Positions 1-64,000 of a stretch of DNA of 64,000 nt are shown piece after piece. The stretch lies in NCBI GenBank assembly GCA_963809895.1, contig CAWELD010000003.1, positions 512,001 to 576,000 of the forward strand, written 5' to 3'. This stretch comes from an uncultured Gemmatimonadales bacterium. GTDB taxonomy: Bacteria; Gemmatimonadota; Gemmatimonadetes; Longimicrobiales; Gaopeijiaceae. The notes under the pieces were generated by a model. That model saw only the letters and a program-made list of their open reading frames with translations, had not been told where the DNA came from and did not search any database. Each line of letters starts with the position of its first letter. The first letter of the stretch is position 1. The position numbers were made by a program, and so were the translations under genes.

Positions 1-2
1 GG

Positions 3-350
3 ATCGGGGTCAACGTCGACGATTGCGCGACGGTGAGCCGGGGTCTCGAGCCCTGGCTGGATGGGCTGGAAGGCATGCCGGACCGCTACGTGCTGGAGGT
101 GTCTTCTCCGGGACTGGACCGGCCGCTGAACCGGGCGAGGGATTTCGAACGGTTCGCGGGCGAGCCGGTGGCGGTGAAGGGAGACGGGCTGCTGGCCGGT
201 CGCGCACGTCGGCTGGAAGGTGAGTTGCTGGGTATGACCACGGACGAGAACGGCCGGGAGCAGGTGCGGTTGCGGCTGCCGGGCGGTGACGAGGTGCTGG
301 TGCCACGCGAGGAGATCACGGGTGCCCACCTGGTCTTCCGGTGGTCGTGA
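3..350 (+). CDS. rimP: Ribosome maturation factor RimP (5'-partial)
   Basis: Frame open from window edge: ..VNVDDCATVSR..YVLEVSSPGLDRPL..DFERFAG, the RimP motif; directly upstream of nusA. Confidence 0.95.
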   Translation: MGVNVDDCATVSRGLEPWLDGLEGMPDRYVLEVSSPGLDRPLNRARDFERFAGEPVAVKGDGLLAGRARRLEGELLGMTTDENGREQVRLRLPGGDEVLVPREEITGAHLVFRWS

Positions 351-438
351 GGTACGAGAGACAGGTCGCGAGGGCAGGAGAGCACGCCGGGCGTGGGCAT
401 CCTGCGCGCATCCAGGCCCAAGGCATCGAGAGGAACAC

Positions 439-2007
439 ATGGCGAACGCCGGACAGATCGTGGCTGCGCTCCGCGACATCGGGGCCACCAAGGACCTGTC
501 GCCGGACGAGGTCCAGGATCTCCTCAAGGACGGGATCCTCGCGGGTCTGGTGAAGCTCTACGGCCCCAACGTCGAGGCCGAGATCGACATCGACGAGTCC
601 ACGGGCGAGGTGGAGATCATCGTTCTTCGTCGCGTGGTCGAGGAGGTCGAGGATCCCTCCAGCGAGATCTCGCTCGAGGAGGCTCGCTGGGACGATCCGG
701 GCTTCGAGATCGGCGATGTCATGGAGATTCCGGTGGAGTTCACCCAGTTCGGCCGGAACGCCGTGATGGCCATGAAGCAGCGCATCGTTCAGCGGGTGCG
801 CGAGAACGAGCGCGAGCGCATCCGCGACGAGTTCGCCGATCGGGTGGGTGAGCTCCTCTCGGGCGAGGTCCAGCAGATCGAGCGCGGCAAGATCGTGGTC
901 ATGCTCAACCGTGCCCGCGACGCCGACGCCATCATCCCCTGGAAGGATCAGAACCCGCGGGAGCGGTTCCGTCAGGGGGATCCCATTCGTGCGGTCCTGA
1001 AGAAGGTCGAGGAGACCCCGAAGGGCCCCCGGCTGATTCTGTCGCGGGCGGATCCCCTGTTCGTTGCGGCCCTCTTCAAGCTGGAGGTTCCGGAGATCTA
1101 CCAGGGGATCGTGGAGATCAAGGAGATCGCCCGGGAGGTGGGCGGCCGCACGAAGATCGCCGTCTTCAGTCGGGACGAGTCCATCGATCCGGTGGGCGCC
1201 TGCGTGGGGCTCAAGGGATCGCGCGTGCAGGCGGTGGTGTCGGAGCTCGGTGGTGAGCGCATCGACATCGTGCCGTGGCACCCGGAGCCCGAGGTCTTCG
1301 CCCGGCGCGCGCTGGCCCCGGCCCGCGTGTCGCGGGTGATGTCCGATCCCGGTCGCCAGGTCATCACCGCCATCGTCGACGAGGATCAGCTGTCGCTGGC
1401 CATCGGCCGCAACGGACAGAACGTGCGCCTGGCCTCGCAGCTCATCGGATGGCAGATCGACCTCTACGGATCCCGGGAGTGGCTCGAGCGGGGCGCCGAG
1501 TTCCCCCTGTTCGCCGAGCGGGAGGAGGATCAGTACGAGACGGCGGATTTCCCGCTTTCAGAGCTGGATATCAGCGAGTCCGCTCTGGCGGCTCTGGAAG
1601 GGGCCGGTTACAGTACTTTTCTCGACATCATCGACCTGGAGAGGGCCGATTTCCTCAGGACCGACGGCCTTTCCGAGGGTGACGCCGACCGGTTGCTGGA
1701 GCTCATCGACCAGTTGACGGTCGTGGAGAACGAGGCTTCCGCTGCCAAGGCCGAGAGCGCTGAGGACGAGGAAGCGGACGCTGCCGGCGGAGACGGGTCC
1801 GAGGCCGATGACGAGGACGCCGGCGCCGAGAGCGACGACACCGAAGACGAAGGCGCCGCCGCCGAATCCGACGAGGACGAGGACGCCGACGAAAGCGACG
1901 ACGCCGAAGACGACGACGCCGCGGACGCCGATGACGACGCCGCCGCCGAAGGCGATGAGGCCGACGACGAAGGCGAGACGGATGAGGACGACGAGCGGGA
2001 GGGCTGA
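439..2007 (+). CDS. nusA: Transcription termination/antitermination factor NusA with long acidic C-terminal tail
   Basis: FGRNAV..KQRIVQ, S1 domain, KH motifs IDPVGACVGLKGSRVQ and LSLAIGRNGQNVRLASQL; ATG 439 after GAGAGGA. Confidence 0.97.
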   Translation: MANAGQIVAALRDIGATKDLSPDEVQDLLKDGILAGLVKLYGPNVEAEIDIDESTGEVEIIVLRRVVEEVEDPSSEISLEEARWDDPGFEIGDVMEIPVEFTQFGRNAVMAMKQRIVQRVRENERERIRDEFADRVGELLSGEVQQIERGKIVVMLNRARDADAIIPWKDQNPRERFRQGDPIRAVLKKVEETPKGPRLILSRADPLFVAALFKLEVPEIYQGIVEIKEIAREVGGRTKIAVFSRDESIDPVGACVGLKGSRVQAVVSELGGERIDIVPWHPEPEVFARRALAPARVSRVMSDPGRQVITAIVDEDQLSLAIGRNGQNVRLASQLIGWQIDLYGSREWLERGAEFPLFAEREEDQYETADFPLSELDISESALAALEGAGYSTFLDIIDLERADFLRTDGLSEGDADRLLELIDQLTVVENEASAAKAESAEDEEADAAGGDGSEADDEDAGAESDDTEDEGAAAESDEDEDADESDDAEDDDAADADDDAAAEGDEADDEGETDEDDEREG

Positions 2008-2359
2008 GACCCTCCAGTTGCTCGGGCTCGCCCACCGAGCGGGACGGGTGGTGCGCGGGACCGACGCCGTTCGCAGGGGACTGAGGGCGGGGGAGGTCCG
2101 ATTGGCGCTTACCGCGCGTGATGCGTCGCCGGTGCAGCTCGAGAAGATCGAGGGGCTCCTGCTCGCACGGGGGGTCCCTCGGATCGTCGCGGGTTCCGGC
2201 GCCGAGCTCGGCGCCGCTCTCGGGAGCTCCCCGCTGTCGGCAGTGGGCGTGACGGATGAAGGTTGGGCGGAGCGGCTCCAGAGGGAGTCGCCCGCGACTG
2301 CGGAGCCGGACGAGTCCGGACCGCGAGATTCGGAGGACGACCAGACGTATGCGGGTTGA
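1982..2359 (+). CDS. L7Ae/L30e/YlxQ-family RNA-binding protein
   Basis: LQLLGLAHRAGRVVRG..V..ARDAS..ELGAALG..VGVTDEG; conserved position between nusA and infB; start uncertain. Confidence 0.85.
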   Translation: MRTTSGRAETLQLLGLAHRAGRVVRGTDAVRRGLRAGEVRLALTARDASPVQLEKIEGLLLARGVPRIVAGSGAELGAALGSSPLSAVGVTDEGWAERLQRESPATAEPDESGPRDSEDDQTYAG

Positions 2360-5066
2360 AGAGCTAGCGAAGGACCTCAAGGTGAAGCCGGACGCGCTTC
2401 TACATCTTCTCCGGGAGATGAGGATCGCCGTGTCCGACGCTTCGGCATCGCTGTCGGATGCCGACGTCGCGCGGGTCCTCGCCCGGGTGGAGAGGGAGCG
2501 GCGAGCCGGTAAGAAGGACGCCTCCGCCGCCGTGCAGGCGGCCATAGAGGAGGCCTCCTCGGGGCCCCGCCGTCGCCGTCGTCGCCGTCGCGCGCCGGAA
2601 CCGGATGAAGCCGACGAGGGCGAAGAGCCCGACGAGGACGACGAGGCGGAAGCGGCGGAAGCGGCGGAAGCCGACGAGGCCGAGGCCGAGGCGGACGTCG
2701 AGGTCGAGGAGGTCTCCGTCGAAGAGGAGGCCGAGACCGTCGAGGCGGAATCCGAGGCCGACGAGGAAGAGGAAGCCGAGGACGTCGTGTCCGAGGCCGA
2801 CGACGAGGAGGAGGTCGAGGAGGAAGCGGCGGAGGCCGAGGAGGAGCCCGAAGAGGAAGCGGAGCTCGACGTCGAGGGCGAAGCCGACGAAGAGGAGGAG
2901 CCGGGTGCCGAGGCCGACGAGTCCGAAGAGGACGAGGACCAGCCGGCAGGTGTGAAGCCCCAGCCCGTGCGCCGGGGTGCCCCCGACGGTCCGGTCCGCT
3001 CCATCCGCAAGCCCACGCCGGCCGCCAGCGCCGGACCGGGCGGCACGGTCCGGATCCAGGCCGAGGGCTACACCACCGACGGTCGCCGTAAGCGGAAGGA
3101 CCGCAAGAAGAAGCGGCAGCGGGTGGACCAGGACGCGGTGCAGGAGAACCTCCAGCGCGTCATGGCGGAGCTCAAGGGCGGCGGCAGCAGCAGCAAGAAG
3201 CGCCGCCGCAAGGGTGAACGGGTCAGTCGCGAAGAGCAGGAGCTTCGCGAGATCGAGGAGCAGGAGGAGATCGAGCGCGAGTCCAAGACGGTCCGCGTGA
3301 ACGAGTTCCTCACGGTTGCCGAGCTGGCCGAGCTCATCGATATGCCCGCTGCGCAGATCGTCGGCGCGGCGTTCAAGAACCTCGGGCTCATGGTCACCAT
3401 CAATCAGCGCCTGGACTTCGACCAGATCGAGCTTCTGCTCGACGAGTTCGGCTTCACCGCCGTGCGCGAGGAGGCCTACGCCGCCGGTGAGGAAGCCGAG
3501 GAAGAGGAGGTCGAGGATCCGGAGAGCCTGAAGCCGCGGCCGCCGGTGGTCACGGTGATGGGCCACGTGGACCACGGAAAGACCTTGCTCCTCGACCGGG
3601 TCCGCAAGACGAACGTGGTCGCGGGCGAGGCCGGGGGCATCACGCAGCACATCGGTGCGTACCACGTGCAGCTGCCGGACTCCCGCAGCATCACCTTCCT
3701 GGACACCCCGGGACACGCGGCCTTCACCGCCATGCGTGCGCGAGGCGCCGACGTCACGGACATCGTCATCCTCGTGGTCGCGGCCGACGACTCGGTCATG
3801 CCGCAGACCATCGAGGCCATCAGCCACGCCAAGAACGCCGGCGTGCCGCTCATCGTGGCGGTGAACAAGGTGGACCTGCCCGCGGCCAACGCGGCCCGGG
3901 TGAAGCAGGAGCTCCTCCAGCACGACGTGCAGGTGGAGGACTTCGGCGGTGACGTGCTGTCGGCCGAGATCTCCGCCAAGACCGGCCAGGGCGTGGAAGA
4001 CCTGCTGGAGAAGGTGCTCCTGCAGGCCGAGATCCTCGAGCTCAAGGCCAACCCCGATCGTGAAGCGCAGGGCACGGTCATCGAGGCCCAGCTGGACGTC
4101 GGCAAGGGGCCCGTGGTGACCGTTCTCGTGCAGAAGGGCACGCTGGAGGTCGGAGACGACTTCCTGGTGGGGCTCTACGGCGGTCGCGTCCGTGCCATGC
4201 TCGACGAGCGCGGCAACACGGTGGAGTCGGCTGGACCGGGCGTCCCGGTGCAGATCCTGGGGGCCGGCGGCGTGCCGCAGGCCGGTGACACCTTCCAGGT
4301 CATGGAAGCCGACCGGGCCGCCGAGATCGCCGGCAATCGGCAGCGCCTGGAGCGTGAGAAGCAGCTCCGCATCAAGGAACGCGGGGTCAAGCTGGGCGAC
4401 TTCAGCCAGCTCATGGCCGAAGGCGCGACCGGCACGTTGCCTCTCATCATCAAGGGTGACGTGGACGGTTCGGTGCAGGCCGTGGCCGACGCTCTGGAGC
4501 AACTGGGCACCGAGGAAGTCCAGGTCGAGATCGTTCACCGCGGCGTGGGTGCCATCAACGAGTCCGATGTCTTGCTGGCGGAGACCGCCGGAGCCGTCAT
4601 CATCGGCTTCCGCGTGCGCCCCGGCTCGGACACGCGGCAGCTGGCCGAGCGCTCCGGGGTGGACATCCAGACCTACGACGTCATCTACAACGCGGTCGAC
4701 GACATCCGGGCCGCGTTGGAAGGCATGCTCTCGCCCGAGCAGCGCGAGGAGATCCTCGGGTCCGCCGAGGTCCGCGAGGTGTTCAAGATCTCCCGCGTGG
4801 GCACGGTCGCCGGCTGCTACGTCACCGACGGCGTCATCGACCGCAAGGCTCGCGCCCGGGTGATCCGCGACGGCATCGTGATCTACGACGGGGAGTTCGC
4901 ATCGCTCAAGCGCTTCAAGGACGACGTCAAGGAGGTCCGGGAGGGCTTCGAGTGCGGCATCGGCATCACCAACTTCAACGATGTGAAGGTGGGTGACGTC
5001 ATCGAATGCTATCGGGTCGAAGAAGTGGCGCGGACGCTGGCCAGCTCGGCCGAGGGTCGCGGCTGA
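2349..5066 (+). CDS. infB: Translation initiation factor IF-2
   Basis: [58 protein letters not shown] before ATG 2349. Confidence 0.98.
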
Positions 5067-5124
5067 CCGCATCCTCCACGCCGCTCGCCCGGTCCGGGGC
5101 GGCTCGTCCAGCCGGCGCGCACCT

Positions 5125-5406
5125 GTGATCATCGGCGTCCAGACCTTCGTCCTCGGCCTGCCAGGCTGCCGCTCCCTGAAGGAGAAGCGCATGGTGGTGA
5201 AGTCCCTCAAGGACCGCATCCGCCATCGCTTCAATGTTTCGGTGGCCGAGACCGGAAGTCAGGACGTGTGGACGCGCGCCGAGGTGACCGTGGCCGCGGT
5301 CTGTGCCGACCGCGCCCTTGCCGATGCGCTTCTGGACCGGGTCGACCGCTTCGTCGAGGAGGATGGCCGGGTCGTCATGAGCGGCGTTGAACGCGAGCTC
5401 TTTTGA
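5125..5406 (+). CDS. DUF503 (YlxP-like) protein
   Basis: SLKEKRMVVKSLKDRIRHRFNVSVAE motif; between infB and rbfA; GTG start. Confidence 0.9.
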   Translation: MIIGVQTFVLGLPGCRSLKEKRMVVKSLKDRIRHRFNVSVAETGSQDVWTRAEVTVAAVCADRALADALLDRVDRFVEEDGRVVMSGVERELF

Positions 5407-5448
5407 CCCCGACCCCTTCCGCTTCCTTCCTTCGAGCCAGATTTCGAG

Positions 5449-5835
5449 ATGCCCAGCCGCCGCATCGAGCGATTGAACGAGCAGCTCAAGCGAGAGATCG
5501 CGAGCCTGCTCCGGACCCGGGTCCGCGACCCCCGGCTACAGCGTGTCACCGTCACCGCGGTGCGTGCGGCTCCGGACCTGACCTTCGCTCGCGTGCTCGT
5601 GCGGATGCCCGTGGACGAAGAGAGCGTCCGCCGCGAAGGGCTCGAGGGCCTCGAGGCGGCGGCTCCCTTCCTGCGCCGGGCCCTCGGACAGGAGCTGCAG
5701 ATCCGCCGTGTCCCCGAACTCGACTTCCAGGTCGACACGACGCTGGAGAGGGCGGCGCGCATCGAGGAGATCCTCAACGAGGTCCGGCCTGACGAAGGGT
5801 GGGATTCGGAGCCCGAGGGGGGAGAGCCGGAGTGA
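5449..5835 (+). CDS. rbfA: 30S ribosome-binding factor A
   Basis: RRIERLNEQLKREI..RDPR..VT.V..PDL..A; IRRVPELDF. Confidence 0.95.
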   Translation: MPSRRIERLNEQLKREIASLLRTRVRDPRLQRVTVTAVRAAPDLTFARVLVRMPVDEESVRREGLEGLEAAAPFLRRALGQELQIRRVPELDFQVDTTLERAARIEEILNEVRPDEGWDSEPEGGEPE

Positions 5836-6734
5836 CACGGTCGGGGGAGGAGGGCGGCATCCTCCTGGTGGACAAGCCGACGGGTCCCACCTCGCACGAC
5901 GTGGTGGCCCGGGCGCGCAAAGCACTGGGGACCCGGCGCGTCGGACACACCGGAACCCTGGACCCCCTCGCCTCGGGCCTGCTGGTCCTGGTCGTGGGAT
6001 CGGCCACCCGCCTCTCCGACGCTCTCACCGGGCTCGCCAAGACCTACGTCGCGGAAGCCCGCCTGGGTGTGACCACCGACACGTTGGACCTCGAGGGAGA
6101 GGTCACGGCCCGCCGCTCGGGCTGGGAGGGGCTGGGGCAAGGGGACCTCGCCGCCGCCCTGGAGGCCCTGGCCGGAGAGAGCCTGCAGGTGCCGCCCGCC
6201 TACTCGGCGAAGAAGGTGGCAGGCGAGGCCGCCCATCGGCGCGCGCGTCGGGGCGAGAAGGTGACGCTGGCGCCGGTCCCGGTCACCGTGCACGAGATCG
6301 GCCTCGTGTCGGTGGACCTTCCCCTGGTCCGTTTCCGGGTGCGCTGTTCGTCGGGCACGTACGTGCGTGCGTTGGCCCGCGACCTGGGTGAAGCCCTGGG
6401 CGTGGGCGCGCATCTCACGGCGCTGCGCAGGATCTCCGTGGGTCCCTTCGAGGTGGACGCCGCCGCCCATCTCACCGCGATGGACCAGGCAACCGATACC
6501 GCCTGGCGGACGCCGCTTCAGGCCCTCGAGGCCGTGGGCATGCCCATGGTGCGCGTGGACCGTGACGACGTCCACCGCCTGGTGACGGGCCAGGCCATCG
6601 AGCTCCAGGGCCACGACGAGCTCGAGGGTCCGACGGCCGCCGCCGACGCTGACGGTCTTGTGGCGTTGGGTGAAGTGAGCGGACGCAGCTTCAGGCCGCG
6701 CAAGGTCTTCCGGCGCAGCGAGGCCCTCTCCTGA
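5832..6734 (+). CDS. truB: tRNA pseudouridine(55) synthase
   Basis: DKPTGPTSHDVV, VGHTGTLDPLASG, QVPPAYSAKK, CSSGTYVRALARDLG; GTGA overlap with rbfA. Confidence 0.97.
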   Translation: MTRSGEEGGILLVDKPTGPTSHDVVARARKALGTRRVGHTGTLDPLASGLLVLVVGSATRLSDALTGLAKTYVAEARLGVTTDTLDLEGEVTARRSGWEGLGQGDLAAALEALAGESLQVPPAYSAKKVAGEAAHRRARRGEKVTLAPVPVTVHEIGLVSVDLPLVRFRVRCSSGTYVRALARDLGEALGVGAHLTALRRISVGPFEVDAAAHLTAMDQATDTAWRTPLQALEAVGMPMVRVDRDDVHRLVTGQAIELQGHDELEGPTAAADADGLVALGEVSGRSFRPRKVFRRSEALS

Positions 6735-7729
6735 TGCATCGCTCTCAGCGTCCGGAGCGCGGGCGGCCGCTCCCCGGAGATCGCGGTACGGTGGTCACCG
6801 TGGGCACCTTCGACGGCGTCCATCGCGGGCACTGGGCCGTGCTGCAGGAGATCCGGCAGCGCGCCCGGGCCACGGGGCGCCGGAGCGTGCTCCTCACCTT
6901 CCATCCGCATCCGCTTCGCATCGTGCGGCCGGAGGCGGCGCCCCTGCTGCTCACCACGCCGGTGGAGAAGAAGGAGATCCTGGCCGAGAGCGGGCTGGAC
7001 TACGCGGTCTTCCTGCGCTTCACGACCGAGCTGTCTCGCTACACTCCCGAGCGCTTCGTACGGGAGATCCTGGTGGGCCGGCTGGGTGTGGACGAGCTGG
7101 TGATCGGCTACGACCACGGCTTCGGCCGCGGGCGCACGGGCGACGCCGACACGCTCAGGGAAGTCGGCAGGGAAGCAGGCTTCACCGTCGATGTGGTGCC
7201 CCCGGTGGAGGCCGGTGGCGACGCGGTGTCCTCCACCCGCATCCGCCAGGCGGTGGCGGCCGCGGACATGGGCGAGGCGCGCCGGGGTCTTGGCCGGCCG
7301 TACAGCGTCCGGGGCGTCGTGGTGAGGGGCGATGGACGCGGCAGGCAGCTCGGTTTTCCCACGGCCAATCTGGGCGGCATCGACGCGGAGAAGCTGATCC
7401 CCCCTGCCGGCATCTACGCCGTGCGCGGCGCCACCCGGGCCGGCGTCTTCGACGGGGCCCTGCACCTGGGGCCGCGGCCGACGTTCCAGGGCGCGCCTCC
7501 CACCATCGAGTTGCACCTGCTGGACTTCGACGGAGATCTCTACGGCGAGGAGGTGCGCGTGGACTTCATCGAGTATCTACGTGGCGTGCTTCCCTTCGAT
7601 TCGGCGGAAGCGCTGGTGGGCCAGATGCGCGACGACGTCGAGCGGGCGCGCGACGTGCTGACGCGCGACGACGCGGAATCCCCCGAAAATGCCGCCGGAC
7701 GGGTTGCCACCGGCGAGTCGTTTGACTAG
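6734..7729 (+). CDS. ribF: Bifunctional riboflavin kinase/FAD synthetase
   Basis: GTFDGVHRGH, VSSTRIR, GRGRQLGFPTAN, IELHLLDFDGDLYG. Confidence 0.97.
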   Translation: MHRSQRPERGRPLPGDRGTVVTVGTFDGVHRGHWAVLQEIRQRARATGRRSVLLTFHPHPLRIVRPEAAPLLLTTPVEKKEILAESGLDYAVFLRFTTELSRYTPERFVREILVGRLGVDELVIGYDHGFGRGRTGDADTLREVGREAGFTVDVVPPVEAGGDAVSSTRIRQAVAAADMGEARRGLGRPYSVRGVVVRGDGRGRQLGFPTANLGGIDAEKLIPPAGIYAVRGATRAGVFDGALHLGPRPTFQGAPPTIELHLLDFDGDLYGEEVRVDFIEYLRGVLPFDSAEALVGQMRDDVERARDVLTRDDAESPENAAGRVATGESFD

Positions 7730-7801
7730 CCTAAAAGGCTGAAACGCCAACGGACTACGGTCCCCAGCTTCCCTTGCAGCGCAGACTCCTGCGGAGGCAG
7801 A

Positions 7802-8062
7802 ATGAGCATCGACAAGGACGCAATCATCAAGAAGCACCAGCTCCACGAGGGTGACGTGGGCAGCGCGCCGGTTCAGATCGCGCTCCTCACGGCTCGCATC
7901 GAGGACCTGCGGCAGCACTTCGACGCGCACAAGAAGGACCACCACAGCCGTCGTGGGCTGCTCAAGATGGTCGGACGCCGCCGTCGCCTCCTGGAGTACT
8001 TGAGGAACAGCGATCTGGAGCGGTATCGCGAGCTCATCGCGGATCTGGGCCTGCGGCACTAG
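7802..8062 (+). CDS. rpsO: 30S ribosomal protein S15
   Basis: [39 protein letters not shown]. Confidence 0.98.
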
Positions 8063-8070
8063 GATCGGCA

Positions 8071-8109
8071 GCGGCGGTCACCCACGCGGTGGTCGCCGTT
8101 TCCGTATTT
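8071..8109 (+). terminator. Putative hairpin/terminator after rpsO
   Basis: gcggcggtcacc-cacgc-ggtggtcgccgt imperfect stem followed by an interrupted T tract (ttccgtattt). Confidence 0.45.
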
Positions 8110-8317
8110 CCGCCGGCGAGCGGGAGGACCTGTCGGATCCCGCGCCCTCGGGCGCGCGGTCTCCGTCTCCCCGTGTCGTCCGGCGATGAGGAGTCCACGA
8201 CCCCGGCGGGAACGTCCCGTGCGGGTGAGACTCCGCCGCCGCGCCTCCATCGTGGAGGTCCCGGCGTGTGAGATCCCAGTCGGTGCACGAGCACCGGACG
8301 ACGACATGGATGGAAGA

Positions 8318-10465
8318 ATGATCCAGCGCATCGAGCGCCAGTTCGCGGGGCGCCCCCTGATTCTCGAGATCGGCCGCATGGCCAAGCTCGCCGGGGGCTC
8401 CTGCCTGGTGCAGTACGGCGAGACGGTGGTGCTGTGCACCGCCACCGCCCAGAACAAGCCCACCCACCTCCCGTTCTTTCCGCTCACGGTGGAATATCGG
8501 GAGAAGCAGTACGCCGCCGGGAAGATCCCCGGAGGCTTCTTCAAGCGTGAGGGCCGTCCCGGCGAGAAGGAGATCCTGGCGGCGCGCCTCACGGACCGCC
8601 CTCTGCGGCCGCTGTTTCCCGACGGCTTCATGAACGAGACGCAGATCGTCTGCAACGTGTTGAGCGCCGATCAGGAGAACGACGCCGACGTGCTCGCCCT
8701 CCTGGGCGGGAGCGTGGCGCTCAACCTGTCCAGCATCCCGTTCCCGGAGATGGTGGCCTCCGTGCGGGTCGGGCGCATCCAGGGAACCTGGGTGTGGAAT
8801 CCCACCTTCCAGCAGCTCGGATATTCCGACGTCGACATGATCGTCGCCGGGTCCGAGGACGCCATCCTCATGGTCGAGGGCGGCGCCATCGAGGTGTCGG
8901 AAGAGGACATGCTCGAGGGCATCGAGTTCGCCCACAAGGGCATCCAGGAGCTCATCGGCATCCAGAAGGAGCTGCTCCAGGGCCACAGCGTGCCCGACAT
9001 GGAGTGGACGCCCCAGCTGCCCGACGCCTCGCTCAAGCAGCGGGTGGAGGACCTGGCGGCGCCCCGGGTCGTGGAGGCGCTCAACCTGCAGGACAAGCAG
9101 GAGCGTCAGCAGGCCATGGCGGCGCTACGTGAAGACATCGTCGGTCAGCTCCAGGAGGAAGACGAGGAGTACCCGGAGCACGAGGATCAGGTGGGCGACA
9201 TCCTGCGCACCATCGAGAAGCGCACCATGCGCCGCCAGATCCTGGACAAGGGCGAGCGGGCGGACGGCCGGGGCCTCGACGAGATCCGGCCCATCTCCTG
9301 CGAGGTGGGGCTGCTGCCCCGCACGCACGGCTCGGCGCTCTTCACGCGGGGCCAGACGCAGGCGTTGGCGGTGACCACCCTGGGGACCTCCCGGGACGAG
9401 CAGCGCATCGACTCCATCGATACGCGCGAAGAAGTCACCAAGTCGTTCATGCTCCACTACAACTTCCCGCCCTTCTGCGTGGGTGAGGCCCGGCCGTTCC
9501 GGAGCACCTCGCGCCGCGAGATCGGACACGGGAATCTGGCGGAGCGGGCGATCCAGCCCCTGCTTCCGGCCTACGACGACTTTCCCTACACGATTCGCCT
9601 GGTCTCGGACATCCTGGAGTCCAACGGCTCCTCGTCCATGGCCACCGTATGTGGGGCGTCGCTCTCGCTCATGGATGCCGGCGTGCCGATCCGGGCTGCC
9701 TGCGGCGGCGTCGCCATGGGGCTGATCAAGGAAGGCGACGAGGTGGCGGTGCTCACCGACATTCTCGGCCTCGAAGACGCCCTGGGCGACATGGACTTCA
9801 AGGTGGCGGGCACGCGCAAGGGCGTGACCTCCATCCAGATGGACATCAAGATCAAGGGCATGACCGTCCAGATCATGCAGGAAGCGCTGCAGCGCGCCCA
9901 CAAGGGCCGCATGCACATCCTGGACATCATGGAGCAGACCATCGCCGAGCCCCGGAGCGACATCTCCGAGTGGGCGCCGCGCATCACCACGCTGCAGGTC
10001 AACCCGGAGAAGATCGGGGAGATCATCGGGCCCAAGGGCAAGACGATCCGCGCCATCCAGGACGAGTCGGGCTCGACCATCGAGATCGATGACAGCGGTC
10101 TGGTGAAGATCGCGGCCATCAGCGCCGAGAACGCCTCCCGTGCCCGTGAGATGATCGAGGCCATCGTGCAGGAGCCCGAGGTCGGGCGCATCTACGAGGG
10201 TCCGGTGAAGAACACCACCACCTTCGGCGCCTTCATCGAGATCCTGCCCGGCGTGGAGGGTCTGTGCCACATTTCGGAGCTGGCCGAAGGCCGGGTGGGG
10301 CAGACCGAGGACGTCCTCAAGAAGGGCGACATCACTCGGGTGAAGCTCCTCTCCATCGACGAGAAGGGTCGACTGCGGCTCTCCCGTCGTGCCGCCGTCG
10401 CGGAAGAGGGCGAGGATGGCCAGGAGGCCGAGGCCGCCACGGCCGGGGCCGAGGCCGACGCGTAG
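8318..10465 (+). CDS. pnp: Polyribonucleotide nucleotidyltransferase (PNPase)
   Basis: [59 protein letters not shown] and S1 domains; alternative start 8306. Confidence 0.98.
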
Positions 10466-11781
10466 TGACCGCAGGCGGGCGTAGGGGAGGGGGGCGCGGC
10501 CACACGGTCGCGTCCCCCTCGTCCGTTGCGGGAGATCCGCCCGGCGGCCGGTCGAGCGATCCCGTGCGCTTCACCACGCTGGACAACGGCGTGCGCGTGC
10601 TCACCGAGGCCATTCCCGGCGTACGCTCGGCCTCGGTCGGCGTGTGGATTCTCCAGGGGGCGGCCCACGAGCCCGCCGAACGCATGGGCGAGAGCCATCT
10701 GCTCGAGCACATGGTCTTCAAGGGTACCCGACGGCGCTCACCCCGGGAGATCGCGCTGGCGCTGGAGGCGCTGGGAGGCTCGCTGGACGCCTACACCACC
10801 CGGGAGCACACCTCCTTTCAGGCCCGCGTCCTGGACGAGCATCTGCCCGAGGCCCTGGACGTGCTGGCGGACCTGGTGCTCAATCCCCGCCTCCGCGCAG
10901 AAGATCTGGAGCTGGAGCGGGAGGTGGTGCTGGAGGAGATCGCACAGGTGGAGGACACGCCCGACGACCTCGTCTTCGAGCTCCATGGTGAGCGTCTCTG
11001 GGGCGGTCATCCCTACGGGCACGCGATCCTCGGCACGCGAGACACGGTGACCGGCCTCGACGTGGCGACGCTGGAGGCGCTCCACCGCCTCCGCTACCGC
11101 GGGCGCGGTCTCATCGTCGCCGCGGCGGGGAACGTGACGCACGACCGGGTGGTGCAGCTCGCCCTCGCACACTTCGGAGCACTGGACCCGGGCGGCGAAC
11201 CACCCCGCGTGGAGCCTCCCCTGGCATCCCCCAGAGCCCGGGAAGCCGTGCGCCGGGACACCTCGCAGGCGCATATCGTCACGGGGTGCACCACGGTTCC
11301 GCACTCCGACCCCCTGCGCATCCCGCTCGTGCTCCTGTCGCAGGCGTTCGGAGGGGGGATGAGCTCGCGGCTCTTCCAGCGTATCCGCGAGGAGCTGGCG
11401 CTGGCCTACACCGTGTTCTCGTATCAGTCCTTCTACACGCGCTCCGGGGTGGCGGGGGTCTATCTGGGCACCCGTCCCGGCTGGGAGGAGCGGGCCCTGG
11501 AGGCGCTCCGGGAGGAGTATGGGGTGCTGGCTCGCGACGGGCTGGGCGCCGACGAGCTGGAGCAGACGCGCCAGCAGGTGAAGGGTCAGATCATGCTGTC
11601 GCTGGAATCCACCGGCGCCCGCCTCTACCGCCTGGCCGGCTTCGCCCTCCACGACGAGGAGTACCAGGACCTGGACGGTCTGCTCCGACGCGTGGACGCT
11701 GTCACCCGGGAACAGGTGGCCGAGGCCGCGGCCCGCTTCTACGATCCCGACGGCCAGCTCTTCCTCACCCTCGGTCCGTAG
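10465..11781 (+). CDS. M16 (pitrilysin/MPP-like) zinc peptidase
   Basis: Inverted zinc motif HLLEH (HxxEH), [13 protein letters not shown]; commonly follows pnp; start uncertain. Confidence 0.92.
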
Positions 11782-11945
11782 CAGCCTCGGAGCCCGCGCC
11801 GGCGCGGCGACGATGCCCTGCCGTTGCGGAGCTCCCCATACCCCCTCCAGGGGTGACGCGGCGTCTGCGATTGCCTAAGATGTCGGGGCTCGGGGCCGCC
11901 TCGTCTGCGGCCCCCGCCCACAACCTCTAAAGTGGCGGACGTACG

Positions 11946-13061
11946 ATGCTTATCGGGGTTCCGAAGGAGATCAAGCGGGAAGAGTACCGGGTTGCCCTGA
12001 CGCCGGCGGGGGCCGAGGCCCTCACCCACGCCGGACACCAGGTCCTGGTGCAGAAAGATGCCGGTCTGGGCAGCGGCTTCACCGACGACTTCTACGCCGC
12101 GGCAGGTGCGGAGATCGTCGAATCGGCCGAAGCCGTGTGGGCTCGGGCCGAGATGATCATGAAGGTGAAGGAGCCTATCGAGCCCGAGTGGCCGCACATG
12201 CGCGAGGGCCAGCTCATGTTCACCTACTTCCACTTCGCGGCGTCGGAGCCTCTCACCCGGGCGGTGATGGACTCCGGTGCGGTGGCGCTGGCGTACGAGA
12301 CGGTGGAGCTCCCCAGCGGAGAGTTGCCGCTTCTCACGCCCATGTCCGAGGTGGCGGGCCGCATGGCCATCCAGGAGGGTGCCAAGTACCTGGAGCGGCA
12401 TTCCGGCGGCGCGGGCGTGCTCCTGGGCGGCGTGCCCGGCGTGCTCCCCGGCAAGGTGCTCATCCTGGGCGGCGGCGTGGTCGGCATCAACGCCGCGAAG
12501 ATGGCGGCGGGCCTGGGCGCGCGGGTGTCGATCATGGACATCGACCTCACCCGCCTGCGCTACCTCGAAGACGTCATGCCGGCCAACGTCAACCTGCTGT
12601 TCAGCACGCGCTACGCGGTGCGCAAGCAGCTCGAGGACGCCGACCTGGTCGTGGGCGCGGTTCTGATCCCGGGCAAGAAGGCGCCCAGCCTCGTGACCCG
12701 CGAAGACCTCAAGAACATGCGGCCTGGCGCGGTCATCGTCGACGTGGCCGTGGATCAGGGTGGGTGCGTGGAGACCATCAAACCCACGACCCACGACGAT
12801 CCCATCTACACCGTGGAGGGCGTCATCCACTACGCCGTGGCGAACATGCCCGGCGGTGTTCCCCGGACCAGCACGCTGGCCCTCACCAACGCCACCCTGC
12901 CGTACGCCCTGACGCTGGCCGGGCACGGCTGGAAGGCGGCTTGCACCGGTGATCCGGCGTTGGCCAAGGGACTGAACGTGGTGGAGGGCAAGATCTGTTA
13001 CGCGGGCGTGGCGGAGGCCTTCGGTCTCCCGTCGCACGACGTGTCGGACTTCCTGGCCTGA
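11946..13061 (+). CDS. ald: Alanine dehydrogenase
   Basis: [53 protein letters not shown]. Confidence 0.97.
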
Positions 13062-13172
13062 CACCCAGCCGACGTGGCGCACAACGCGGGGCGGGGTGGC
13101 GTTCTGCCGCTCCGCCCCGCAGCCGTTGTCCGCATTCCATCCCCCTTCGTCCCGAGCCCCGGAGAGCGTGCG

Positions 13173-13622
13173 GTGGCATCCGACGTGGTCCGCTTCAAGC
13201 GGCTGGACAGCAATCCCGATCTTCCTCTGCCCTCACGGGCCACGACCCACGCCGCCGGCTACGACGTGCGCTCCGCCGAGGCGGACTTCGTGCTGGAGCC
13301 CGGCGAGATCCGGCTGGTGGCCACCGGCCTGGTCATGGAGCTCCCGCTCGACGTGGAGTGCCAGGTGCGGCCGCGCTCGGGTCTGGCGGTGCGCCACGGG
13401 ATCAGCATGCCCAACACGCCCGGGACCATCGATCCGGACTACCGCGGCGAGGTGAAGGTGCCTCTCATCAACCTCGGGCGGGAACCGGTCACCATCGCAC
13501 GCGGCGAGCGCATCGCACAGATGGTCTTCGCCCGCTTCGCGGCCCTCGGCGTGGAGGAGGTGGAGGAGGTGGGGGACACCCATCGGGGCGAGGGAGGATT
13601 CGGGTCCACGGGTCGCGGATGA
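13173..13622 (+). CDS. dut: dUTP diphosphatase
   Basis: [42 protein letters not shown] start after GGAG. Confidence 0.97.
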
Positions 13623-13671
13623 CCCCGCGAGAGCGGTGCCCCGAACGGGGGCGCCGAGGCGGGCATTGTCC

Positions 13672-13700
13672 TTGCAACACGCAGGGTCCCGGTATACCTT
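13672..13700 (+). promoter_or_regulatory. Putative sigma70 promoter of the mre operon
   Basis: TTGCAA-17 bp-TACCTT upstream of mreB. Confidence 0.5.
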
Positions 13701-13776
13701 CGGTCTCCGCCCGCCGGTCCCTTCCGGGCCACGAGCGGGGCGCCTCCGACGCCCACCGCTACAACGAGAGTCCACC

Positions 13777-14811
13777 TTGCCGCGCTGGTTCAACTCGGGC
13801 CGCCTGGTCCCCGTAAACGACATCGCCGTGGATCTGGGTACCGCCAATACCCTGGTCTACGTGAAGGGCGAAGGAATCGTCCTCAACGAGCCCTCCGTGG
13901 TGGCGGTGGAGAAGTCCGGGCGCAAGATCATGGGGATCGGGCTCGAGGCGAAGCGCATGCTGGGCCGCACACCCGAGGGCATCGAGGCGGTCCGGCCACT
14001 GAAGGACGGCGTCATCGCCGACGTGGACGTGACGGAGATGATGCTCCGCCACTTCCTCAAGCAGGTCACGGCCAAGCGCATCTTCCGCATCAAGCCCCGG
14101 GTGATCGTGGGCGTGCCCTCGGGGATCACGGAGCTGGAGCGGCGGGCCGTGCGCTCGTCGGCCATGGCCGCGGGCGCCAAGGCCGTCTACATGGTGGACG
14201 AGCCCATGGCCGCCGCCATCGGCGTGGGGCTTCCGGTGGAGACCCCCACAGGCAACATGGTGATCGACATCGGAGGCGGCACCACCGAGATCGCGGTCAT
14301 CGCGCTCTCCGGCATCGTCTCCAATACCTCCATCCGGGTGGGCGGCGACGAGCTGGATTCGGCCATCGTCACCTTCCTGCGCAAGAACTACAATCTCCTC
14401 ATCGGTGAGCCCACCGCCGAGGCCATCAAGATCCAGATCGGCTCCGCCTTCGATTTCGAAGACGAGCGCGAGATGGAGGTGAAGGGGCGCGACCTGGTGA
14501 GCGGGATCCCCAAGACCGTCACGGTCCACTCCCAGGAGATCCGCGAGTGCATCCAGGAGCCCATCCAGGCCATCGTCGAGGCGGTGCGCCGGGCGCTGGA
14601 GATCACCCCGCCGGAGCTGTCGTCGGACATCGTGGACCGCGGCATCGTCATGACCGGCGGCGGTGCCCTCATCCGCGGGCTGGACCGGCTGCTGGCGCAC
14701 GAGACCAACCTCCCCATCCACGTGGACGAGGAGCCGCTCACCTGTGTGGTGCGCGGAGCGGGACGCGTCCTGGACGATCTGAACAAGTATCGGTCCGTCC
14801 TGACGACGTGA
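13777..14811 (+). CDS. mreB: Rod shape-determining protein MreB
   Basis: DLGTANT, NEPSVVA, RPLKDGVIAD, DIGGGTTE, TGGGAL; TTG start inferred. Confidence 0.97.
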   Translation: MPRWFNSGRLVPVNDIAVDLGTANTLVYVKGEGIVLNEPSVVAVEKSGRKIMGIGLEAKRMLGRTPEGIEAVRPLKDGVIADVDVTEMMLRHFLKQVTAKRIFRIKPRVIVGVPSGITELERRAVRSSAMAAGAKAVYMVDEPMAAAIGVGLPVETPTGNMVIDIGGGTTEIAVIALSGIVSNTSIRVGGDELDSAIVTFLRKNYNLLIGEPTAEAIKIQIGSAFDFEDEREMEVKGRDLVSGIPKTVTVHSQEIRECIQEPIQAIVEAVRRALEITPPELSSDIVDRGIVMTGGGALIRGLDRLLAHETNLPIHVDEEPLTCVVRGAGRVLDDLNKYRSVLTT

Positions 14812-14818
14812 GGGGGCC

Positions 14819-15829
14819 GTGCCCCCGTTCGAGACTCCCGACCTTTCCGAGGCGGCCGCCCGCCGACAGACCTGGGGCGCGCTCGGGGTGCTCCTGGCGG
14901 CCTTCGTGGTGGCCTTCCTGCCCGACGGTGCCCAACAGGCGGTAGCGTCCAGCCTGCGCTACTCCGTGCTCCGACCGTTTCTGGCCTTGCAGCAGACGCT
15001 GGTGCGGGCGCGCCTCCACACCCAGGAGGTGGAGCGGTTGCGGGCGGAGCTGGACACCGCTCAGGTGGCGCTGTTGAACCGGGCCACCCTGGAGGCCGAG
15101 AACGCCCGTCTGCGGAGCCTGCTGGCGCTGTCCGCGCGCCTGGGCACCGAATACGAGGCCGCGGTGGCAATCCGGCCGGGCACGACCGGCTCCGAGAGCA
15201 TGTTCATCCTGGACGTGGGCTCGGACCAGGGCGTGCAGGCGCGGGCACCCGTGGTCACACGCGAGGGCCTGGCCGGCGTCGTGCGCGAGGTTCGGGAGAC
15301 CACGGCCATCGGCATGGACTGGACGCACCCCGATTTCAGGGCCAGCGCCATGACGCTGGACGGGCTCACCTACGGCTTCGTGGAGAGCCGCCGAGGCATC
15401 TTCCGGGAGAGCGACCGCCTGGTTCTGACCGGCACCCCCTACAGCACGAATCTGGTCCCGGGCTCGGTGATCGTGACGTCGGGGTTGGGCGGGGTGTTTC
15501 CCCGGGGGATTCCCATCGGCCGCGTGGACACGCTGGCGGTGGCCGAAGGAGGGTGGCGCAAGAGCTACTGGCTGCAACCCTTCGTGGACGTGGGCAGCAT
15601 CTCCCAGGTGCTGGTGGCGGTGGGGGATCCCTCTACGCGACGCATCGACGTGGGCGAGGCGTTTCCGCCCGACGAGGCGGGCACGGCGAGTGAGTACCTG
15701 GCACGGCAGCAGGCCCGCGCGGATTCGTTGGCGCGGCTGAGCGACGAGGTACGGCGTCTCAGGGCGCGGCTCGACTCGCTCAGGCGGGGGCCGTCTGGCG
15801 GTGAAGCTCCAGCGGGAGGCGTCCGGTGA
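14819..15829 (+). CDS. mreC: Rod shape-determining protein MreC
   Basis: N-terminal TM, coiled coil LEAENARLRSLL, TSGLGGVFPRGIPIGRV. Confidence 0.93.
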   Translation: MPPFETPDLSEAAARRQTWGALGVLLAAFVVAFLPDGAQQAVASSLRYSVLRPFLALQQTLVRARLHTQEVERLRAELDTAQVALLNRATLEAENARLRSLLALSARLGTEYEAAVAIRPGTTGSESMFILDVGSDQGVQARAPVVTREGLAGVVREVRETTAIGMDWTHPDFRASAMTLDGLTYGFVESRRGIFRESDRLVLTGTPYSTNLVPGSVIVTSGLGGVFPRGIPIGRVDTLAVAEGGWRKSYWLQPFVDVGSISQVLVAVGDPSTRRIDVGEAFPPDEAGTASEYLARQQARADSLARLSDEVRRLRARLDSLRRGPSGGEAPAGGVR

Positions 15830-16308
15830 GGCTCCGTGTCATGATCACGGCGATTTTCCTGGTGGTCCTCCACTTCGTGCTGCACGTGGGGATCGGCTGG
15901 GGGCCCGGAGCGCCGGACCTGCTCACGCTGGGACTCCTGCTGGCCGTGCGCGAGATGGGCATGGGCTGGGGCGCCTTGCTGGGCTTCGGCCTCGGCCTCC
16001 TCGAGGACTCCCTGAGCGTGCTGACCTTCGGCGCGGCGACCATGGCACTGACGGTGGTGGGAGCCGCCGGCGCACGCACGCGGGACCTGTTCGTGGGCGA
16101 TTCGAGGCTCTTCGCCGTGACCTATTTCCTGCTCGGGAAATGGTGCCGGGACCTGATCCACTGGCTGATGGTAGGAGAGGAGTTGCGCGAGCCTTTCGTG
16201 CGAGCGGTGCTGGTGGACTCCACGCTCGCATCCGTGTACATGGCCCTGGTGGGGCTGGCGGTGCTCGCGTTGACTGGCGTGTCGTGGGAGTCGTCCGGGA
16301 GCCGGTGA
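15826..16308 (+). CDS. mreD: Rod shape-determining protein MreD
   Basis: Hydrophobic multi-TM protein, PDLL..GF.LGLLED motif, operon position. Confidence 0.9.
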   Translation: MRLRVMITAIFLVVLHFVLHVGIGWGPGAPDLLTLGLLLAVREMGMGWGALLGFGLGLLEDSLSVLTFGAATMALTVVGAAGARTRDLFVGDSRLFAVTYFLLGKWCRDLIHWLMVGEELREPFVRAVLVDSTLASVYMALVGLAVLALTGVSWESSGSR

Positions 16309-16309
16309 G

Positions 16310-18166
16310 TTGAACGCGAATCATCCGCATGCGCGGCGAGCGCGGAGCAGGGTGGCCTCCCTGGTCCTGGCCGGCTGCATGCTCGTGCTGTTGGGCGCGT
16401 TCTTCCGCGCGCAGGTGGTGCGCTCCAGCACCTACGTGCTGACGGCCGAGTCCAACCGCCTGCGGCCCCTGGACCTGCCTCCGCCCCGCGGGCGCATCCT
16501 GGACCGGAACGGCGACATCATCGCCGACAACATCCCCGGCTACGCCGTGACGCTCCTGCCCGCGTCGCTGGATTCCATGCGTGCGAACCTGGAGCGCCTG
16601 CGGCAGGTGCTCCCCCTGGACAGCGCCCGGGTGGCGCGCCTCATGGACCGGGCACGGCGCGAGTACGGACAGCCCCTGGTGGTGGCGTCGGACGCGTCGT
16701 TCGAGGACGTGGCCGCGCTGGAGGAGCGCCGGGCCGAGTTTCCCAACGTCTTCATCGAGTCCCGTCCGAAGCGGCGCTACATGGGCGGCGCGGCGGTGGG
16801 CCACGTCATGGGCTACATCGGCGAGATCACAGCCGGCGAGCTGGACTCCCCCTACTACGCCGACGACCACTACGAGCAGGGACTGGTGGTGGGAAAGACC
16901 GGGATCGAGCGCCAGTACGAGCACCTGCTGCAGGGTCGCAAGGGCGTGCGTTACGTGGAGGTGGACGCCCGCGGACGCATCGTGGGAGACTTCTCGGGGA
17001 TCTCCACCCGGCCGGCCACGCCGGGTCAGGACATCCGGCTGAGCATCGATCTGGGACTCCAGGAGTGGATCGCCCACATCTTTCCGGATTCCATGATGGG
17101 GGCCGTGGTGGCGCTGGACCCCGCCGATGGTAGCGTCCTGGCCCTGTACTCGGCGCCGTCGTACGATCCCAACGACTTCGTGGGTGGGATCGACACCGAC
17201 ACCTGGACGCGCCTCAACACCGACGAGCGCAAGCCGCTCTACAACAAGGCCGTGCTGGGCCGCTTCGCGCCGGCCTCCACCTGGAAGCTGGCCACGGCCG
17301 CCATCGCGTTGGATCTGGGCGTCGTGCAGCCCGACGAGAAGATGCCGGTGCCGTGCACGGGGAGCTACCGCTACGGTAACCGCACCTGGCACTGCTGGAA
17401 GGCCGGCGGCCACGGAGACATCAACCTGCTGGAGGCCATCCAGCACTCCTGTGACGTCTACTTCTACCAGCTCGGTCTGCGCATCGGGCTGAAACGGTTC
17501 CTGGACGACGCCAACCGCCTGGGGTTCGCCCAGACCTGCGGTGTCGACCTGCCGCGCGAGAACCCGGGCATCTTTCCGAAGGGTCCCGAATACTGGCAGA
17601 ACGTCTGGGGCTACACCCCGCAGGAGGGCGAGGTGCTGTCGCTGGCCATCGGCCAGGGCCCCAACTCACAGACGCCGCTGAAGATGGCCCAGTTCTACAC
17701 GGCGTTGGCCCGGGACGGGTCGGCCCCGACTCCCCGCATCTATCCGGACGGACCGGACCCGGACGGCGAGGGTTGGCAGCTCCATCTGACGCCCGAGGCC
17801 ATCGCCACGCTGCGCGAGGGGCTCCGCCGGGTCACGGCGCCAGGGGGCACCGCCTACATGGCCTCGCTGGAGCACTTCGACCTGTACGGCAAGACAGGCA
17901 CGGGACAGAACGGACTCAGCGTCGCCGGGCTCGCAGAGGACGACGCCTGGTTCGCGGGCATGGCGGGGCCCAAGGGCGGTGACCCGGAGATCGTGGTGGT
18001 GGCGCTGGTGCAGTACGGCGCCCACGGCTCGTCGGTGGCGGCTCCCATCGTGGCCAAGGCCGCCGACTACTACCTGCGCGAGAAGTACGGCATCCCCATG
18101 GACACCATCCAGACGCTGGGCGAGACCATCCGGGTCCGGGGCTGGCCGTCCTGGGCTGCGAGGTAG
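16310..18166 (+). CDS. mrdA: Penicillin-binding protein 2
   Basis: PRGRILDRNG, GKTGIERQYE, SxxK (STWK), SCD, KTGT motifs. Confidence 0.95.
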   Translation: MNANHPHARRARSRVASLVLAGCMLVLLGAFFRAQVVRSSTYVLTAESNRLRPLDLPPPRGRILDRNGDIIADNIPGYAVTLLPASLDSMRANLERLRQVLPLDSARVARLMDRARREYGQPLVVASDASFEDVAALEERRAEFPNVFIESRPKRRYMGGAAVGHVMGYIGEITAGELDSPYYADDHYEQGLVVGKTGIERQYEHLLQGRKGVRYVEVDARGRIVGDFSGISTRPATPGQDIRLSIDLGLQEWIAHIFPDSMMGAVVALDPADGSVLALYSAPSYDPNDFVGGIDTDTWTRLNTDERKPLYNKAVLGRFAPASTWKLATAAIALDLGVVQPDEKMPVPCTGSYRYGNRTWHCWKAGGHGDINLLEAIQHSCDVYFYQLGLRIGLKRFLDDANRLGFAQTCGVDLPRENPGIFPKGPEYWQNVWGYTPQEGEVLSLAIGQGPNSQTPLKMAQFYTALARDGSAPTPRIYPDGPDPDGEGWQLHLTPEAIATLREGLRRVTAPGGTAYMASLEHFDLYGKTGTGQNGLSVAGLAEDDAWFAGMAGPKGGDPEIVVVALVQYGAHGSSVAAPIVAKAADYYLREKYGIPMDTIQTLGETIRVRGWPSWAAR

Positions 18167-18170
18167 CGCG

Positions 18171-19418
18171 TTGAAGCGTCTCTTCCGCGAGTGGGCCGTG
18201 GACCCGCCCCTGGTGGGGGCGGTCCTGCTGCTGACCCTCTTCGGCATCGCCATGATCTACTCGGCGGGGGTGACCAACAACCCCACCACCGCCGAGGGTG
18301 TCTGGGTGCGCCAGCTCGTCTGGTTCGGGCTCGCGCTGGGCGTGTTCACGGTGGTGAGCCGCGTGCCCCTGCGCTGGCTGGAATGGGTGGCGGTGCCGGC
18401 CTACGTCTTCAGCGTGGTGTTGCTGGCGGCGACGCTGGTGGTGGGTACCGGCGCCGGCACCGCCTCGGGCACCCGCAGCTGGATCGCTTTCGGACCCCTC
18501 CGCTTCCAGCCCGCCGAGGTGGCGAAGCTGGCCACGATCCTGGTGCTGGCCCGGCTCATGGCGGCTCGCGACGAGGCGCCGGCGAGCCTGCGCGACGTCC
18601 TGGCTCCCGGCGCGCTGGCGGCGCTCCCCCTGTTGCTCGTGCTCAAGCAGCCCGATCTCGGCACGGCGCAGGCGTTCGTGGGGATTCTGTTCGCGGTCCT
18701 CTTCTGGGCCGGGACACCGGTGCCGTTGCTTCTCCTGCTCGCCAGCCCGGTGCTGGGGCTGATCCTGTCCTTCGATACCCGGGTGTGGTCGGTCTACATC
18801 GTGGCCGTGCTGGCGGTCCTCTACCTGATGCGCTACCGCCTGTTCTTCTACGAGTCCGTGGCGGTGCTGCTGGCCAACGTGGCGGCGGGCACCATCGCGG
18901 CGCCGTTGTGGCGATCGCTGGCCGAGTACCAGCAGAACCGCCTGCTGGTGTTCCTGGATCCCGACGTGGACCCCCGGGGCGCGGGCTACCACCTCATCCA
19001 ATCCAAGGTGGCCATCGGCAGCGGCGGCATCTGGGGCAAAGGCTTCACGCTGGGCACGCAGAAGCGCTTCGGCTTCCTGCCGGAACAGCACACGGATTTC
19101 ATCTTCAGCGTGGTGGGCGAGGAGCTGGGATTCCTCGGTGTGGCGCTGGCTCTGGGGCTGTTCACCTTCGTCCTGTTACGCCTGGTCCGGCTGGCGGAGA
19201 ACTCCGCGGATCCCTTTGCCGGCACCGTGCTCCTGGGTATCTTCGGGGCCTGGTTGGTCCATATCTTCGTCAACGTCGGGATGACGGTCGGACTCGTCCC
19301 GGTGACAGGGATCCCCCTGCCGTTCGTGAGCTACGGGGGGTCCTTTCTCTTGATGTCGTGGGTGGCCCTGGCGGTGGCGGTACGGGTGGCCCATGACGAC
19401 GAGCGCCCCACGACCTGA
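18171..19418 (+). CDS. rodA: Rod shape-determining SEDS protein RodA
   Basis: FQPAEVAK, QPDLGTA, GYHLIQSKVAIGSGG, LPEQHTDFIF, TGIPLPFVSYGGS; TTG start inferred. Confidence 0.95.
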   Translation: MKRLFREWAVDPPLVGAVLLLTLFGIAMIYSAGVTNNPTTAEGVWVRQLVWFGLALGVFTVVSRVPLRWLEWVAVPAYVFSVVLLAATLVVGTGAGTASGTRSWIAFGPLRFQPAEVAKLATILVLARLMAARDEAPASLRDVLAPGALAALPLLLVLKQPDLGTAQAFVGILFAVLFWAGTPVPLLLLLASPVLGLILSFDTRVWSVYIVAVLAVLYLMRYRLFFYESVAVLLANVAAGTIAAPLWRSLAEYQQNRLLVFLDPDVDPRGAGYHLIQSKVAIGSGGIWGKGFTLGTQKRFGFLPEQHTDFIFSVVGEELGFLGVALALGLFTFVLLRLVRLAENSADPFAGTVLLGIFGAWLVHIFVNVGMTVGLVPVTGIPLPFVSYGGSFLLMSWVALAVAVRVAHDDERPTT

Positions 19419-19452
19419 CGGTCTCCGGGCGCCGAAGGAGGCCCACAAGGCC

Positions 19453-20310
19453 ATGGCCTGGTTCCGCAAGGACAAGAAGCCGCTCAAGGCGTCGGACCGG
19501 AGGGATGTGCCCGGTGACGTCTTCGACAAGTGCGAAGGCTGCGGCGAGATCGTCTACGGTGAGAAGCTCGCACAGAACCTGGGTGTGTGCCCGAACTGCG
19601 GATTCCACAGCCGCATCTCCGCCGAGCGCTATCTGGAGATCCTCCTCGACGAGGACTCGTTCGGCGAGCTGGACGCCCACCTGAGAAGCGGTGATCCCCT
19701 GGGATTCACGGATCTGAAGGGCTATCCGGACCGGATCGCTGCCGCCGAGAAGAAGGTGGGCCGCAACGACGCGGTCATCACCGGCGCCGGCACGTTGCAG
19801 GGCATTCCCGTGGCCATGGCGGTCATGGACTTCCGCTTCGTGGGCGGCTCCATGGGATCGGTGGTGGGCGAGAAGATCGCCCGGGTGGGGAAGCTCGCCC
19901 TGGAGCGGGAGTGGCCGCTGATCATCGTGAGCGCCTCCGGAGGCGCGCGCATGCAGGAGGGCATCTACTCACTCATGCAGATGGCCAAGACCTCGACGGT
20001 CCTGGCCCGGCTGCACGAGGCGGGCATCCCCTTCATCTCCATTCTCACGGATCCCACCACCGGCGGCGTGACCGCCTCCTACGCCATGCTGGGCGACGCC
20101 AACCTCGCCGAGCCCGGCGCGCTCATCGGCTTCGCCGGGCCCCGGGTCATCGAGGAGACCATCAAGCAGGAGCTTCCCGAGGGATTCCAGCGCGCCGAAT
20201 TCCTGCTGGAGCACGGCATGGTGGACCGGGTCGTGGACCGCCGGGAGCTCCAGGACACCGTGGCCAGGCTGCTGCGCCACATGCGGAACGAGCCGGAGCC
20301 CGACGAATGA
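19453..20310 (+). CDS. accD: Acetyl-CoA carboxylase carboxyltransferase beta subunit
   Basis: Zinc finger CEGC..CPNC, GGSMGSVVGEK, SGGARMQEG, PTTGGVTAS, GFAGPRVI. Confidence 0.97.
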   Translation: MAWFRKDKKPLKASDRRDVPGDVFDKCEGCGEIVYGEKLAQNLGVCPNCGFHSRISAERYLEILLDEDSFGELDAHLRSGDPLGFTDLKGYPDRIAAAEKKVGRNDAVITGAGTLQGIPVAMAVMDFRFVGGSMGSVVGEKIARVGKLALEREWPLIIVSASGGARMQEGIYSLMQMAKTSTVLARLHEAGIPFISILTDPTTGGVTASYAMLGDANLAEPGALIGFAGPRVIEETIKQELPEGFQRAEFLLEHGMVDRVVDRRELQDTVARLLRHMRNEPEPDE

Positions 20311-21683
20311 CCGACGGCGGTTCGGGCCGGAGCGGGGGCGTGACGGCGTCGCCCGACCGGCTGGACCGTCCCTTCGAGGATCCGCTCTTCGATCGGCTCT
20401 TTCCTCCGCTGCCGGCGGGGGTGCACTGGGGGCTCGAGCGGGTGCGGGCCGCGCTGGAGGCGCTGGGCGACCCCCAGGATCGTGCCGCCGCGCTTCACGT
20501 CGGAGGCACCAACGGCAAGGGCTCGGTGGCCTCCACCTCGGCCTCGGTGCTGGGGATGGCGGGCCTGCGCGTGGGCCTCTACACCTCCCCTCACCTGTGC
20601 TCGGTGCGGGAGCGCTTCCAGGTGGGCGGCGCGCCCATCGCCGAGGACGCGCTCATCGGCTACGCCGACGAGATCCGGCCGGTGGTGCGGGAGTACGGTC
20701 TCACCTTCTTCGAGGCCGCCACGGTGCTGGCCTTCCACGCGTTCTACCGCGAGGAGGTGGACGTCCAGGTCGTGGAAGTGGGGCTCGGCGGACGGCTGGA
20801 CGCCACCAACGTGCTGCGGCCCGTGGCGTGCGCCATCACCAACGTGGCCCTGGACCACGCCGAGTTCCTGGGCGACACGCTGGAGGCCATCGCCGGCGAG
20901 AAGGCCGGCATTCTCAAGTCGGGCGTGCCGGCGGTGACCGCGGAGACCGATACGTCCATCCTGGCGGTGTTCCGCCGGGTGGCCGCCGAGGTGGGGGCGC
21001 CGCTCTCCACGCTGGATCCCGCCCGTGATCTGGGCGACGTGGAGGTGGCCCGCGACCACACCGCCTTCACCCTGGACACCCGGGCCTGGGGCGAGCTCCG
21101 GCTGCGCACGCCGCTGGTCGGGCGCCACCAGGCCGTCAACGCGGCGCTGGCGGTGGAGCTTCTGGAGCACCTGCCCGAGCGCGTGAGACCGTCGGCCGAC
21201 GAGGTGCGCCGCGGGGTGGCCGGGGTGCGCTGGCCGGGTCGCGATCAGATCGAGGTCGTGGACGGCGGCACCTGGCTCTTCGACGTGGCCCACAACATCG
21301 CCGGCATCCAGTCCCTGGTATCGGTGCTGGATCGCCTCGATCTGCCCGGGCCCCGGGTCGGGCTGGTGGGCGTGCTGGGCGACAAGGACTGGCGAGCCAT
21401 GCTGCCCCCGCTGCTGGAGCGGCTGGACCACGCCGTATTCACGCAGCCCACCTCGGCGCCTGAGGCCCGTCGCTGGGATCCCGGCGAGGCCGTGGAAGCG
21501 GTGAGCCGGCTCGCGGGGGGAGCCCCCTGCGGCCTGACGCGGGAGGCGGACTTCGAGACGGCGCTCGCCGAGGCGCGGCGCCGGGCCGGCGACGGCACGG
21601 TGGTGGTGACCGGTTCCTGTCACACCGTGGGCGACGCCCTGGCCGCCCTGGGTCGGGTTCCATTCGACGGAGCGTCGGCCTAG
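20307..21683 (+). CDS. folC: Folylpolyglutamate synthase/dihydrofolate synthase
   Basis: HVGGTNGKGS, YTSPHL, EVGLGGRLDATN, EKAGI, WPGR, DVAHN; ATGA overlap with accD. Confidence 0.95.
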   Translation: MTDGGSGRSGGVTASPDRLDRPFEDPLFDRLFPPLPAGVHWGLERVRAALEALGDPQDRAAALHVGGTNGKGSVASTSASVLGMAGLRVGLYTSPHLCSVRERFQVGGAPIAEDALIGYADEIRPVVREYGLTFFEAATVLAFHAFYREEVDVQVVEVGLGGRLDATNVLRPVACAITNVALDHAEFLGDTLEAIAGEKAGILKSGVPAVTAETDTSILAVFRRVAAEVGAPLSTLDPARDLGDVEVARDHTAFTLDTRAWGELRLRTPLVGRHQAVNAALAVELLEHLPERVRPSADEVRRGVAGVRWPGRDQIEVVDGGTWLFDVAHNIAGIQSLVSVLDRLDLPGPRVGLVGVLGDKDWRAMLPPLLERLDHAVFTQPTSAPEARRWDPGEAVEAVSRLAGGAPCGLTREADFETALAEARRRAGDGTVVVTGSCHTVGDALAALGRVPFDGASA

Positions 21684-21693
21684 ATTCGCCGCT

Positions 21694-22983
21694 ATGGCCG
21701 CTTCTGAATTCTCGCGGCTGCCGGGCTTTCGGGACTTCGTTCCCGAAGACATGGCAGTCCGCTCGCACATCTTCGATGCCTGGCGCCGGGTCTCCCGGCG
21801 CTACGGCTTTCTGGAGTACGACGGACCCCCGCTCGAGCCGCTGGAGCTCTACGTGGAGAAGAGCGGCGAGGAGATCGTCGGGCAACTCTACAACTTCACG
21901 GACAAGGGGGACCGGGAGATCTCGCTCCGCCCCGAGATGACGCCCTCGCTGGCCCGCATCCTGGGGGAGCGCAGCCGCTCCATGCCCAAGCCCATCCGCT
22001 GGTTCAGCATCCCCCAGCTCTTTCGCTACGAGCGGCAGCAGCGGGGGCGGCTCCGGGAGCACTTCCAGTGGAACGTGGACATCGTGGGCGAGGACGGGGT
22101 GGCGGCGGACGCCGAGGTGCTGGCGGTGGCGCTGGACGCCATGCGCGAGCTGGGCCTGGGTGCCGACGACGTGCGGGCCCGGGTGTCGGACCGGCGGCTC
22201 CTGGCGGCCGTGCTCGACCGGGTGGGGGTCGCCGAAGACGCCCGGGTGGCGGCCTTCGCGGTGGTGGACAAGCTGGAGCGGGAGAGCCGGGAGCGCTCGC
22301 TCGAGCGGCTCCAGGCCGAGGCCGGTGTCGACGCGGCCACCGCCGAGGGCATCCTGGCCCTCTTCGACGCGCCGGGGCTCGAGGCCGTGCGGGAGCGCTT
22401 CGGCGACGACGATCTGGTGGCCGGCGAGCTGGCGCGGCTGGACGACTACCTGGCGATCCTCCAGGCCATGGGGCTCGGGGACTTCGTGGAGTTCGACCTC
22501 ACCATCGTGCGGGGACTGGCCTACTACACCGGGATCGTCTTCGAGCTCTTCGACGCCCGGGGCGAGCTACGGGCCATCTGCGGGGGCGGCCGCTACGACC
22601 GCCTCCTGGAGCTGGTGGGCGGGGAGCCCCTGGGCGCGGTGGGGTTCGGGATGGGCGACGTGGTCCTGGGCGAGCTGCTCCGCGAGCGCGGCCTGCTGCC
22701 CGACCTCAGCCGCCAGCTGGACTACTTCATCGTGGTCATCGGGGCCGAACAGCAGCCCGCGGCCCTGTCGCTGGCGCACGCGCTCCGGGACCGGGGCCAC
22801 TCGGTGGCGTACGCGCTCCGGGACCAGGCCGTGCGCAAACAGTTCAAGAACGCCGAGACCGAGGGCGCCCGGCGCGTGATCGTGCTGGGACCCGACGAGG
22901 CGGCGGCCGGAGAGGTGGTGGTGCGCGACATGGTGAGCGGCGATGAGACCCGCGTTGCGCAGGACCAGATCCGCAGCGGATGA
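21694..22983 (+). CDS. hisS: Histidine--tRNA ligase
   Basis: LRPEMTPS, FRYERQQRGRLREHFQ, VRGLAYYTGIVFE, GGGRYD. Confidence 0.97.
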   Translation: MAASEFSRLPGFRDFVPEDMAVRSHIFDAWRRVSRRYGFLEYDGPPLEPLELYVEKSGEEIVGQLYNFTDKGDREISLRPEMTPSLARILGERSRSMPKPIRWFSIPQLFRYERQQRGRLREHFQWNVDIVGEDGVAADAEVLAVALDAMRELGLGADDVRARVSDRRLLAAVLDRVGVAEDARVAAFAVVDKLERESRERSLERLQAEAGVDAATAEGILALFDAPGLEAVRERFGDDDLVAGELARLDDYLAILQAMGLGDFVEFDLTIVRGLAYYTGIVFELFDARGELRAICGGGRYDRLLELVGGEPLGAVGFGMGDVVLGELLRERGLLPDLSRQLDYFIVVIGAEQQPAALSLAHALRDRGHSVAYALRDQAVRKQFKNAETEGARRVIVLGPDEAAAGEVVVRDMVSGDETRVAQDQIRSG

Positions 22984-23297
22984 CGCCGCGGCGGGCGGAC
23001 AGGAAAGCCGGAGGCGAGGCCATGGACCGGGCGATCGCCCGGCTCGGCATCCTGGAGACGCTCTTCCTGATGACGGCGGCCATCGCGGCGCTCCTGGCGG
23101 GGGCGCTGACGGCGTGGTTCGGCAAGGTGGCGCTGAGCTGGCCCTTCCGCACCGTGTGGTGGGTGAGTAGCCTCCTCTACTTCCTCGGGCCGGCCACCCT
23201 GGCGTGGCTGGGCTCCCGGCGCGAGGACGCCCGGCTCCGCGAGGCTCGGGCCCGACGACTCGAAGACGACGATTCCCGCGAGAACGGCGACGCGTGA
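22980..23297 (+). CDS. Hypothetical small membrane protein (about 2 TM)
   Basis: Fills the hisS-proS gap with ATGA overlap; two hydrophobic stretches. Confidence 0.7.
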   Translation: MTPRRADRKAGGEAMDRAIARLGILETLFLMTAAIAALLAGALTAWFGKVALSWPFRTVWWVSSLLYFLGPATLAWLGSRREDARLREARARRLEDDDSRENGDA

Positions 23298-23298
23298 C

Positions 23299-24762
23299 AT
23301 GGCGGACGACAAGAAGCTGACGCCCAGGGGCGAGGATTTCGCGGCCTGGTACAACGACGTGGTGCTCCGAGCGGAGCTGGCCGACTACTCCCCGGTGCGT
23401 GGCAGCATGGTCATCCGGCCGTGGGGCTACGGCATCTGGGAGCGCATGCAGCGGGCCCTGGACGACATGTTCAAGGCCACGGGGCACGAGAACGCCTATT
23501 TCCCTCTCCTGATCCCCATGAGCTTCATCGAGCGGGAGAAGGAGCACGTGGAGGGATTCCGGCCCGAGCTGGCGGTGGTGACCCACGCCGGCGGCAAGGA
23601 GCTGGAGGAGCCGTTGGTGATCCGGCCCACCTCGGAGACCGTCATCCTGGAGATGTTCCGCAAGTGGGTGCAGTCGTACCGGGATCTGCCGCTGCTCATC
23701 AACCAGTGGGCCAACGTCATGCGCTGGGAGCTGCGCACGCGGCTCTTTCTGCGCACCTCCGAGTTCCTCTGGCAGGAGGGCCACACGGCCCACGCCACCG
23801 CCGAGGAGGCCGAGGAGGAGACCCGCCGCATGCTGGGCGTCTACCGGACCTTCATGGAGGAGTGGATCGCCATGCCGGTGGTGACGGGGCTCAAGACCGA
23901 GTCGGAGAAGTTCGCCGGTGCGGTGCGGAGCTACGCGCTGGAGGCGCTCATGCAGGACAACAAGGCGCTCCAGGCCGGCACCTCGCACTTCCTGGGGCAG
24001 AACTTCTCTCGTGCCGCCGAGTTCACCTTCCAGTCCGAAGAAGGCGCCCAGGAGTACGCGTGGAGTACCTCCTGGGGCGTGTCCACCCGGCTGGTGGGCG
24101 GGATGGTCATGACCCACGGCGACGACGCGGGGCTCGTGGTCCCGCCGCGACTCGCGCCGGTGCAGGTGGTGGTGGTGCCCATCTACCGGAACGACGACGA
24201 GCGCGCCGCCACGCTGGCCAAGGCCGATCAGGTGAAGGCCCACCTGACCGAGGCCGGGGTCCGGGTCAAGGTCGATGCCCGCGATCATCTGAACCCCGGC
24301 GCCAAGTACTACGAGTGGGAGCGCAAGGGCGTCCCGCTGCGGGTCGAGGTGGGCCCGAAGGACCTGGAGAAGGGCCAGCTCGCCCTGGCGCGGCGCGTGG
24401 TCCCCGAGGGTGACAAGCGCAAGGCCTTCCTGCCGGAGGCCGAGGCCCTGGCGTCGATTCCGGGGCGGCTCGACGATTTCCAGGCCGAGCTCTTTCAGAA
24501 GGCGCTCGCCCGCCGCGAGGCCAACTCGCATCGGGGCGTGGACGACTGGGGCGAGATGAAGGAGATCCTGGAGACCAAGGGCGGCTTCGTCTACACCGGA
24601 TGGTCCGGGGACCCCGCGGTGGAAGAGCGCGTCAAGAACGAGATGAAGGCCACGATCCGCGTGATCCCGGGCGAGGAGTTTCGTTCGGATCGGGCGCCCA
24701 CGCGCTGCATCTCCGGCGAGGGCGAGGCGAAGCACGAGGTGGTGTGGGCCAGAGCGTACTGA
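23299..24762 (+). CDS. proS: Proline--tRNA ligase (archaeal/eukaryote-like type)
   Basis: WYNDVV..AELADYSPVRG, RPTSET, FLRTSEFLWQEGHT, QAGTSHFLGQNF, C-terminal ARAY. Confidence 0.97.
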   Translation: MADDKKLTPRGEDFAAWYNDVVLRAELADYSPVRGSMVIRPWGYGIWERMQRALDDMFKATGHENAYFPLLIPMSFIEREKEHVEGFRPELAVVTHAGGKELEEPLVIRPTSETVILEMFRKWVQSYRDLPLLINQWANVMRWELRTRLFLRTSEFLWQEGHTAHATAEEAEEETRRMLGVYRTFMEEWIAMPVVTGLKTESEKFAGAVRSYALEALMQDNKALQAGTSHFLGQNFSRAAEFTFQSEEGAQEYAWSTSWGVSTRLVGGMVMTHGDDAGLVVPPRLAPVQVVVVPIYRNDDERAATLAKADQVKAHLTEAGVRVKVDARDHLNPGAKYYEWERKGVPLRVEVGPKDLEKGQLALARRVVPEGDKRKAFLPEAEALASIPGRLDDFQAELFQKALARREANSHRGVDDWGEMKEILETKGGFVYTGWSGDPAVEERVKNEMKATIRVIPGEEFRSDRAPTRCISGEGEAKHEVVWARAY

Positions 24763-26045
24763 CCACGCCGTTCCCCCGCGTGCGGGGGGTCCTGCGTTGC
24801 GGGCCCTTCGACCTCCGCGAGCTGGCGGACCGCTTCCGCACGCCGCTCTACGTGTACGCGCTGGACCACGTGGAGGCCCGCTTCCGGGCGTTCACCACCG
24901 CCTTCTCCGGGATCCCGCATCTGGTGGCGTACTCGGTGAAGGCCAACGCCAACCTGGCGCTGCTCCATCGTCTCGGGACGCTGGGCGCCGGCGCGGACAT
25001 CGTCAGCCGGGGTGAGCTGTTCCGTGCCCGGCGGGCGGGGATCCCCGGCGAGCGCATCGTCTTCGCCGGGGTGGCCAAGACCGAAGAGGAGATGGAGGCG
25101 GGTCTGGCCGAGGGCATTCTGGCCTTCAACGTGGAGAGCCGGGGCGAGCTGGAGCGCCTGGAGGCCGTGGCCCGGGGGCTGGACGTGACGGCGCCCTTCG
25201 CGGTGCGGGTCAATCCCGACATTCTCGCACCCACGCCGCACGAGTACACGCGCACCGGACACGGCGCCTCCAAGTTCGGCGTGCCCCCCGAGGAAGCGCT
25301 GGACCTGTACCGGTGGGCGCGCGGCCGGCGCCACCTGCGGGCCGTGGGCGTGGACCTGCACATCGGCTCCCAGATCTCCGAGGTGGAGCCGTACGTGGCG
25401 GCGCTGGACCGGGTGCTGGAGCAGGTGGTGCGCGCGCTCCCGAACGGGGGACGGGACCTGGACTTCCTGGACCTGGGCGGGGGCTACGCCGTGGCATACG
25501 GCGACGCCCGCGGCAGCCTGGACCTGGCGGCCTTGGCCGATGAGGTGGTCCACCGGGTGAGCGCCCTGGAGCTGCGGCTGATCCTGGAGCCGGGACGCTC
25601 GCTGGTGGGCGAAGCCGGCGTTCTCCTGACCCGGGTCCAGTACCTGAAGACGGCGGGCACCAAGACCTTCGTGGTGGTGGACGGCGGCATGACCGAGCTC
25701 ATCCGGCCCAGCCACTACGGTGGCTACCACGCCATCGAGCCCGTGGAGGCCCGCCCCGGGCGGCCGGTGGCGGTGGTCGACGTGGTGGGCCCCATCTGCG
25801 AGACCGGCGATTTCCTGGCCCGGGAGCGTCATCTGGCGCTGCCCGAGCCCGGGGACCTGCTGGCGGTCCACACCGCCGGCGCGTACGGCTTCGCCATGGC
25901 CTCCAACTACAACGCCCGTCGGCGCCCGGCCGAGGCGGTGGTGGAGGGCGATCAGGTCCACCTGGTCCGGGCTCGGGAGACGCTGGAGGACCTGGTGCGG
26001 GGGGAGTCCATCCCCTGGATCGACGAAGATGGCGGGGAGGCCTGA
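24744..26045 (+). CDS. lysA: Diaminopimelate decarboxylase
   Basis: TPLYVY, YSVKAN (PLP lysine), SKFG, HIGSQI, EPGRSLVG, GPICETGD, SNYN; start uncertain, overlaps proS end. Confidence 0.96.
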   Translation: MGQSVLTTPFPRVRGVLRCGPFDLRELADRFRTPLYVYALDHVEARFRAFTTAFSGIPHLVAYSVKANANLALLHRLGTLGAGADIVSRGELFRARRAGIPGERIVFAGVAKTEEEMEAGLAEGILAFNVESRGELERLEAVARGLDVTAPFAVRVNPDILAPTPHEYTRTGHGASKFGVPPEEALDLYRWARGRRHLRAVGVDLHIGSQISEVEPYVAALDRVLEQVVRALPNGGRDLDFLDLGGGYAVAYGDARGSLDLAALADEVVHRVSALELRLILEPGRSLVGEAGVLLTRVQYLKTAGTKTFVVVDGGMTELIRPSHYGGYHAIEPVEARPGRPVAVVDVVGPICETGDFLARERHLALPEPGDLLAVHTAGAYGFAMASNYNARRRPAEAVVEGDQVHLVRARETLEDLVRGESIPWIDEDGGEA

Positions 26046-26057
26046 CCCGCCGCGAGG

Positions 26058-26066
26058 TGCTATGAT
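26058..26066 (+). promoter_or_regulatory. Putative extended -10 promoter for guaA
   Basis: TG-c-TATGAT about 54 bp upstream of the guaA ATG. Confidence 0.45.
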
Positions 26067-26119
26067 CGCGGCTCTCGCCCGAAGCGGGGCCGCCTTCCCA
26101 AACCACTGACGACGCGCAC

Positions 26120-27670
26120 ATGCACGAGCACGACCGCATCCTGATCCTGGACTTCGGCTCCCAGTTCACGCAGCTCATCGCCCGGCGGGTCCGCGAGGAG
26201 CGGGTCTACAGCGAAATCCATCCCGGCGACCGCGACCTGGAGTGGATCCGCGCATGGAAGCCCGACGGCATCATCCTGAGCGGCGGCCCGTCGTCGGTCT
26301 ACGACGAGGGCGTGCCCACCGCGGCTGCGGGCATCCTGGAGTTGGGCGTCCCGGTGCTGGGGATCTGCTACGGGATGCAGCTCATTGCCCGCATGGAGGG
26401 CGCCGGCGTGCTCCGGGGCAAGCGGGAGTACGGCCGGGCGGACCTGGAGGTGGGGGAGGGGGGAGGGCTCTTCGACGGCTTCGAGGCCGGCGAGCACACC
26501 CAGATCTGGTGCTCCCACGGCGACCACGTGGACACGCCTCCCGAGGGGTACCGGGTGCTGGCCTCCACCGGCTCGCTGCCCGTGGCGGCCTTCGCGGGCC
26601 GGGACGGGCGGGTGCTGGGCGTGCAGTTCCACCCCGAGGTGGCCCACACCGTCCGGGGCGACGAGATCCTGTCCAACTTCCTCTTCGAGATCTGCGGGTG
26701 CGAGCCGTCGTGGACCGCCGGCGCCTTCATCGACGAGACCGTGGCGGCGATCCGCCGGCAGGTGGGCGACGAGGCCACCGTCATCTGCGGGCTCTCCGGT
26801 GGCGTGGACTCGTCCGTGGCGGCCACCCTGGTGCACCGCGCGGTGGGCGACCGGCTCACCTGCATCTTCGTGGACAACGGCCTGCTACGTAAGGGAGAAC
26901 GTGAAGGCGTCGAGCGTACCTTCCGCAAGCACATGGGGATACGCCTGGTGGTCGCCGACGCCACGGACGCCTTTCTAGGTGCGCTGGAGGGCGTCACCGA
27001 CCCGGAGGAAAAGCGGCGCGCCATCGGCCGCGTCTTCATCGAGGTCTTCAACCGCACGGCCACCGACGAAGGGACCGGCGCCACGTTCCTGGTGCAGGGC
27101 ACGCTCTATCCCGACGTCATCGAGTCGGTGTCGGTGGGCGGCCCGTCGGTGACCATCAAGAGCCACCACAACGTGGGCGGGCTCCCCGACGACGTGCCCT
27201 TCGAGCTCATCGAGCCGCTCCGGGACCTCTTCAAGGACGAGGTGCGTCAGGTGGGCCGCGAGCTCGGGCTCCCCGAGGAGTTCATCGGCCGCCACCCCTT
27301 CCCGGGCCCCGGCCTGGGGATCCGCGTGCTGGGCGACATCACCCGGGAGCGGCTGGACGTGCTGCGCGAGGCCGACGCCATCTACCTGGAGGAGATCCGC
27401 GAGGCGGGCCTCTACGACGAGATCTGGCAGGCCTTCGCGGTCCTGCTCCCCGTGCGCTCGGTGGGCGTCATGGGTGACGCCCGCACCTACGACAACGTGG
27501 TGGCGCTCCGGGCCGTGACCTCCCGCGACGGCATGACCGCCGACTGGTACCCGTTCCCCCATGAGGTCCTGGGCCGCATCTCCACCCGCATCATCAACGA
27601 GGTGGAAGGCGTGAACCGCGTCACCTACGACGTGAGCTCGAAGCCGCCCGCGACCATCGAGTGGGAGTAG
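26120..27670 (+). CDS. guaA: GMP synthase (glutamine-hydrolysing)
   Basis: [52 protein letters not shown]. Confidence 0.98.
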
Positions 27671-27750
27671 GGGCGGGCGCTACGGGTCGTTCGCGCCGTC
27701 TCGGATGGGCTCTGCGGCCGGTGATGGCGACGGCCGGGGGGGAGCCGCCT

Positions 27751-27935
27751 CGCGTGGGCTTCGCAGCCAGGGACGGTCGGAGCGCGGGCCGCCGGCTGCG
27801 AAGTCCATGACTATCCGGGTGTTCGCAGCCGCCGGCTGTGTGGCGACGGCCCGCGGCTGCAAAGGCCATGATAGTCATGGTGTTTGCATCCACCTCTCCG
27901 GGAACGGGCCATCGGTGGCTGCGAAGACCATGCGC
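27751..27935. repeat. REP-like palindromic repeat array (37-bp unit, 61-62 bp period)
   Basis: Full units 27794-27830 (ggctgcgaa..ttcgcagcc) and 27855-27891; half units ending 27768 and starting 27917. Confidence 0.75.
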
Positions 27936-27949
27936 GCGGCCCGTCGGCT

Positions 27950-28133
27950 ATCACCCAATATGCCGCCCACATGAGGTGTCGAGAGCTCAATCCGCCCCGG
28001 ATTGGGCAATAGTCCGCCACGATATCGCCCGGGCGGTGCGCTCGGGCCACGTGGGTTGCGGTGTGGGCAACTATTCGCCAATCCGTGGTCGAGCGTCGAT
28101 TGCAGGGGCGATGTGGGCTGCATTGTGAGCGAT
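27950..28133. repeat. Nested imperfect inverted repeats (MITE/REPIN-like)
   Basis: Outer arms 27950-27972/28111-28133, inner arms 27998-28022/28062-28085. Confidence 0.65.
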
Positions 28134-28202
28134 CCCTTGCCCGTGCGCCCTGGAACTGCGCGACGAGACCTCGTGAGCCGCGTCGCAGACGAGCCCGGCG
28201 GC

Positions 28203-29102
28203 TTACATCTCCATCAGCTCGAGCAGCACCAGCGACTCCACGCCGAACTCGCCGCGCTCCACACCGACGACGTAGCCCTCGCGGAAGCGGAGGCCTTCGA
28301 CACCGGGCGGGAGCTCGACCCAGCGCAGGGAGTCGTCGGCCAGTGACCAACGGGCCCAGCGCTCGCCCTTGTCCGGGTCCAGGATCCTGGGCCCGCCCTG
28401 GCGCATCCAGACATTGCCCTCTTCGTCGCCGACGACCCTGGTCCAGGCGGACCAGTGGTCGGGAGGAACGACCTCGATGGGCGCGCCCTCGGCTCCGGGC
28501 TCGATGTTCCAGCGGCGGTAGTACCAGGCGATGGCGGCCTTGTGCTCTGCTTCTGAAAGCGGGCGAACGGCACCGGGTAGAGTCTTGGTGCGAACGAGCG
28601 TCGGGCTGTCGCGCCCCACCTGATAGACCCGGCCTGTGGAGGTGGCACCGTCCACCCACACCACCAGCGAATCTCCCAGGACCCAGACGCCGCCGTCGGG
28701 GCCGAGGTTCCCACGAGGGCTCGTGTTGAGATGGAGGGAATCGTCCATAGGATGTCGCAACCAGGTCGGATTCCCATCGTAGGAGGCGAGGGTATCGACA
28801 GCATCCAAGGACCGCCACATCAGCAGGCTATAGCGGCTGACCGACCTGCTGGGATGACTCGCGCCCAGCAAGGTGTGTAGCCCCATCCACCAACCATACC
28901 GGGCCGGCCAGAGCCGTTCGATCCAGTAGACGCCGCCGCCCCGATTGAGAGGATCAGCGACGGTGCTGGTCCTTCCGTGTTGACCCATTGCGTCGAAGAC
29001 CGCGTAGCGTTTTAGGCCAAGGTCGTAGATCCGCAAGGAATCGTGGACGATGCTTACCGACAGTGGCAAGGCATGCGGGGCGCGCCAGCCCGCCTCCCTC
29101 AC
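28203..29102 (-). CDS. Beta-propeller-like protein, probably 5'-truncated
   Basis: DSLRIYD..RYAVFD, VVGDEEGNVWM, VVGVERGEFGVE; no signal peptide; GTG overlaps the Rid gene stop. Confidence 0.55.
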   Translation of the reverse strand: MREAGWRAPHALPLSVSIVHDSLRIYDLGLKRYAVFDAMGQHGRTSTVADPLNRGGGVYWIERLWPARYGWWMGLHTLLGASHPSRSVSRYSLLMWRSLDAVDTLASYDGNPTWLRHPMDDSLHLNTSPRGNLGPDGGVWVLGDSLVVWVDGATSTGRVYQVGRDSPTLVRTKTLPGAVRPLSEAEHKAAIAWYYRRWNIEPGAEGAPIEVVPPDHWSAWTRVVGDEEGNVWMRQGGPRILDPDKGERWARWSLADDSLRWVELPPGVEGLRFREGYVVGVERGEFGVESLVLLELMEM

Positions 29103-29500
29103 ACCACCGCGTCGGCCTCGATCTCCACCAGCAGGTCTGGGTCGATGAGGCGGCGGACCTCCACCATGGTCGTCGTGGGTGGGAAGTCGCCGAAGACCTC
29201 TCCGTGGGCGCGGCCGATGTCCTGCCATCGCTCGATGTCGGTGACGAACATGCGGGTGCGGACGACCTTGTCCATGCCCACGCCGAGCTCGGCCAGCGCC
29301 CGGCGGATGATCTCCAGGCAGCGGCGGGTCTGCTCGTAGGGGTCGCCGGGGGCGTGGACGCTGCCGTCGTCGGCCACCGAGGCGGTGCCGGTGACGAATA
29401 CGCGCTCGCCGACCCGTAGGGCGCGGCAGTAGGCGACCCGCTCCTCCCACGGCGCGCCCGAGAACACCCTGGTGCGGCCGTTCTGCTCCGATCCTGGCAT
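29099..29500 (-). CDS. RidA/YjgF/UK114 family protein
   Basis: SGAPWEERVAYCRA.RVG..VFVTGT, VVRTRMFVTDI, LLVEIEADA; AGGAGGA SD. Confidence 0.93.
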   Translation of the reverse strand: MPGSEQNGRTRVFSGAPWEERVAYCRALRVGERVFVTGTASVADDGSVHAPGDPYEQTRRCLEIIRRALAELGVGMDKVVRTRMFVTDIERWQDIGRAHGEVFGDFPPTTTMVEVRRLIDPDLLVEIEADAVV

Positions 29501-29597
29501 GGCGTCTGCATCCTCCTGCGGGCAACCGGGACGAGCCGCCGCCGACGCGGTGGCCGCCCCGGTCTGTTCATCGACCACGAAAGCGAAGGAGAATCCT

Positions 29598-30224
29598 ATG
29601 CGATGCACGCGCCTGCTGGCCACCGCGGCCGCGCTGGCTGCCCTGGCCATCCCCTCTCCCGGCGCGGCGCAGGTGGCCTGGGACGGACCCATGCTCATGG
29701 CGCCCGGCGCGCCCGCGGGCTGGGGATTCCACCTCGTCGACCCGGACTACGGCGGAGGGATCGGAGGACTGGTGACCTGGCGGCGGGCACCGGCGCCGGT
29801 GGGGATCGGCCTCCGCGCCGGGCTCTACGACGGGGTCGAGGAGGACCTCGCGTTCGCCGGCGGCCTGGACGTGTCCGGCGCCATCTACCGGGGCACAGGC
29901 GAGGTTCCCATGGACGCGATCTGGTTCGTGGGCGCCGGCCTGGGGGTGGAAAACGACATCCTCATGAGCTTCCCGGCCGGGATCTCACTGGGCTGGTCCG
30001 TGGTGGGCGACAACGTGGCGTTCCGGCCCTACGTGGCGCCCCGCATCGTCCTGGACGCGCTCCTGGACGACAACGACGACAACGATGCGCTGGACCTGGG
30101 CGCTGCGGTGGAAATCGGGCTCGACCTGGCCTTCGATCCCCGCTGGGCGATCCGGGCCGCGGGCTCCTTCGGCGATCGCGACGCGGTGTCCATCGGCTTC
30201 GTGCTCACGCCCGTGGGCCGCTGA
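29598..30224 (+). CDS. Hypothetical secreted protein, probably a small outer-membrane beta-barrel
   Basis: Signal peptide (..PGAA|Q), alternating amphipathic strands, FRPYV and GLDLAF; AAGGAG SD. Confidence 0.7.
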   Translation: MRCTRLLATAAALAALAIPSPGAAQVAWDGPMLMAPGAPAGWGFHLVDPDYGGGIGGLVTWRRAPAPVGIGLRAGLYDGVEEDLAFAGGLDVSGAIYRGTGEVPMDAIWFVGAGLGVENDILMSFPAGISLGWSVVGDNVAFRPYVAPRIVLDALLDDNDDNDALDLGAAVEIGLDLAFDPRWAIRAAGSFGDRDAVSIGFVLTPVGR

Positions 30225-30242
30225 AGCGGCGCACGGCGGCGC

Positions 30243-31451
30243 TCACTCCACCTGACAAACGAGGCACTTGAGGTAGGCCGTTTCGGGACAGGTGGGTGAC
30301 ACGGGATGATCGGAGGGCTGGCCGTGCGCTTCCAGAATGCGCACGCGCCGGCCCGTCCGCTCTTCCACCCCCGCCAGCACCTGCACGAACTGATCACGGC
30401 TCACGCGGCCGGTGCACGAGCAGGTCACCAGAATCCCGCCTGGCTCCAGGCACCCCACGGCCAGCTCGTTGAGCCGGCCGTAACCCTTGAGCGCCTGGGG
30501 CACGCCGCGGCTGGAGCGCGCGAAGCGGGGCGGGTCCAGGACGATCATGTCGTAGCGCGCCCCGGCCTCGCCCCGGGACTCCAGCCAGCCGAAGGCGTCG
30601 GATTCGGTGACGCTCAGCCGCTCGCCGTCCAGCCCGTTCCGGCGCGCGTTCTCGCGGGCCAGCTCCAGCGCCGAGCCGGACACGTCCACCGCGTCCACGC
30701 TGGCCGCGCCCGCCGCCAGCATGGGCAGCGTGAATCCCCCGGTGTAGCAGCACACGTCGGCTACCCGCCGCCCTGGTGCGTAGCGCGCGGCCCGCGCCCG
30801 GTTCTCGCGCTGATCCAGATACGCACCCGTCTTCTGACCGGTGCGCAGGTCCACGGCCCAGCGGAGCCCGTTCTCTAGGTATTCGACCGGCTCCGGGGGC
30901 TCGTCGCCGACCAGGGGCCCGTCGCTGATGTCCAGGCCTTCCTCTTCCAGGATCCCCTTCTGGGTGCGCAGCACGATTCCCTGGACGTCGACGTGCGGGG
31001 CCAGCGCATCGCGCAGCGCGGCGAGCAGGGCGTCCCGGCGCCCCCACAGCGCCAGGCTGGTGAACTGGACCGCGAGCCAGGTGCCGTAGCGGTCCACCGT
31101 GAGTCCGCTGATGCCGTCGCCCTCGGAGAACACCAGGCGGCAGGCGCCCTCGGGATCCAGGAGTCCCAGCGTCTCGCGGGAGGCCACGGCCCGCGCCACC
31201 AGCGTTCGCCAGAAGGCGTCCTCGAGCTCGTCTTCGGGGGACCACGTGTAGAGCCGCACGCGAATCTGGCTGCGTCCGTTGAAGAGCCCCCGGGCCACGA
31301 AGCTGCCGTCGTCGGCCCGCACCTCCACGGCGTCGCCGTCGTCCGGGTCGCCCTCCACCCGGGCCACCGAGCCCGAGAAGACCCAGGGGTGGCGCCCCAC
31401 GAAGGGCCGCTCGCGGCCTCGAGCGAGATGAACGACGGCGCGGGCAGACAC
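30243..31451 (-). CDS. rlmI: RlmI-like class I SAM-dependent rRNA methyltransferase with PUA domain
   Basis: HPWVFSG, SEGDGISGLTVDRYG, GQKTGAYLDQRENR, CYTGGF, IVLDPPRF, YLK. Confidence 0.9.
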   Translation of the reverse strand: MSARAVVHLARGRERPFVGRHPWVFSGSVARVEGDPDDGDAVEVRADDGSFVARGLFNGRSQIRVRLYTWSPEDELEDAFWRTLVARAVASRETLGLLDPEGACRLVFSEGDGISGLTVDRYGTWLAVQFTSLALWGRRDALLAALRDALAPHVDVQGIVLRTQKGILEEEGLDISDGPLVGDEPPEPVEYLENGLRWAVDLRTGQKTGAYLDQRENRARAARYAPGRRVADVCCYTGGFTLPMLAAGAASVDAVDVSGSALELARENARRNGLDGERLSVTESDAFGWLESRGEAGARYDMIVLDPPRFARSSRGVPQALKGYGRLNELAVGCLEPGGILVTCSCTGRVSRDQFVQVLAGVEERTGRRVRILEAHGQPSDHPVSPTCPETAYLKCLVCQVE

Positions 31452-31473
31452 AGGGCGGTGGCCGGGTGGGCGC

Positions 31474-31866
31474 TCAGCCCGAGGTGTCGCGCGCTGAGAC
31501 CGGCCCGGGGGTACTGTCGCCCTCGACCCCCTTGGTCTCCATGCGGCTCTCGACCTCGTCCCAGACGGCCTCCATGTAGGGCACGTCGGCGCCGTGGGCC
31601 TCGGCGAAATCCAGGAGGTCCTGGCCGCTGACGTCGTGCTCCTGGAGGATCCCGTCGCGCTGCGCGTCGCTGAGCTCGCCGGTGGGCGAGGTGACGGCCG
31701 CCACGCGCAGGTCCACCCAGGTGGCGATGAAGGTCTCGCGGTCGATGACCGACGCATCCGCTCCCTGGTCGCCGCATGCCGCGACCAGCGTCAGGGCGGC
31801 CCCCGTCAGCAGGGGGAGCAGGGCGGGGAGGCGGCGGAGACGGAGCCGCCGGGCGACGCTCGTCAT
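31474..31866 (-). CDS. Hypothetical lipoprotein
   Basis: Basic N-terminus, hydrophobic stretch, lipobox VAAC; ATGA overlap with the OPT gene. Confidence 0.75.
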   Translation of the reverse strand: MTSVARRLRLRRLPALLPLLTGAALTLVAACGDQGADASVIDRETFIATWVDLRVAAVTSPTGELSDAQRDGILQEHDVSGQDLLDFAEAHGADVPYMEAVWDEVESRMETKGVEGDSTPGPVSARDTSG

Positions 31867-33929
31867 ACGGTGCGCGCCACGCGGTAGAGCCACACGCAGA
31901 AGGCCACGAACGCGGCGATGCCCAGCCAGCCGGCCACGGTCTCGAAGCCCGCGGGCGCCAGCGCCAGCACGTCGGTGCTCTGGGCCGCGGCGAAGGGGAT
32001 GGCCAGCAGGATCCCCACCAGCGCCTCGCCGGTGATGAGCCCCGACGAGAACAGCAGGCCGCGCCGCTCCGAGCGGGTGACGGCATCGGCCATGTCGGCC
32101 TCGGAGCCGCGATAGCGCGCCCGCACCACCCGGCCCGCGCCCCAGGCGATCATGCCGCCGATGAAGATCGGCACGGTGAGCTCCAGGGGAAGGTAGATCC
32201 CCACGGCCACCGCCAGCACGGGTGTGCGGAAGTCGCTCTTGCGCGCTTTGAGCCACTGGTCCAGGGCGATGATCACCACGGCCACCACCACCCCGATCCA
32301 GATCATGGTCCAGGGCAGGTTGCGCTTGAAGACGCCGTCGGCCACGGCGCTCATGAGGGTGGCCTGCGGCGCCTGAAGTGCCTGCGACGGGTCCATCCCC
32401 TCCCGGGGGAACACGTCGCCCAGCCCGTAGGCCTGGAAGAGGAGCTGCAGGACCGGCGCGACCACCAGCGCTCCCGCCACCACGCCCACCATCTGCATGA
32501 TCTGCTGCTTGTAGGGCGTGGCCCCGACGAGCTGACCCGCCTTGAGGTCCTGCATGTTGTCGCCGGCGATGGCCGCGGCGTTGGCCACCACGGCGCCGAC
32601 CAGGATGGCGGTGGCGGCGGCGGCGGTGGCCTGCGCGCCCCCGGCGGCGAAGTCGATCTGCGAGCCCAGCACCGCCAGCAGGATCAGCGAGATGGTCAGG
32701 ATGGTGGCGATGGTGACGCCGGAGATGGGGTTGTTGGACGACCCCACCAGCCCGGCCATGTAGCCCGCCACCGACGAGAACAGGAACCCGGCTACCAGGG
32801 CGAAGGCCACGCCCAGCAGGATGGTCTCCCAGTAGAGCCCGGTGCCGATGCCCAGGTGTCCCTGATCCACCACGTGCAGGAACACCAGGAGGATGGGGAT
32901 CGTCATGAACACGGTGCCCCACGCCACCCAGGTGAAGGGCGTGTCCTGCTCGGTGCGGGGAACGGCGTCGGCGCCGCCCCGTCCGGCCTGACCCATGGCC
33001 GCGAGCGAGGAGCGGATGCCGTCGCGGATGGGTCCCATCAGCGACAGGAGCGCCCAGATGCCGCCGGTGGCCATGGCCCCCACGCCCAGGTAGCGGATGC
33101 GGGCGCTCCACACGGCCTCGGCCAGGTCGAAGCCCGACGCACCGCCGCCGATGGCCTGGAGCGTTTCCGGGGTGGCCGTCGCCGTGAAGATGGGGATGCC
33201 GAAGAGCCACGAGATGAGCCCGCCGGCGAAGACCAGGACGGCGATGTTGAGGCCCACGATGTAGCCGACCCCCAGGAGGGCCACCGACAGGTCGCTGCCG
33301 AACCCGAAGATGGCCCCTCCGGCGGTGACCGCTCCCGTGAAGCGGTCTCCCACCAGCTTGAACCCGGTCTGGGTGAGCTTGAGCAGCGCGCCGGCCATGC
33401 CCGCGAAGGCGATCCCCCGGACCCCTTCGCCCCCCTCCGTGCCGGCCTTGAGCACCTCGCCGGTGGCCACGCCCTCGGGAAAGCGGAGGCCCGCTTCGAG
33501 GATCAGCGCCCGGCGCAGGGGAATGGTGAAGAGCACGCCCAGGACGCCGCCGGCCAGGGCCAGGCCGGCGGTGGAGGAGAACTCGAAGCCTCCCCAGTAC
33601 CCCAGCATGATGAGCGCCGGAAGCGTGAAGATGACCCCGGCCGCCACCGATTCGCCGGCCGAGGCGGCGGTCTGGACGATGTTGTTCTCGAGGATGTTGC
33701 TCTCGCGGAACAGCCGCAGCACCGCCATGGAGATGACCGCCGCGGGAATGGACGCCGACACGGTCATGCCGACCTTGAGGCCGAGATAGGCGTTGGCCCC
33801 GGCCAGGATCGCCGACAGCAGCATGCCCAGGACCACGGCTTTGACCGTGATCTCCGGAAGCGTGCGGGACGCGGGAATGTAGGGCGTGACGGTCCCGGGA
33901 TCGGAACCGCCGGCGCTGGCGTCGGACAT
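31863..33929 (-). CDS. OPT/YSL family oligopeptide transporter
   Basis: ANAYLGLKVG.TVSASIPAAVISM, ENNIVQT.ASAGES, FPEGVA, GSSNNPISG, DNMQDLKAG. Confidence 0.95.
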   Translation of the reverse strand: MSDASAGGSDPGTVTPYIPASRTLPEITVKAVVLGMLLSAILAGANAYLGLKVGMTVSASIPAAVISMAVLRLFRESNILENNIVQTAASAGESVAAGVIFTLPALIMLGYWGGFEFSSTAGLALAGGVLGVLFTIPLRRALILEAGLRFPEGVATGEVLKAGTEGGEGVRGIAFAGMAGALLKLTQTGFKLVGDRFTGAVTAGGAIFGFGSDLSVALLGVGYIVGLNIAVLVFAGGLISWLFGIPIFTATATPETLQAIGGGASGFDLAEAVWSARIRYLGVGAMATGGIWALLSLMGPIRDGIRSSLAAMGQAGRGGADAVPRTEQDTPFTWVAWGTVFMTIPILLVFLHVVDQGHLGIGTGLYWETILLGVAFALVAGFLFSSVAGYMAGLVGSSNNPISGVTIATILTISLILLAVLGSQIDFAAGGAQATAAAATAILVGAVVANAAAIAGDNMQDLKAGQLVGATPYKQQIMQMVGVVAGALVVAPVLQLLFQAYGLGDVFPREGMDPSQALQAPQATLMSAVADGVFKRNLPWTMIWIGVVVAVVIIALDQWLKARKSDFRTPVLAVAVGIYLPLELTVPIFIGGMIAWGAGRVVRARYRGSEADMADAVTRSERRGLLFSSGLITGEALVGILLAIPFAAAQSTDVLALAPAGFETVAGWLGIAAFVAFCVWLYRVARTV

Positions 33930-34100
33930 GCGCTCGTCCAGGTGGGGTGGGGACGTACGGTCGCGCCGAAGGTCGCCGGGCGCCGCGCGCGGTGTCAAGC
34001 GAGGGTAGCGCATCGGGAGGGCGTGGGAGGTCGCGTCGGGTCGAGGGGCGGCGCTATCTTGCGGGGCCCTCCTCCGTGCCCGCTCCGTCCGGACGCCCGA

Positions 34101-36701
34101 ATGCCGTTCCCCCGTCGAGCTATCCCGCTGTCTCGTCTCGCCCTTATGGCGCTCCTGGCCGTGCCCGCGGCGGCCGTAGCCCAGGCTCCGCCCTCGCCGG
34201 CCGACGTGCTGGGCTGGGAGCTGGGAGAGCGCTTCACCGACGTGCCCGACGTGGGCCGCTACATGGAGGCGCTGGCCGACGCCTCGCCGCTGGTGAGCGT
34301 CGAGCGTTACGGGGAGACCTTCGAGGGCCGTCCGCTCGTGCAGGTGCTGGTGGCATCGCCGGAGTACCGCGCCCGGCTGGACGAGATCCTGGCCGCCAAC
34401 CGCGAGCTCACCGATCCCGGGACCTCCCGGGAGCGGGCCGCCGACATCATCCGGGACAATCCCGCCGTGGTGTACCTGTCGTACGGCGTGCACGGCAACG
34501 AGACCTCCTCGTCGGAGGCGGCCATGTGGACCGCCTGGGACCTGGCCCGGGGCGCCGCAGAGGTGGCGGGGGTGCTGGACTCGGTGATCGTGGTCATCGA
34601 TCCCATGCTCAATCCCGACGGCCGCGCGCGCTATGTGCAGTTCTACCGGGGCGCCCGGGGAGCGGAGCCCAATCCCAACCCCGACGCCCGTGAGCACGAC
34701 GAGCCCTGGCCCGGCGGGCGCAGCAACCACTTCTACTTCGATCTGAACCGGGACTGGAGCTGGGTGAGCCAGGCCGAGACCCGGGCGCGCCTGGCGACGT
34801 GGGATCGCTGGAATCCCCAGGTCCACGTGGACTTCCACGAGATGAGCCCGCGCTCCACCTACTTCTTCTTCCCGTCCGCGGAGCCGGTGAACCCCATCTA
34901 TCCCGAGACGACGCTGGCGTGGGGACGGCGGTTCGGCGAGGCCAACGCCCGGGCCTTCGACGCGCGGGGCTGGCTCTATTTCACGGGCGAGAGCTACGAC
35001 CACTTCTACCCGGGCTACGGAGACACCTGGCCTTCACTCACCGGGGCCATCGGCATGACCTACGAGCAGGCGGGCGGCGGGTCGGCGGGGCTGGCCTTCG
35101 AGCGTGCCGACGGCACCGTGCTGACCCTGCGAGATCGGGCGCAGCACCATCGCACCACCGGCGAAGCGACGCTGCGCACCGCCGCCCAGGGCCGTACGCG
35201 CCTGCTGGAGGACTACGCCGCCTTTCACCGGGACATCGGCGCCGACGAGCCCGACGTGCTCCTGGTACCGGCGACCGACCCGGGCCCGGCCCGGGCGCTG
35301 GTGGCGCTCCTGCAGGCGCAGGGCGTCGAGGTGGAGCGGGCCTCGGAGGCCTTCGAGACGCGGGCCCGGCCCCACCGGGGATGGGACGAGCGCCGGGAGT
35401 TTCCGGCCGGGACCTACCGGGTGCGGGCCCGGCAGCCGCGGGGGCGATTGGCCACCACGCTGCTTCAGGCCGAGACCGAGCTCGACGCCACCTTCTCGTA
35501 CGACATCAGCGCCTGGTCGCTCCCCTATGGCTTCGGCGTGGAGGCCCAGTCGGCCGAGAACGTGCCCGATGCCGGCTGGCGCGCCGCGCCCGTGGAGTCG
35601 TCGGTGAGCATGGCCGGCTCCGCCGCGGAGGGTGATGCCGCGGAGGGTGCCGCCAATGCGGCGGCCGCCCCGCCGCCCACCGATGCCGCCGCCCGCGTGG
35701 GCTACCTGGTGCGTCCCGGCTTCGCTGCCTGGCCAGGCATCGTCCGCTTCCTGGGTGACGGCGGTTCGGTCCGCGTTATGGCCGAACCCTTCACCCTGGG
35801 CGGCGAGGCCTATCCCCGGGGCACCTTCTACCTGCCCCGGGATTCGGACGGGGAGTTGGACGAGCGCGTGCGTCGCGCGGGACTGGGCGAGCGGGCGGAA
35901 CCTGCGGCCACCGGCCTCACCGACGACGGACCCGACCTGGGCACCGGAAGCGCCGCCGAGCTGCTCCTGCCCCGGGTCGCGCTCCTGTCCGGTGAAGGCA
36001 CCTCGTCGGGCTCCATGGGCGCAACCTGGTACTTCCTGGAGCGACGCCTGGGGCTGCCCTTCGACGCGCTGGAGGTGAGCCGGGTCGCCGGCACCGACCT
36101 GTCCGACTACGATGTGGTCGTCGTGCCGTCGGCGTCGGGGCTCGGGCGCACCCTGGGCGAGGCCGGACGCTCGGCGCTGGAGGACTGGGTGCGGACGGGC
36201 GGCACGCTGGTGGCGCTGGCGCGCGGCGCCGCCGAGGTGGGCGGCTGGATGGACGTCACCCTGCGGGAGCCCCCGGGCGTGGACGAGGCGCTCCGGCTGG
36301 ACCGGGCCCTCCGCACCCGGCACGAGCGCGAGGTGGAGTCCTGGGAGGAGGCGACGCCGGGAGCGATTCTCCAGGCCACGCTGGATCCGCAGCAGCCGCT
36401 GGCCTTCGGTGCCGCGGCCGGGGGCGTGGACCACGCCATGTTCGTCCTGTCCACGGGCACCAGCTTCGAGCCCGCCGAGAGCTTCGAGAGCGTGGCCTGG
36501 TTCGCCGACGACGTGGACAAGATCAGCGGCGTCGTGGGTGAGGCCACCCTGGACCGCCTGCGCCGGAGCAGTTGGATCGTGCAGCGGCGCTCGGGCCGGG
36601 GCAGGGTGGTGTTGTTCGCCGACGATCCCCTGTACCGCATGATGTGGTACGCCGGCTTCCAGCCCTTCACCAACGCGGTGATGCTGGCGCCGGTGTTCTG
36701 A
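34101..36701 (+). CDS. Secreted M14 zinc carboxypeptidase family protein with C-terminal GATase-like domain
   Basis: Signal peptide, HGNE, NPDGR, DLNRDW, DFHEM, MTYEQ; C-terminal WVRTGGTLV. Confidence 0.9.
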   Translation: MPFPRRAIPLSRLALMALLAVPAAAVAQAPPSPADVLGWELGERFTDVPDVGRYMEALADASPLVSVERYGETFEGRPLVQVLVASPEYRARLDEILAANRELTDPGTSRERAADIIRDNPAVVYLSYGVHGNETSSSEAAMWTAWDLARGAAEVAGVLDSVIVVIDPMLNPDGRARYVQFYRGARGAEPNPNPDAREHDEPWPGGRSNHFYFDLNRDWSWVSQAETRARLATWDRWNPQVHVDFHEMSPRSTYFFFPSAEPVNPIYPETTLAWGRRFGEANARAFDARGWLYFTGESYDHFYPGYGDTWPSLTGAIGMTYEQAGGGSAGLAFERADGTVLTLRDRAQHHRTTGEATLRTAAQGRTRLLEDYAAFHRDIGADEPDVLLVPATDPGPARALVALLQAQGVEVERASEAFETRARPHRGWDERREFPAGTYRVRARQPRGRLATTLLQAETELDATFSYDISAWSLPYGFGVEAQSAENVPDAGWRAAPVESSVSMAGSAAEGDAAEGAANAAAAPPPTDAAARVGYLVRPGFAAWPGIVRFLGDGGSVRVMAEPFTLGGEAYPRGTFYLPRDSDGELDERVRRAGLGERAEPAATGLTDDGPDLGTGSAAELLLPRVALLSGEGTSSGSMGATWYFLERRLGLPFDALEVSRVAGTDLSDYDVVVVPSASGLGRTLGEAGRSALEDWVRTGGTLVALARGAAEVGGWMDVTLREPPGVDEALRLDRALRTRHEREVESWEEATPGAILQATLDPQQPLAFGAAAGGVDHAMFVLSTGTSFEPAESFESVAWFADDVDKISGVVGEATLDRLRRSSWIVQRRSGRGRVVLFADDPLYRMMWYAGFQPFTNAVMLAPVF

Positions 36702-36819
36702 CATGGCCGGGCGCCGCCGCGACGCGTGGCAGGGTGAGGGCGACTGCCACGTCTGGCGCGGATCCTGCATTCAGGGGTGTGGTAAACGAGTGGACCATAG
36801 ATCCTCGCCAGGAGCCACC

Positions 36820-38259
36820 ATGCCTCGCCTACGACATCGCCGGGCGGCCACGCTGCTGCCGCTCCTCCTTCTCGCGGCCGGCTGTGCGGTCAACCCCGCC
36901 ACCGGGGAGCGCCAGCTCAGCCTCATCAGCGAGGATCAGGAGATCCAGATGGGCCGCGACGCCGATCAGCAGATCACGGCCAGCATGGGGCTCTATCCCG
37001 ACGACGACGTGCAGGCGTACGTGTCGAGTCTGGGCAAGAAGCTGGCAGCCGGCTCCGAGCGTCCGAACCTGCCCTGGACCTTCCGCGTCATCGACGATCC
37101 CACGGTGAACGCCTTCGCGCTCCCCGGGGGATTCGTCTACGTCACCCGCGGCATCCTCACGCACCTCACCTCCGAGGCCGAGTTGGCCGGGGTGCTGGGC
37201 CACGAGATCGGACACGTCACCGCGCGGCACTCGGTGAACCAGATGAGCAAGGCCCAGCTCGCGCAGCTCGGCCTGGGCATCGGCATGATCTTCTCCGAGA
37301 CGCTGCGGAACTTCGGCAACGTGGCCGGCGCCGGGCTCCAGCTCCTCTTCCTCAAGTTCAGTCGCGACGACGAGAGCCAGGCGGATCGGCTGGGCGTGCG
37401 CTACATGACCAACCTGGACTACGATCCCAGACAGCTCGCCGGCGTGATGACCATGCTGGCACGCTCGTCGCAGCTGCAGGCCGGGAGCGGCCGCGTGCCC
37501 GAGTGGCTGTCCACGCACCCGGACCCGGCCAACCGCAGCCAGGCCATCATGGCCATGGTGGACCAGTCGGGGATCGACCTGTCCAGCGCGGTGGTGGCGC
37601 GTCCCACGTATCTGCGCCATGTGGACGACATGATCTTCGGCGCCAATCCCCGGGAGGGATACACCGAGGAGGGCGTCTTCCACCATCCGGATCTGGCGTT
37701 CCGGATGGAGGTGCCGTCGGGCTGGTCGGTCATCAACGGCAAGCAGGAGGTCCAGTTCGTATCGCCGAACCAGGACGGGGCCGTCATCCTGAGCCTCAGC
37801 GAGGGCGCGCCTCGTGACGCCCTGGCGACCTTCGCGCAGCAGGACGGCCTCACGGTGGGCACGCCGGAGGCGCGCACGGTCAACGGCTTCGACGCCGTGG
37901 CGGCACCCTTCGAAGCCACCACCGATCAGGGCACCCTCCGCGGGGAGGCGCTCTTCCTGCGCTACGACGGCAACACCTACCGGCTGCTCGGCGTGGCCTC
38001 GTCGAGTGCGTGGTCGTCGTTGGCGTCCGCCGCACGGTCCACCATGAACAGCTTCCGCCGCGAAACCGACTCCCGCGTCCTGGGCGTGCAGCCCGATCGC
38101 GTAGATCTGGTGGACCTGAGCTCGTCGTTGTCCGTGGGCAGCTTCATGGACCGCTACCCGTCTGCGGTGCGGCCGGAGATCATCGCCCTCATCAATCAGG
38201 TCCCGGTGGACGGATCGTTCTCGCCGGGTCTGACGAAGCGGGTGGTCGGGGGGCGCTGA
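36820..38259 (+). CDS. M48 family metalloprotease lipoprotein (BepA/YfgC-like) with C-terminal extension
   Basis: Lipobox AAGC, NAFALPGG, HEIGH, FSRDDESQAD, LSTHP; AGGAG SD. Confidence 0.92.
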   Translation: MPRLRHRRAATLLPLLLLAAGCAVNPATGERQLSLISEDQEIQMGRDADQQITASMGLYPDDDVQAYVSSLGKKLAAGSERPNLPWTFRVIDDPTVNAFALPGGFVYVTRGILTHLTSEAELAGVLGHEIGHVTARHSVNQMSKAQLAQLGLGIGMIFSETLRNFGNVAGAGLQLLFLKFSRDDESQADRLGVRYMTNLDYDPRQLAGVMTMLARSSQLQAGSGRVPEWLSTHPDPANRSQAIMAMVDQSGIDLSSAVVARPTYLRHVDDMIFGANPREGYTEEGVFHHPDLAFRMEVPSGWSVINGKQEVQFVSPNQDGAVILSLSEGAPRDALATFAQQDGLTVGTPEARTVNGFDAVAAPFEATTDQGTLRGEALFLRYDGNTYRLLGVASSSAWSSLASAARSTMNSFRRETDSRVLGVQPDRVDLVDLSSSLSVGSFMDRYPSAVRPEIIALINQVPVDGSFSPGLTKRVVGGR

Positions 38260-38269
38260 GCCGGGGGGA

Positions 38270-40273
38270 TCAGTCTCCGACGAGATCCTCGAGGAGGCCG
38301 TTCTTCGCGAGGTCCTCCAGGGCCCGGACCACGCGGGGATCGAAGGCCGCGCCGGCGTCCTTGCGGATCATGTCCAGGGTGCGGGCCATGGGAATGGCCT
38401 CCTTGTAGGGACGCTGGTGGAGGAGGGAGTCGAAGACGTCGGCCACGGCCACGATACGGCCCGTGACCGGGATGTCGTTTCCGGCCCGACCGGCCGGATA
38501 GCCCTTGCCGTCCCAACGCTCGTGGTGCGAGAGGGCGATCTCGCGGGCCACTTCCAGCACCCGGTGCGGGCTGCCCGCGAGCAGCTCGGCGCCCAGACGC
38601 GTGTGCTCCCGCATGCGGGCGTACTGGGCGTCGGTGAGGGGGCCGGGCTTGCGCAGGATGTCGTCCGGGATGGCAATCTTGCCGACATCGTGCAGGGGCG
38701 CCGCCAGGCGCAGCACGGACACCGTCGCCGGGTCCATCTCCATGCGCACGGCGATGCGTTCGGCCAGGATGCCCACCCGCTCCTGGTGGCGGCCGGTGGC
38801 GTCGTCCCGGTACTCGGCCGCACGGGCCAGGCGTCGGAGAATCTCCACCCGGGCGTCTTCCAGCTCCCGGGTGCGCTCGCGGACCCGTTCCTCCAGCTGG
38901 TCGCGGGCCTCGCGTAGCGCAAGGTGGAGGGCGCGGGTCTCCAGTAGGTTGAGGATGCGGGCTTCCAGCTCGGTGAGGTCCACGGGCTTGTTGAGGAAGT
39001 CCCGCCCACCCATGCGCAGCGCGCGCTCGCGCACCTCGGGCTGACGCTCGCCGGTGAGGACGAGCACGGGCAGGTATCCCTCGGACTCCACCAGCGGCTT
39101 CATCCGCTCCAGCACCTGGAATCCGTCCATCTCGGGCATCATCAGGTCCAGGAGCACCAGGTCCGGCGCGTCGGCGTCCATGGACGCCAGCGCTTGCACC
39201 GGATCCTGGAAGCCCTCGACGTTGGTGAACCCCAGAGCCCGGAGCGCACGGCCGAACGCCCGCAGGTTGGAGCCCTCGTCGTCCACGACCACGATGCGCG
39301 CCCCCAGGAATCGCTGTGCGCCGTTGCTTGCGCCGGGTCCGGGCCCACCCGCCAACGCCAGAACCGGTGTGGACGATCCTCGCACGGCAACGCCCGACTC
39401 GAGCTCGCCCTCGAACGCATGCACGCGCAGCTGATCCGGTCCCTGGCGCTTCGCCTCGCGCAGGGCCTCATCGGCGGCGCTCACCAGGGCATCCGCGCTG
39501 GCCGTGTGCTCGTCGTGCGACGCCACGCCGGCGCTCATCGTGACGGGCTGCCAGCGGAGCGGGGCATCGCGCACGGCCGTCCGCAGGGCGTCGGCGCGGG
39601 CGACGGCCCGGGCCTCGGTCACGGCGGGCAGGATCACCAGGAACTCGCCGCCCCCCCAGCGGCCCACGAGCTCACCGTCGCGGAGCGTGCGGCGGATGAT
39701 CCCGCCGACCTCGCGCAGCACCTCATCACCGGCCTCATGGCCGTGCTCCTCGTTGAGCCAGCGGAGGCCGTCCAGGTCGAAGAGGACGAGCGACAGGGGC
39801 GTGCCCGCCCGGGCGCCCGCAACCGAGGCGTTCAGCGTGATCTGGGTATGGCGCCGATTGGGGAGGCCCGTTACCGGATCGGTGAGGGCCAGGCGGTGAC
39901 TCGCGGCCCGCTGGCGGTCCTGGAGGCTCGCGAACCAGCCGGCGCCGACGCTCAGCGCGACGTACGCCGCCAGCGCGGGAACGACCACGCGCCAGTCCGG
40001 CATGCCACCCCCCCGCAGGTTCACCAGGACCTGCCCGATCGCCAGCACCGCCATTCCCGCCGCCATCGCCGTGGAGGTGCCCCGCCATCCGCCGTAGTGG
40101 CTCAGGACGAAGGCCGGCAACAAGGTCGTCATCCAGAGGAGTAGACCCAGCTCGCGGGCCGAGCCCGGTGCCGCCGCCAGCCATGCCACCAGCGGGAGCG
40201 CCAGCGACACGCAGATCAGCACCAACGCCGGACCCGGGAGGTGCCTTCGTGGAGGATCGGGAGGTGACGTCAT
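38270..40273 (-). CDS. Membrane-bound c-di-GMP protein: degenerate GGDEF + receiver + HD-GYP
   Basis: About 4 TM; TDPVTGLPNRR, GGGEF; VVDDE..LLDLMMPEMDG..KP; HDVGK, HHERWDGKGYP. Confidence 0.92.
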   Translation of the reverse strand: MTSPPDPPRRHLPGPALVLICVSLALPLVAWLAAAPGSARELGLLLWMTTLLPAFVLSHYGGWRGTSTAMAAGMAVLAIGQVLVNLRGGGMPDWRVVVPALAAYVALSVGAGWFASLQDRQRAASHRLALTDPVTGLPNRRHTQITLNASVAGARAGTPLSLVLFDLDGLRWLNEEHGHEAGDEVLREVGGIIRRTLRDGELVGRWGGGEFLVILPAVTEARAVARADALRTAVRDAPLRWQPVTMSAGVASHDEHTASADALVSAADEALREAKRQGPDQLRVHAFEGELESGVAVRGSSTPVLALAGGPGPGASNGAQRFLGARIVVVDDEGSNLRAFGRALRALGFTNVEGFQDPVQALASMDADAPDLVLLDLMMPEMDGFQVLERMKPLVESEGYLPVLVLTGERQPEVRERALRMGGRDFLNKPVDLTELEARILNLLETRALHLALREARDQLEERVRERTRELEDARVEILRRLARAAEYRDDATGRHQERVGILAERIAVRMEMDPATVSVLRLAAPLHDVGKIAIPDDILRKPGPLTDAQYARMREHTRLGAELLAGSPHRVLEVAREIALSHHERWDGKGYPAGRAGNDIPVTGRIVAVADVFDSLLHQRPYKEAIPMARTLDMIRKDAGAAFDPRVVRALEDLAKNGLLEDLVGD

Positions 40274-40333
40274 TCGGCTACCATCGAGGGAATACCCACC
40301 TTTCACAACCCCCGGGACGATACTGCCCGCCCC

Positions 40334-40349
40334 TGGCACCCAACTTGTA
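40334..40349 (+). promoter_or_regulatory. Putative sigma54 (-24/-12) promoter for clpB
   Basis: TGGCAC-CCAAC-TTGTA versus consensus TGGCAC-N5-TTGC. Confidence 0.4.
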
Positions 40350-40409
40350 CCATTCAATGTGTAGCACCCGCCCCGACTGTCAGAAAGGCAGAAGCCGGAG
40401 ACTGATTAC

Positions 40410-43031
40410 ATGATAAGCTATGAGCGCCTGACCGTGAAAGCCGCGGAAGCCCTCCAGGCTGCATCGCACGATGCGCGCCGCCGGGGCAATCCCGAGATCC
40501 ACGGTGTCCACCTCCTCCTGGCTCTACTCGATCAGGAAGAGGGTATCGTCACACCCGTCCTCCAGAAGCTGGGCGTGGGCGTGCCGCGCATCCGCCAACT
40601 CACCGAAGAAGCCGTGGAGCGCATGGCCCGCGTCGAGGGCGGGGCCGAGCCTCGCCTCTCCCGTGATCTCACGCGGGCGCTGGACAAGGCCGAGAGCGAG
40701 GCGCGGAGCCTCCAGGACGAGTACGTGTCCACGGAGCACCTTCTCCTGGGCCTGACCGAGGAGAAGAACGACGCCGGGCGCATCCTGAAGGATGCCGGTG
40801 CCACGCCGGCGGCGGTGCGCGAAGCCCTGGAGGCGGTGCGTGGCTCGCACCGGGTGACCGATCAGAGTCCCGAGGACAAGTATCAGGCGCTGGCCCGCTA
40901 CAGCCGCGACCTCACCGACCTTGCGCGCCGCGGCAAACTCGATCCGGTCATCGGGCGTGACGAGGAGATCCGTCGGGTCATCAAGGTCCTGGCTCGCCGC
41001 ACCAAGAACAACCCGGTGCTCATCGGTGAGCCCGGGGTGGGGAAGACCGCCATCGTGGAGGGCCTCGCTCAGCGGATGGTCGCCGGCGACGTACCGACCT
41101 CACTGGCGGACAAGAAGCTGGTGGCCCTGGACATCGGATCCATGCTGGCCGGTGCCAAGTACCGGGGCGAGTTCGAGGAGCGCATGAAGGCGGTGCTGAA
41201 GGAGATCACCGACGCCGATGGCCGCTACGTGGTGTTCATCGACGAGATGCACACCATCGTCGGCGCTGGTGCCGCCGAGGGTGCCGTGGACGCCGGCAAC
41301 ATGCTCAAGCCGCCGCTGGCCCGCGGAGAGCTGCGCCTCGTCGGCGCCACCACGCTGGACGAATACCGCAAGCACATCGAGAAGGACGCCGCGCTGGAGC
41401 GCCGCTTCCAGCCGGTCTTCGTCGCACCACCGTCCGTGGAGGACGCGGTGGCGATCCTGAGGGGGCTCAAGGAGCGCTACGAGGTCCATCACGGGGTCCG
41501 CATCACCGATGACGCGATCATCGCGGCGGTGAAGCTCAGCGACCGCTACATCGGCGGTCGTTTCCTGCCGGACAAGGCCATCGACCTCATGGACGAGGCT
41601 GCGAGCCGGCTCCGCATCGAGATCGATTCCATGCCCCAGGAGATCGACGAGGTGGAGCGGCGCATCACGCAGCTCGAGATCGAGAAGCAGGCGCTGGTGC
41701 GCGAGGAGGATCGCTCGGCGAAGGAGCGTCGCGGCGCCATCGAAGAGGAGCTCAGCGAGCTCCGGGAGAAGAGCAGCGGGATGAAGGCCCGCTGGCAGAG
41801 CGAGAAGGAGGCCATTCAGCGGCTTCAGGGCCTCAAGGAGCGTGTGGACGAGCTCAAGGTCGAGGCGGAGCGTGCCACCCGCACGGGTGACCTGGAGCGC
41901 GCGGCCGAGATCCAGTACTCGGAGATTCCGGGCACGCAGAAGGCCATCGAGGTGGCCGAGGATCGCCTCGGCGAGCTTCAGGCCTCGGGCAAGTTCCTCA
42001 AGGAGGAGGTGGACGCCGACGATATCGCCCAGGTGGTGGGCGAGTGGACCGGGATTCCCGTGAGCCGGCTGCTGGAGTCCGAGCGGCAGCGCCTGACCCA
42101 TCTGGAGGAGTTGCTGTCGCAGCGGGTGGTGGGGCAGCAGGAGGCCGTGGAGGCGGTGGCCAAGGCCGTACGGCGCGCACGTTCGGGTCTGCAGGACCCG
42201 GACCGGCCGGTGGGCTCGTTCATCTTCCTGGGGCCCACCGGGGTCGGGAAGACCGAGACCGCCCGCGCGCTGGCCGAGTTCCTCTTCGACGACGAGCGCG
42301 CCATGGTCCGCATCGACATGTCCGAGTACATGGAGAGACACGCGGTGGCGCGCCTCATCGGGGCGCCTCCCGGATACGTGGGCTTCGAGGAGGGCGGACA
42401 GCTCACCGAAGCCGTGCGTCGCCGGCCCCACGCGGTCATCCTCTTCGACGAGATCGAGAAGGCGCACCCCGAGGTGTTCAACGTCTTCCTGCAGATCCTC
42501 GACGATGGACGCCTCACGGACAGCCAGGGGCGCACCGTCGACTTCCGGCACACCGTGGTCATCATGACCTCCAACATCGGCAGCCAGCTCATCCTGGAGC
42601 GCGCCCAGGCCGGCGATTGGGAGAACCTGGAGGAGACGGTGCGCAAGGAGATGCACCACCATTTCCGGCCGGAGTTCCTGAACCGGGTCGACGACATCAT
42701 CGTCTTCCATCCCCTGGGGATGGAGGAGTTGGTGCGCATCGTGGATCTGCAGCTCGCGCGTGTGGAACGACTGGCGCGGGAGCTGGGGGTGAGCCTCCAG
42801 GTCACGCCCGCGGCGAAGCGCCGTCTGGCCGACGAGGGGTTCGATCCGGCGTTCGGCGCGCGGCCGCTCAAGCGTGTGATCCAGCGCCGGGTGCAGGACC
42901 CGTTGGCGATGCGCCTGCTGGAGGAAGAGGTGCCCGAGGGCACGGTGGCGCGGGTGGACGTGGACCCGGAGGGAGACGAGCTGAGTATCACCCTGGAACC
43001 GGCGCCGGAGCCTGCCGGCACACCCGCTTGA
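40410..43031 (+). CDS. clpB: ATP-dependent chaperone ClpB
   Basis: [23 protein letters not shown], long coiled-coil M domain, [23 protein letters not shown]. Confidence 0.97.
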
Positions 43032-43093
43032 CGGCTTCTCGGGGGTGCGGCAAGTTCCGCCGAGCCCCCGCCACCCTCACGCCCGGAACCGCC

Positions 43094-43564
43094 ATGATCG
43101 CACGTCGTCCAGCATCGAGGGGACGCATCCTCTTCACGCTCACCGCGGGAATGCTGCTCGTCGGCGGGTGCACGACCAAGACCACGCCCATTCGCTCCGG
43201 CGGCGACTCGGCGTTGTCGTCTGTCGCTCCGCAGTTGTCTGTGGAGCGATTCCTGCAGGCTGTGAACGCGAAGGACTACGCGGCCATGGCTTCGCTGTTC
43301 GGCACCGCTGACGGACCGGTGCAGGGCAAGCGTACCGAGATCGAGCTGTGGATGGACACGCTGACGAAGATCCTCGCCCACGAAGACTACAAGATCGTGT
43401 CGCAGGCGCCGGTGGCGGGGCAGGAGCACCCGACGACGCGGGTCGGTGTGGATCTCACCATCGCGGGCGAAGTGGTTCCCAATGTCGCGTTCAACGTCGT
43501 GCAGACGAAGGACGGGAACTGGCTGGTGGAGAAGATCGACACCGAGGCCGTCACGAACCGCTGA
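43094..43564 (+). CDS. Hypothetical lipoprotein (possibly NTF2-like)
   Basis: Lipobox VGGC; VERFLQAV..KDY..M; GNWLVEKID. Confidence 0.75.
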   Translation: MIARRPASRGRILFTLTAGMLLVGGCTTKTTPIRSGGDSALSSVAPQLSVERFLQAVNAKDYAAMASLFGTADGPVQGKRTEIELWMDTLTKILAHEDYKIVSQAPVAGQEHPTTRVGVDLTIAGEVVPNVAFNVVQTKDGNWLVEKIDTEAVTNR

Positions 43565-43952
43565 TCTGCACCAGCTCCGTGAGGACGCGCCCGGTGGAGC
43601 GCGGGTGCAGGAAAGCCACCAGATGCCCGCGGGCTCCGGGTCTGGGCTCCTCGTCCACGAGCTCGAAGCCCGCCGCGCGCAGCCGGGAGAGCTCCTGCCG
43701 GATATCCGGCGTACGGTACGCGATGTGGTGAAGCCCGGGGCCGGAGCGCTGGAGAAAGCGCCCCACGGGCGAGTCGGGATCGGTGGGCTCCAGGAGCTCG
43801 ATGGCACCGACGAAGGCGACCCGGACCCGCTGAGACGGGATCTCCTCGACCGGGGAACCGTTCGAGCCGGTCAGGGATTGGTAGAGAGGCAGGGCGTCGC
43901 CCAGCGAAGGCACGGCGATGGCCACGTGATCGAGAGGTAGACCGTTCATCAT
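43551..43952 (-). CDS. mce: Methylmalonyl-CoA epimerase (VOC family)
   Basis: [41 protein letters not shown]. Confidence 0.9.
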
Positions 43953-44030
43953 CGGGTCCGTTCACAAGAGTACGGGCTCGCAGACCACCGGTGGAGGAGC
44001 CGCCGGCGGCGAACATAAAGGAGAGCAGAC

Positions 44031-44372
44031 ATGGCGAACAGCACCACGATTCTCACCGTCACCGACGACAACTTCCAGGCCGAGGTCGAAGGGACCGACG
44101 GCATCGCCATGGTGGACTTCTGGGCCACCTGGTGCGGTCCGTGCCGTATCATCGCGCCGGTGGTGGAGCAGCTGGCCGGTGAGTACGCGGAGCAGGGCCT
44201 CAAGGTCGGCAAACTGGACGTGGACGAGAACCCCAACACCGCGGCCCGATACGGCGTGCGCTCGATTCCCACCGTGCTCTTCTTCAAGAACGGTGAGCTG
44301 GTGGATCGGCTGGTGGGTGCCATGCCCAAGCCGTACTTCGAGGAGAAGATCCAGGCGCTGCTGCAGAACTGA
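44031..44372 (+). CDS. trxA: Thioredoxin
   Basis: [24 protein letters not shown]. Confidence 0.97.
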
Positions 44373-44402
44373 TCGGCGTCCCGGTCCCCACGGGAGCGGA
44401 GC

Positions 44403-44444
44403 GCGGCGGCCCGGCGGAATCCCTGTCGGGCCGCCGCCTTTTTT
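44403..44444 (+). terminator. Rho-independent terminator after trxA
   Basis: gcggcggcccggcgg/ctgtcgggccgccgc stem followed by T6. Confidence 0.85.
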
Positions 44445-44486
44445 CGGCCTGTTCCCGCCCACGCGGCTCCGGTAGGATTGGTGTCC

Positions 44487-45359
44487 ATGCCTACCCTCTA
44501 CGTCGTCGCCACACCCATCGGGAACCTGGAGGATCTGACCCGACGCGCCGAGCGCGTGCTGGGTGAGGTCGACCGGGTGTTGGCCGAGGACACCCGCCGC
44601 ACGGGACTCCTCCTCAAGCACCTGGGGATCAAGCGGCCCCTGGTCTCCTTCCACCAGCACAACGAGGCCGCACGCCAGGCGCAGGTCCTGGAGTGGTTGG
44701 CCACGGGCGAGGATCTCGCCCTGGTGTCCGACGCCGGCACCCCGCTGGTCTCGGACCCTGGCGCGCGCCTGGTGGAGGCGGTGGCGGCGGCCGGTCACGA
44801 CGTGGTGCCGATTCCCGGTCCGTCGGCGGTGCTCGCCGCCCTCGTCAGCGCGGGCATTCCGGCCGAGCGCTTCACCTTTTTCGGGTTCACGCCGCGCAAG
44901 GGCCGGGAGCGCGCGTCAACACTCCAGCGGGTCGCCGGGTCGGAGGAGACGGTGGTGCTCTTCGAGTCACCGGAGCGGCTGCGGGCGCTGCTCACCGCGT
45001 TGCGGGACGTGTGCGGTCCGACCCGGCGCGTGACCGTGGCCCGGGAGCTCACGAAGCTCCACGAGAGCGTCGTGCGAGGAACCCTGGACGAGGTCCTCCG
45101 CTACTACGAGGAGCAAGACGGTGTCCGGGGCGAGGTGACCGTCGTGGTCGCCCCGTCTCCGGATTCGGGCCCGGACGAGTCGCGCGTCGAGGACGAGGCG
45201 CGCGCGCTGGCCCGAACCCTCCTGGAGGCCGGTACCGCACCCAGCCGCGTGGCCCGTGAGCTCGCCCGGCACACGGGCCTGACCCGGAACCGGGCCTACG
45301 CCCTGGTCCAGGAGCTGGACGACTCTGACCGATCGCGGATGGGGAGCGACGACGCGTGA
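44487..45359 (+). CDS. rsmI: 16S rRNA (cytidine-1402-2'-O)-methyltransferase
   Basis: [46 protein letters not shown]. Confidence 0.97.
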
Positions 45360-46015
45360 TCTTCGCCCTGGCTCTGACCCTCGCCCTGGCACAGGGTGTG
45401 GGGTCCGATACCATCACCATCGGCCGCCTTCGATACGAGGGGGGTGGGGACTGGTACGCCAATCCGTCGTCGCTGCCGAACCTGCTGTCGGCCATCCGGG
45501 ACCGCACGGGGATTCCCACGGCCCGTCGCGAGGTGGTGGTCACGCCGCTGGATCCGGGGCTGCGAGACCATCCCTACATCTACATGACCGGGCACGGCAA
45601 CGTGCACTTCAGCCCCCAGGAGCGGGCGGCGCTACGGGCCTACCTGCTGGACGGGGGCTTCCTGCACGCCGATGACAACTACGGCCTCGACGAATCGCTC
45701 CGCCGCGAGTTGGCGCTGCTCTTTCCGGACCGTGACATGGTGGAGCTGCCCCCCGACCATCCGGTCTTCCACATGTACTACGACTTTCCGGGGGGCCTGC
45801 CCAAGATCCACGAGCACGACGGCAAACGGGCGCAGGGGTTCGGCATCTTCGACGAGGGCCGGCTGGTGGTCTTCTACTCCTACGAAAGCGATCTCGGCGA
45901 CGGGTGGGAGGACCCCGACGTGCATCACGATCCGCCGGAGATCCGCGAGCAGGCCATCGAGATGGGGGTGAATCTCTTCCTGTACGCGCTGAGCACCGGC
46001 GTGGGAGCCTCGTGA
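45356..46015 (+). CDS. DUF4159 domain protein (secreted)
   Basis: RLRYEGGGDWYANP, YMTGHG, GGFLHADDNYG, LPKIHEHD, DLGDGWED. Confidence 0.88.
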   Translation: MIFALALTLALAQGVGSDTITIGRLRYEGGGDWYANPSSLPNLLSAIRDRTGIPTARREVVVTPLDPGLRDHPYIYMTGHGNVHFSPQERAALRAYLLDGGFLHADDNYGLDESLRRELALLFPDRDMVELPPDHPVFHMYYDFPGGLPKIHEHDGKRAQGFGIFDEGRLVVFYSYESDLGDGWEDPDVHHDPPEIREQAIEMGVNLFLYALSTGVGAS

Positions 46016-46034
46016 GCACGCCGCGGGGGGAACG

Positions 46035-49000
46035 GTGAGTCCGGTTACGGTCCGGCAGCTCCACGCCGCGGTGCGGGGCCACCTCCGGACCCTGCTGCGT
46101 CGGGCGGGCCTGGCGTGGTCCGGCGTCCTGGTGGCGGCGGTGCTGGTGGCCGCCTGGCTGCTGGTGGGTGCCGACGGCTGGGCGTCGGGCTCGGTCGTTC
46201 CGCTGGTCCTGGACACCGTCCTGCTCGCGGCACTCGTCGCCGGGCTCGTCGCGTTGCGGCGCTGGGTGCGACGTGAGCTCTCCGATGCCCGCGTGGCCCG
46301 CGCCATGGAGGGCGCGGTGGGCCTCCCGGACGGCACCGTCCTGGGCACGCTGGAGCTGGGACGTGGGGTTCCCACGGGCGTGTCGGCGTCACTGGCCCGC
46401 CGGAGCGAGCGCCATCTGGCGGAGCGTCTCGGCGGCGGGACCCAGGCGCTGGCGGGGGACACCGGGCGGGCGGTGGCGTCCTGGGGGCGCCGGGGGCTGC
46501 GCATCCTGGCCCTCGCGGCCCCGGTGCTGGCCTTGCTGTTGATCGTGTCGCCGCGGCGCACCGCCACGGCCTGGACCGGCCTGGGGGTGCCGCTCCGCGT
46601 GCTGGCGACGCCGGCCCTGCCGCCGCTGGCGGTGGAGCCGGGGTCGGTGGAGCTGCCGCGGGGAGCGGCGCTGGAGGTGCGCATCACGGCCGCGTGGCGT
46701 GACAGCGTGACCATCCACTGGCAGGCGGCGGGCGACGTGGGCCGTACGGAGACGGTGCCGGTCGCGGGCGACGTGGGCCGCTGGAGCGCCGACGAGGTGA
46801 CGGCGGGGCTCGAGTACTGGGTGTCGGCGCCCGACGGCGCGCGCACGCCGGTCTTCCGGGTCACACCGGTGGATCCCCTCTTCGTGTCCGACGTCACGGT
46901 CCACCTGGCATTTCCCGACTACACCGGCCGACCCGACGAAGAGTATCGAGGCGACGCCCCCGCGCTGGAGGTGCCCTCGGGCACGCGCATCCGTATCGAG
47001 GGGCAGGGCAGTCGTCCCCTGTCCCGAGGCGAGCTGGTGCTCCAGGGTGAGGGGGCGTCGGATGCCGCACTCACGCTCGATCTGAACGGAAGGGCGTTCG
47101 CCGGCAGCTGGACGCCTCGCCGCTCCGGCACCTACGCCTGGGTCTTCACCGACGCCGAGGGAGGCGCGGCGGAGCTCGTGCCACGGCCCCTGCAGCTCAC
47201 GGTGGTTCCGGACCTGCCTCCCCGGGTGGAGATCGCGCTACCGGGGCGTGACACCGTGCTTCCGCTCAGCATGAAGCAGCCGCTGGTGATCCAGGCCGCC
47301 GACGATTACGGCGTGTCGTGGCTGGAGTTGGTGGCGTGGAGGGTTACGGCGCTGGGTGAGCCCCAGGAGCCGGTGCGCCAACGGGTGGAGCTGGGAGGCG
47401 TGCCGGGTGCCCTGGCCCGACCGCTCATGGACGTGTCCCGTTGGGGCCTCCTCCCCGGGGACGAGGTGCGCTACTACGCCCGGGCCGTGGACAACTCCCC
47501 CGCCGCCCACGAGGCGCAGACCCGGGAGTTCGTGCTCCGCATGCCCGACGCCAGCAGCCTGCAGCGCGAGGCGCAGCAGCAGCTGGATTCGGCGGCCACC
47601 GCGCTCGAAGACCTGGCCGAGCGGGCCCGTCGCAGCGCCGAGGAGACCCGAAATCAGGAGCGCCAGTCCCGATCACCCGACCGGAGCGCGCAGGACCAGG
47701 CGAAACAGCGAAACGCGGCGGGCGACGAGCAGGTGGATTTCGAGGAGCGTGAGGACCTTCAGCGTGCCGTGGACGAGCAGGAAGCCATGGCCTCGCAGGT
47801 GGATTCACTCCGGCAGGAGCTTTCGGACCTGTCCAACACGCTCCAGGACGCCGGCGCCCAGGATCCGGAGCTGGGCAAGGACCTGAAGGAGCTACAGGAC
47901 CTTCTGAACGAGGTGGGGGGCCAGGAACTGCGTGACAAGCTCCAGGAGCTGTCGGAGCGCATGAGCGACATGGACCGGCAGCAGGCGCGCCAGGCCCTGT
48001 CCGACCTCGCCGAGCAGGAAGAGGACTTCCGCCAGCGCCTGGAGCAGGCGTTGGACCGCATGAAGCGCGCTGCCGTGGAGCAGGACTTCCGGGCCACCAC
48101 GTCGGAGGCCCAGGAGCTGGCCAAGCAGGAGCAGGCCCTGTCCGAGGCCATGACCGAAGAGGCCGAGGGCTCCGATCGGGCGCGGCAGCAAGAGGATCTC
48201 CAGGAGCGGGCCGGCGACATGGACGCCCGCATGGAGAAGCTCGGGGAGCGCCTGCAGGAGCTGGGCGAGCAGGACGCCGCCCGGGGCGTCGAGCAGGCCA
48301 GGCAGCAGGGACAGCAGTCCATGCAGTCCATGTCCGAAGCGGCCCAACAGGCCCGGGCTCAGCAGGGGCAGCAGGCGGGGGACCAGGCGGCCCAGGCCGC
48401 CGAGCAGATGAGCCAGGCGGCGCAGGAGCTCCAGGACGCTCAGCAGCAGATGCAGCAGCAGCGGGCCGAGGCGCTCCAGCGCGCCCTGCAGCAGACCAGT
48501 CAGGATGCCCTGTCGCTGGCTCGCCGCCAGGCCGAGCTTCAGCAGGCCATGCAGCAGGCTTCAGCCCAGGAGATGGCCGATATGCGGGGCGACGTGGCCG
48601 CCGTGGAGCAGGGCGTGCGGAACATGGCGGAGAACCTGTCGGCCGCCACGCGCATGGCGGGGGCGTCGGGAGGCGAGCGTGAGATCGGCACGGCCATGGG
48701 TCAGGCCATGGCGGCGCTTCAGCAGACCATCTCCACCATGGATTCGCCCTCGGCGAGCACCCGCTCTCCCGGCACCTCGGCCGAGGCGTCCGTCGACGCC
48801 CTCAACCGGATCGCCATGCAGGCGCGTGCCGCTGCGCAGCAGATGTCGCAGGGCCAGCAGTCCGGGACCTCGGCCGAGCAGATGATGCAGGCGCTCGAGC
48901 GCATGGCGCAGCAGCAGGCGGACGTGAACAACCAGGCCGGCCAGATGATGCCCATGCAGCTCTCCCAGCAGGCACTGCAGCAACAGATGCAGCAGCTCTC

Positions 49001-49439
49001 GCAGGGCCAGCAGTCCGTGGCGTCGGATCTGGACGATCTGGCCCGCAAGGAGAGTGACGAAGGGCCGCTGGGCGACCTGGAGGCCATGGCCAAGGAGGCC
49101 GAGGCGCTGGCCCGGGAGCTGGCCCAGGGCCGGCTGGACCCGGAGACCCGGCGCCGGCAGGAGGAGCTCTTCCATCACCTCCTCGATGCCGGGCGCAGCC
49201 TGGAGAAGGAGGAGTATTCCGAAGAGCGTGAGTCCGAGAGCCCCGGGACATTCGAGCCCGGCGAGGTGGCCCCACTGACCCGAGATGCCCTGGGGCTGCT
49301 GCGCTTCCAGGCGCCGGATGCCGAGACGCTGGGACGCCTGCCACCCGCGGCCAGGGCCTTGGTGTTGCGATACTTCCAGCGCCTGAATCGGGGAGGCTCC
49401 GGCGCCACGCCCCCGCCGGCGAGGCCGGGGGGATCATGA
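46035..49439 (+). CDS. DUF4175-like membrane protein: Ig-like region plus very long Gln-rich coiled coil
   Basis: N-terminal TMs, PDYTG, DDYGV, LLPGDEVRYY.RA.DN, Q/E/A-rich helical C-half, YFQRL end. Confidence 0.8.
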   Translation: MSPVTVRQLHAAVRGHLRTLLRRAGLAWSGVLVAAVLVAAWLLVGADGWASGSVVPLVLDTVLLAALVAGLVALRRWVRRELSDARVARAMEGAVGLPDGTVLGTLELGRGVPTGVSASLARRSERHLAERLGGGTQALAGDTGRAVASWGRRGLRILALAAPVLALLLIVSPRRTATAWTGLGVPLRVLATPALPPLAVEPGSVELPRGAALEVRITAAWRDSVTIHWQAAGDVGRTETVPVAGDVGRWSADEVTAGLEYWVSAPDGARTPVFRVTPVDPLFVSDVTVHLAFPDYTGRPDEEYRGDAPALEVPSGTRIRIEGQGSRPLSRGELVLQGEGASDAALTLDLNGRAFAGSWTPRRSGTYAWVFTDAEGGAAELVPRPLQLTVVPDLPPRVEIALPGRDTVLPLSMKQPLVIQAADDYGVSWLELVAWRVTALGEPQEPVRQRVELGGVPGALARPLMDVSRWGLLPGDEVRYYARAVDNSPAAHEAQTREFVLRMPDASSLQREAQQQLDSAATALEDLAERARRSAEETRNQERQSRSPDRSAQDQAKQRNAAGDEQVDFEEREDLQRAVDEQEAMASQVDSLRQELSDLSNTLQDAGAQDPELGKDLKELQDLLNEVGGQELRDKLQELSERMSDMDRQQARQALSDLAEQEEDFRQRLEQALDRMKRAAVEQDFRATTSEAQELAKQEQALSEAMTEEAEGSDRARQQEDLQERAGDMDARMEKLGERLQELGEQDAARGVEQARQQGQQSMQSMSEAAQQARAQQGQQAGDQAAQAAEQMSQAAQELQDAQQQMQQQRAEALQRALQQTSQDALSLARRQAELQQAMQQASAQEMADMRGDVAAVEQGVRNMAENLSAATRMAGASGGEREIGTAMGQAMAALQQTISTMDSPSASTRSPGTSAEASVDALNRIAMQARAAAQQMSQGQQSGTSAEQMMQALERMAQQQADVNNQAGQMMPMQLSQQALQQQMQQLSQGQQSVASDLDDLARKESDEGPLGDLEAMAKEAEALARELAQGRLDPETRRRQEELFHHLLDAGRSLEKEEYSEERESESPGTFEPGEVAPLTRDALGLLRFQAPDAETLGRLPPAARALVLRYFQRLNRGGSGATPPPARPGGS

Positions 49440-51199
49440 GTCCGGCGCGCACCGCGGGGCTGCTCCTGCTGGTGATGGCCGGCGCGTCGCCGGGTCTGGC
49501 GGCTCAGCAGGATCCCGTGGGACCCCAGGAAGAGGCTCGTCTGTTGCGGGAGGCCTCGGGACTCGAGTGGCAGGGCAAGGTGGACGAGGCCATCGGCACC
49601 CTGGAGGAGCTTCTCGACCGCAAGCCGGACTCGTCGGGGGGCCTGTTCGCCCTGGAGCGCATCCTGAGGGGCGCCGAACGGGTCCGGGAAGTGCTGCCCA
49701 GGGCCGACCGCTTTCTGGAGGTCGACCCTTCGGCGTCGGGTCCGCGCTACCTCAAGCTCCGGGTCCTGGTGGAGATCGATTCCCTGGGGGCGCTGGACGC
49801 CGCCGCCCGCGCCTGGTTCCGCGCCGAGCCCGGATCGCCGGATCCCTACCGCGAAGTGGCCCGTCTGTATGAACGCGCCTACGGTCCCGAGCGGGCCCTG
49901 GACGTGCTGCGCAGGGGACGCGACGCGTTGGACCGGGCCGACGCCCTGGCACTGGAGACCGGCGATCTCCTCGCCGAGACCGGTGACCAGCGAGGCGCCG
50001 TGCGGGAGTGGGCCGCCGCGTTGGCGGATCCCCAGACCGACGTGTCGGACGTGTTGGAGCGCCTCGAGGGCCTGAAGCACGACGACCCGGGGCTGGCCGA
50101 GCCGGTGGTGGAGGCCCTGATGGCGTCGGCGTCCAGCGCCGAGCGTCGCAAGGCGGCGGTGGCGGTGGCGCTGAGCGCGGGTCCCGACCGCGCCATCGAG
50201 GTCGCCGGGCGCATCCTGGACGGGCTCGACGGATCACGGCGAAACGCCTTTCTGGATCAGGTCGCCCAGCTGGCGCGGGAACGCCAGGCGCCCAAGGTCT
50301 CGCTGTGGGCGCTGGAAGGGCTCCAGTCCTCATCCACGCGGGGCGACGCATCGTCGCCGCAGGTCCAGGCACGCATGGCGGCCGCGGCCCTGGCCGCGGG
50401 CGACACCGCCGAGGCCCTGGCCGCCCAGACTCGCCTGGCCCGGAGCCTGGAGCCCGGCTCGGCCGAAAGGCGTCGCGTGGTCGCGGACCTGGTGCGGCTG
50501 GAAGCGGGCAGCGCCGATGCGGCCACGCTGGAGCAGCGGCTGGAGGGCTTCCGGCGAGAGTTTCCCGAGGCTCCGGAGGCCGACGGGCTTCTGGCCGACG
50601 TCGCCGCGCGCCTGGCGGCCCGGGGGCAGGTCGACGAGGCGCTGGGACTGATCGATCAGGTCCTGGGTCCGCGCAGCCAGCTCGAGCGAGCCTGGCTCTA
50701 CTTCGAGCAGGGCGACGTGGCGCGGGGCAGGGAGGCGCTGGAGGCGGCGCTGCCGGCCCTGGCGCCCGCCGAGGCCACCGAAGCGTTGCAGCTTCTCACG
50801 TCGCTGGACCGGGTGGCTCCCGCCACGGGCGCCGCCCTGGCCCTGGCTGCCGCCAGAGTTCACCACGGCGCGCCCGAGACAGCACTGTCGGGCCTGAACG
50901 CGGCACTGACCGAGGCGCCCGAGGCCGACCAGGCGCCCCTCCACGCGCGCGCCGCTCGTGTGGCGCTGACGCTGGGCGACACCGTCACCTGCGAGTCACA
51001 TCTCCGCTACGTGGTCGACGAGGCCACCGACAGTCCCGAAGCGCCCGAAGCCTTCCTGCTGTTGGCCCGGCTGCGCGCAGCGAGCCCGGACGGGGTCCAG
51101 GAGGCCCGTGCCCTTCTGGAGAAGCTCATCGTCGCACATCCGCAGGCCGCCGTGGTGCCGGCGGCCCGGCGCGAGCTCGACAGGCTGGGGCGCGGCTGA
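49436..51199 (+). CDS. Secreted tetratricopeptide-repeat protein
   Basis: Signal peptide, Ala/Leu-rich helical repeats, C-terminal EARALLEKLIVAHPQ; ATGA overlap. Confidence 0.8.
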   Translation: MSPARTAGLLLLVMAGASPGLAAQQDPVGPQEEARLLREASGLEWQGKVDEAIGTLEELLDRKPDSSGGLFALERILRGAERVREVLPRADRFLEVDPSASGPRYLKLRVLVEIDSLGALDAAARAWFRAEPGSPDPYREVARLYERAYGPERALDVLRRGRDALDRADALALETGDLLAETGDQRGAVREWAAALADPQTDVSDVLERLEGLKHDDPGLAEPVVEALMASASSAERRKAAVAVALSAGPDRAIEVAGRILDGLDGSRRNAFLDQVAQLARERQAPKVSLWALEGLQSSSTRGDASSPQVQARMAAAALAAGDTAEALAAQTRLARSLEPGSAERRRVVADLVRLEAGSADAATLEQRLEGFRREFPEAPEADGLLADVAARLAARGQVDEALGLIDQVLGPRSQLERAWLYFEQGDVARGREALEAALPALAPAEATEALQLLTSLDRVAPATGAALALAAARVHHGAPETALSGLNAALTEAPEADQAPLHARAARVALTLGDTVTCESHLRYVVDEATDSPEAPEAFLLLARLRAASPDGVQEARALLEKLIVAHPQAAVVPAARRELDRLGRG

Positions 51200-52473
51200 T
51201 GCGGGCACGGTCGAAGGGTTCGTGGGGCGGGCTGGCGCTGGCGCTGTGCGTCCTGGCGGCCGTGCCGGGCGGCGCGTCGGCCCAGCAGCTCCTCGTGCCC
51301 ATGGACCGGTCGCAGGCCAATCACCTCAAGGCCTACGGGCTCACCTACTGGGTCCTGGAGCGGGGCGAGAAAGCCGAGTGGCTGCTGAACTACCGGGCGG
51401 GCTCGTTTCTGCTGCCCGACGATCCCCAGGTGCGCTCGGAGGCCGCGCTCCGGGGCGTGACGGTGGAACCGGTGGGGGCCGCCGACGTCGCGCAGATCCG
51501 GGGTGTCATCGCCGACGGGAACATGGACGCGGTGCCTCTGGAGAAGGCCCCCAAGATCGCCGTCTACTCGCCGCCCAACGCCACGCCCTGGGACGACGCG
51601 GTCACCATGGCGCTGGAGTACGCGGGCATCCCCTACGAGAAGGTCTGGGACGCCGAGGTCATGGGCGGCGAGCTCAAGGACTACGACTGGCTCCATCTCC
51701 ACCACGAGGACTTCACCGGGCAGTATTCCAAGTTCTACCTGACGTACGCCGGCGCGGCCTGGCTGCAGGAGGAGGTGGCGCGCAACCAGGAGATGGCCCG
51801 GCAGCTCGGCTTTCCCTCCGTGCCGGCGCTGAAGAAGGCCGTGGCGGTGGCGATCCGCGACTACGTGGAGGAGGGGGGATTCCTCTTCGCCATGTGCTCG
51901 GCTCCGGAGACGCTGGAGCTGGCGCTGGCGGCGGGGCCGGTGGACATCGCGGCGGCGTACTCCGACGGCACGCCGCCGGATCCCCAGGCCAACCAGAAGC
52001 TGGACTGGGGCCGGACCATGGCGTTCGAGAACGCGGAGCTGCAGACCTCGCCTTCGGTGAACGCCTTCAGTGACATCGACGGGCACCAGGTCAACACGCC
52101 CTGGCGGAAGGAGCTGGGCTACTACACCCTCTTCGATTTCTCCGCCAAATTCGATCCCGTGCCCGCCATGCTGACCCAGGACCACGAGTCGGTGCTGCCG
52201 GATTTCTACGGACTCACCACCTCCTTCGCCATGGATCGCATCAAGCCGGGCACCATCGTGCTCGCCCGTGAAGGCGACTGGGCCAAGTACGTGCACGGCG
52301 ACCTGGGGAAGGGCACCTTCACCTTCTTCGGCGGGCACGATCCGGAGGATCCGGAGCACCAGATCGGCGATCCCCCGACGGATCTGGCCCTCCATCCCAA
52401 CTCGCCGGGCTACCGACTGATTCTCAACAACGTCCTCTTCCCGGCGGCGAAGAAGAAGAAGCTCAAGACTTGA
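51199..52473 (+). CDS. Conserved secreted protein with class I glutamine amidotransferase-like fold (family I recall being labelled 'asparagine synthetase B')
   Basis: Signal peptide; HLKAYG, WLLNYRAGSF, PWDDAVT, WLHLHHEDFTGQY, GGFLFAMCSA, GHDPED, LILNNVLFPAA. Confidence 0.8.
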   Translation: MRARSKGSWGGLALALCVLAAVPGGASAQQLLVPMDRSQANHLKAYGLTYWVLERGEKAEWLLNYRAGSFLLPDDPQVRSEAALRGVTVEPVGAADVAQIRGVIADGNMDAVPLEKAPKIAVYSPPNATPWDDAVTMALEYAGIPYEKVWDAEVMGGELKDYDWLHLHHEDFTGQYSKFYLTYAGAAWLQEEVARNQEMARQLGFPSVPALKKAVAVAIRDYVEEGGFLFAMCSAPETLELALAAGPVDIAAAYSDGTPPDPQANQKLDWGRTMAFENAELQTSPSVNAFSDIDGHQVNTPWRKELGYYTLFDFSAKFDPVPAMLTQDHESVLPDFYGLTTSFAMDRIKPGTIVLAREGDWAKYVHGDLGKGTFTFFGGHDPEDPEHQIGDPPTDLALHPNSPGYRLILNNVLFPAAKKKKLKT

Positions 52474-55079
52474 GCGGTCCCACACCGGATCCGTCCGCGG
52501 CCCTGGTGGGCGTGGACGGCCTGGACGAGCCCCCCGTGGCTCCCCCGGGCCCCGCCCCGGGGGCGGAGCCCTTGCGCCTGGCGCCCGAGGCGGCCGAGCG
52601 GATCCGCAGCGAGATCGCGCGGGCCGGGGGCCGGGAGGTCTGCTTCCTGGCGTCCGTGACGCCGGCGCGCGTCGTGGTGGACCCCCGGGCGGTGGCCCGC
52701 GGCAACTACGATGCGGTCCTGGCTGCGGCCCGGGACGAACCCGGGGGTGGGGTCATGATCCACAACCACCCATCCGGGGCCCTGGAGCCGTCGCACGCCG
52801 ACCTGTCCGTGGCCGCCCGGCTCTTCGAGCAGGAGCTGGGCACCGCCATCACCGACAACCAGGCCTCCGCGCTGTACGTCGTGGTGGAGCCACCGGCGCC
52901 CCGGGTCGTCACGCCGTTGGATCCGGAGGAGCTGGGCGCGGTGCTGGCGCCCGGTGGAGCCCTCTCGCGGCGACACCCCGGCTACGAGGACCGACGGGGA
53001 CAGCGCGAGATGCTCCAACGCGTGGTGGAGGCCTACAACGACGGCGGCGTGCTCCTGGTGGAGGCCGGCACCGGAACGGGCAAGTCCCTGGCCTATCTGC
53101 TCCCGGCGGCGCGTTGGGCCGCGCAGAACAACGAGCGCACCATCGTCTCCACCGCCACCATCAACCTGCAGGCTCAGCTGGCCAGCAAGGATCTGCCTCT
53201 GGTGGCCAGCCTGGTGGAGGGAGAGCCGTCGTGGGCCCTGGTGAAGGGGCGCGGCAACTACGTGTCCATCCGCCGGGCCCGCCTGGCCAGCGCCGGCGCG
53301 CCGGATCTCTTCGAGAACGATCGCTCCAAGGAGCTCGAGGCCATCCAGGAGTGGATCGGCACCACCGACGACGGCTCGCTGGCGGATCTTCCCTTCCTGC
53401 CGTCGGACGAGGTGTGGGAGGAGGTGCGGAGCGATCCGGACATCTGCTTGCGGGGCAAGTGTCCTCACTTCCAGGAGTGCTTCTACCAGCGCTCCCGTCG
53501 GCGGGCGGCGTCGGCGCGGCTGGTGGTGGTGAATCACCATCTGCTCTTCACCGACCTCGCCGTGCGCCGCGCCACGCAGAACTGGACCCAGTCGGCGGTG
53601 CTGCCCGCCTACAAGCGCGTGATTCTCGACGAGGCGCACAACGTGGAGGACGCGGCCACGTCGCATCTGGGCGTGGAGGTGACCCGGAGCGGTCTCTTCC
53701 GGGTGCTGTCCCGGCTCGATCGGAGGGGCAAGGGCGTGTTGGCCGCGGTCCAGGAGTCCCTGCCCCGCGACGGCGGGCGCGGACAGGACCTGCGGCGGCG
53801 CATCGAGGAGCGGGTGCGGCCCGCGGTGGACGACGCGCGGGCCACGCTGGAGCTGTTCGTGGACGCTCTGGAGCCCTTCGTCATGGCCCGCACGGAGGTG
53901 GAGGGCGAAGCGCTACGCATCGGCGGCCAGGGGGAGGGAGCGGTCCCCGAGCCCATGGGTCAGGACGCGGTGCGGGAGCGCCTGCGGGGGTTGCAGGCGG
54001 CCTTCCAGGCCCTGGAGCGAGAGGTTGGATCGCTGCGCCGGGCGGTGGAGATGGACGAAGCGCTGGAGGAGAGCCTGGAAGGTCGCCTCCTGGACCTGCG
54101 CAGCGCCGAGCGCCGCCTGAGCGCGGCGCAGGCGGGCCTGCAACTCGTGCTGGAGCCGGGGGACCGGGCGGACGCGTTCGTGCGCTGGCTCGAGCTCCGG
54201 GGGCGGGGGCGGAGTCGGAACCTGGTATTGGCCGCCGCCCCCATCGAGCTGGGACCCCTGTTGCGCGACAACCTGTTCGCGCGGGTGGACACGGCCGTGC
54301 TGTCGTCGGCGACGCTGTCCACGCGCAAGCGCTTCGACTTCATCCGGGACCGTCTGGGGCTGGACGCGCCGGGCCTGGCGACGCTGGAGGATCCGCTGAC
54401 GGTGCGGGAAGAGCTGGTCCCGTCGCCCTTCGACTTCGCCACCCAGACCGTGCTGGCGGTTCCCACGGACCTGCCCGATGCGCGCTCCGGGAGCGACGAG
54501 CTGCAGGAGGCCACGGCGCGCGTGGTGGAGGAGCTGGCGCAGCGCACGGGCGGAGGCCTGTTCGTCCTGTTCACCTCGCACCGGGCACTACGCCGGGTCG
54601 CCGAGTACCTGCGTGGTCGCGGGGCCGAAGCGCATTGGCCGCTCTTCGTGCACGGCGAGGACGAACGGGCCCGGCTTCTGGACGGGTTCATCCGCCACGG
54701 CCACGGGATCCTGTTGGGCACCTCGTCGTTCTGGGAGGGCGTGGACGTTCCCGGCGATCCCCTGCGGGGGTTGGTGATCCAGAAGCTCCCGTTCAAGGTG
54801 CCCACAGAGCCGGTGACCGCAGCCCGGGTCGAGGCCCTCGAGGCCCGCGGCGGGAACGCCTTCTGGGAGTACATGCTCCCGCTGGCGGCGCTGAGGCTGA
54901 AGCAGGGATTCGGCCGGCTGGTGCGCTCGACCACCGACCGTGGCGCCGTGATCCTCCTGGACGATCGCATTCTCAGGAAGCGCTATGGGCGTTATCTGCG
55001 GGACTCGTTGCCCGATGCGCCCTTGATCAAAGGGCCGTGGACCCTCCTCACGCGGGGCCTCGACGACTTCTACGGCTGA
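52470..55079 (+). CDS. DinG/YoaA family helicase with N-terminal JAB/MPN (RadC-like) domain
   Basis: REV..HNHPSGALEPSHAD; AGTGTGKS, DEAH, LFTS, FWEGVDV, KQGFGRLVR; TTG start inferred. Confidence 0.92.
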   Translation: MSGPTPDPSAALVGVDGLDEPPVAPPGPAPGAEPLRLAPEAAERIRSEIARAGGREVCFLASVTPARVVVDPRAVARGNYDAVLAAARDEPGGGVMIHNHPSGALEPSHADLSVAARLFEQELGTAITDNQASALYVVVEPPAPRVVTPLDPEELGAVLAPGGALSRRHPGYEDRRGQREMLQRVVEAYNDGGVLLVEAGTGTGKSLAYLLPAARWAAQNNERTIVSTATINLQAQLASKDLPLVASLVEGEPSWALVKGRGNYVSIRRARLASAGAPDLFENDRSKELEAIQEWIGTTDDGSLADLPFLPSDEVWEEVRSDPDICLRGKCPHFQECFYQRSRRRAASARLVVVNHHLLFTDLAVRRATQNWTQSAVLPAYKRVILDEAHNVEDAATSHLGVEVTRSGLFRVLSRLDRRGKGVLAAVQESLPRDGGRGQDLRRRIEERVRPAVDDARATLELFVDALEPFVMARTEVEGEALRIGGQGEGAVPEPMGQDAVRERLRGLQAAFQALEREVGSLRRAVEMDEALEESLEGRLLDLRSAERRLSAAQAGLQLVLEPGDRADAFVRWLELRGRGRSRNLVLAAAPIELGPLLRDNLFARVDTAVLSSATLSTRKRFDFIRDRLGLDAPGLATLEDPLTVREELVPSPFDFATQTVLAVPTDLPDARSGSDELQEATARVVEELAQRTGGGLFVLFTSHRALRRVAEYLRGRGAEAHWPLFVHGEDERARLLDGFIRHGHGILLGTSSFWEGVDVPGDPLRGLVIQKLPFKVPTEPVTAARVEALEARGGNAFWEYMLPLAALRLKQGFGRLVRSTTDRGAVILLDDRILRKRYGRYLRDSLPDAPLIKGPWTLLTRGLDDFYG

Positions 55080-56128
55080 TTCCCGGCCAGCGTCCGCTCC
55101 AGCCACGACAGGGCCCGCGGGCCGTCGGCGTCCACGGCCACCCGGGCCGGTGGCCGGTCCTGGACGACGTGGAGCGCGCCGGCATCGGGTCCGGCCGCCG
55201 TCACTGCGAGAGCCACCGAGCGTGTGTGAACCACGCCCGGATGTACGGCCTCGGCGGTGGCAAGGGGATCCCAGAGCTGGTATTGGCCGGCCTGGATCAT
55301 GGGGGTCTGGGCCTCCAGGACGCCGACGACGAAGGTCAGGGCCGGCGTGGCCGGTCCCGCGGCGGCCAGCCGCGCCACCACGGTGGAGTCCACCGGCACG
55401 CGGCTGGTGGCATCGAGTCCCACCAGGGTCACATCGAAGCCGGCGCCCAGCACGCGGTCTGCGGCACGGGGATCCACCCGGGCGTTCCACTCCGCTTTGC
55501 CGCTGGCGCCGGCATCGTCTGCCGAGGTCACGTTGCCAGGGGCCTCCAGCGACCCGAGCATGGCCACGAGACGCTGGACCCGGCGCGGCATGTCCGGGAG
55601 CGAATCGAGCGCCAGGGCCACATTGGTCAGGGCCCCGAGGGCGAGCAGCGTCACCGGACCGTCCGCATCGCGCACCGCACGGGTCATGAGGCCCACGCCT
55701 TGTGTGTCCATCTCGCCGGGTCGAGGGTCGGGGGGCGCATCGACCCCGAGGAAGCCGGCGGCGTCGTCTCGCCATGGCTTGGGAAAGAGGCGACCGCCGT
55801 CCCACGGCCGCGGGGCACCGCACGCCTTCGGCACCGGGGAGTGCCCGGCCGCGACCTCCAGACGCCTCAGGTGCGAGAGAGCCGTGGCGCAGTCGACGTA
55901 GCCCGGCGCCACCGTGATCGCGCGCACCTCGACGGTGGGTTCCCGCAGGAGAGCCAGCAGCGCGATCCAGTCGTCGGGGCCCAGGTCGGAGTCCACGATG
56001 ACGACGCGAGGTGGCGAGTCCGGGCTCTCGGGGGCATGGTCGCGGGTGCTCGGCTCTCCGCGGCACGCGGCCAGGAACGCGAGCCCCGCCGCGAAGAAGG
56101 CGGCCCGGCGCGCCCGTGTCGTGGTCAC
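55070..56128 (-). CDS. Nucleoside hydrolase (IU/IAG-NH family), lipoprotein
   Basis: Lipobox LAAC; DSDLGPDD (DxDxxxDD), LTNVA, AEWNA..DP.AA, LWDPL. Confidence 0.88.
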   Translation of the reverse strand: MTTTRARRAAFFAAGLAFLAACRGEPSTRDHAPESPDSPPRVVIVDSDLGPDDWIALLALLREPTVEVRAITVAPGYVDCATALSHLRRLEVAAGHSPVPKACGAPRPWDGGRLFPKPWRDDAAGFLGVDAPPDPRPGEMDTQGVGLMTRAVRDADGPVTLLALGALTNVALALDSLPDMPRRVQRLVAMLGSLEAPGNVTSADDAGASGKAEWNARVDPRAADRVLGAGFDVTLVGLDATSRVPVDSTVVARLAAAGPATPALTFVVGVLEAQTPMIQAGQYQLWDPLATAEAVHPGVVHTRSVALAVTAAGPDAGALHVVQDRPPARVAVDADGPRALSWLERTLAGNQP

Positions 56129-57294
56129 GAGCCGTCGGGTGCGCGCCACAGGCGGCCGGTCAGGAGCACGAGGGCCAATCCCAGGGCGGCGAAGAGCAGC
56201 GCCAGCACCGGAATGGCCCGACGGGCTCGGCGGATGCCGCCCACCGGCGCCGGCCCCGGCACCGTGCGCAGTGACCAGACCGACCAACGTGTCACGCCCG
56301 AGTCTCTGCGGAAGCCCAGGATCCGGTCGGGTCGCAGGAAGCCCACGAGCAGGACGTCCGTATCGGTCTGCGCCAGTCTGCGACCCAGCGTATCGAGCAG
56401 CTCCACCCTGGACGCCCAGGCGCGTTCGGGATCCGAGACGGCGTAGGTCGGGCCTCCGGGCGCCGCGGAGGGAACGGGCGTGAGAGCGCGGGCCCAGTCG
56501 GGGCCTGCCCTTCGCACGAGGGTCACGAGATTGCCTTCGTCGTCCGAGGTGATGTCCAACATCTCCGGTGGTGCCGGGTGGTCGGGAGCCGGCGGTGGGG
56601 TCTGCGTTCGGGGTGGGAACCAGTCCGTCTCCACGACCAACGAGTCCACCAGCGTGCCGGAGGCGTCGATACGGTCGATGTGGTAGGCCGTGGGCATGAT
56701 CGCCCAGGCGCCCCCTCGCGGGTCCGTGGTGAGCCGTCGCTGAAGGAGGTAGACGCCCCGCCAGTCCAGGGGCTGTGCCGGCCCCGAGGAGCCCTGCGCG
56801 ACGCCGTCGGGCGAGAGGAGGTGAAAGGGCCTCGCCTCCTGTTCGCCGCTCCCTTCGGCGCGGCCCGAGGTCAGCCAATCGCCCCGCTCCAGGCGAATCG
56901 CGTCCTGCACCTGGAGAGGAAGGGGCGTGCGCCGCACCACCCCACCGTCGATGTCCAGCACCACCAGCGCCGGGCGAGCGGCGTCGAAGGCGAAGATGGA
57001 ATCCCCCGTCACCAGCAGGGAGCCGATGGAGTCCAGCGTCGTCGGTCCTCCCAGCCGTCGGAGGAAGCGCCCACCGGGCGAGAAGACCGCGATCCACCCG
57101 GGCGCGCCCTCGGACACGGCATAGAGCCGTCCCTCGGTGTCCATGGCCCAGGCCCGCGGCGCACCCAGGGCACCGGGTCCGTCCCGGTCCCCGAACGATC
57201 CCGCCTCCTCGAGCTCGAGGTGACACGGCGGGCAGATCGCCTGGGCGCCGGAACCCGGCGCAAGAAGCAGGAACAGGCCGAGGAGTGGAGTCAT
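56125..57294 (-). CDS. Secreted beta-propeller-like protein with C-terminal membrane anchor
   Basis: Signal peptide; DGPGAL, IAVFSPGGRFLRRLG, GDSIFAFD; C-terminal hydrophobic helix. Confidence 0.72.
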   Translation of the reverse strand: MTPLLGLFLLLAPGSGAQAICPPCHLELEEAGSFGDRDGPGALGAPRAWAMDTEGRLYAVSEGAPGWIAVFSPGGRFLRRLGGPTTLDSIGSLLVTGDSIFAFDAARPALVVLDIDGGVVRRTPLPLQVQDAIRLERGDWLTSGRAEGSGEQEARPFHLLSPDGVAQGSSGPAQPLDWRGVYLLQRRLTTDPRGGAWAIMPTAYHIDRIDASGTLVDSLVVETDWFPPRTQTPPPAPDHPAPPEMLDITSDDEGNLVTLVRRAGPDWARALTPVPSAAPGGPTYAVSDPERAWASRVELLDTLGRRLAQTDTDVLLVGFLRPDRILGFRRDSGVTRWSVWSLRTVPGPAPVGGIRRARRAIPVLALLFAALGLALVLLTGRLWRAPDGS

Positions 57295-58604
57295 GGCCGG
57301 CCGAATTTCGTCTCGATCTCCACGCCGCAGTCGCGCAGGAACCGCGTCGGCAGCTCTCCGCCGATGAAGACGAACACCTGGCTCGCCGGAACCTGGATTG
57401 CCTGGCGATCCCGGTCGAGGACCACCTCGCCCGGGCGGATCTCCGTCGGCGTCGTTCCCAGGAGAGCTTCCACGGACCCTCGCGAGATCGCCTCCTCCAC
57501 GCGCTCGTGGTTTCGCGGCTTGATGCGGCTGAACGCCTCACGTCGATACGAGATACGGACCTCGTTGCCCGGCTGTTCCGAGAGTGCCAGCGCGGCTTCC
57601 ACCGCGGAGTCGCCGCCGCCCACCACGAGAATGCGATCGGTGGCGTACGCTTCCGGCTCCCGGAGCGAATACGCCACGTGGGGAGCGTCTTCGCCAGGGA
57701 CACCGAGCTTGCGGGGCACCCCTCGCCGCCCGATGGCCAGCACCACCCTGCGGGACTCGTAGATGCCCCGGTCGGTGATCACCCGGAAGTGGAGATCGCC
57801 GACACGATCCACCGACTGCACCGTCTCGCGTGTGTGAACATCGAGGTCGCCTTGCGTGGCGATGTCCTCCCACAGCTCGATGAGCTCCTCCTTGGAGATC
57901 TCGCGCAACGGCAGCTTGCCGTAGCCCGGGACCTGCACCGGGCGCGTCATCACCAGCTTCTTCCGGGGATAATGGCGCACCGTACCCCCGAGATCCTCCT
58001 TTTCCAGGGTAACGGCGGTCAGTCCCCGATGCCGGGCGGTGAGCGACGCCGAGAGGCCGGCGGGACCGCATCCGACGATCAGCAGGTCGAGCAGGTCGCC
58101 GGCAGTGGTGCCACGCCCCTCTTTCAGAATGCCCTCGATGCACTGCCGGCCCTGCTCGAAGGCGTTGGCCACCAGTCCCATGCCGCCGAGCTCTCCCACG
58201 ACGTAGAGCCCGCGCACGTTGGTCTCGAAGTTCTCCTTGACCCGGGGCAGGTCCACGCCTCGCGTCTCGGTTCCGAACACGAGCTGAATGGCGTCCATGG
58301 GGCAGGAGCGCTCACAGAGGCCGTGGCCGATGCACCGCGCCGGAGCCACGGCCACGCCCTGGCCGGCGCGGAGGCCGAGCACCTCCTCGGGGCAGACGCT
58401 CACGCAGTTCGCGATCCCGATGCAGCGCTCGGGGTCGACCACCGGATGCAACGAGACGGGCTCGTGGAGACCGTATTTCAGAGCCTCCACCTCCGCGTCG
58501 TCGGTCTGGCGCTCCTTGCGGCGCATGCGGATCAGGACCGGGAGCGTCACGAGGGCGGTGAGCGCCGACCCGATGCCCCAGACGATGAGCATGTCCCGGT
58601 CCAT
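57291..58604 (-). CDS. Membrane-anchored ferredoxin-domain FAD/NAD(P)H oxidoreductase (TrxB/YpdA-like)
   Basis: N-terminal TM; CIGIANCVSVCP and CIGHGLCERSCP; GCGPAG; GGGDSA..YRR; no CxxC redox pair in the reductase domain. Confidence 0.88.
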   Translation of the reverse strand: MDRDMLIVWGIGSALTALVTLPVLIRMRRKERQTDDAEVEALKYGLHEPVSLHPVVDPERCIGIANCVSVCPEEVLGLRAGQGVAVAPARCIGHGLCERSCPMDAIQLVFGTETRGVDLPRVKENFETNVRGLYVVGELGGMGLVANAFEQGRQCIEGILKEGRGTTAGDLLDLLIVGCGPAGLSASLTARHRGLTAVTLEKEDLGGTVRHYPRKKLVMTRPVQVPGYGKLPLREISKEELIELWEDIATQGDLDVHTRETVQSVDRVGDLHFRVITDRGIYESRRVVLAIGRRGVPRKLGVPGEDAPHVAYSLREPEAYATDRILVVGGGDSAVEAALALSEQPGNEVRISYRREAFSRIKPRNHERVEEAISRGSVEALLGTTPTEIRPGEVVLDRDRQAIQVPASQVFVFIGGELPTRFLRDCGVEIETKFGRP

Positions 58605-60205
58605 CAGAACGTCCTCGACAGCGAGAGGCTCAGGTATTGGCCACGCAGGCCGCCGCCCCATTGGCTCCTCAGCCGAGCGGACAACCGGAGACCCGTCGCC
58701 AACGGTGCGTCGGCGCTGAGCTCGCCCGCGTGCGTCGTGGACACGTAGGTCGGGTAGTCCGCCCGATAGAAGCGGTACCCCAGGCGCATGCGGGCTCTGC
58801 CCAGGCCGAAGAGCAGCGCCGGCGCCGCCGAGATCACGCGTCCATCCTCGTTGCTCCAGAACGAGGCGGAGCCCGCGAATCCCAGGCCCGAGCCCCGCGG
58901 GGGTGCGGACAGCGAAGTCGTGGACCCCCAGGACGTGCGCCCGTCTTCCTGCCGGGAGGCGGACGCGTCGAGTCCCAGGTATGCGCCTCCGAGCCTGAAT
59001 CCGAGCCCGCCGTCCACCCGATCGCGGCGGGGCCCGAACGTCTCGGACAGCGTCCACAGGCGGTACCGCTCGTCGCGCGCCACACCCACCCGCAGATCGA
59101 CCACCGGCGAGAGCCTCACGGTGCTGCGCATGCGTAGCTCCGACACCTTCCAGCTTCCGTCGTCGGGATCCCGGTCCACCTGGAGATCCTGGCTGAGTCG
59201 GAAGGGTCCCGCGGCGATCCGCTGACTCAATCCGAGAAAGGTGTGCCCGTTCAGGTCGGTGGTCGGCCGCACCGTGTGCGCGGACAGGTCGGCCCGCCAG
59301 CGCCAGTCCCGGCCGCGCCGCTCCGTGTCGACGAAGACCGACGCCTTGGGGAGCTCTCCACTCGGCGTCTCGTTCCAGCGGTCCGGCTGAAAGCCCACCA
59401 GAAACCCGACGCCGAGGGATTCCGGTCCGTAGCGAACCATGAGCCCGTCCCAGAAGCCGCTGTAGGATTCGGCGGGGCTGTAGAAGCGTCCCAGCGTCAG
59501 GCGGAGTGGGAGGCTGGTGAAGCGGCGATCCAGCGCGGCCTCGTAGACTCGTACCGACGTCGGGCGGAGGAGCGAGGCGTCCTGGGCCGCATAGCGATAC
59601 GCCACGCGGGCGCTGGTGCGCAGCTCGAATCCCCCGACGGCGTCCGGCACGGTGACGTCGAAGCGCAGCGCGGGTGTGGCGAAGGTGCGATCCACGCTCT
59701 CGGGATCGGTCCTGCCCACCTGGGTCGTGGAGTGGCTGGCAGCGAGATCCAGACTCCAGCGACCGTGCGCGGGGCTCGATGCCACGGGCGAGGACCGCTC
59801 CGCGGGTTCGGGGGATTCGGCTGCAGGCGTCGTCGGCCTCGTGTCGACCTTCGGTGCGACCCGTGCCGCCCGCACCATGTGCAGGACGATCGCGCTTCCC
59901 CGGAGCACGTCCAGAGGGGGGCCCACGAAGCTCAGCACGGCACGGGTCGGCGTGCTCGCGGTGACCACCACCACGCCGGACGTGGCCGCGTCGTCCGCCA
60001 GCTCCACGGCGAGGGTGTCTCCGGTGGCCAGACCCTGATCCGTGCCGATGTCGAGGTATAGCGTGTTTCCCGCCACCTGCCGGACGGCGACGGTGAGGGG
60101 TGCCGGCGGCGCGTCCTGCGCCTCGAGGGGCGAGCGCGCCGCGAGCGCGACCGCCACGGCGCACGTCAGCGCCGAAAGGCGTGGGAACACCCCCATGCGC
60201 GCCAT
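58604..60205 (-). CDS. Predicted outer-membrane beta-barrel (porin-like) protein
   Basis: Signal peptide (..LEA|Q), many amphipathic strands, C-terminal YLSLSLSRTF with terminal Phe; next to multiheme cytochromes. Confidence 0.78.
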   Translation of the reverse strand: MARMGVFPRLSALTCAVAVALAARSPLEAQDAPPAPLTVAVRQVAGNTLYLDIGTDQGLATGDTLAVELADDAATSGVVVVTASTPTRAVLSFVGPPLDVLRGSAIVLHMVRAARVAPKVDTRPTTPAAESPEPAERSSPVASSPAHGRWSLDLAASHSTTQVGRTDPESVDRTFATPALRFDVTVPDAVGGFELRTSARVAYRYAAQDASLLRPTSVRVYEAALDRRFTSLPLRLTLGRFYSPAESYSGFWDGLMVRYGPESLGVGFLVGFQPDRWNETPSGELPKASVFVDTERRGRDWRWRADLSAHTVRPTTDLNGHTFLGLSQRIAAGPFRLSQDLQVDRDPDDGSWKVSELRMRSTVRLSPVVDLRVGVARDERYRLWTLSETFGPRRDRVDGGLGFRLGGAYLGLDASASRQEDGRTSWGSTTSLSAPPRGSGLGFAGSASFWSNEDGRVISAAPALLFGLGRARMRLGYRFYRADYPTYVSTTHAGELSADAPLATGLRLSARLRSQWGGGLRGQYLSLSLSRTF

Positions 60206-62624
60206 CAGTCCCCCCGTCCTCTGGGGTGGCACGCAAAGCATGCGGACGTCTCGTAGGTGTAGCCCGACACTTCGCTGTGGTCACGGTCGGTGTTGGAGCG
60301 CGTGTGGCAGGTCGTGCACGAGAAGCTCCCGAAGTCGCCGGGCACGGTGTGACAATCCGCGCACTGATTCCACCTGCCCTGATGGGATCCAGAGTAGATC
60401 GGGAAGAACTGGGCGTCGTGATCGAAGGACGTCGCACTCCAGGTGTCCACGTTGTGGCAGGACAGGCAGGTAGTGGGGAAGCCGTCCGTGGCGTGCTCGC
60501 CGTCGTAGTCGCTCTGATGGCAGGCCACGCAGTCGTCCTGGGTGGCGGGGTCGGGGAAGAGCAGCGTGTAGCCGGGCACGGCGTGGCAGTCGGTGCAGGC
60601 GGCGGAGGCGTGGCTGCCCACGAGCTGGAAGCCACCGGAGAGCGCGACGTGGTCGACCTGGGCGCCGTCCCAGCCGGTCTGGGTGTGGCAGGACAGACAG
60701 GTCGTAGGGAAGCCCGAGCCGGCGTGCTCGCCGTCGTAGTCGGCCTGATGGCAGGCCACGCAGTCGTCCTGGGTGGCGGGGTCGGGGAAGAGCAGCGTGT
60801 AGCCGGGTACGGCGTGGCAGTCGGTGCAGGCGGCGGAGGCGTGGCTGCCCACGAGCTGGAAGCCTCCGGAGAGCGCGGCGTGGTCGACCTGGGCGCCGTC
60901 CCAGCCGGTCTGGGTGTGGCAGGACAGGCAGGTAGTGGGGAAGCCGGCCGTGGCGTGCTCGCCGTCGTAGTCGGCCTGATGGCAGGCCACGCAGTCGTCC
61001 TGGGTGGCGGGGTCGGGGAAGACGCAGCGTGTAGCCGGGCACGGCGTGGCAGCCGGGCAGGCGGCTGAGGTGGGCGCCGAGGAGCGGGAAGTCCGGAGGC
61101 GGCGTGATCGAACTCGGCGTCGTCCCAGCGGTCGACGGTGTGACAGGTGAGGCAGGTGGTAGGGAAGCCCGAGCCGGCGTGCTCACCGTCGTAGTCGGCC
61201 TGGTGGCAGGCCACGCAGTCGTCCTGGGTGGCCGGGTCGGGGAAACGCAGCCCCCCGCCCTCGAGGTGACAGGCCGAGCAGTCCTGACTCTGGTGGGCGC
61301 CGAGGAGGGCGAATCCGGTGGTGGCGTGATCGAAGTCGGCGTCGTCCCAGCGGTCGACGGTGTGACAGGTGAGGCAGGTGGTGGGGAAGCCCGAGCCGGC
61401 GTGCTCACCGTCGTAGTCGGCCTGGTGGCAGGCCACGCAGTCGTCCTGGGTGGCGGGGTCGGGGAAACGCAGCCCCCCGCCCTCGAGGTGACAGGCCGAG
61501 CAGTCCTGACTCTGGTGGGCGCCGAGGAGGGCGAATCCGGTGGTGGCGTGATCGAAGTCGGCGTCGTCCCAGCGGTCGACGGTGTGACAGGTGAGGCAGG
61601 TGGTGGGGAAGCCCGAGCCGGCGTGCTCACCGTCGTAGTCGGCCTGGTGGCAGGCCACGCAGTCGTCCTGGGTGGCGGGGTCGGGGAAACGCAGCCCCCC
61701 GCCCTCGAGGTGACAGGCCGAGCAGTCCTGACTCTGGTGGGCGCCGAGGAGGGCGAATCCGGTGATGGCGTGGTCGAAGTCGGGATCCGACCAGGTGTTC
61801 TGCGTGTGGCAGGAGAGGCAGGTGGTGGGGAATCCCGAGCCACCGTGCTCGCGGTCGTAGTCGGCCTGGTGACAGGACGTGCAATCCTCAGGTCCTGCCG
61901 GCGAGAACAGGGTCGCCATGCCGGGGGTCTGGTGGCAGCTCGCGCAGCGCAGTCCCTGGTGGGCTCCCAGGAGGGGGTACCCTCCGCTCGCTCCGAGGTG
62001 ATCGAAGGCGGGTGCGTCGCTCCATCCGACGGTACCGTGACACTGCGTACAATCCATGGGATAGCCCGCAGCCACGTGGTCCAGGGTCTGGGCGCTACGA
62101 TAGGCCGATGCGTGGCATGAGGCGCAGTCGGTGGGGAGGGCCGTGAAGGCCCCTCCGGAGTCGTCGGTGTGGCAGCTCGCGCACGTCACCTGCAGGTGCG
62201 CGCCGGTGAGGGGGAACGACGTGCGGGCGTGCACGGCTTCGCCATCGACATCGTGGAAGGAGTCCGTGCTGTGACAGACTGTGCACTCCTGCACCATGCG
62301 CCCGTCATGTGGGTCTTCGTGGCAGCTGGTGCAGTCGTCCATGTCCACCTGCGGCGCGGCGAAGCGGAGGTCCGTGTGGCAGGTGCTGCATTCCAGCGCG
62401 CCGTGGGTTCCGGTCAGCGGCGTCGGGTGCGTGAAGCGGAGCGTGTCTCGAAGCGGGGTCCACGCCGAGGACGTATGGCAGGCCGCGCAATCCAATCCCT
62501 CAGGGAGCGCGCCATGCGGATTGGTGGACGAGGGACGCTGGCCGAGCGTGGCCGCCGGAAGGCTGGCGGAGGCGAGCAGGGCGAGGGTCAGCGGACGAAG
62601 CACGGACCGGACGAGGGAGCTCAC
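60205..62624 (-). CDS. Large multiheme cytochrome c (30 intact CxxCH plus one disrupted), frameshifted near 61020-61100
   Basis: Signal peptide; 19 CxxCH before and 11 after the frameshifted junction. Confidence 0.92.
60455..61050 (-). repeat. Intragenic tandem repeat B, 231-bp unit (77 aa, 3 hemes), about 2.5 copies
   Basis: cagtcgtcctgggtggcggg recurs at 60530, 60761 and 60992. Confidence 0.9.
61105..61770 (-). repeat. Intragenic tandem repeat A, 222-bp unit (74 aa, 3 hemes), 3 near-identical copies
   Basis: cgtcccagcggtcgacggtg recurs at 61121, 61343 and 61565. Confidence 0.92.
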
Positions 62625-64000
62625 GCGGCACCTCCGTGGCAGTCCGTGCACGAATGACCCAGCGGGCGATAGCGCGTGATGCTTACGCCCCCGGGACCCG
62701 GCTCGGACCGATGGCAGGCGACACACGCCAGCTCCTGATGCACACCCTCCAGGTCGAATCCCGTGACGCGATGATCGAAGTCGGGAATGGCAAAGCTCGT
62801 CTGCTCGTGGCAGGAGTCGCAGCGCCGCCCGTCGAACTGATCGCCGTGGGGATTGTCACCCGCGTGGCAGCTGAGGCAGCTGCTCAGCCCCGACCTGCAT
62901 GACGAAGCGCGTCCCTTCCCGTCGGTGGCACTCGCCGCAGGCGACCGTCAGGTGGGCGCCTTCGAGCTGGAAAGCGTTGTCCGCGTTGTGGCGGCCGATG
63001 TCGTACTGCGCCGGGAGCCATCGATCCTGTCCGTGACAGTCCGTGCACGCGTCGGTGCCGTCGGTGCCCGCCAGGACGCCCTGGTGCTCGTCCTCGTGGC
63101 AGCTGGTGCAGCGCTCGCTCTCCGGCGCGGGGAACGTCCGCGAGGCGGTACCGTCGACGTAGCGGACATGAAGGCCCGGAAGGCCCGCGGCCGTTTCTCG
63201 GTCGTGACACGAGGCGCATGGTGTTTCCGCGTGTCGACCCTGGAGCACGAAACCGGTCGACGCGTGATCGAAGCGGCCCTCGACCCTCGATCGGTTCACC
63301 GGCAACCAGCCGGCGGTGCTGTGGCAGGTGGTACACGCCCCTTGCATGGCCCCGTCGTGCCGATCCTGGTGGCAAGCGGTGCACGTGCCGAACGAGAGAG
63401 GTCGAAAACGCACCGAGACGGGCTCACTCGGCGGGTCCGGGCTCGTGGCAGGAAGAGCAGTCCAGCGCCCGGTGCCGCCCCGTGAGCCGATAGCGCGCGC
63501 GATCGTGGTCGAACCCCGGTGCATCTTCCCAGCTGCCGGTGTCGTGGCATGCGGTGCAGGCCCGGTCGGAGAACTCACCGGCGTGCGGGTCATCGTCCTC
63601 GTGACACGCGGCGCACGTGTTCGGGAGCCCCAGGAACGTCCGGGCCAGCGCCGTGGGGTCCGGCCTGAAGCGGCGCACCGCCGCATCGACGATGCGCTCG
63701 GGGGCGTGACAGTCTCCGCATTCGAGCTCGACATGGCCGCCGTCGAGGGCGAAGCCCGCGTCTTCGTGTGGGAAGCTCGCCGTGTCCAGGCGCACCAGGG
63801 CGAAATCACGCCCGAAGTGCTCCTTGTGACAGGTCGCACAGTCCTCTTCGTTCAGCGAGGCGTGATAGCCTTCTCCACGATCCAGCCGCTGGCGGAGAGG
63901 CTCGTGGCACTCCAGGCACAGGGCGGGGGAGATGCCGGGCTTGCGGAGCTCGTGGCAGGACGTGCACTTCCGCAACCCCTCCAGCTGGGCGTGGGGCGCG
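62621..64000 (-). CDS. Multiheme cytochrome c (>=17 CxxCH), 5'-partial, with two frameshifts (~63435 and ~62890)
   Basis: 7+6+4 CxxCH in three successive frames; the last frame reads CLSCH..CDSCH..CVACH..CTDCHGGAA* and its stop overlaps the next start (GTGA). Confidence 0.9.

Follow-up and report, generated by a model that had tools for sequence, protein, structure and literature searches.

Gene content and limits of the cluster

On the minus strand, at the end of the window (the whole stretch of 64,000 nucleotides that was analysed), lies a cluster of genes whose start is found past the window's end, where the start of the first cytochrome gene (64086), a TPR gene, the gene of an inner-membrane protein and a riboswitch leader are located. 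Read from 5' to 3', the order is a c-di-GMP-I riboswitch with its terminator, the inner-membrane protein (IMP), the TPR protein, a 17-heme cytochrome (MHC1), a ~31-heme cytochrome (MHC2), a beta-barrel and an Fe-S/FAD enzyme. The individual features are given below; coordinates above 64000 continue the count of the window, and the contig position is the value + 512000.

65665-65744, minus strand: c-di-GMP-I riboswitch aptamer (covariance-model scores of RF03167 and RF01051)
65607-65664, minus strand: expression platform, made up of a spacer hairpin and an intrinsic terminator (folding)
64682-65605, minus strand: IMP, inner-membrane protein of 307 aa, predicted di-heme b (motifs and hydrophobic segments)
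64083-64679, minus strand: TPR protein of 198 aa with N-terminal anchor, optional accessory (Pfam)
62621-64086 (start past the window), minus strand: MHC1, signal peptide, 17 CxxCH motifs, two single-base frameshifts
60205-62624, minus strand: MHC2, signal peptide, 30 intact CxxCH motifs and one degenerate, one frame break
58604-60205, minus strand: outer-membrane beta-barrel of 533 aa (AF2)
57291-58604, minus strand: membrane-anchored Fe-S flavoprotein of 437 aa (Pfam, NCBIfam, motif scan)
56125-57294, minus strand: passenger gene whose product, secreted or anchored, belongs to a multi-copy family; the gene is not conserved together with the operon
55070-56128, minus strand: passenger gene, inosine-uridine nucleoside hydrolase family protein (PF01156, E 1e-49)

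The initial annotation had drawn a six-gene operon from 55070 to 64000, joined by five stop/start overlaps (GTGA 62621-24, TGATG 60203-07, TGATG 58602-06, ATGA 57291-94, GTGA 56125-28), all of which are present. The gene cluster itself is real, but its limits were misdrawn: four core members stand, whereas the operon as drawn is rejected, since two of the six genes are passengers and the head lies past the window. The nucleoside hydrolase, correctly named according to its Pfam match, and the protein that had been labelled a propeller, which has no Pfam or NCBIfam match, are encoded in none of 117 related loci (0/22, 0/80 and 0/15), many of which are incomplete, and paralogs of the propeller-labelled gene occur elsewhere in its own genome and in 55 of the 150 family genomes. 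As a simple scan found no terminator or promoter between 54000 and 64000, transcription may here run on into the passenger genes. No RNA holder is listed for the stretch.

The earlier guess of a Gemmatimonadota genome fits the closest named relatives. IMP was found in 88 of the 401 sampled genomes of this phylum, and the cassette is patchy, with 17 strong barrel matches in 150 family genomes. It is also present on a plasmid of the Bacteroidota, namely pEMTOL02 of Emticicia oligotrophica DSM 17448.

The encoded proteins

Past 64000, the sequence contains the gene of IMP, a candidate inner-membrane cytochrome b. IMP has five hydrophobic helices, a conserved cytoplasmic helical domain of ~120 aa, two WX3HX13H motifs (at 108 and 276) and SGxxG as SGIFG at 148, and it thus displays the feature of the ferric-reductase superfamily, two HX13H pairs on two membrane helices. 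Such a set of motifs has been tied to di-heme b ferric-reductase-like proteins (PMC5566968), and judging from these residues IMP would bind two b hemes. All 32 aligned IMPs, members which were selected by that motif, keep the two His pairs without variation, and Ferric_reduct (PF01794) matches two of the 32, weakly (best E 6e-4). In a fold search, STEAP4 (Z 8.0, rmsd 5.1, 151 aligned) and cytochrome b561 (Z 7.8) appeared among unrelated helical bundles and not above background. PDB sequence searches returned no solved relative of IMP, the barrel or MHC2, and matches in the ESM Atlas were 'hypothetical protein' clusters only (Gemmatimonadota, Acidobacteriota, Rhodothermota). The neighbouring TPR gene occurs in 14 of the 80 metagenome loci.

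The identification of an Fe-S/FAD oxidoreductase agrees with the Pfam match of the flavoprotein, which consists of an N-terminal helix, a ferredoxin-type domain with non-Cys ligand positions and, in circularly permuted form, a Bdr/TrxR-like domain for FAD and NAD(P)H, and which is closest to Bdr and TrxR-type ferredoxin-NADP reductases. A thioredoxin-reductase function was rejected, as the protein lacks CxxC and reaches 76.9 bits with TIGR01292 against 343. Within the phylum, the flavoprotein is the constant partner of IMP. Whatever its place in the gene order, it is encoded in 19 of 22 genome loci, the three misses being contig ends, and in 54 of 80 metagenome loci, many of them short; IMP is found in 76 of the 79 flavoprotein-positive genomes, and the strict flavoprotein cut-off is passed by 76 of the 88 IMP-positive ones. 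The two are also joined in a natural fusion (P0343, 740 aa; one cluster on one contig). On three plasmids an IMP homolog lies between a gene of the 2Fe-2S/NAD(P)H-reductase type and a 7-heme cytochrome gene, such that the pairing of IMP with a cytoplasmic flavoprotein recurs using an unrelated enzyme; these trios have as neighbours either a hydrogenase cluster or genes for multicopper oxidase and copper resistance. The presumed association of porin and giant cytochromes with an NAD(P)H flavoprotein is hence co-conserved across related loci. Of the further proposal that this flavoprotein takes the place of a CymA-type entry, the partnership stands and the replacement does not: with IMP encoded just outside the window, the flavoprotein adds to, and does not substitute for, a predicted inner-membrane electron carrier.

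The product of 58604-60205 is, as had been claimed, a predicted beta-barrel ending in Phe (AF2, pLDDT 89.3), with a signal peptide, a small N-terminal FlgT_C-like beta domain, a linker and ~22 strands. It has no Pfam match as a barrel, and the NCBIfam and PDB-sequence searches, which bear on kinship with the Geobacter porins OmbB, ExtB and ExtI as far as those libraries include them, gave no match either; the FlgT_C profile weakly matches 26 of 79 members. Among the VIA-align matches, TonB-dependent-receptor barrels rank highest (Z 15-16, rmsd 4.0-4.6, 340-370 aligned); MtrB, which has 26 strands, is absent among the matches listed, which excludes nothing. For the barrel and the 13-heme MHC2 of locus L175, a complex prediction made without hemes and with controls not folded gave a median score of 0.23 (runs 0.23, 0.53 and 0.02) at a mark of 0.32, a result that weighs on neither side as regards binding.

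The two cytochromes, described initially as having at least 17 and ~31 hemes, contain 47 intact CxxCH motifs (17 + 30) and one degenerate motif at a break. Neither is a single open frame in the assembly, as the motifs of MHC1 fall into three frames (7, 6 and 4, with breaks near 63430 and 62880) and those of MHC2 into two (19 and 11, with a break near 61100). One could suspect that the operon is decaying, the frameshifts being real and both cytochromes pseudogenes in this organism, given three frame breaks across two genes and an MHC2 break for which no bridging contig was found. We consider this extremely improbable, because near-identical contigs from other runs have exactly one base fewer at each MHC1 break (X2 and X3 at 63427, the X4 contig at 62881; single contigs of depth 2-5 that differ by 1-4 other letters), losses which match the frame steps of MHC1, and because the sequence at the MHC2 break is patched together from two repeat types and has scattered indels, which is the pattern expected from consensus error. 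Further, the remaining four core genes are intact, and so are the cytochromes in close relatives.

MHC2 is strongly acidic and built from tandem three-heme repeats of 222-231 nt, and a composition check found both cytochromes rich in small residues. Their relatives have 24-28.5 residues per heme. While 59 of 63 complete MHC1 frames contain 17, 20 or 23 hemes, MHC2 ranges from 7 to 61 motifs across 61 frames and its gene is sometimes duplicated; a fixed MHC1 and a variable MHC2 are what one would expect if the former spans the periplasm and the latter forms a terminal module. In one intact relative the number of non-motif His is about that of the hemes, which fits bis-His wire hemes. MHC1 would then be periplasmic and MHC2 placed in or through the barrel; both have ordinary signal peptides, and inspection by eye found no lipobox or other surface-targeting sign in either.

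The riboswitch leader

The aptamer scores 62.4 bits with RF03167 (gathering threshold 59) and 61.8 with RF01051 (35), the best-scoring family being the GGC (c-di-GMP) form, and the riboswitch heads six operons of this kind. In five of five leaders shortened for folding, the antiterminator is the minimum-energy fold, although these leaders are close kin with invariant antiterminator pairs and hence without covariation support. Since the antiterminator ties up the ligand pocket of the aptamer in the folded leader, c-di-GMP is predicted to act as an OFF signal that terminates transcription there. On an IMP tree of 42 rows, with 19 loci left out that the motif filter missed, the riboswitch label needs 3 changes, and 80 of 500 shuffles were as low, so that this is not clearly fewer.

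A cGAMP (Hypr) reading was rejected, as the aptamer is of the GGC form and Asp is retained in the three canonical GGDEF domains at the position that we take as the Hypr determinant. Position 20 of the aptamer, in what we presume to be Vc2 numbering, is G. It is the A20G exchange that sets the selectivity between c-di-GMP and cGAMP (PMC6456294). In Geobacter sulfurreducens, GEMM-I/GEMM-Ib likewise place a cyclic-dinucleotide riboswitch before an outer-surface cytochrome operon, but those switches respond to cGAMP and activate their genes (PMC6456294), whereas the present leader scores as c-di-GMP and is predicted to turn them off, a direction that resembles the Cd1 switch (PMC9262584).

Known conduits and a possible electron path

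The idea of a distinct, undescribed conduit type could not be maintained. In motifs, gene order and repeat-built cytochromes, compared with published descriptions and not with reference proteins, the four-gene core appears to fit PCC3 (PMC5566968), and in the ptd operon (bioRxiv 10.1101/2023.11.21.568154) an NAD(P)H oxidoreductase likewise accompanies a porin and a ferric-reductase-like protein. PCC3 was defined by He et al. 2017 (PMC5566968), with Slit_1446-1449 of Sideroxydans lithotrophicus ES-1 and a Gallionellaceae survey (PMC10734462) as further points of reference; it is predicted in iron bacteria and called functionally unverified in the literature. PCC3 and the present cassette share a five-helix IMP of ~300 aa with two WX3HX13H and SGxxG, two very large repeat-built cytochromes with ~25-28 residues per heme, a beta-barrel, and the order IMP, periplasmic cytochrome, extracellular cytochrome and porin of Slit_1446-1449, into which a TPR gene is inserted here; in both, the heme number of the first cytochrome steps by three and that of the second varies widely. 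The present cassette differs by its conserved membrane-anchored Fe-S/FAD enzyme, the optional TPR gene and the c-di-GMP riboswitch, by MHC1 heme numbers of 17/20/23 compared to 21/24/27, and by occurring in Gemmatimonadota and Bacteroidota and not in Proteobacteria. Among 43 plasmid matches of MHC1, the three that were inspected belong to a small three-gene module and not to PCC3. In the literature covered, in which subscription journals are thinly represented, we found no report in which PCC3 is connected with a flavoprotein or a riboswitch, or in which this cassette is described for Gemmatimonadota.

In the ptdABCDEFG operon (Elbon, Stewart, Glass; bioRxiv 10.1101/2023.11.21.568154) and PCC4 (PMC5566968), too, genes for a porin and multiheme cytochromes stand together with those of a ferric-reductase-like membrane protein and of an FAD/NAD(P) oxidoreductase that has Fe-S partners. 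The cytochromes there are penta-, tetra- and decaheme proteins, accompanied by a cyclic-nucleotide-binding Fe-S protein, whereas the present operon has two giant cytochromes and a single Fe-S flavoprotein, and Pfam finds no cNMP domain in it. That the cluster is not MtrAB, as initially noted, agrees with 0 PF11854 matches in the genome. Membership in MtrAB/MtoAB/PioAB was rejected, as there is neither MtrB_PioB (PF11854) nor a DmsE-family decaheme cytochrome (TIGR03508, where no score exceeds 40.5 bits and the cut-off is 192.2); the cytochromes lie far under the DmsE and OmcA family cut-offs. With Shewanella MtrCAB and Geobacter Pcc, the cassette shares, as a works-like analogy, a barrel and two multiheme cytochromes encoded together, but it has no MtrB_PioB match, no CymA-type entry and ~22 strands. 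In Fre-MsrQ and NOX/STEAP (PMC12525009), a cytosolic NAD(P)H flavoenzyme feeds a His-ligated b-heme membrane protein that passes electrons to the outer face; this likeness is one of motif and proposed function, whereas the acceptor here would be a multiheme chain with a barrel and the flavoenzyme is TrxR/Bdr-like with Fe-S clusters.

From our point of view, chances are about even that the cassette forms a self-contained electron path across both membranes, supplied by NAD(P)H of the cytoplasm, most likely directed outward and possibly bypassing quinones, a reading that we prefer because the flavoprotein is so constant a partner (76 of 79) and one natural fusion exists. Within the membrane-anchored flavoprotein, electrons would pass from NADPH via FAD to its Fe-S clusters. 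The two putative b hemes of IMP would take them across the inner membrane, in the manner of NOX, STEAP and Fre-MsrQ, to the periplasmic MHC1 of fixed length; from there they would reach MHC2, which varies in length and would sit in the barrel or be threaded through it, and finally an insoluble or bulky outside acceptor such as Fe or Mn oxides, humics or partner cells. As no coupling site is evident, the path would be more an outlet for reductant, or a surface reductase, than an energy-conserving respiration, and with a patchy cassette and two heme-copper oxidases in the host genome the need for a conduit is not evident. In the lineage studied here, c-di-GMP is predicted to end transcription in the leader. 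A fuller version, namely a quinone-independent line from NADPH to the surface that resembles a split NADPH oxidase, has its wire length set by three-heme repeats and is shut off by c-di-GMP in this lineage, is possible but doubtful. We counted for the preferred reading the IMP motifs, co-occurrence, fusion, plasmid trios, absence of CxxC, cytochrome lengths, His count, riboswitch with its antiterminator fold and the precedent of MsrQ, to which NADH-derived electrons are delivered at the heme via a separate cytosolic reductase (PMC12525009), and against it a fold search of IMP that gave no clear match, the missing surface-targeting sign, the single fusion, the lack of antiterminator covariation, a barrel that resembles 22-strand transporter barrels and is narrower than MtrB, and published PCC3 models that use the quinone pool and not NAD(P)H.

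According to the published IMP model (PMC5566968), IMP would pass electrons to and from the quinone pool, and the flavoprotein could then form a side branch from NAD(P)H to either quinone or IMP instead of an obligatory entry. This would agree with the description of four-gene PCC3 clusters in Sideroxydans without a listed flavoprotein and with MsrQ holding ubiquinone as well as FMN (PMC12525009). We nevertheless regard it as unlikely, given the near-complete co-occurrence of IMP and flavoprotein in the phylum, the natural fusion, and the ~120 aa cytoplasmic helical domain of IMP, which a simple quinol oxidase would not need. It also seems quite improbable that the cassette, rather than being a respiratory through-conduit, works at the surface or in the periplasm as a reductase and charge store that serves to acquire or detoxify metals, with a barrel that may export MHC2 or let substrate in and would not insulate a wire. 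The similarity of the barrel to TonB-dependent-receptor barrels would suit such a role, as would the plasmid flavoprotein-IMP-7-heme modules near multicopper oxidase/copper-resistance genes or a hydrogenase cluster and the plasmid-borne cassette of Emticicia oligotrophica, an aerobe. However, the N-terminal domain of the barrel is FlgT_C-like, by a weak profile match, and not a receptor plug, the up to 61 hemes of MHC2 are far above the needs of a soluble-metal reductase, and control runs via c-di-GMP, with no metal-regulator gene seen beside the operon.

Lastly, the wiring might be inward, with Fe(II), reduced humics or partner cells as donors of the electrons that are taken up to make NADPH. 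PCC3 was found in Fe(II) oxidisers, one PCC3 IMP gene went up in iron-oxidising cells of Sideroxydans CL21, and TrxR-type ferredoxin-NADP reductases work reversibly; yet NADP+ reduction from most c-heme donors would be uphill with no coupling site evident, and the carriers belong mainly to lineages that we take to be heterotrophs, which makes this direction very improbable.

To our knowledge, the extracellular electron transfer described so far has its start at the quinone pool, in few model Proteobacteria and Desulfobacterota. If the NAD(P)H-fed path is true, abundant soil and wetland lineages would own a route that starts from NAD(P)H, which would widen the view of who reduces minerals and humics, and why. 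In the fuller, doubtful version, the conduit would be present in about a fifth of the sampled Gemmatimonadota genomes and in Bacteroidota, and in the lineage studied here the cassette would be made in the low-c-di-GMP, free-living state. In Geobacter, c-di-GMP is antagonistic to Fe(III)-oxide reduction, and the present system would echo this, but via a directly acting OFF switch. PCC3, predicted in 2017, would gain a concrete biochemical assay, namely NADPH-driven heme reduction, as well as a cultured carrier in Emticicia oligotrophica DSM 17448 with its plasmid pEMTOL02. The predicted inducing condition, low c-di-GMP, may further explain the difficulty of catching such operons expressed.

Extent and conserved core of the operon

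The initial annotation had described six minus-strand genes at 55070-64000 as one operon, and the five stop/start overlaps on which this was based were all exact on re-reading. Inspection of the whole genome revealed, however, that the operon runs on past the window end, where the following features are located:

64086, minus: start of the first multiheme cytochrome (MHC1), overlapping the stop of the TPR gene
64083-64679, minus: TPR gene, between the IMP gene and MHC1
64682-65605, minus: gene for a 307 aa membrane protein, a predicted di-heme-b inner-membrane protein (IMP), upstream of the TPR gene
65665-65744, minus: c-di-GMP-I riboswitch (RF03167; 62.4 bits versus a gathering score of 59), accompanied by a terminator

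The cluster is real and conserved, and its role in electron transfer is predicted. The conserved core comprises IMP, MHC1, the second multiheme cytochrome (MHC2), a barrel protein (58604-60205) and a membrane-anchored Fe-S/FAD flavoprotein (57291-58604). The flavoprotein is found at 19 of 22 genome loci, all three absences being contig ends, while the barrel profile (680 representatives at E 1e-10) matches 18 of 23 loci, including a plasmid locus. Among 80 metagenome loci, many of them short, 54 carry the flavoprotein and 14 the TPR gene. The propeller-type protein (56125-57294) and the nucleoside hydrolase (55070-56128), previously counted as operon members, have to be removed from it, as they occur at 0/22, 0/80 and 0/15 loci, many of which stop short of the relevant position, and are absent from every long locus. 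The family of the propeller-type gene is multi-copy and shows no linkage to the operon; the hydrolase has a lipoprotein-like signal (LAAC) at its start, which is unusual in its family.

In 401 sampled genomes of the phylum, IMP is present in 88, the C-terminal part of the flavoprotein in 79 (E 1e-40) and both in 76, a co-occurrence that does not represent a statistical test as these genomes are related by descent. Within the host's own family the barrel is patchy (19/150, two weak). Among named records, MAGs of Gemmatimonadales and Longimicrobiales are nearest. In the Bacteroidota, Emticicia oligotrophica has a plasmid with ccsA, IMP, the flavoprotein, cytochromes of 23 and 40 hemes and a barrel that matches weakly.

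Multiheme cytochromes and likeness to PCC3

In a six-frame scan the minus strand showed 47 intact CxxCH motifs (60240-63966); the plus strand, scanned from 55000 up to the end of the window, had none. The heme totals proposed initially (17 and about 31) hold when summed across frame breaks, which had gone unmentioned: the motifs of MHC1 are split 7 + 6 + 4 over three successive frames and those of MHC2 19 + 11 over two, a further motif at the break being degenerate. Near-identical contigs of other public runs (1-4 letters different) have one base fewer at 63427 (X2, X3) and at 62881 (X4), each represented by single contigs at depth 2-5. Since these missing bases match the frame steps, errors of assembly are the most likely cause of the MHC1 breaks. 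In MHC2 the break falls at the junction of 222-nt and 231-nt repeat types, where the sequence is a patchwork of the two interspersed with indels; none of the other runs' contigs bridges it, so that the MHC2 repeat number is uncertain. Of 63 complete MHC1 frames in relatives, 59 encode 17, 20 or 23 hemes; MHC2 ranges from 7 to 61 hemes (61 frames), mostly 3n+1, with extra MHC2 copies at some loci. From this we infer a periplasm-spanning MHC1, with MHC2 as the terminal module. Ccm-type maturation genes are present in the source genome.

The operon is of the PCC3 type, a predicted porin-cytochrome cluster with which it shares, going by the accessible text, the IMP signature, cytochrome character, barrel and gene order (PMC5566968), the latter being that of Slit_1446-1449 (PMC11429942). 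We use "PCC3-type" rather than claiming proven membership because the likeness rests on motifs, gene order and description and not on sequence homology to the references. Periplasmic PCC3 cytochromes are given 21, 24 or 27 hemes in the available part of PMC10734462, and the PCC3 conduit role is, in the portions available, a prediction to date (bioRxiv 10.1101/2025.02.27.639646; PMC13386937). Five hydrophobic helices are seen in the IMP, which carries two WX3HX13H motifs, SGIFG and one more invariant His (the fifth); some 120 aa form a helical insert on the cytoplasmic side. A fold search gave no clear structural match.

Electron entry and alternative roles

The N-terminal membrane helix of the flavoprotein is followed by basic residues, from which we infer that it faces the cytoplasm. 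In its two ferredoxin-type motifs the second ligand is non-Cys in 42/52 and His in 51/52 sequences, respectively. Its Bdr/TrxR-like domain lacks CxxC and appears circularly permuted relative to Bdr (residues 173-435 align with Bdr 5-270 and, weakly, 123-147 with Bdr 277-300). A YR motif downstream of the second GxG site, a position at which it points to NADPH, suggests this cofactor.

Among five matches to a search for longer proteins were one flavoprotein-IMP fusion (P0343), one apparently mis-called frame and three fusions (P0344-P0346) of an IMP-like domain with cyclic-nucleotide-binding and 4Fe-4S domains, which resemble PtdE joined to PtdF. Plasmids of Bradyrhizobium, Variovorax and Alteromonas carry an IMP homolog (E about 1e-22, 11 proteins compared) with a 2Fe-2S reductase-type gene on one side and, on the other, the gene for a 7-heme cytochrome that is related to the N-terminus of MHC1. 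The MHC1 query matches 43 plasmids, mostly of sphingomonads and Alteromonas, and the three inspected carry this small three-gene module; modules of similar size are listed in Table S6 of PMC5566968, as far as available. At plasmid loci L141, L142 and L143 the module adjoins a multicopper oxidase with copper-resistance genes or a NiFe-hydrogenase cluster. The IMP family thus pairs repeatedly with cytoplasmic redox enzymes of differing kinds, which favours a trans-membrane relay similar to Fre-MsrQ (PMC12525009, seen in part) over a pure quinol oxidase, and would be compatible with a quinone site.

In our best reading, to which we assign an even chance, electrons would pass from NADPH via FAD and the Fe-S centers of the flavoprotein to the two b hemes of the IMP, and from there through MHC1 and then MHC2 with the barrel to an acceptor outside. 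As no coupling site is evident along this chain, it would serve as a reductant outlet or surface reductase. We regard a quinone-fed PCC3 with the flavoprotein as a side branch as rather unlikely. Two further multiheme clusters of the genome with putative barrels, one of them with Rieske-/cytochrome b-like genes, could cover quinol-linked export and leave a different job to the PCC3-type operon. These clusters, of another type (G000:C10:1137370-1145546 and G000:C3:2239062-2245249 of the source genome, both minus), encode an 8-heme protein, a 9- or 17-heme protein, a heme-free 510-540 aa frame that may be a barrel and a 16-heme protein. The C10 copy extends into a 9-heme protein and the Rieske-/cytochrome b-like genes (labels by eye), with menaquinone-type genes alongside. 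At loci L050 and L051 a cluster of this type is next to the PCC3-type operon. A separate region (G000:C3:2185666-2193215), bordered by two-component regulators, holds 11-, 12- and 15-heme cytochromes together with cytochrome b-like membrane proteins.

The barrel model (pLDDT 89.3) has ~22 strands behind a small N-terminal beta domain, and structurally it comes closest to barrels of TonB-dependent receptors (Z 15-16, rmsd 4.0-4.6, 340-370 aligned); FlgT_C matches weakly in 26 of 79 members. An assignment to MtrB was rejected, with no MtrB-family match for the barrel or in the genome. A role in metal acquisition or in detoxification, the barrel then acting as a channel, is unlikely in our view. 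The same operon running inward, for electron uptake, is improbable, and decay of the cytochromes to pseudogenes, which the broken frames might suggest, is very improbable.

A predicted c-di-GMP switch

Upstream of IMP, the riboswitch recurs in L003 and L004 (2/20 sources) and in L171, L066 and L069 (3/8 sources, partly pre-selected by a local profile), and the local profile gave 2/80, 0/21 and 1/15 plus one weak match. It is hence found in a minority of these operons, chiefly those of the closest relatives. At L066:1272-1349 it ends a few bases 5' of the IMP start codon and has no terminator, which suggests translational control in that lineage; L172 (~8530-8570, minus) has a degenerate riboswitch-like remnant 5' of IMP, below Rfam thresholds. 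The source genome has seven GGDEF matches and five c-di-GMP-I elements, including, besides that of the operon:

G000:C3:2404384-2404463: c-di-GMP-I riboswitch
G000:C10:830290-830377: c-di-GMP-I riboswitch
G000:C10:960647-960724: c-di-GMP-I riboswitch
G000:C3:1379316-1379400: c-di-GMP-I riboswitch

One of these, before a site-2-protease-like gene, has a nearly identical aptamer and terminator layout; the others precede secreted or lipoprotein-like genes. Some 17 kb from the operon, a GGDEF (degenerate GGGEF), receiver and HD_5 protein (38270-40357, minus) is a probable c-di-GMP turnover enzyme.

In folding, aptamer stems and terminator can coexist in the full leader. With leaders truncated at the loop of the terminator, the minimum-energy structure has the terminator 5' strand paired with the aptamer 5' end in 5/5 cases (four operon leaders, one paralog), including a G that is presumably the ligand-binding G20. 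Ligand binding should therefore free the terminator, and we predict a c-di-GMP OFF switch. Covariation support for this pairing was not obtainable, as the pairs are invariant across leaders. Cd1 is the OFF-switch precedent (PMC9262584), and in Geobacter, according to the accessible part of PMC6456294, c-di-GMP acts against Fe(III)-oxide reduction, and the A20G change shifts selectivity from cGAMP to c-di-GMP.

In the accessible portions of PMC13264449, PMC7399161, PMC8258643 and PMC11651109 the five-gene cassette is not described, nor did the literature searched, seen in part, contain the flavoprotein as entry to such a conduit; the flavoprotein-IMP-porin logic is already in print for ptdABCDEFG (bioRxiv 10.1101/2023.11.21.568154, available part). 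The core resembles the known PCC3 type, and the predicted c-di-GMP OFF switch offers a direct experimental handle on the operon.

Follow-up and report, generated by a model that had tools for sequence, protein, structure and literature searches.

The gene at 57291..58604 on the (-) strand of the 64,000-nucleotide stretch of DNA analysed here (the window) encodes a protein of 437 residues (plus stop) that comprises a transmembrane (TM) anchor, a ferredoxin domain and a flavoprotein of the YpdA type, which appears to be circularly permuted. Profile comparison identifies the segment ahead of the first dinucleotide-binding motif as a homologue of the C-terminal FAD-domain element of YpdA and thioredoxin reductase (TrxR), and the conserved order of motifs marks the permutation as a trait of the family. 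Genes of this family are tightly linked, and in some cases fused, to the five-helix, four-His inner-membrane protein (IMP) of the PCC3 clusters and to cytochromes with 20 to 60 hemes. From these data we consider it fairly probable that the conserved, membrane-anchored, permuted Fe-S flavoprotein passes electrons from NAD(P)H via FAD and its Fe-S clusters to the b-heme IMP, and from there to multiheme cytochromes.

Translation of each sub-range bore out the order of elements proposed in the earlier note: a TM helix, a two-motif ferredoxin domain, a 50-residue segment, the GxGxxG part of the FAD domain, the GGGDSA-containing NAD(P)H domain and the end of the chain. All features described below lie on the same (-) strand. 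The N-terminal TM helix (MLIVWGIGSALTALVTLPVLI; residues 5-25, 58530..58592) falls within an AlphaFold2 (AF2) helix spanning residues 2-43 and is followed by the basic patch RMRRKER (residues 26-32, 58509..58529), which is predicted to face the cytoplasm. The two-motif ferredoxin (Fer4 dicluster) domain occupies residues 53-113 (58266..58448; Pfam Fer4_7 and Fer4). It leads into the moved segment (residues 114-164, 58113..58265), which consists of two strands and a helix, carries the motif FETN..G.Y..GE with its Glu at position 138, and contains FETNVRGLYVVGELGGMGLVANAFEQG in translation. A linker (residues 163-172, 58089..58118) bridges the ancestral C- and N-termini. The flavoprotein core (residues 173-437, 57294..58088) matches Pyr_redox_3 in Pfam with 150.8 bits and comprises the GxGxxG FAD part, the NAD(P)H domain and the return strands, with GCGPAG at residues 178-183, VFVFIGG at 410-416 and CGVEI at 426-430. 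Within it, GGGDSA (residues 329-334, 57603..57620) forms the second dinucleotide motif, for NAD(P)H, and YRR (residues 353-355, 57540..57548) is a candidate 2'-phosphate site. The chain stops where canonical enzymes go on. Its only cysteines are residues 61, 67, 71, 91, 97, 101, 155, 179 and 426; the flavoprotein part thus lacks a CxxC redox pair, as had been claimed. Homologues align over the full length with 62-75% identity.

Four lines of evidence favour the circular permutation: the sequence itself, the comparison of profiles, structure alignment run sequentially, and AF2 models that fold the moved segment with confidence. The YpdA model TIGR04018 aligned residues 173-434 with its positions 1-265 of 316, after which the chain ends, and a phmmer search against the PDB returned a second stretch that aligned residues 123-147 with residues 277-300 of Bdr. 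A single-sequence Pfam scan of residues 110-172 gave a weak match to positions 258-291 of PF07992 (E 0.096) and another, no better than chance, to an unrelated family, so that profile comparison was needed to show homology. In hhalign, a profile of residues 108-172 matched columns 305-324 of a canonical YpdA profile (E 1.2e-7, probability 94%), although the alignable stretch of the moved segment covers just 19 columns; the core occupies columns 33-306 of the same profile and directly abuts this match. Furthermore, a canonical YpdA HMM built from 28 sequences and run on 39 family members matched the core in all of them and gave a second match in 35, which placed model positions ~272-327 on residues ~110-170 in the same register. 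These second matches are individually weak, with independent E-values between 8e-5 and 8. The segment stood at the C-terminus in none of the 39 aligned homologues and in none of 63 homologues derived from the related loci.

Residues 114-164 might instead be a linker or remnant that resembles the C-terminal element, leaving the FAD domain incomplete or completed in trans. The low single-sequence scores and the short alignable stretch would fit this reading, but we regard it as highly improbable given the constant register across the family, the profile match with its exact junction to the core, the invariance of G137, E138, G141 and L144 across phyla, and the predicted structure. The AF2 model of the whole protein reached a pLDDT of 92.9 and a pTM of 0.86. 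In it, the moved segment folds into strands 117-120 and 133-136 and a helix at residues 145-162, the strand-strand-helix order of the canonical C-terminus. This order was predicted confidently both for the whole protein and when the ferredoxin domain was left out (residues 108-437 alone: pLDDT 91.8, strand blocks of the segment 91-96). The lowest pLDDT (74) was found at the linker, residues 163-172, a site at which relatives carry domain insertions.

Comparison with known structures placed the core on Bdr. VIA-align superposed model residues 170-436 on residues 2-270 of the 323-residue chain 7a7b_A (Z 23.4, rmsd 3.6 Å over 264 residues) and left Bdr residues 271-323 unmatched; the TM-score normalised to Bdr was 0.67, likewise from a sequential alignment. 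Both Foldseek and VIA-align are sequential aligners and are unable to place the moved segment on Bdr 271-323. In the permuted protein, the moved strand-strand-helix would complete the FAD domain, and Glu138 would stand in for the Asp of the canonical GD. The substitution of Glu for Asp put forward in the earlier note holds throughout the 39 aligned homologues, in which E138 is invariant.

Conservation extends well beyond the moved segment. The family comprises 803 clusters (50% identity) at E<=1e-30 from many phyla. Its cultured carriers include Arenibacter sp., Thermobacterium salinum, Ideonella sp. and Undibacterium sp. In the 39-homologue alignment (A1), the six Fe-S cysteines are invariant together with G137, E138, G141 and L144, and His94 is conserved in at least 90%. 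A GE-type motif precedes GxGPxG in 127 of 150 representatives and in 119 of 120 close homologues. The glycines and proline of GxGPxG itself (G178, G180, P181, G183) are invariant, with Ala182 being Ala in at least 90% of the family. G329 of GGGDSA is invariant in A1, where G330, G331 and A334 reach at least 90%; in alignment A3 all three glycines are invariant. R354 of the YRR motif follows the same pattern (at least 90% in A1, invariant in A3). No conserved cysteine was found outside the Fe-S motifs in the family alignment. Among 31 related genomes the gene is patchy, with a similar partial match in six, of which the one inspected was the window's own. The same genome encodes a canonical YpdA elsewhere, which scores 401.8 bits over positions 1-312 of TIGR04018.

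The ferredoxin domain exceeds the Pfam cut-offs for both Fer4_7 (36.1 against 27 bits) and Fer4 (33.4 against 21.1 bits) but retains six of the eight cysteines of two CxxCxxCxxxCP motifs. In motif 1 (CIGIANCVSVCP; residues 61-72, 58389..58424), Ile64 takes the place of the canonical second Cys, and in motif 2 (CIGHGLCERSCP; residues 91-102, 58299..58334) His94 does so. The suggestion that both motifs lack their second Cys is therefore correct for this protein, but the Ile is not a family-wide feature: the position is variable and is Cys in 68 of the 133 representatives with a recognised motif pair, about half of the family. By contrast, motif 2 reads CxxHxxCxxxCP in 116 of these 133 representatives and in all 120 close homologues examined, a pattern that identifies His94 as a family hallmark. 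We infer from the motifs one three-Cys cluster (3Fe-4S or non-Cys-ligated) and one [4Fe-4S] cluster with three Cys ligands and one His. The three-Cys cluster may be a 3Fe-4S cluster, may have another ligation or may be absent.

The gene lies in a compact cluster, and a c-di-GMP-I-GGC-type riboswitch stands ahead of the operon as a candidate regulator of its transcription. Its ATG shares one base with the TGA of an upstream 545-aa ORF (58604..60241), and its own TGA overlaps the ATG of a translationally coupled downstream 389-aa ORF (56125..57294) as ATGA. The 545-aa ORF, a candidate outer-membrane (porin) component, has no Pfam match; homologues of it stand at the same place in the clusters of relatives. 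Further upstream, the multiheme cytochrome c region (60205..63999) contains 47 CxxCH motifs, changes its heme-bearing frame four times and gives Cytochrome_C7 and MtrC-like Pfam matches; the window holds no other ORF with at least three CxxCH motifs. The downstream ORF combines a signal-like N-terminus with one CPPCH motif and a C-terminal hydrophobic stretch, and it is not conserved across 80 related loci.

Co-occurrence with multiheme genes, a check proposed in the earlier note, was confirmed in these loci, 70 of which contain an ORF with at least three CxxCH motifs, against none of 29 canonical YpdA loci. In the available locus DNA, ten of the 80 lack a heme-rich ORF and nine lack an IMP match. 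Several of these negative loci are short or end at a contig edge, while L012, L015, L017 and L047 have long flanks. Single-linkage clustering of the neighbouring ORFs merged the flavoprotein with cytochromes, and antisense ORFs of the flavoprotein gene emerged as apparent families; these groupings (components 1 and 2) were discarded.

The connecting piece is, as its motifs indicate, a di-heme-b membrane protein encoded just past the end of the window (G000:C3:576685-577641(-), 685-1641 nt beyond it). This 307-aa protein has five hydrophobic segments, W108/H112/H126, W276/H280/H294 and S148-G149..G152; in the alignment of its family, the Trp and His residues and SGxxG are invariant or nearly so. 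He et al. 2017 (PMC5566968) describe the PCC3 IMP as a ~300-aa protein of five TM helices that carries SGXXG and a pair of WX3HX13H motifs, and liken it to the ferric-reductase domain. The agreement of these motifs identifies the 307-aa protein as the PCC3 IMP. Its links to Pfam families are weak (DUF4405 in 17, Ni_hydr_CYTB in 6 and Ferric_reduct, PF01794, in 5 of 47 members). We also considered whether the flavoprotein could itself be the 'conserved inner membrane protein' of PCC3 and rejected this, since that protein is the separate five-helix one. A TPR-like ORF, in translation as read, follows the IMP gene in this genome.

An HMM of the IMP family matched 71 of the 80 related loci; the match was adjacent to the flavoprotein gene (<400 nt) in 47 and fused to it in four. 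Among the 150 flavoprotein representatives, IMP motifs are fused C-terminally in 34 and N-terminally in four, and c-heme domains are present in 12. The fused architectures include FHA - TM - c-hemes - TM - Fd-flavoprotein and Fd-flavoprotein - TM - 34 c-hemes. Some natural fusions are ~745 aa long. In these natural fusions the c-heme domains lie across the TM helix from the flavoprotein, in support of its proposed cytoplasmic location, and the gene context supports the suggestion that electrons enter or leave the heme chain here. A prediction of the complex of flavoprotein, IMP, two hemes and two 4Fe-4S clusters scored 0.01 (mark 0.32) and weighs neither way on binding.

These arrangements bear on two further explanations. 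In one, the flavoprotein would act alone at the membrane, for example by reducing quinone with NAD(P)H in the manner of NDH-2 or by reducing a soluble substrate, and its link to the cytochromes would be indirect, via the quinone pool or regulation. The literature model of PCC3 includes exchange with the quinone pool (PMC5566968), 63 of the 150 representatives stand alone, and the FHA, TPR or ankyrin-type extensions of some hint at regulatory or scaffolding roles. We nevertheless find this explanation improbable: fusion to the b-heme protein in 38 of 150 representatives and adjacency in 47 of 80 loci form the pattern of direct partners, and no quinone-site feature was found.

In the other, the flavoprotein and the b-heme protein would together serve maintenance or maturation, passing reductant from the cytoplasm across the membrane so that hemes or apocytochrome thiols stay reduced during assembly of the giant cytochromes, with no respiratory route involved. 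In proteobacterial loci, CcmH/CycH-type TPR genes adjoin the flavoprotein gene in 11 cases and CcmF in eight, a TPR-like ORF stands behind the IMP gene of the window's genome, and the closest fold, that of YpdA/Bdr, belongs to a disulfide reductase. Together with a large ankyrin/Sel1 protein encoded in 19 loci, the Ccm neighbours allow other functions. A maturation role is still rather unlikely. The Ccm neighbours are seen in proteobacterial loci alone, and there in a minority, and the conserved Cys residues of the flavoprotein are confined to its Fe-S motifs, with Ala182 at the position of the Cys of Bdr GGGPCG. Its fusions to domains with 20 and 34 hemes and to the b-heme protein suggest that it belongs to the wire permanently and in fixed stoichiometry.

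We now return to electron transfer between NAD(P)H and the heme wire. The flavoprotein domain would be cytoplasmic and use NAD(P)H, with the YRR...R motif suggesting NADPH. Paired with the IMP, it would act like a split NADPH oxidase that moves electrons outward, from NAD(P)H to FAD, the Fe-S clusters, the two b-hemes, the multiheme cytochromes and the porin. Both the direction of flow and the preference for NADPH come from reasoning and from motifs known from other enzymes. Outward flow is favoured because NAD(P)H (~-320 mV) lies downhill to hemes and extracellular acceptors, and because the electrons would move along the membrane potential, while the reverse is strongly uphill.

In reverse flow, extracellular Fe(II) or minerals would supply electrons that travel along the heme wire, pass the b-heme protein and reduce NAD(P)+ at the flavoprotein, as reducing power for lithotrophs. 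PCC3 clusters have been proposed as conduits for Fe(II) oxidation and are carried by oxidisers of iron and of sulfur (PMC5566968, PMC10734462), and Thiodiazotropha, Sedimenticola, Endoriftia and Nitrosomonadales are among the 80 related loci. On standard potentials, however, electrons would have to climb more than 0.3 V to reach NAD(P)+ (-320 mV) from Fe(II) couples, which lie at ~0 V or higher, and inward electrons would oppose the inside-negative membrane potential. No coupling subunit, such as a proton pump or a bifurcating partner, was found among the conserved neighbours. In addition, many carriers belong to Bacteroidota, Ignavibacteria and Gemmatimonadota and are not known as lithotrophic iron oxidisers. 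We thus judge electron uptake through this protein to be unlikely.

A broader form of the export reading is that the permuted YpdA-type flavoprotein, with its His-ligated ferredoxin and anchor, is the cytoplasmic half of an unrecognised bacterial NOX-like machine, which with the PCC3 di-heme-b protein would send electrons directly through the inner membrane to wires of 20 to 60 hemes, and that the widespread PCC3 clusters as a class, hitherto interpreted as Fe(II)-oxidation devices linked to the quinone pool, are NAD(P)H-fed exporters. We put this forward tentatively, at a little below even chances. If it is true, PCC3 conduits serve mineral or humic reduction, redox balancing or the formation of extracellular superoxide. 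The direction of electron flow assumed for a system often cited for iron oxidation could then be reversed.

Among known systems, YpdA/Bdr (TIGR04018; PDB 7a7b, 7apr, 7a76) is the best match in both sequence and fold. The FAD and NAD(P)H domains are common to both, with the dinucleotide motif of each present here, and YpdA/Bdr too lacks CxxC. However, the score of 159.3 bits is well under the 339.9-bit cut-off and covers only model positions 1-265 of 316. The canonical order is N-terminal FAD part, NAD(P)H domain and C-terminal FAD part, whereas here the C-terminal part (residues 114-164) precedes GxGxxG (178-183). The invariant GE of the family stands against AGV in canonical YpdA of the same phylum, and a TM helix and a ferredoxin domain are added. 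The Cys of GGGPCG, which is catalytic in Bdr, aligns with Ala182. Low-Mr thioredoxin reductase (TIGR01292) is more distant, at 76.9 bits against a cut-off of 343.45, and the protein has no CxxC outside its Fe-S motifs. Functions as a bacillithiol-disulfide reductase or a thioredoxin reductase were rejected on account of the missing Cys residues.

The TrxR-type ferredoxin-NADP+ reductases (B. subtilis YumC, 3lzw; T. thermophilus, 2zbw; R. palustris, 5ygq) share the fold (Z 18-19) and catalyse electron transfer between NADPH/FAD and a partner protein with iron-sulfur clusters, the same chemistry as proposed here. They work with a separate soluble ferredoxin and have the canonical order, while the present protein is fused, membrane-anchored and permuted. 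Enzymes of the GltD/NfnB type, including PRK12771 (NF009410), also combine a two-dinucleotide-domain flavoprotein and Fe-S clusters in one chain; ferredoxin-domain residues 61-110 match positions 514-564 of 566 of NF009410, its C-terminal dicluster part. Their domain order and subfamily differ, and they have neither a permutation nor a membrane anchor. No published account of a TrxR-type flavoprotein that is naturally circularly permuted turned up in the literature searched. The permutation described here defines a large multi-phylum family in which extra domains have been inserted where the old termini join, a feature useful for work on fold evolution and for engineering.

Histidine-ligated [4Fe-4S] clusters, of which the distal cluster of [NiFe] hydrogenases is an example, provide a parallel for the proposed cofactor in having three Cys and one His ligand and a position at the surface where electrons exit or enter. 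Here, though, His stands in for Cys at the second position of a classical CxxCxxCxxxCP motif, and His94 is the predicted ligand. In the NOX/FRE enzymes, electrons similarly leave NAD(P)H through a flavoprotein in the cytoplasm, enter a membrane protein that holds a stack of two b-hemes, and emerge on the other side. MsrQ-Fre of E. coli is a two-component system of this logic. The present pair is not a member of NOX/FRE (PF01794 plus an FNR-type domain), as it has a TrxR/YpdA fold and Fe-S clusters instead, and its electrons would go to a multiheme wire in place of O2, Fe3+ or, as for MsrQ-Fre, MsrP.

Finally, the PCC3 clusters (PMC5566968; Hoover et al. 2023, PMC10734462) are described as consisting of a five-helix protein, an outer-membrane protein and two cytochromes, one with ~20 hemes and the other larger. 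The locus studied here has an IMP with the described motifs and multiheme cytochromes with 47 CxxCH. The words FAD, ferredoxin and 4Fe-4S do not occur in the main text of He et al. 2017 (PMC5566968), and no description of a link between the flavoprotein and PCC3 was found in the literature searched, including PMC10734462, PMC13741234 and bioRxiv 10.1101/2025.02.27.639646, whose supplements may list the gene. The flavoprotein would be a fifth component of PCC3, one that points to NAD(P)H. With it, the predicted PCC3 heme wires would gain a defined partner in the cytoplasm and a putative source of electrons.

The flavoprotein gene, on the minus strand at window positions 57291..58604, is an intact ORF of 437 codons. 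Its ATG shares one base with the TGA of an upstream 545-aa ORF, and its own TGA overlaps the ATG of a 389-aa ORF downstream as ATGA, which places the gene inside a tightly packed minus-strand operon. Since the G+C content is ~70% throughout the window, long ORFs in other frames are artefacts. Translation of the sub-range for each part, all on the minus strand, bore out the ORF and the element order described in the earlier note: a hydrophobic helix (residues 5-25), the basic patch RMRRKER (26-32), Fe-S motif 1, CIGIANCVSVCP (61-72), Fe-S motif 2, CIGHGLCERSCP (91-102), FETNVRGLYVVGELGGMGLVANAFEQG (inside a segment spanning 114-164), GCGPAG (178-183), GGGDSA (329-334), YRR (353-355), VFVFIGG (410-416) and CGVEI (426-430), with the protein ending at residue 437. 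Pfam assigned residues 53-108 to a Fer4 dicluster domain and residues 175-432 to Pyr_redox_3 (profile positions 1-283 of 305). The coupled downstream ORF (56125-57294, minus strand; 389 aa) starts with a signal-like segment and contains one CPPCH and a hydrophobic C-terminal stretch; it gave no Pfam match and had no homologue among the best 80 of 543 related loci. Elsewhere in the window, an 869-aa ORF (52470-55079, plus strand) with a RadC-like JAB region and DinG/Rad3-type helicase domains (DEAD_2, Helicase_C_2) is unrelated to the flavoprotein.

The same note had proposed a circular permutation, with the T..PG..G(E) segment placed before the first Rossmann motif. Positions 1-265 of the 316 in the YpdA model TIGR04018 match residues 173-434, after which the protein ends. 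Against PDB chains, phmmer aligned an extra stretch, residues 123-147, with residues 277-300 of the bacillithiol-disulfide reductase Bdr/YpdA (KENFETNVRGLYVVGE versus KETYETNIENCYIAGV). An HMM of canonical YpdA, built from 28 of 29 genes of the window's genome and its relatives (one was dropped because its start was not found), matched the core in 39 of 39 diverse family members, each of ~440 aa. In 35 of these, a second match placed HMM positions ~272-327 on residues ~110-170 in constant register, each such match being individually weak (independent E-values of 8e-5 to 8). Compared with the canonical YpdA profile, a profile of residues 108-172 from the 39 members aligned with columns 305-324 (E 1.2e-7, probability 94%) and the core profile with columns 33-306 (E 2.3e-45); the two ranges abut and therefore define an exact junction.

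An AF2 model computed from the 39-member alignment had a mean pLDDT of 92.9 and a pTM of 0.86, and both Foldseek and VIA-align ranked Bdr/YpdA first (7a7b_A, Z 23.4, rmsd 3.6 Å over 264 aligned residues). Both aligners being sequential, model residues 170-436 were matched to residues 2-270 of the 323 in the chain, leaving the last ~50 Bdr residues without a sequential partner. The moved segment was predicted as a strand (117-120), a second strand (133-136) and a helix (145-162), an order that, as we read the model, would be that of the canonical C-terminal element. Residues 108-437, folded by themselves on a separate 64-sequence alignment, gave pLDDT values of 91 and 96 for the strand blocks of the moved segment and 80-95 for its helix blocks, so that this confidence is independent of the ferredoxin domain. 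The alternative that homologues carry the motif at the C-terminus failed to refute the permutation, since in 127 of the best 150 representatives of 50%-identity clusters, and in 119 of 120 close homologues, a GE-type motif precedes GxGPxG by at most 60 residues. The motif pattern matched 130 of the 150, several of the 20 misses having insertions or truncations. All 39 members stop shortly past the GGxLP...GV element, and the short C-terminus recurs in 63 of 63 locus-derived sequences. Five independent lines agree in supporting a circular permutation at the level of sequence, profiles and model confidence. Searches of main-text literature found no published circular permutation of this enzyme family.

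The linker from the moved helix to the GxGxxG strand, where the ancestral termini are joined, holds insertions in four representatives: ~230 residues, including an FHA domain, in P0192 (873 aa) and 20-37 extra residues in P0202, P0212 and P0166.

Among the 50%-identity representatives, the search matched 6792 proteins at E<=1e-3, of which 803 reached E<=1e-30; in the best 150 of the 6792, the majority span query residues ~15-436 and hence the whole arrangement. The invariant residues of the 39-member alignment comprise six cysteines (C61, C67, C71, C91, C97 and C101) together with G137, E138, G141, L144, G178, G180, P181, G183 and G329; G330, G331 and His94 are at least 90% conserved, and G329-G331 are all invariant in the 64-sequence alignment. 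Beyond the six Fe-S ligands, this 39-member alignment contains no conserved Cys. Having no CxxC outside the Fe-S motifs, as the earlier note had observed, the protein is not a thioredoxin reductase; nor is it a thiol reductase of the Bdr type, since the Cys in the Bdr GGGPCG motif aligns with Ala182, at least 90% Ala in the family. Since a canonical YpdA is encoded elsewhere in the same genome (C3:3203889-3204842; 401.8 bits, model positions 1-312), the permuted gene is an additional, paralogue-like gene that does not replace it. The distribution of the permuted gene in relatives is patchy, with a similar partial match in 6 of 31 related genomes, the inspected case being the window's own.

At the second-Cys position of motif 2, His occurs in 116 of the 133 representatives with a recognised motif pair and in all 120 close homologues; the family has CxxHxxCxxxCP as a hallmark. 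The corresponding position of motif 1 is Cys in 68 and Ser in 56 of the 133, and in close Gemmatimonadota homologues Ile (63), Thr (48), Ser (5) or Val (4), never Cys. The claim that both motifs lack the second Cys therefore holds for this protein (Ile and His) but not, for motif 1, across the family. By textbook ferredoxin ligation, the motif 1 cluster would have three Cys ligands, as a 3Fe-4S cluster or with a non-Cys fourth ligand, and the motif 2 cluster would be bound by three Cys and His94.

Relatives of the gene were then sought in one genome per species, and of the 543 obtained we examined the neighbourhood of the best 80 loci. These come from Gemmatimonadota, Bacteroidota, Ignavibacteria, Gamma-, Beta- and Alphaproteobacteria, Acidobacteriota, Planctomycetota, Nitrospirota, Zixibacteria and Calditrichota. 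An ORF with at least three CxxCH motifs is present in 70 of the 80, whereas none of the 29 canonical YpdA loci (together 109 kb) has one; typically, one cytochrome has ~20 hemes and another 20-60. The window itself has five such ORFs, their motifs all between 60240 and 63966. Across 60205-63999 (minus strand), which holds 47 CxxCH, the frame changes four times (1, 2, 0, 2, 1 downstream), once between 61185 and ~61000 beside three near-identical ~74-aa repeats; frameshifts, genuinely overlapping genes or misassembly of repeats could account for these changes.

In 65 of the 80 loci, an ORF contains two W...H(x13)H motifs; these 65 ORFs share homology among themselves and with one in the window's genome (E <=1e-15). 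With a family HMM, the membrane protein was found in 71 loci: less than 400 nt from the flavoprotein gene in 47, in the same ORF in 4 and farther away in 20. The genome's own copy (G000:C3:576685-577641, minus strand) heads the same operon from a position 685-1641 nt outside the window and encodes 307 aa with five hydrophobic segments; W108, H112, H126, W276, H280, H294 and S148-G149..G152 are invariant or nearly so. Such features define, in He et al. 2017 (PMC5566968), the conserved inner-membrane protein of the predicted porin-cytochrome cluster PCC3. Upstream of this gene by 60 nt, and ~1.7 kb past the end of the window, is a c-di-GMP-I-GGC aptamer (RF03167; G000:C3:577665-577744, or L081 2481-2560, minus strand; 62.4 bits, with 59 as the gathering score, E 1.5e-13). 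In Geobacter, exoelectrogenesis genes are under the control of related GEMM-I variants.

In 19 mostly proteobacterial loci (L012 11237-13138, L019 11275-13290 and 17 others), a ~670-aa (378-805) protein with Sel1 and many ankyrin repeats, assigned by Pfam on two proteins, adjoins the flavoprotein gene, in most cases as a separate gene directly downstream on the same strand. Paralogues of CcmF and CcmH/CycH, which serve in cytochrome c maturation, adjoin it in some Alpha- and Betaproteobacteria (8-11 loci; L055 5703-7691 and 8714-9976, L038 1429-3411, L057 8392-9921, L032 11265-12563), which suggests that the giant cytochromes have a heme-attachment system of their own. These neighbours speak for a role of the flavoprotein itself in cytochrome maturation, which we nevertheless consider unlikely.

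Fusions bear on topology. Among the best 150 representatives, 63 are unfused, 34 have two b-heme motifs added after the flavoprotein (the ~745-aa forms) and 4 have them before it, 12 have c-heme domains (7 C-terminal, 5 N-terminal) and 37 have other extensions, TPR among them; in some representatives, 1000-1377 aa in length, a long extension with TPR repeats follows at the C-terminus. P0205 runs FHA, TM, seven c-hemes, TM, ferredoxin-flavoprotein, and P0191 runs TM, ferredoxin-flavoprotein, TM, 34 c-hemes. As c-hemes are attached in the periplasm and FHA domains reside in the cytoplasm, these orders predict a cytoplasmic flavoprotein module whose anchor helix has its N-terminus outside, in agreement with the location earlier suggested by RMRRKER.

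Comparative genomics supports well the reading that the flavoprotein would serve as an electron link to the heme chain. The simplest arrangement would be a two-component NOX-like device. NAD(P)H would reduce the FAD of the permuted flavoprotein; the anchor would keep the two Fe-S clusters near the membrane, from where the five-helix protein would receive electrons at its inner b-heme; the outer b-heme would hand them to the ~20-heme periplasmic cytochrome, and this onward to the putative barrel protein and the larger cytochrome. On energetic grounds, this outward flow appears favoured, and uptake, in which electrons would run the opposite way and make NAD(P)H, is improbable.

Parts of He et al. 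2017 (PMC5566968), Hoover et al. 2023 (PMC10734462) and the Sideroxydans CL21 preprint present PCC3 as a set of four genes with a link to the quinone pool; that the flavoprotein acts independently on quinone seems to us a poor prospect. A term search of the main text of He et al. returned 0 occurrences of FAD, ferredoxin and 4Fe-4S, and the relevant part of Hoover et al. gives the periplasmic PCC3 cytochrome in 42 of 87 and draws no link there to the item listed beside it. The connection may have been overlooked because the flavoprotein gene is usually divergent from the PCC3 operon in Proteobacteria. He et al. also liken the inner-membrane protein to the two-b-heme ferric-reductase domain of NOX/FRE, a likeness weakly backed by Pfam (DUF4405 in 17, Ni_hydr_CYTB in 6 and Ferric_reduct in 5 of 47 members). 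Set beside these systems, the flavoprotein is likely the missing cytoplasmic component of a widespread, hitherto uncharacterised heme wire.
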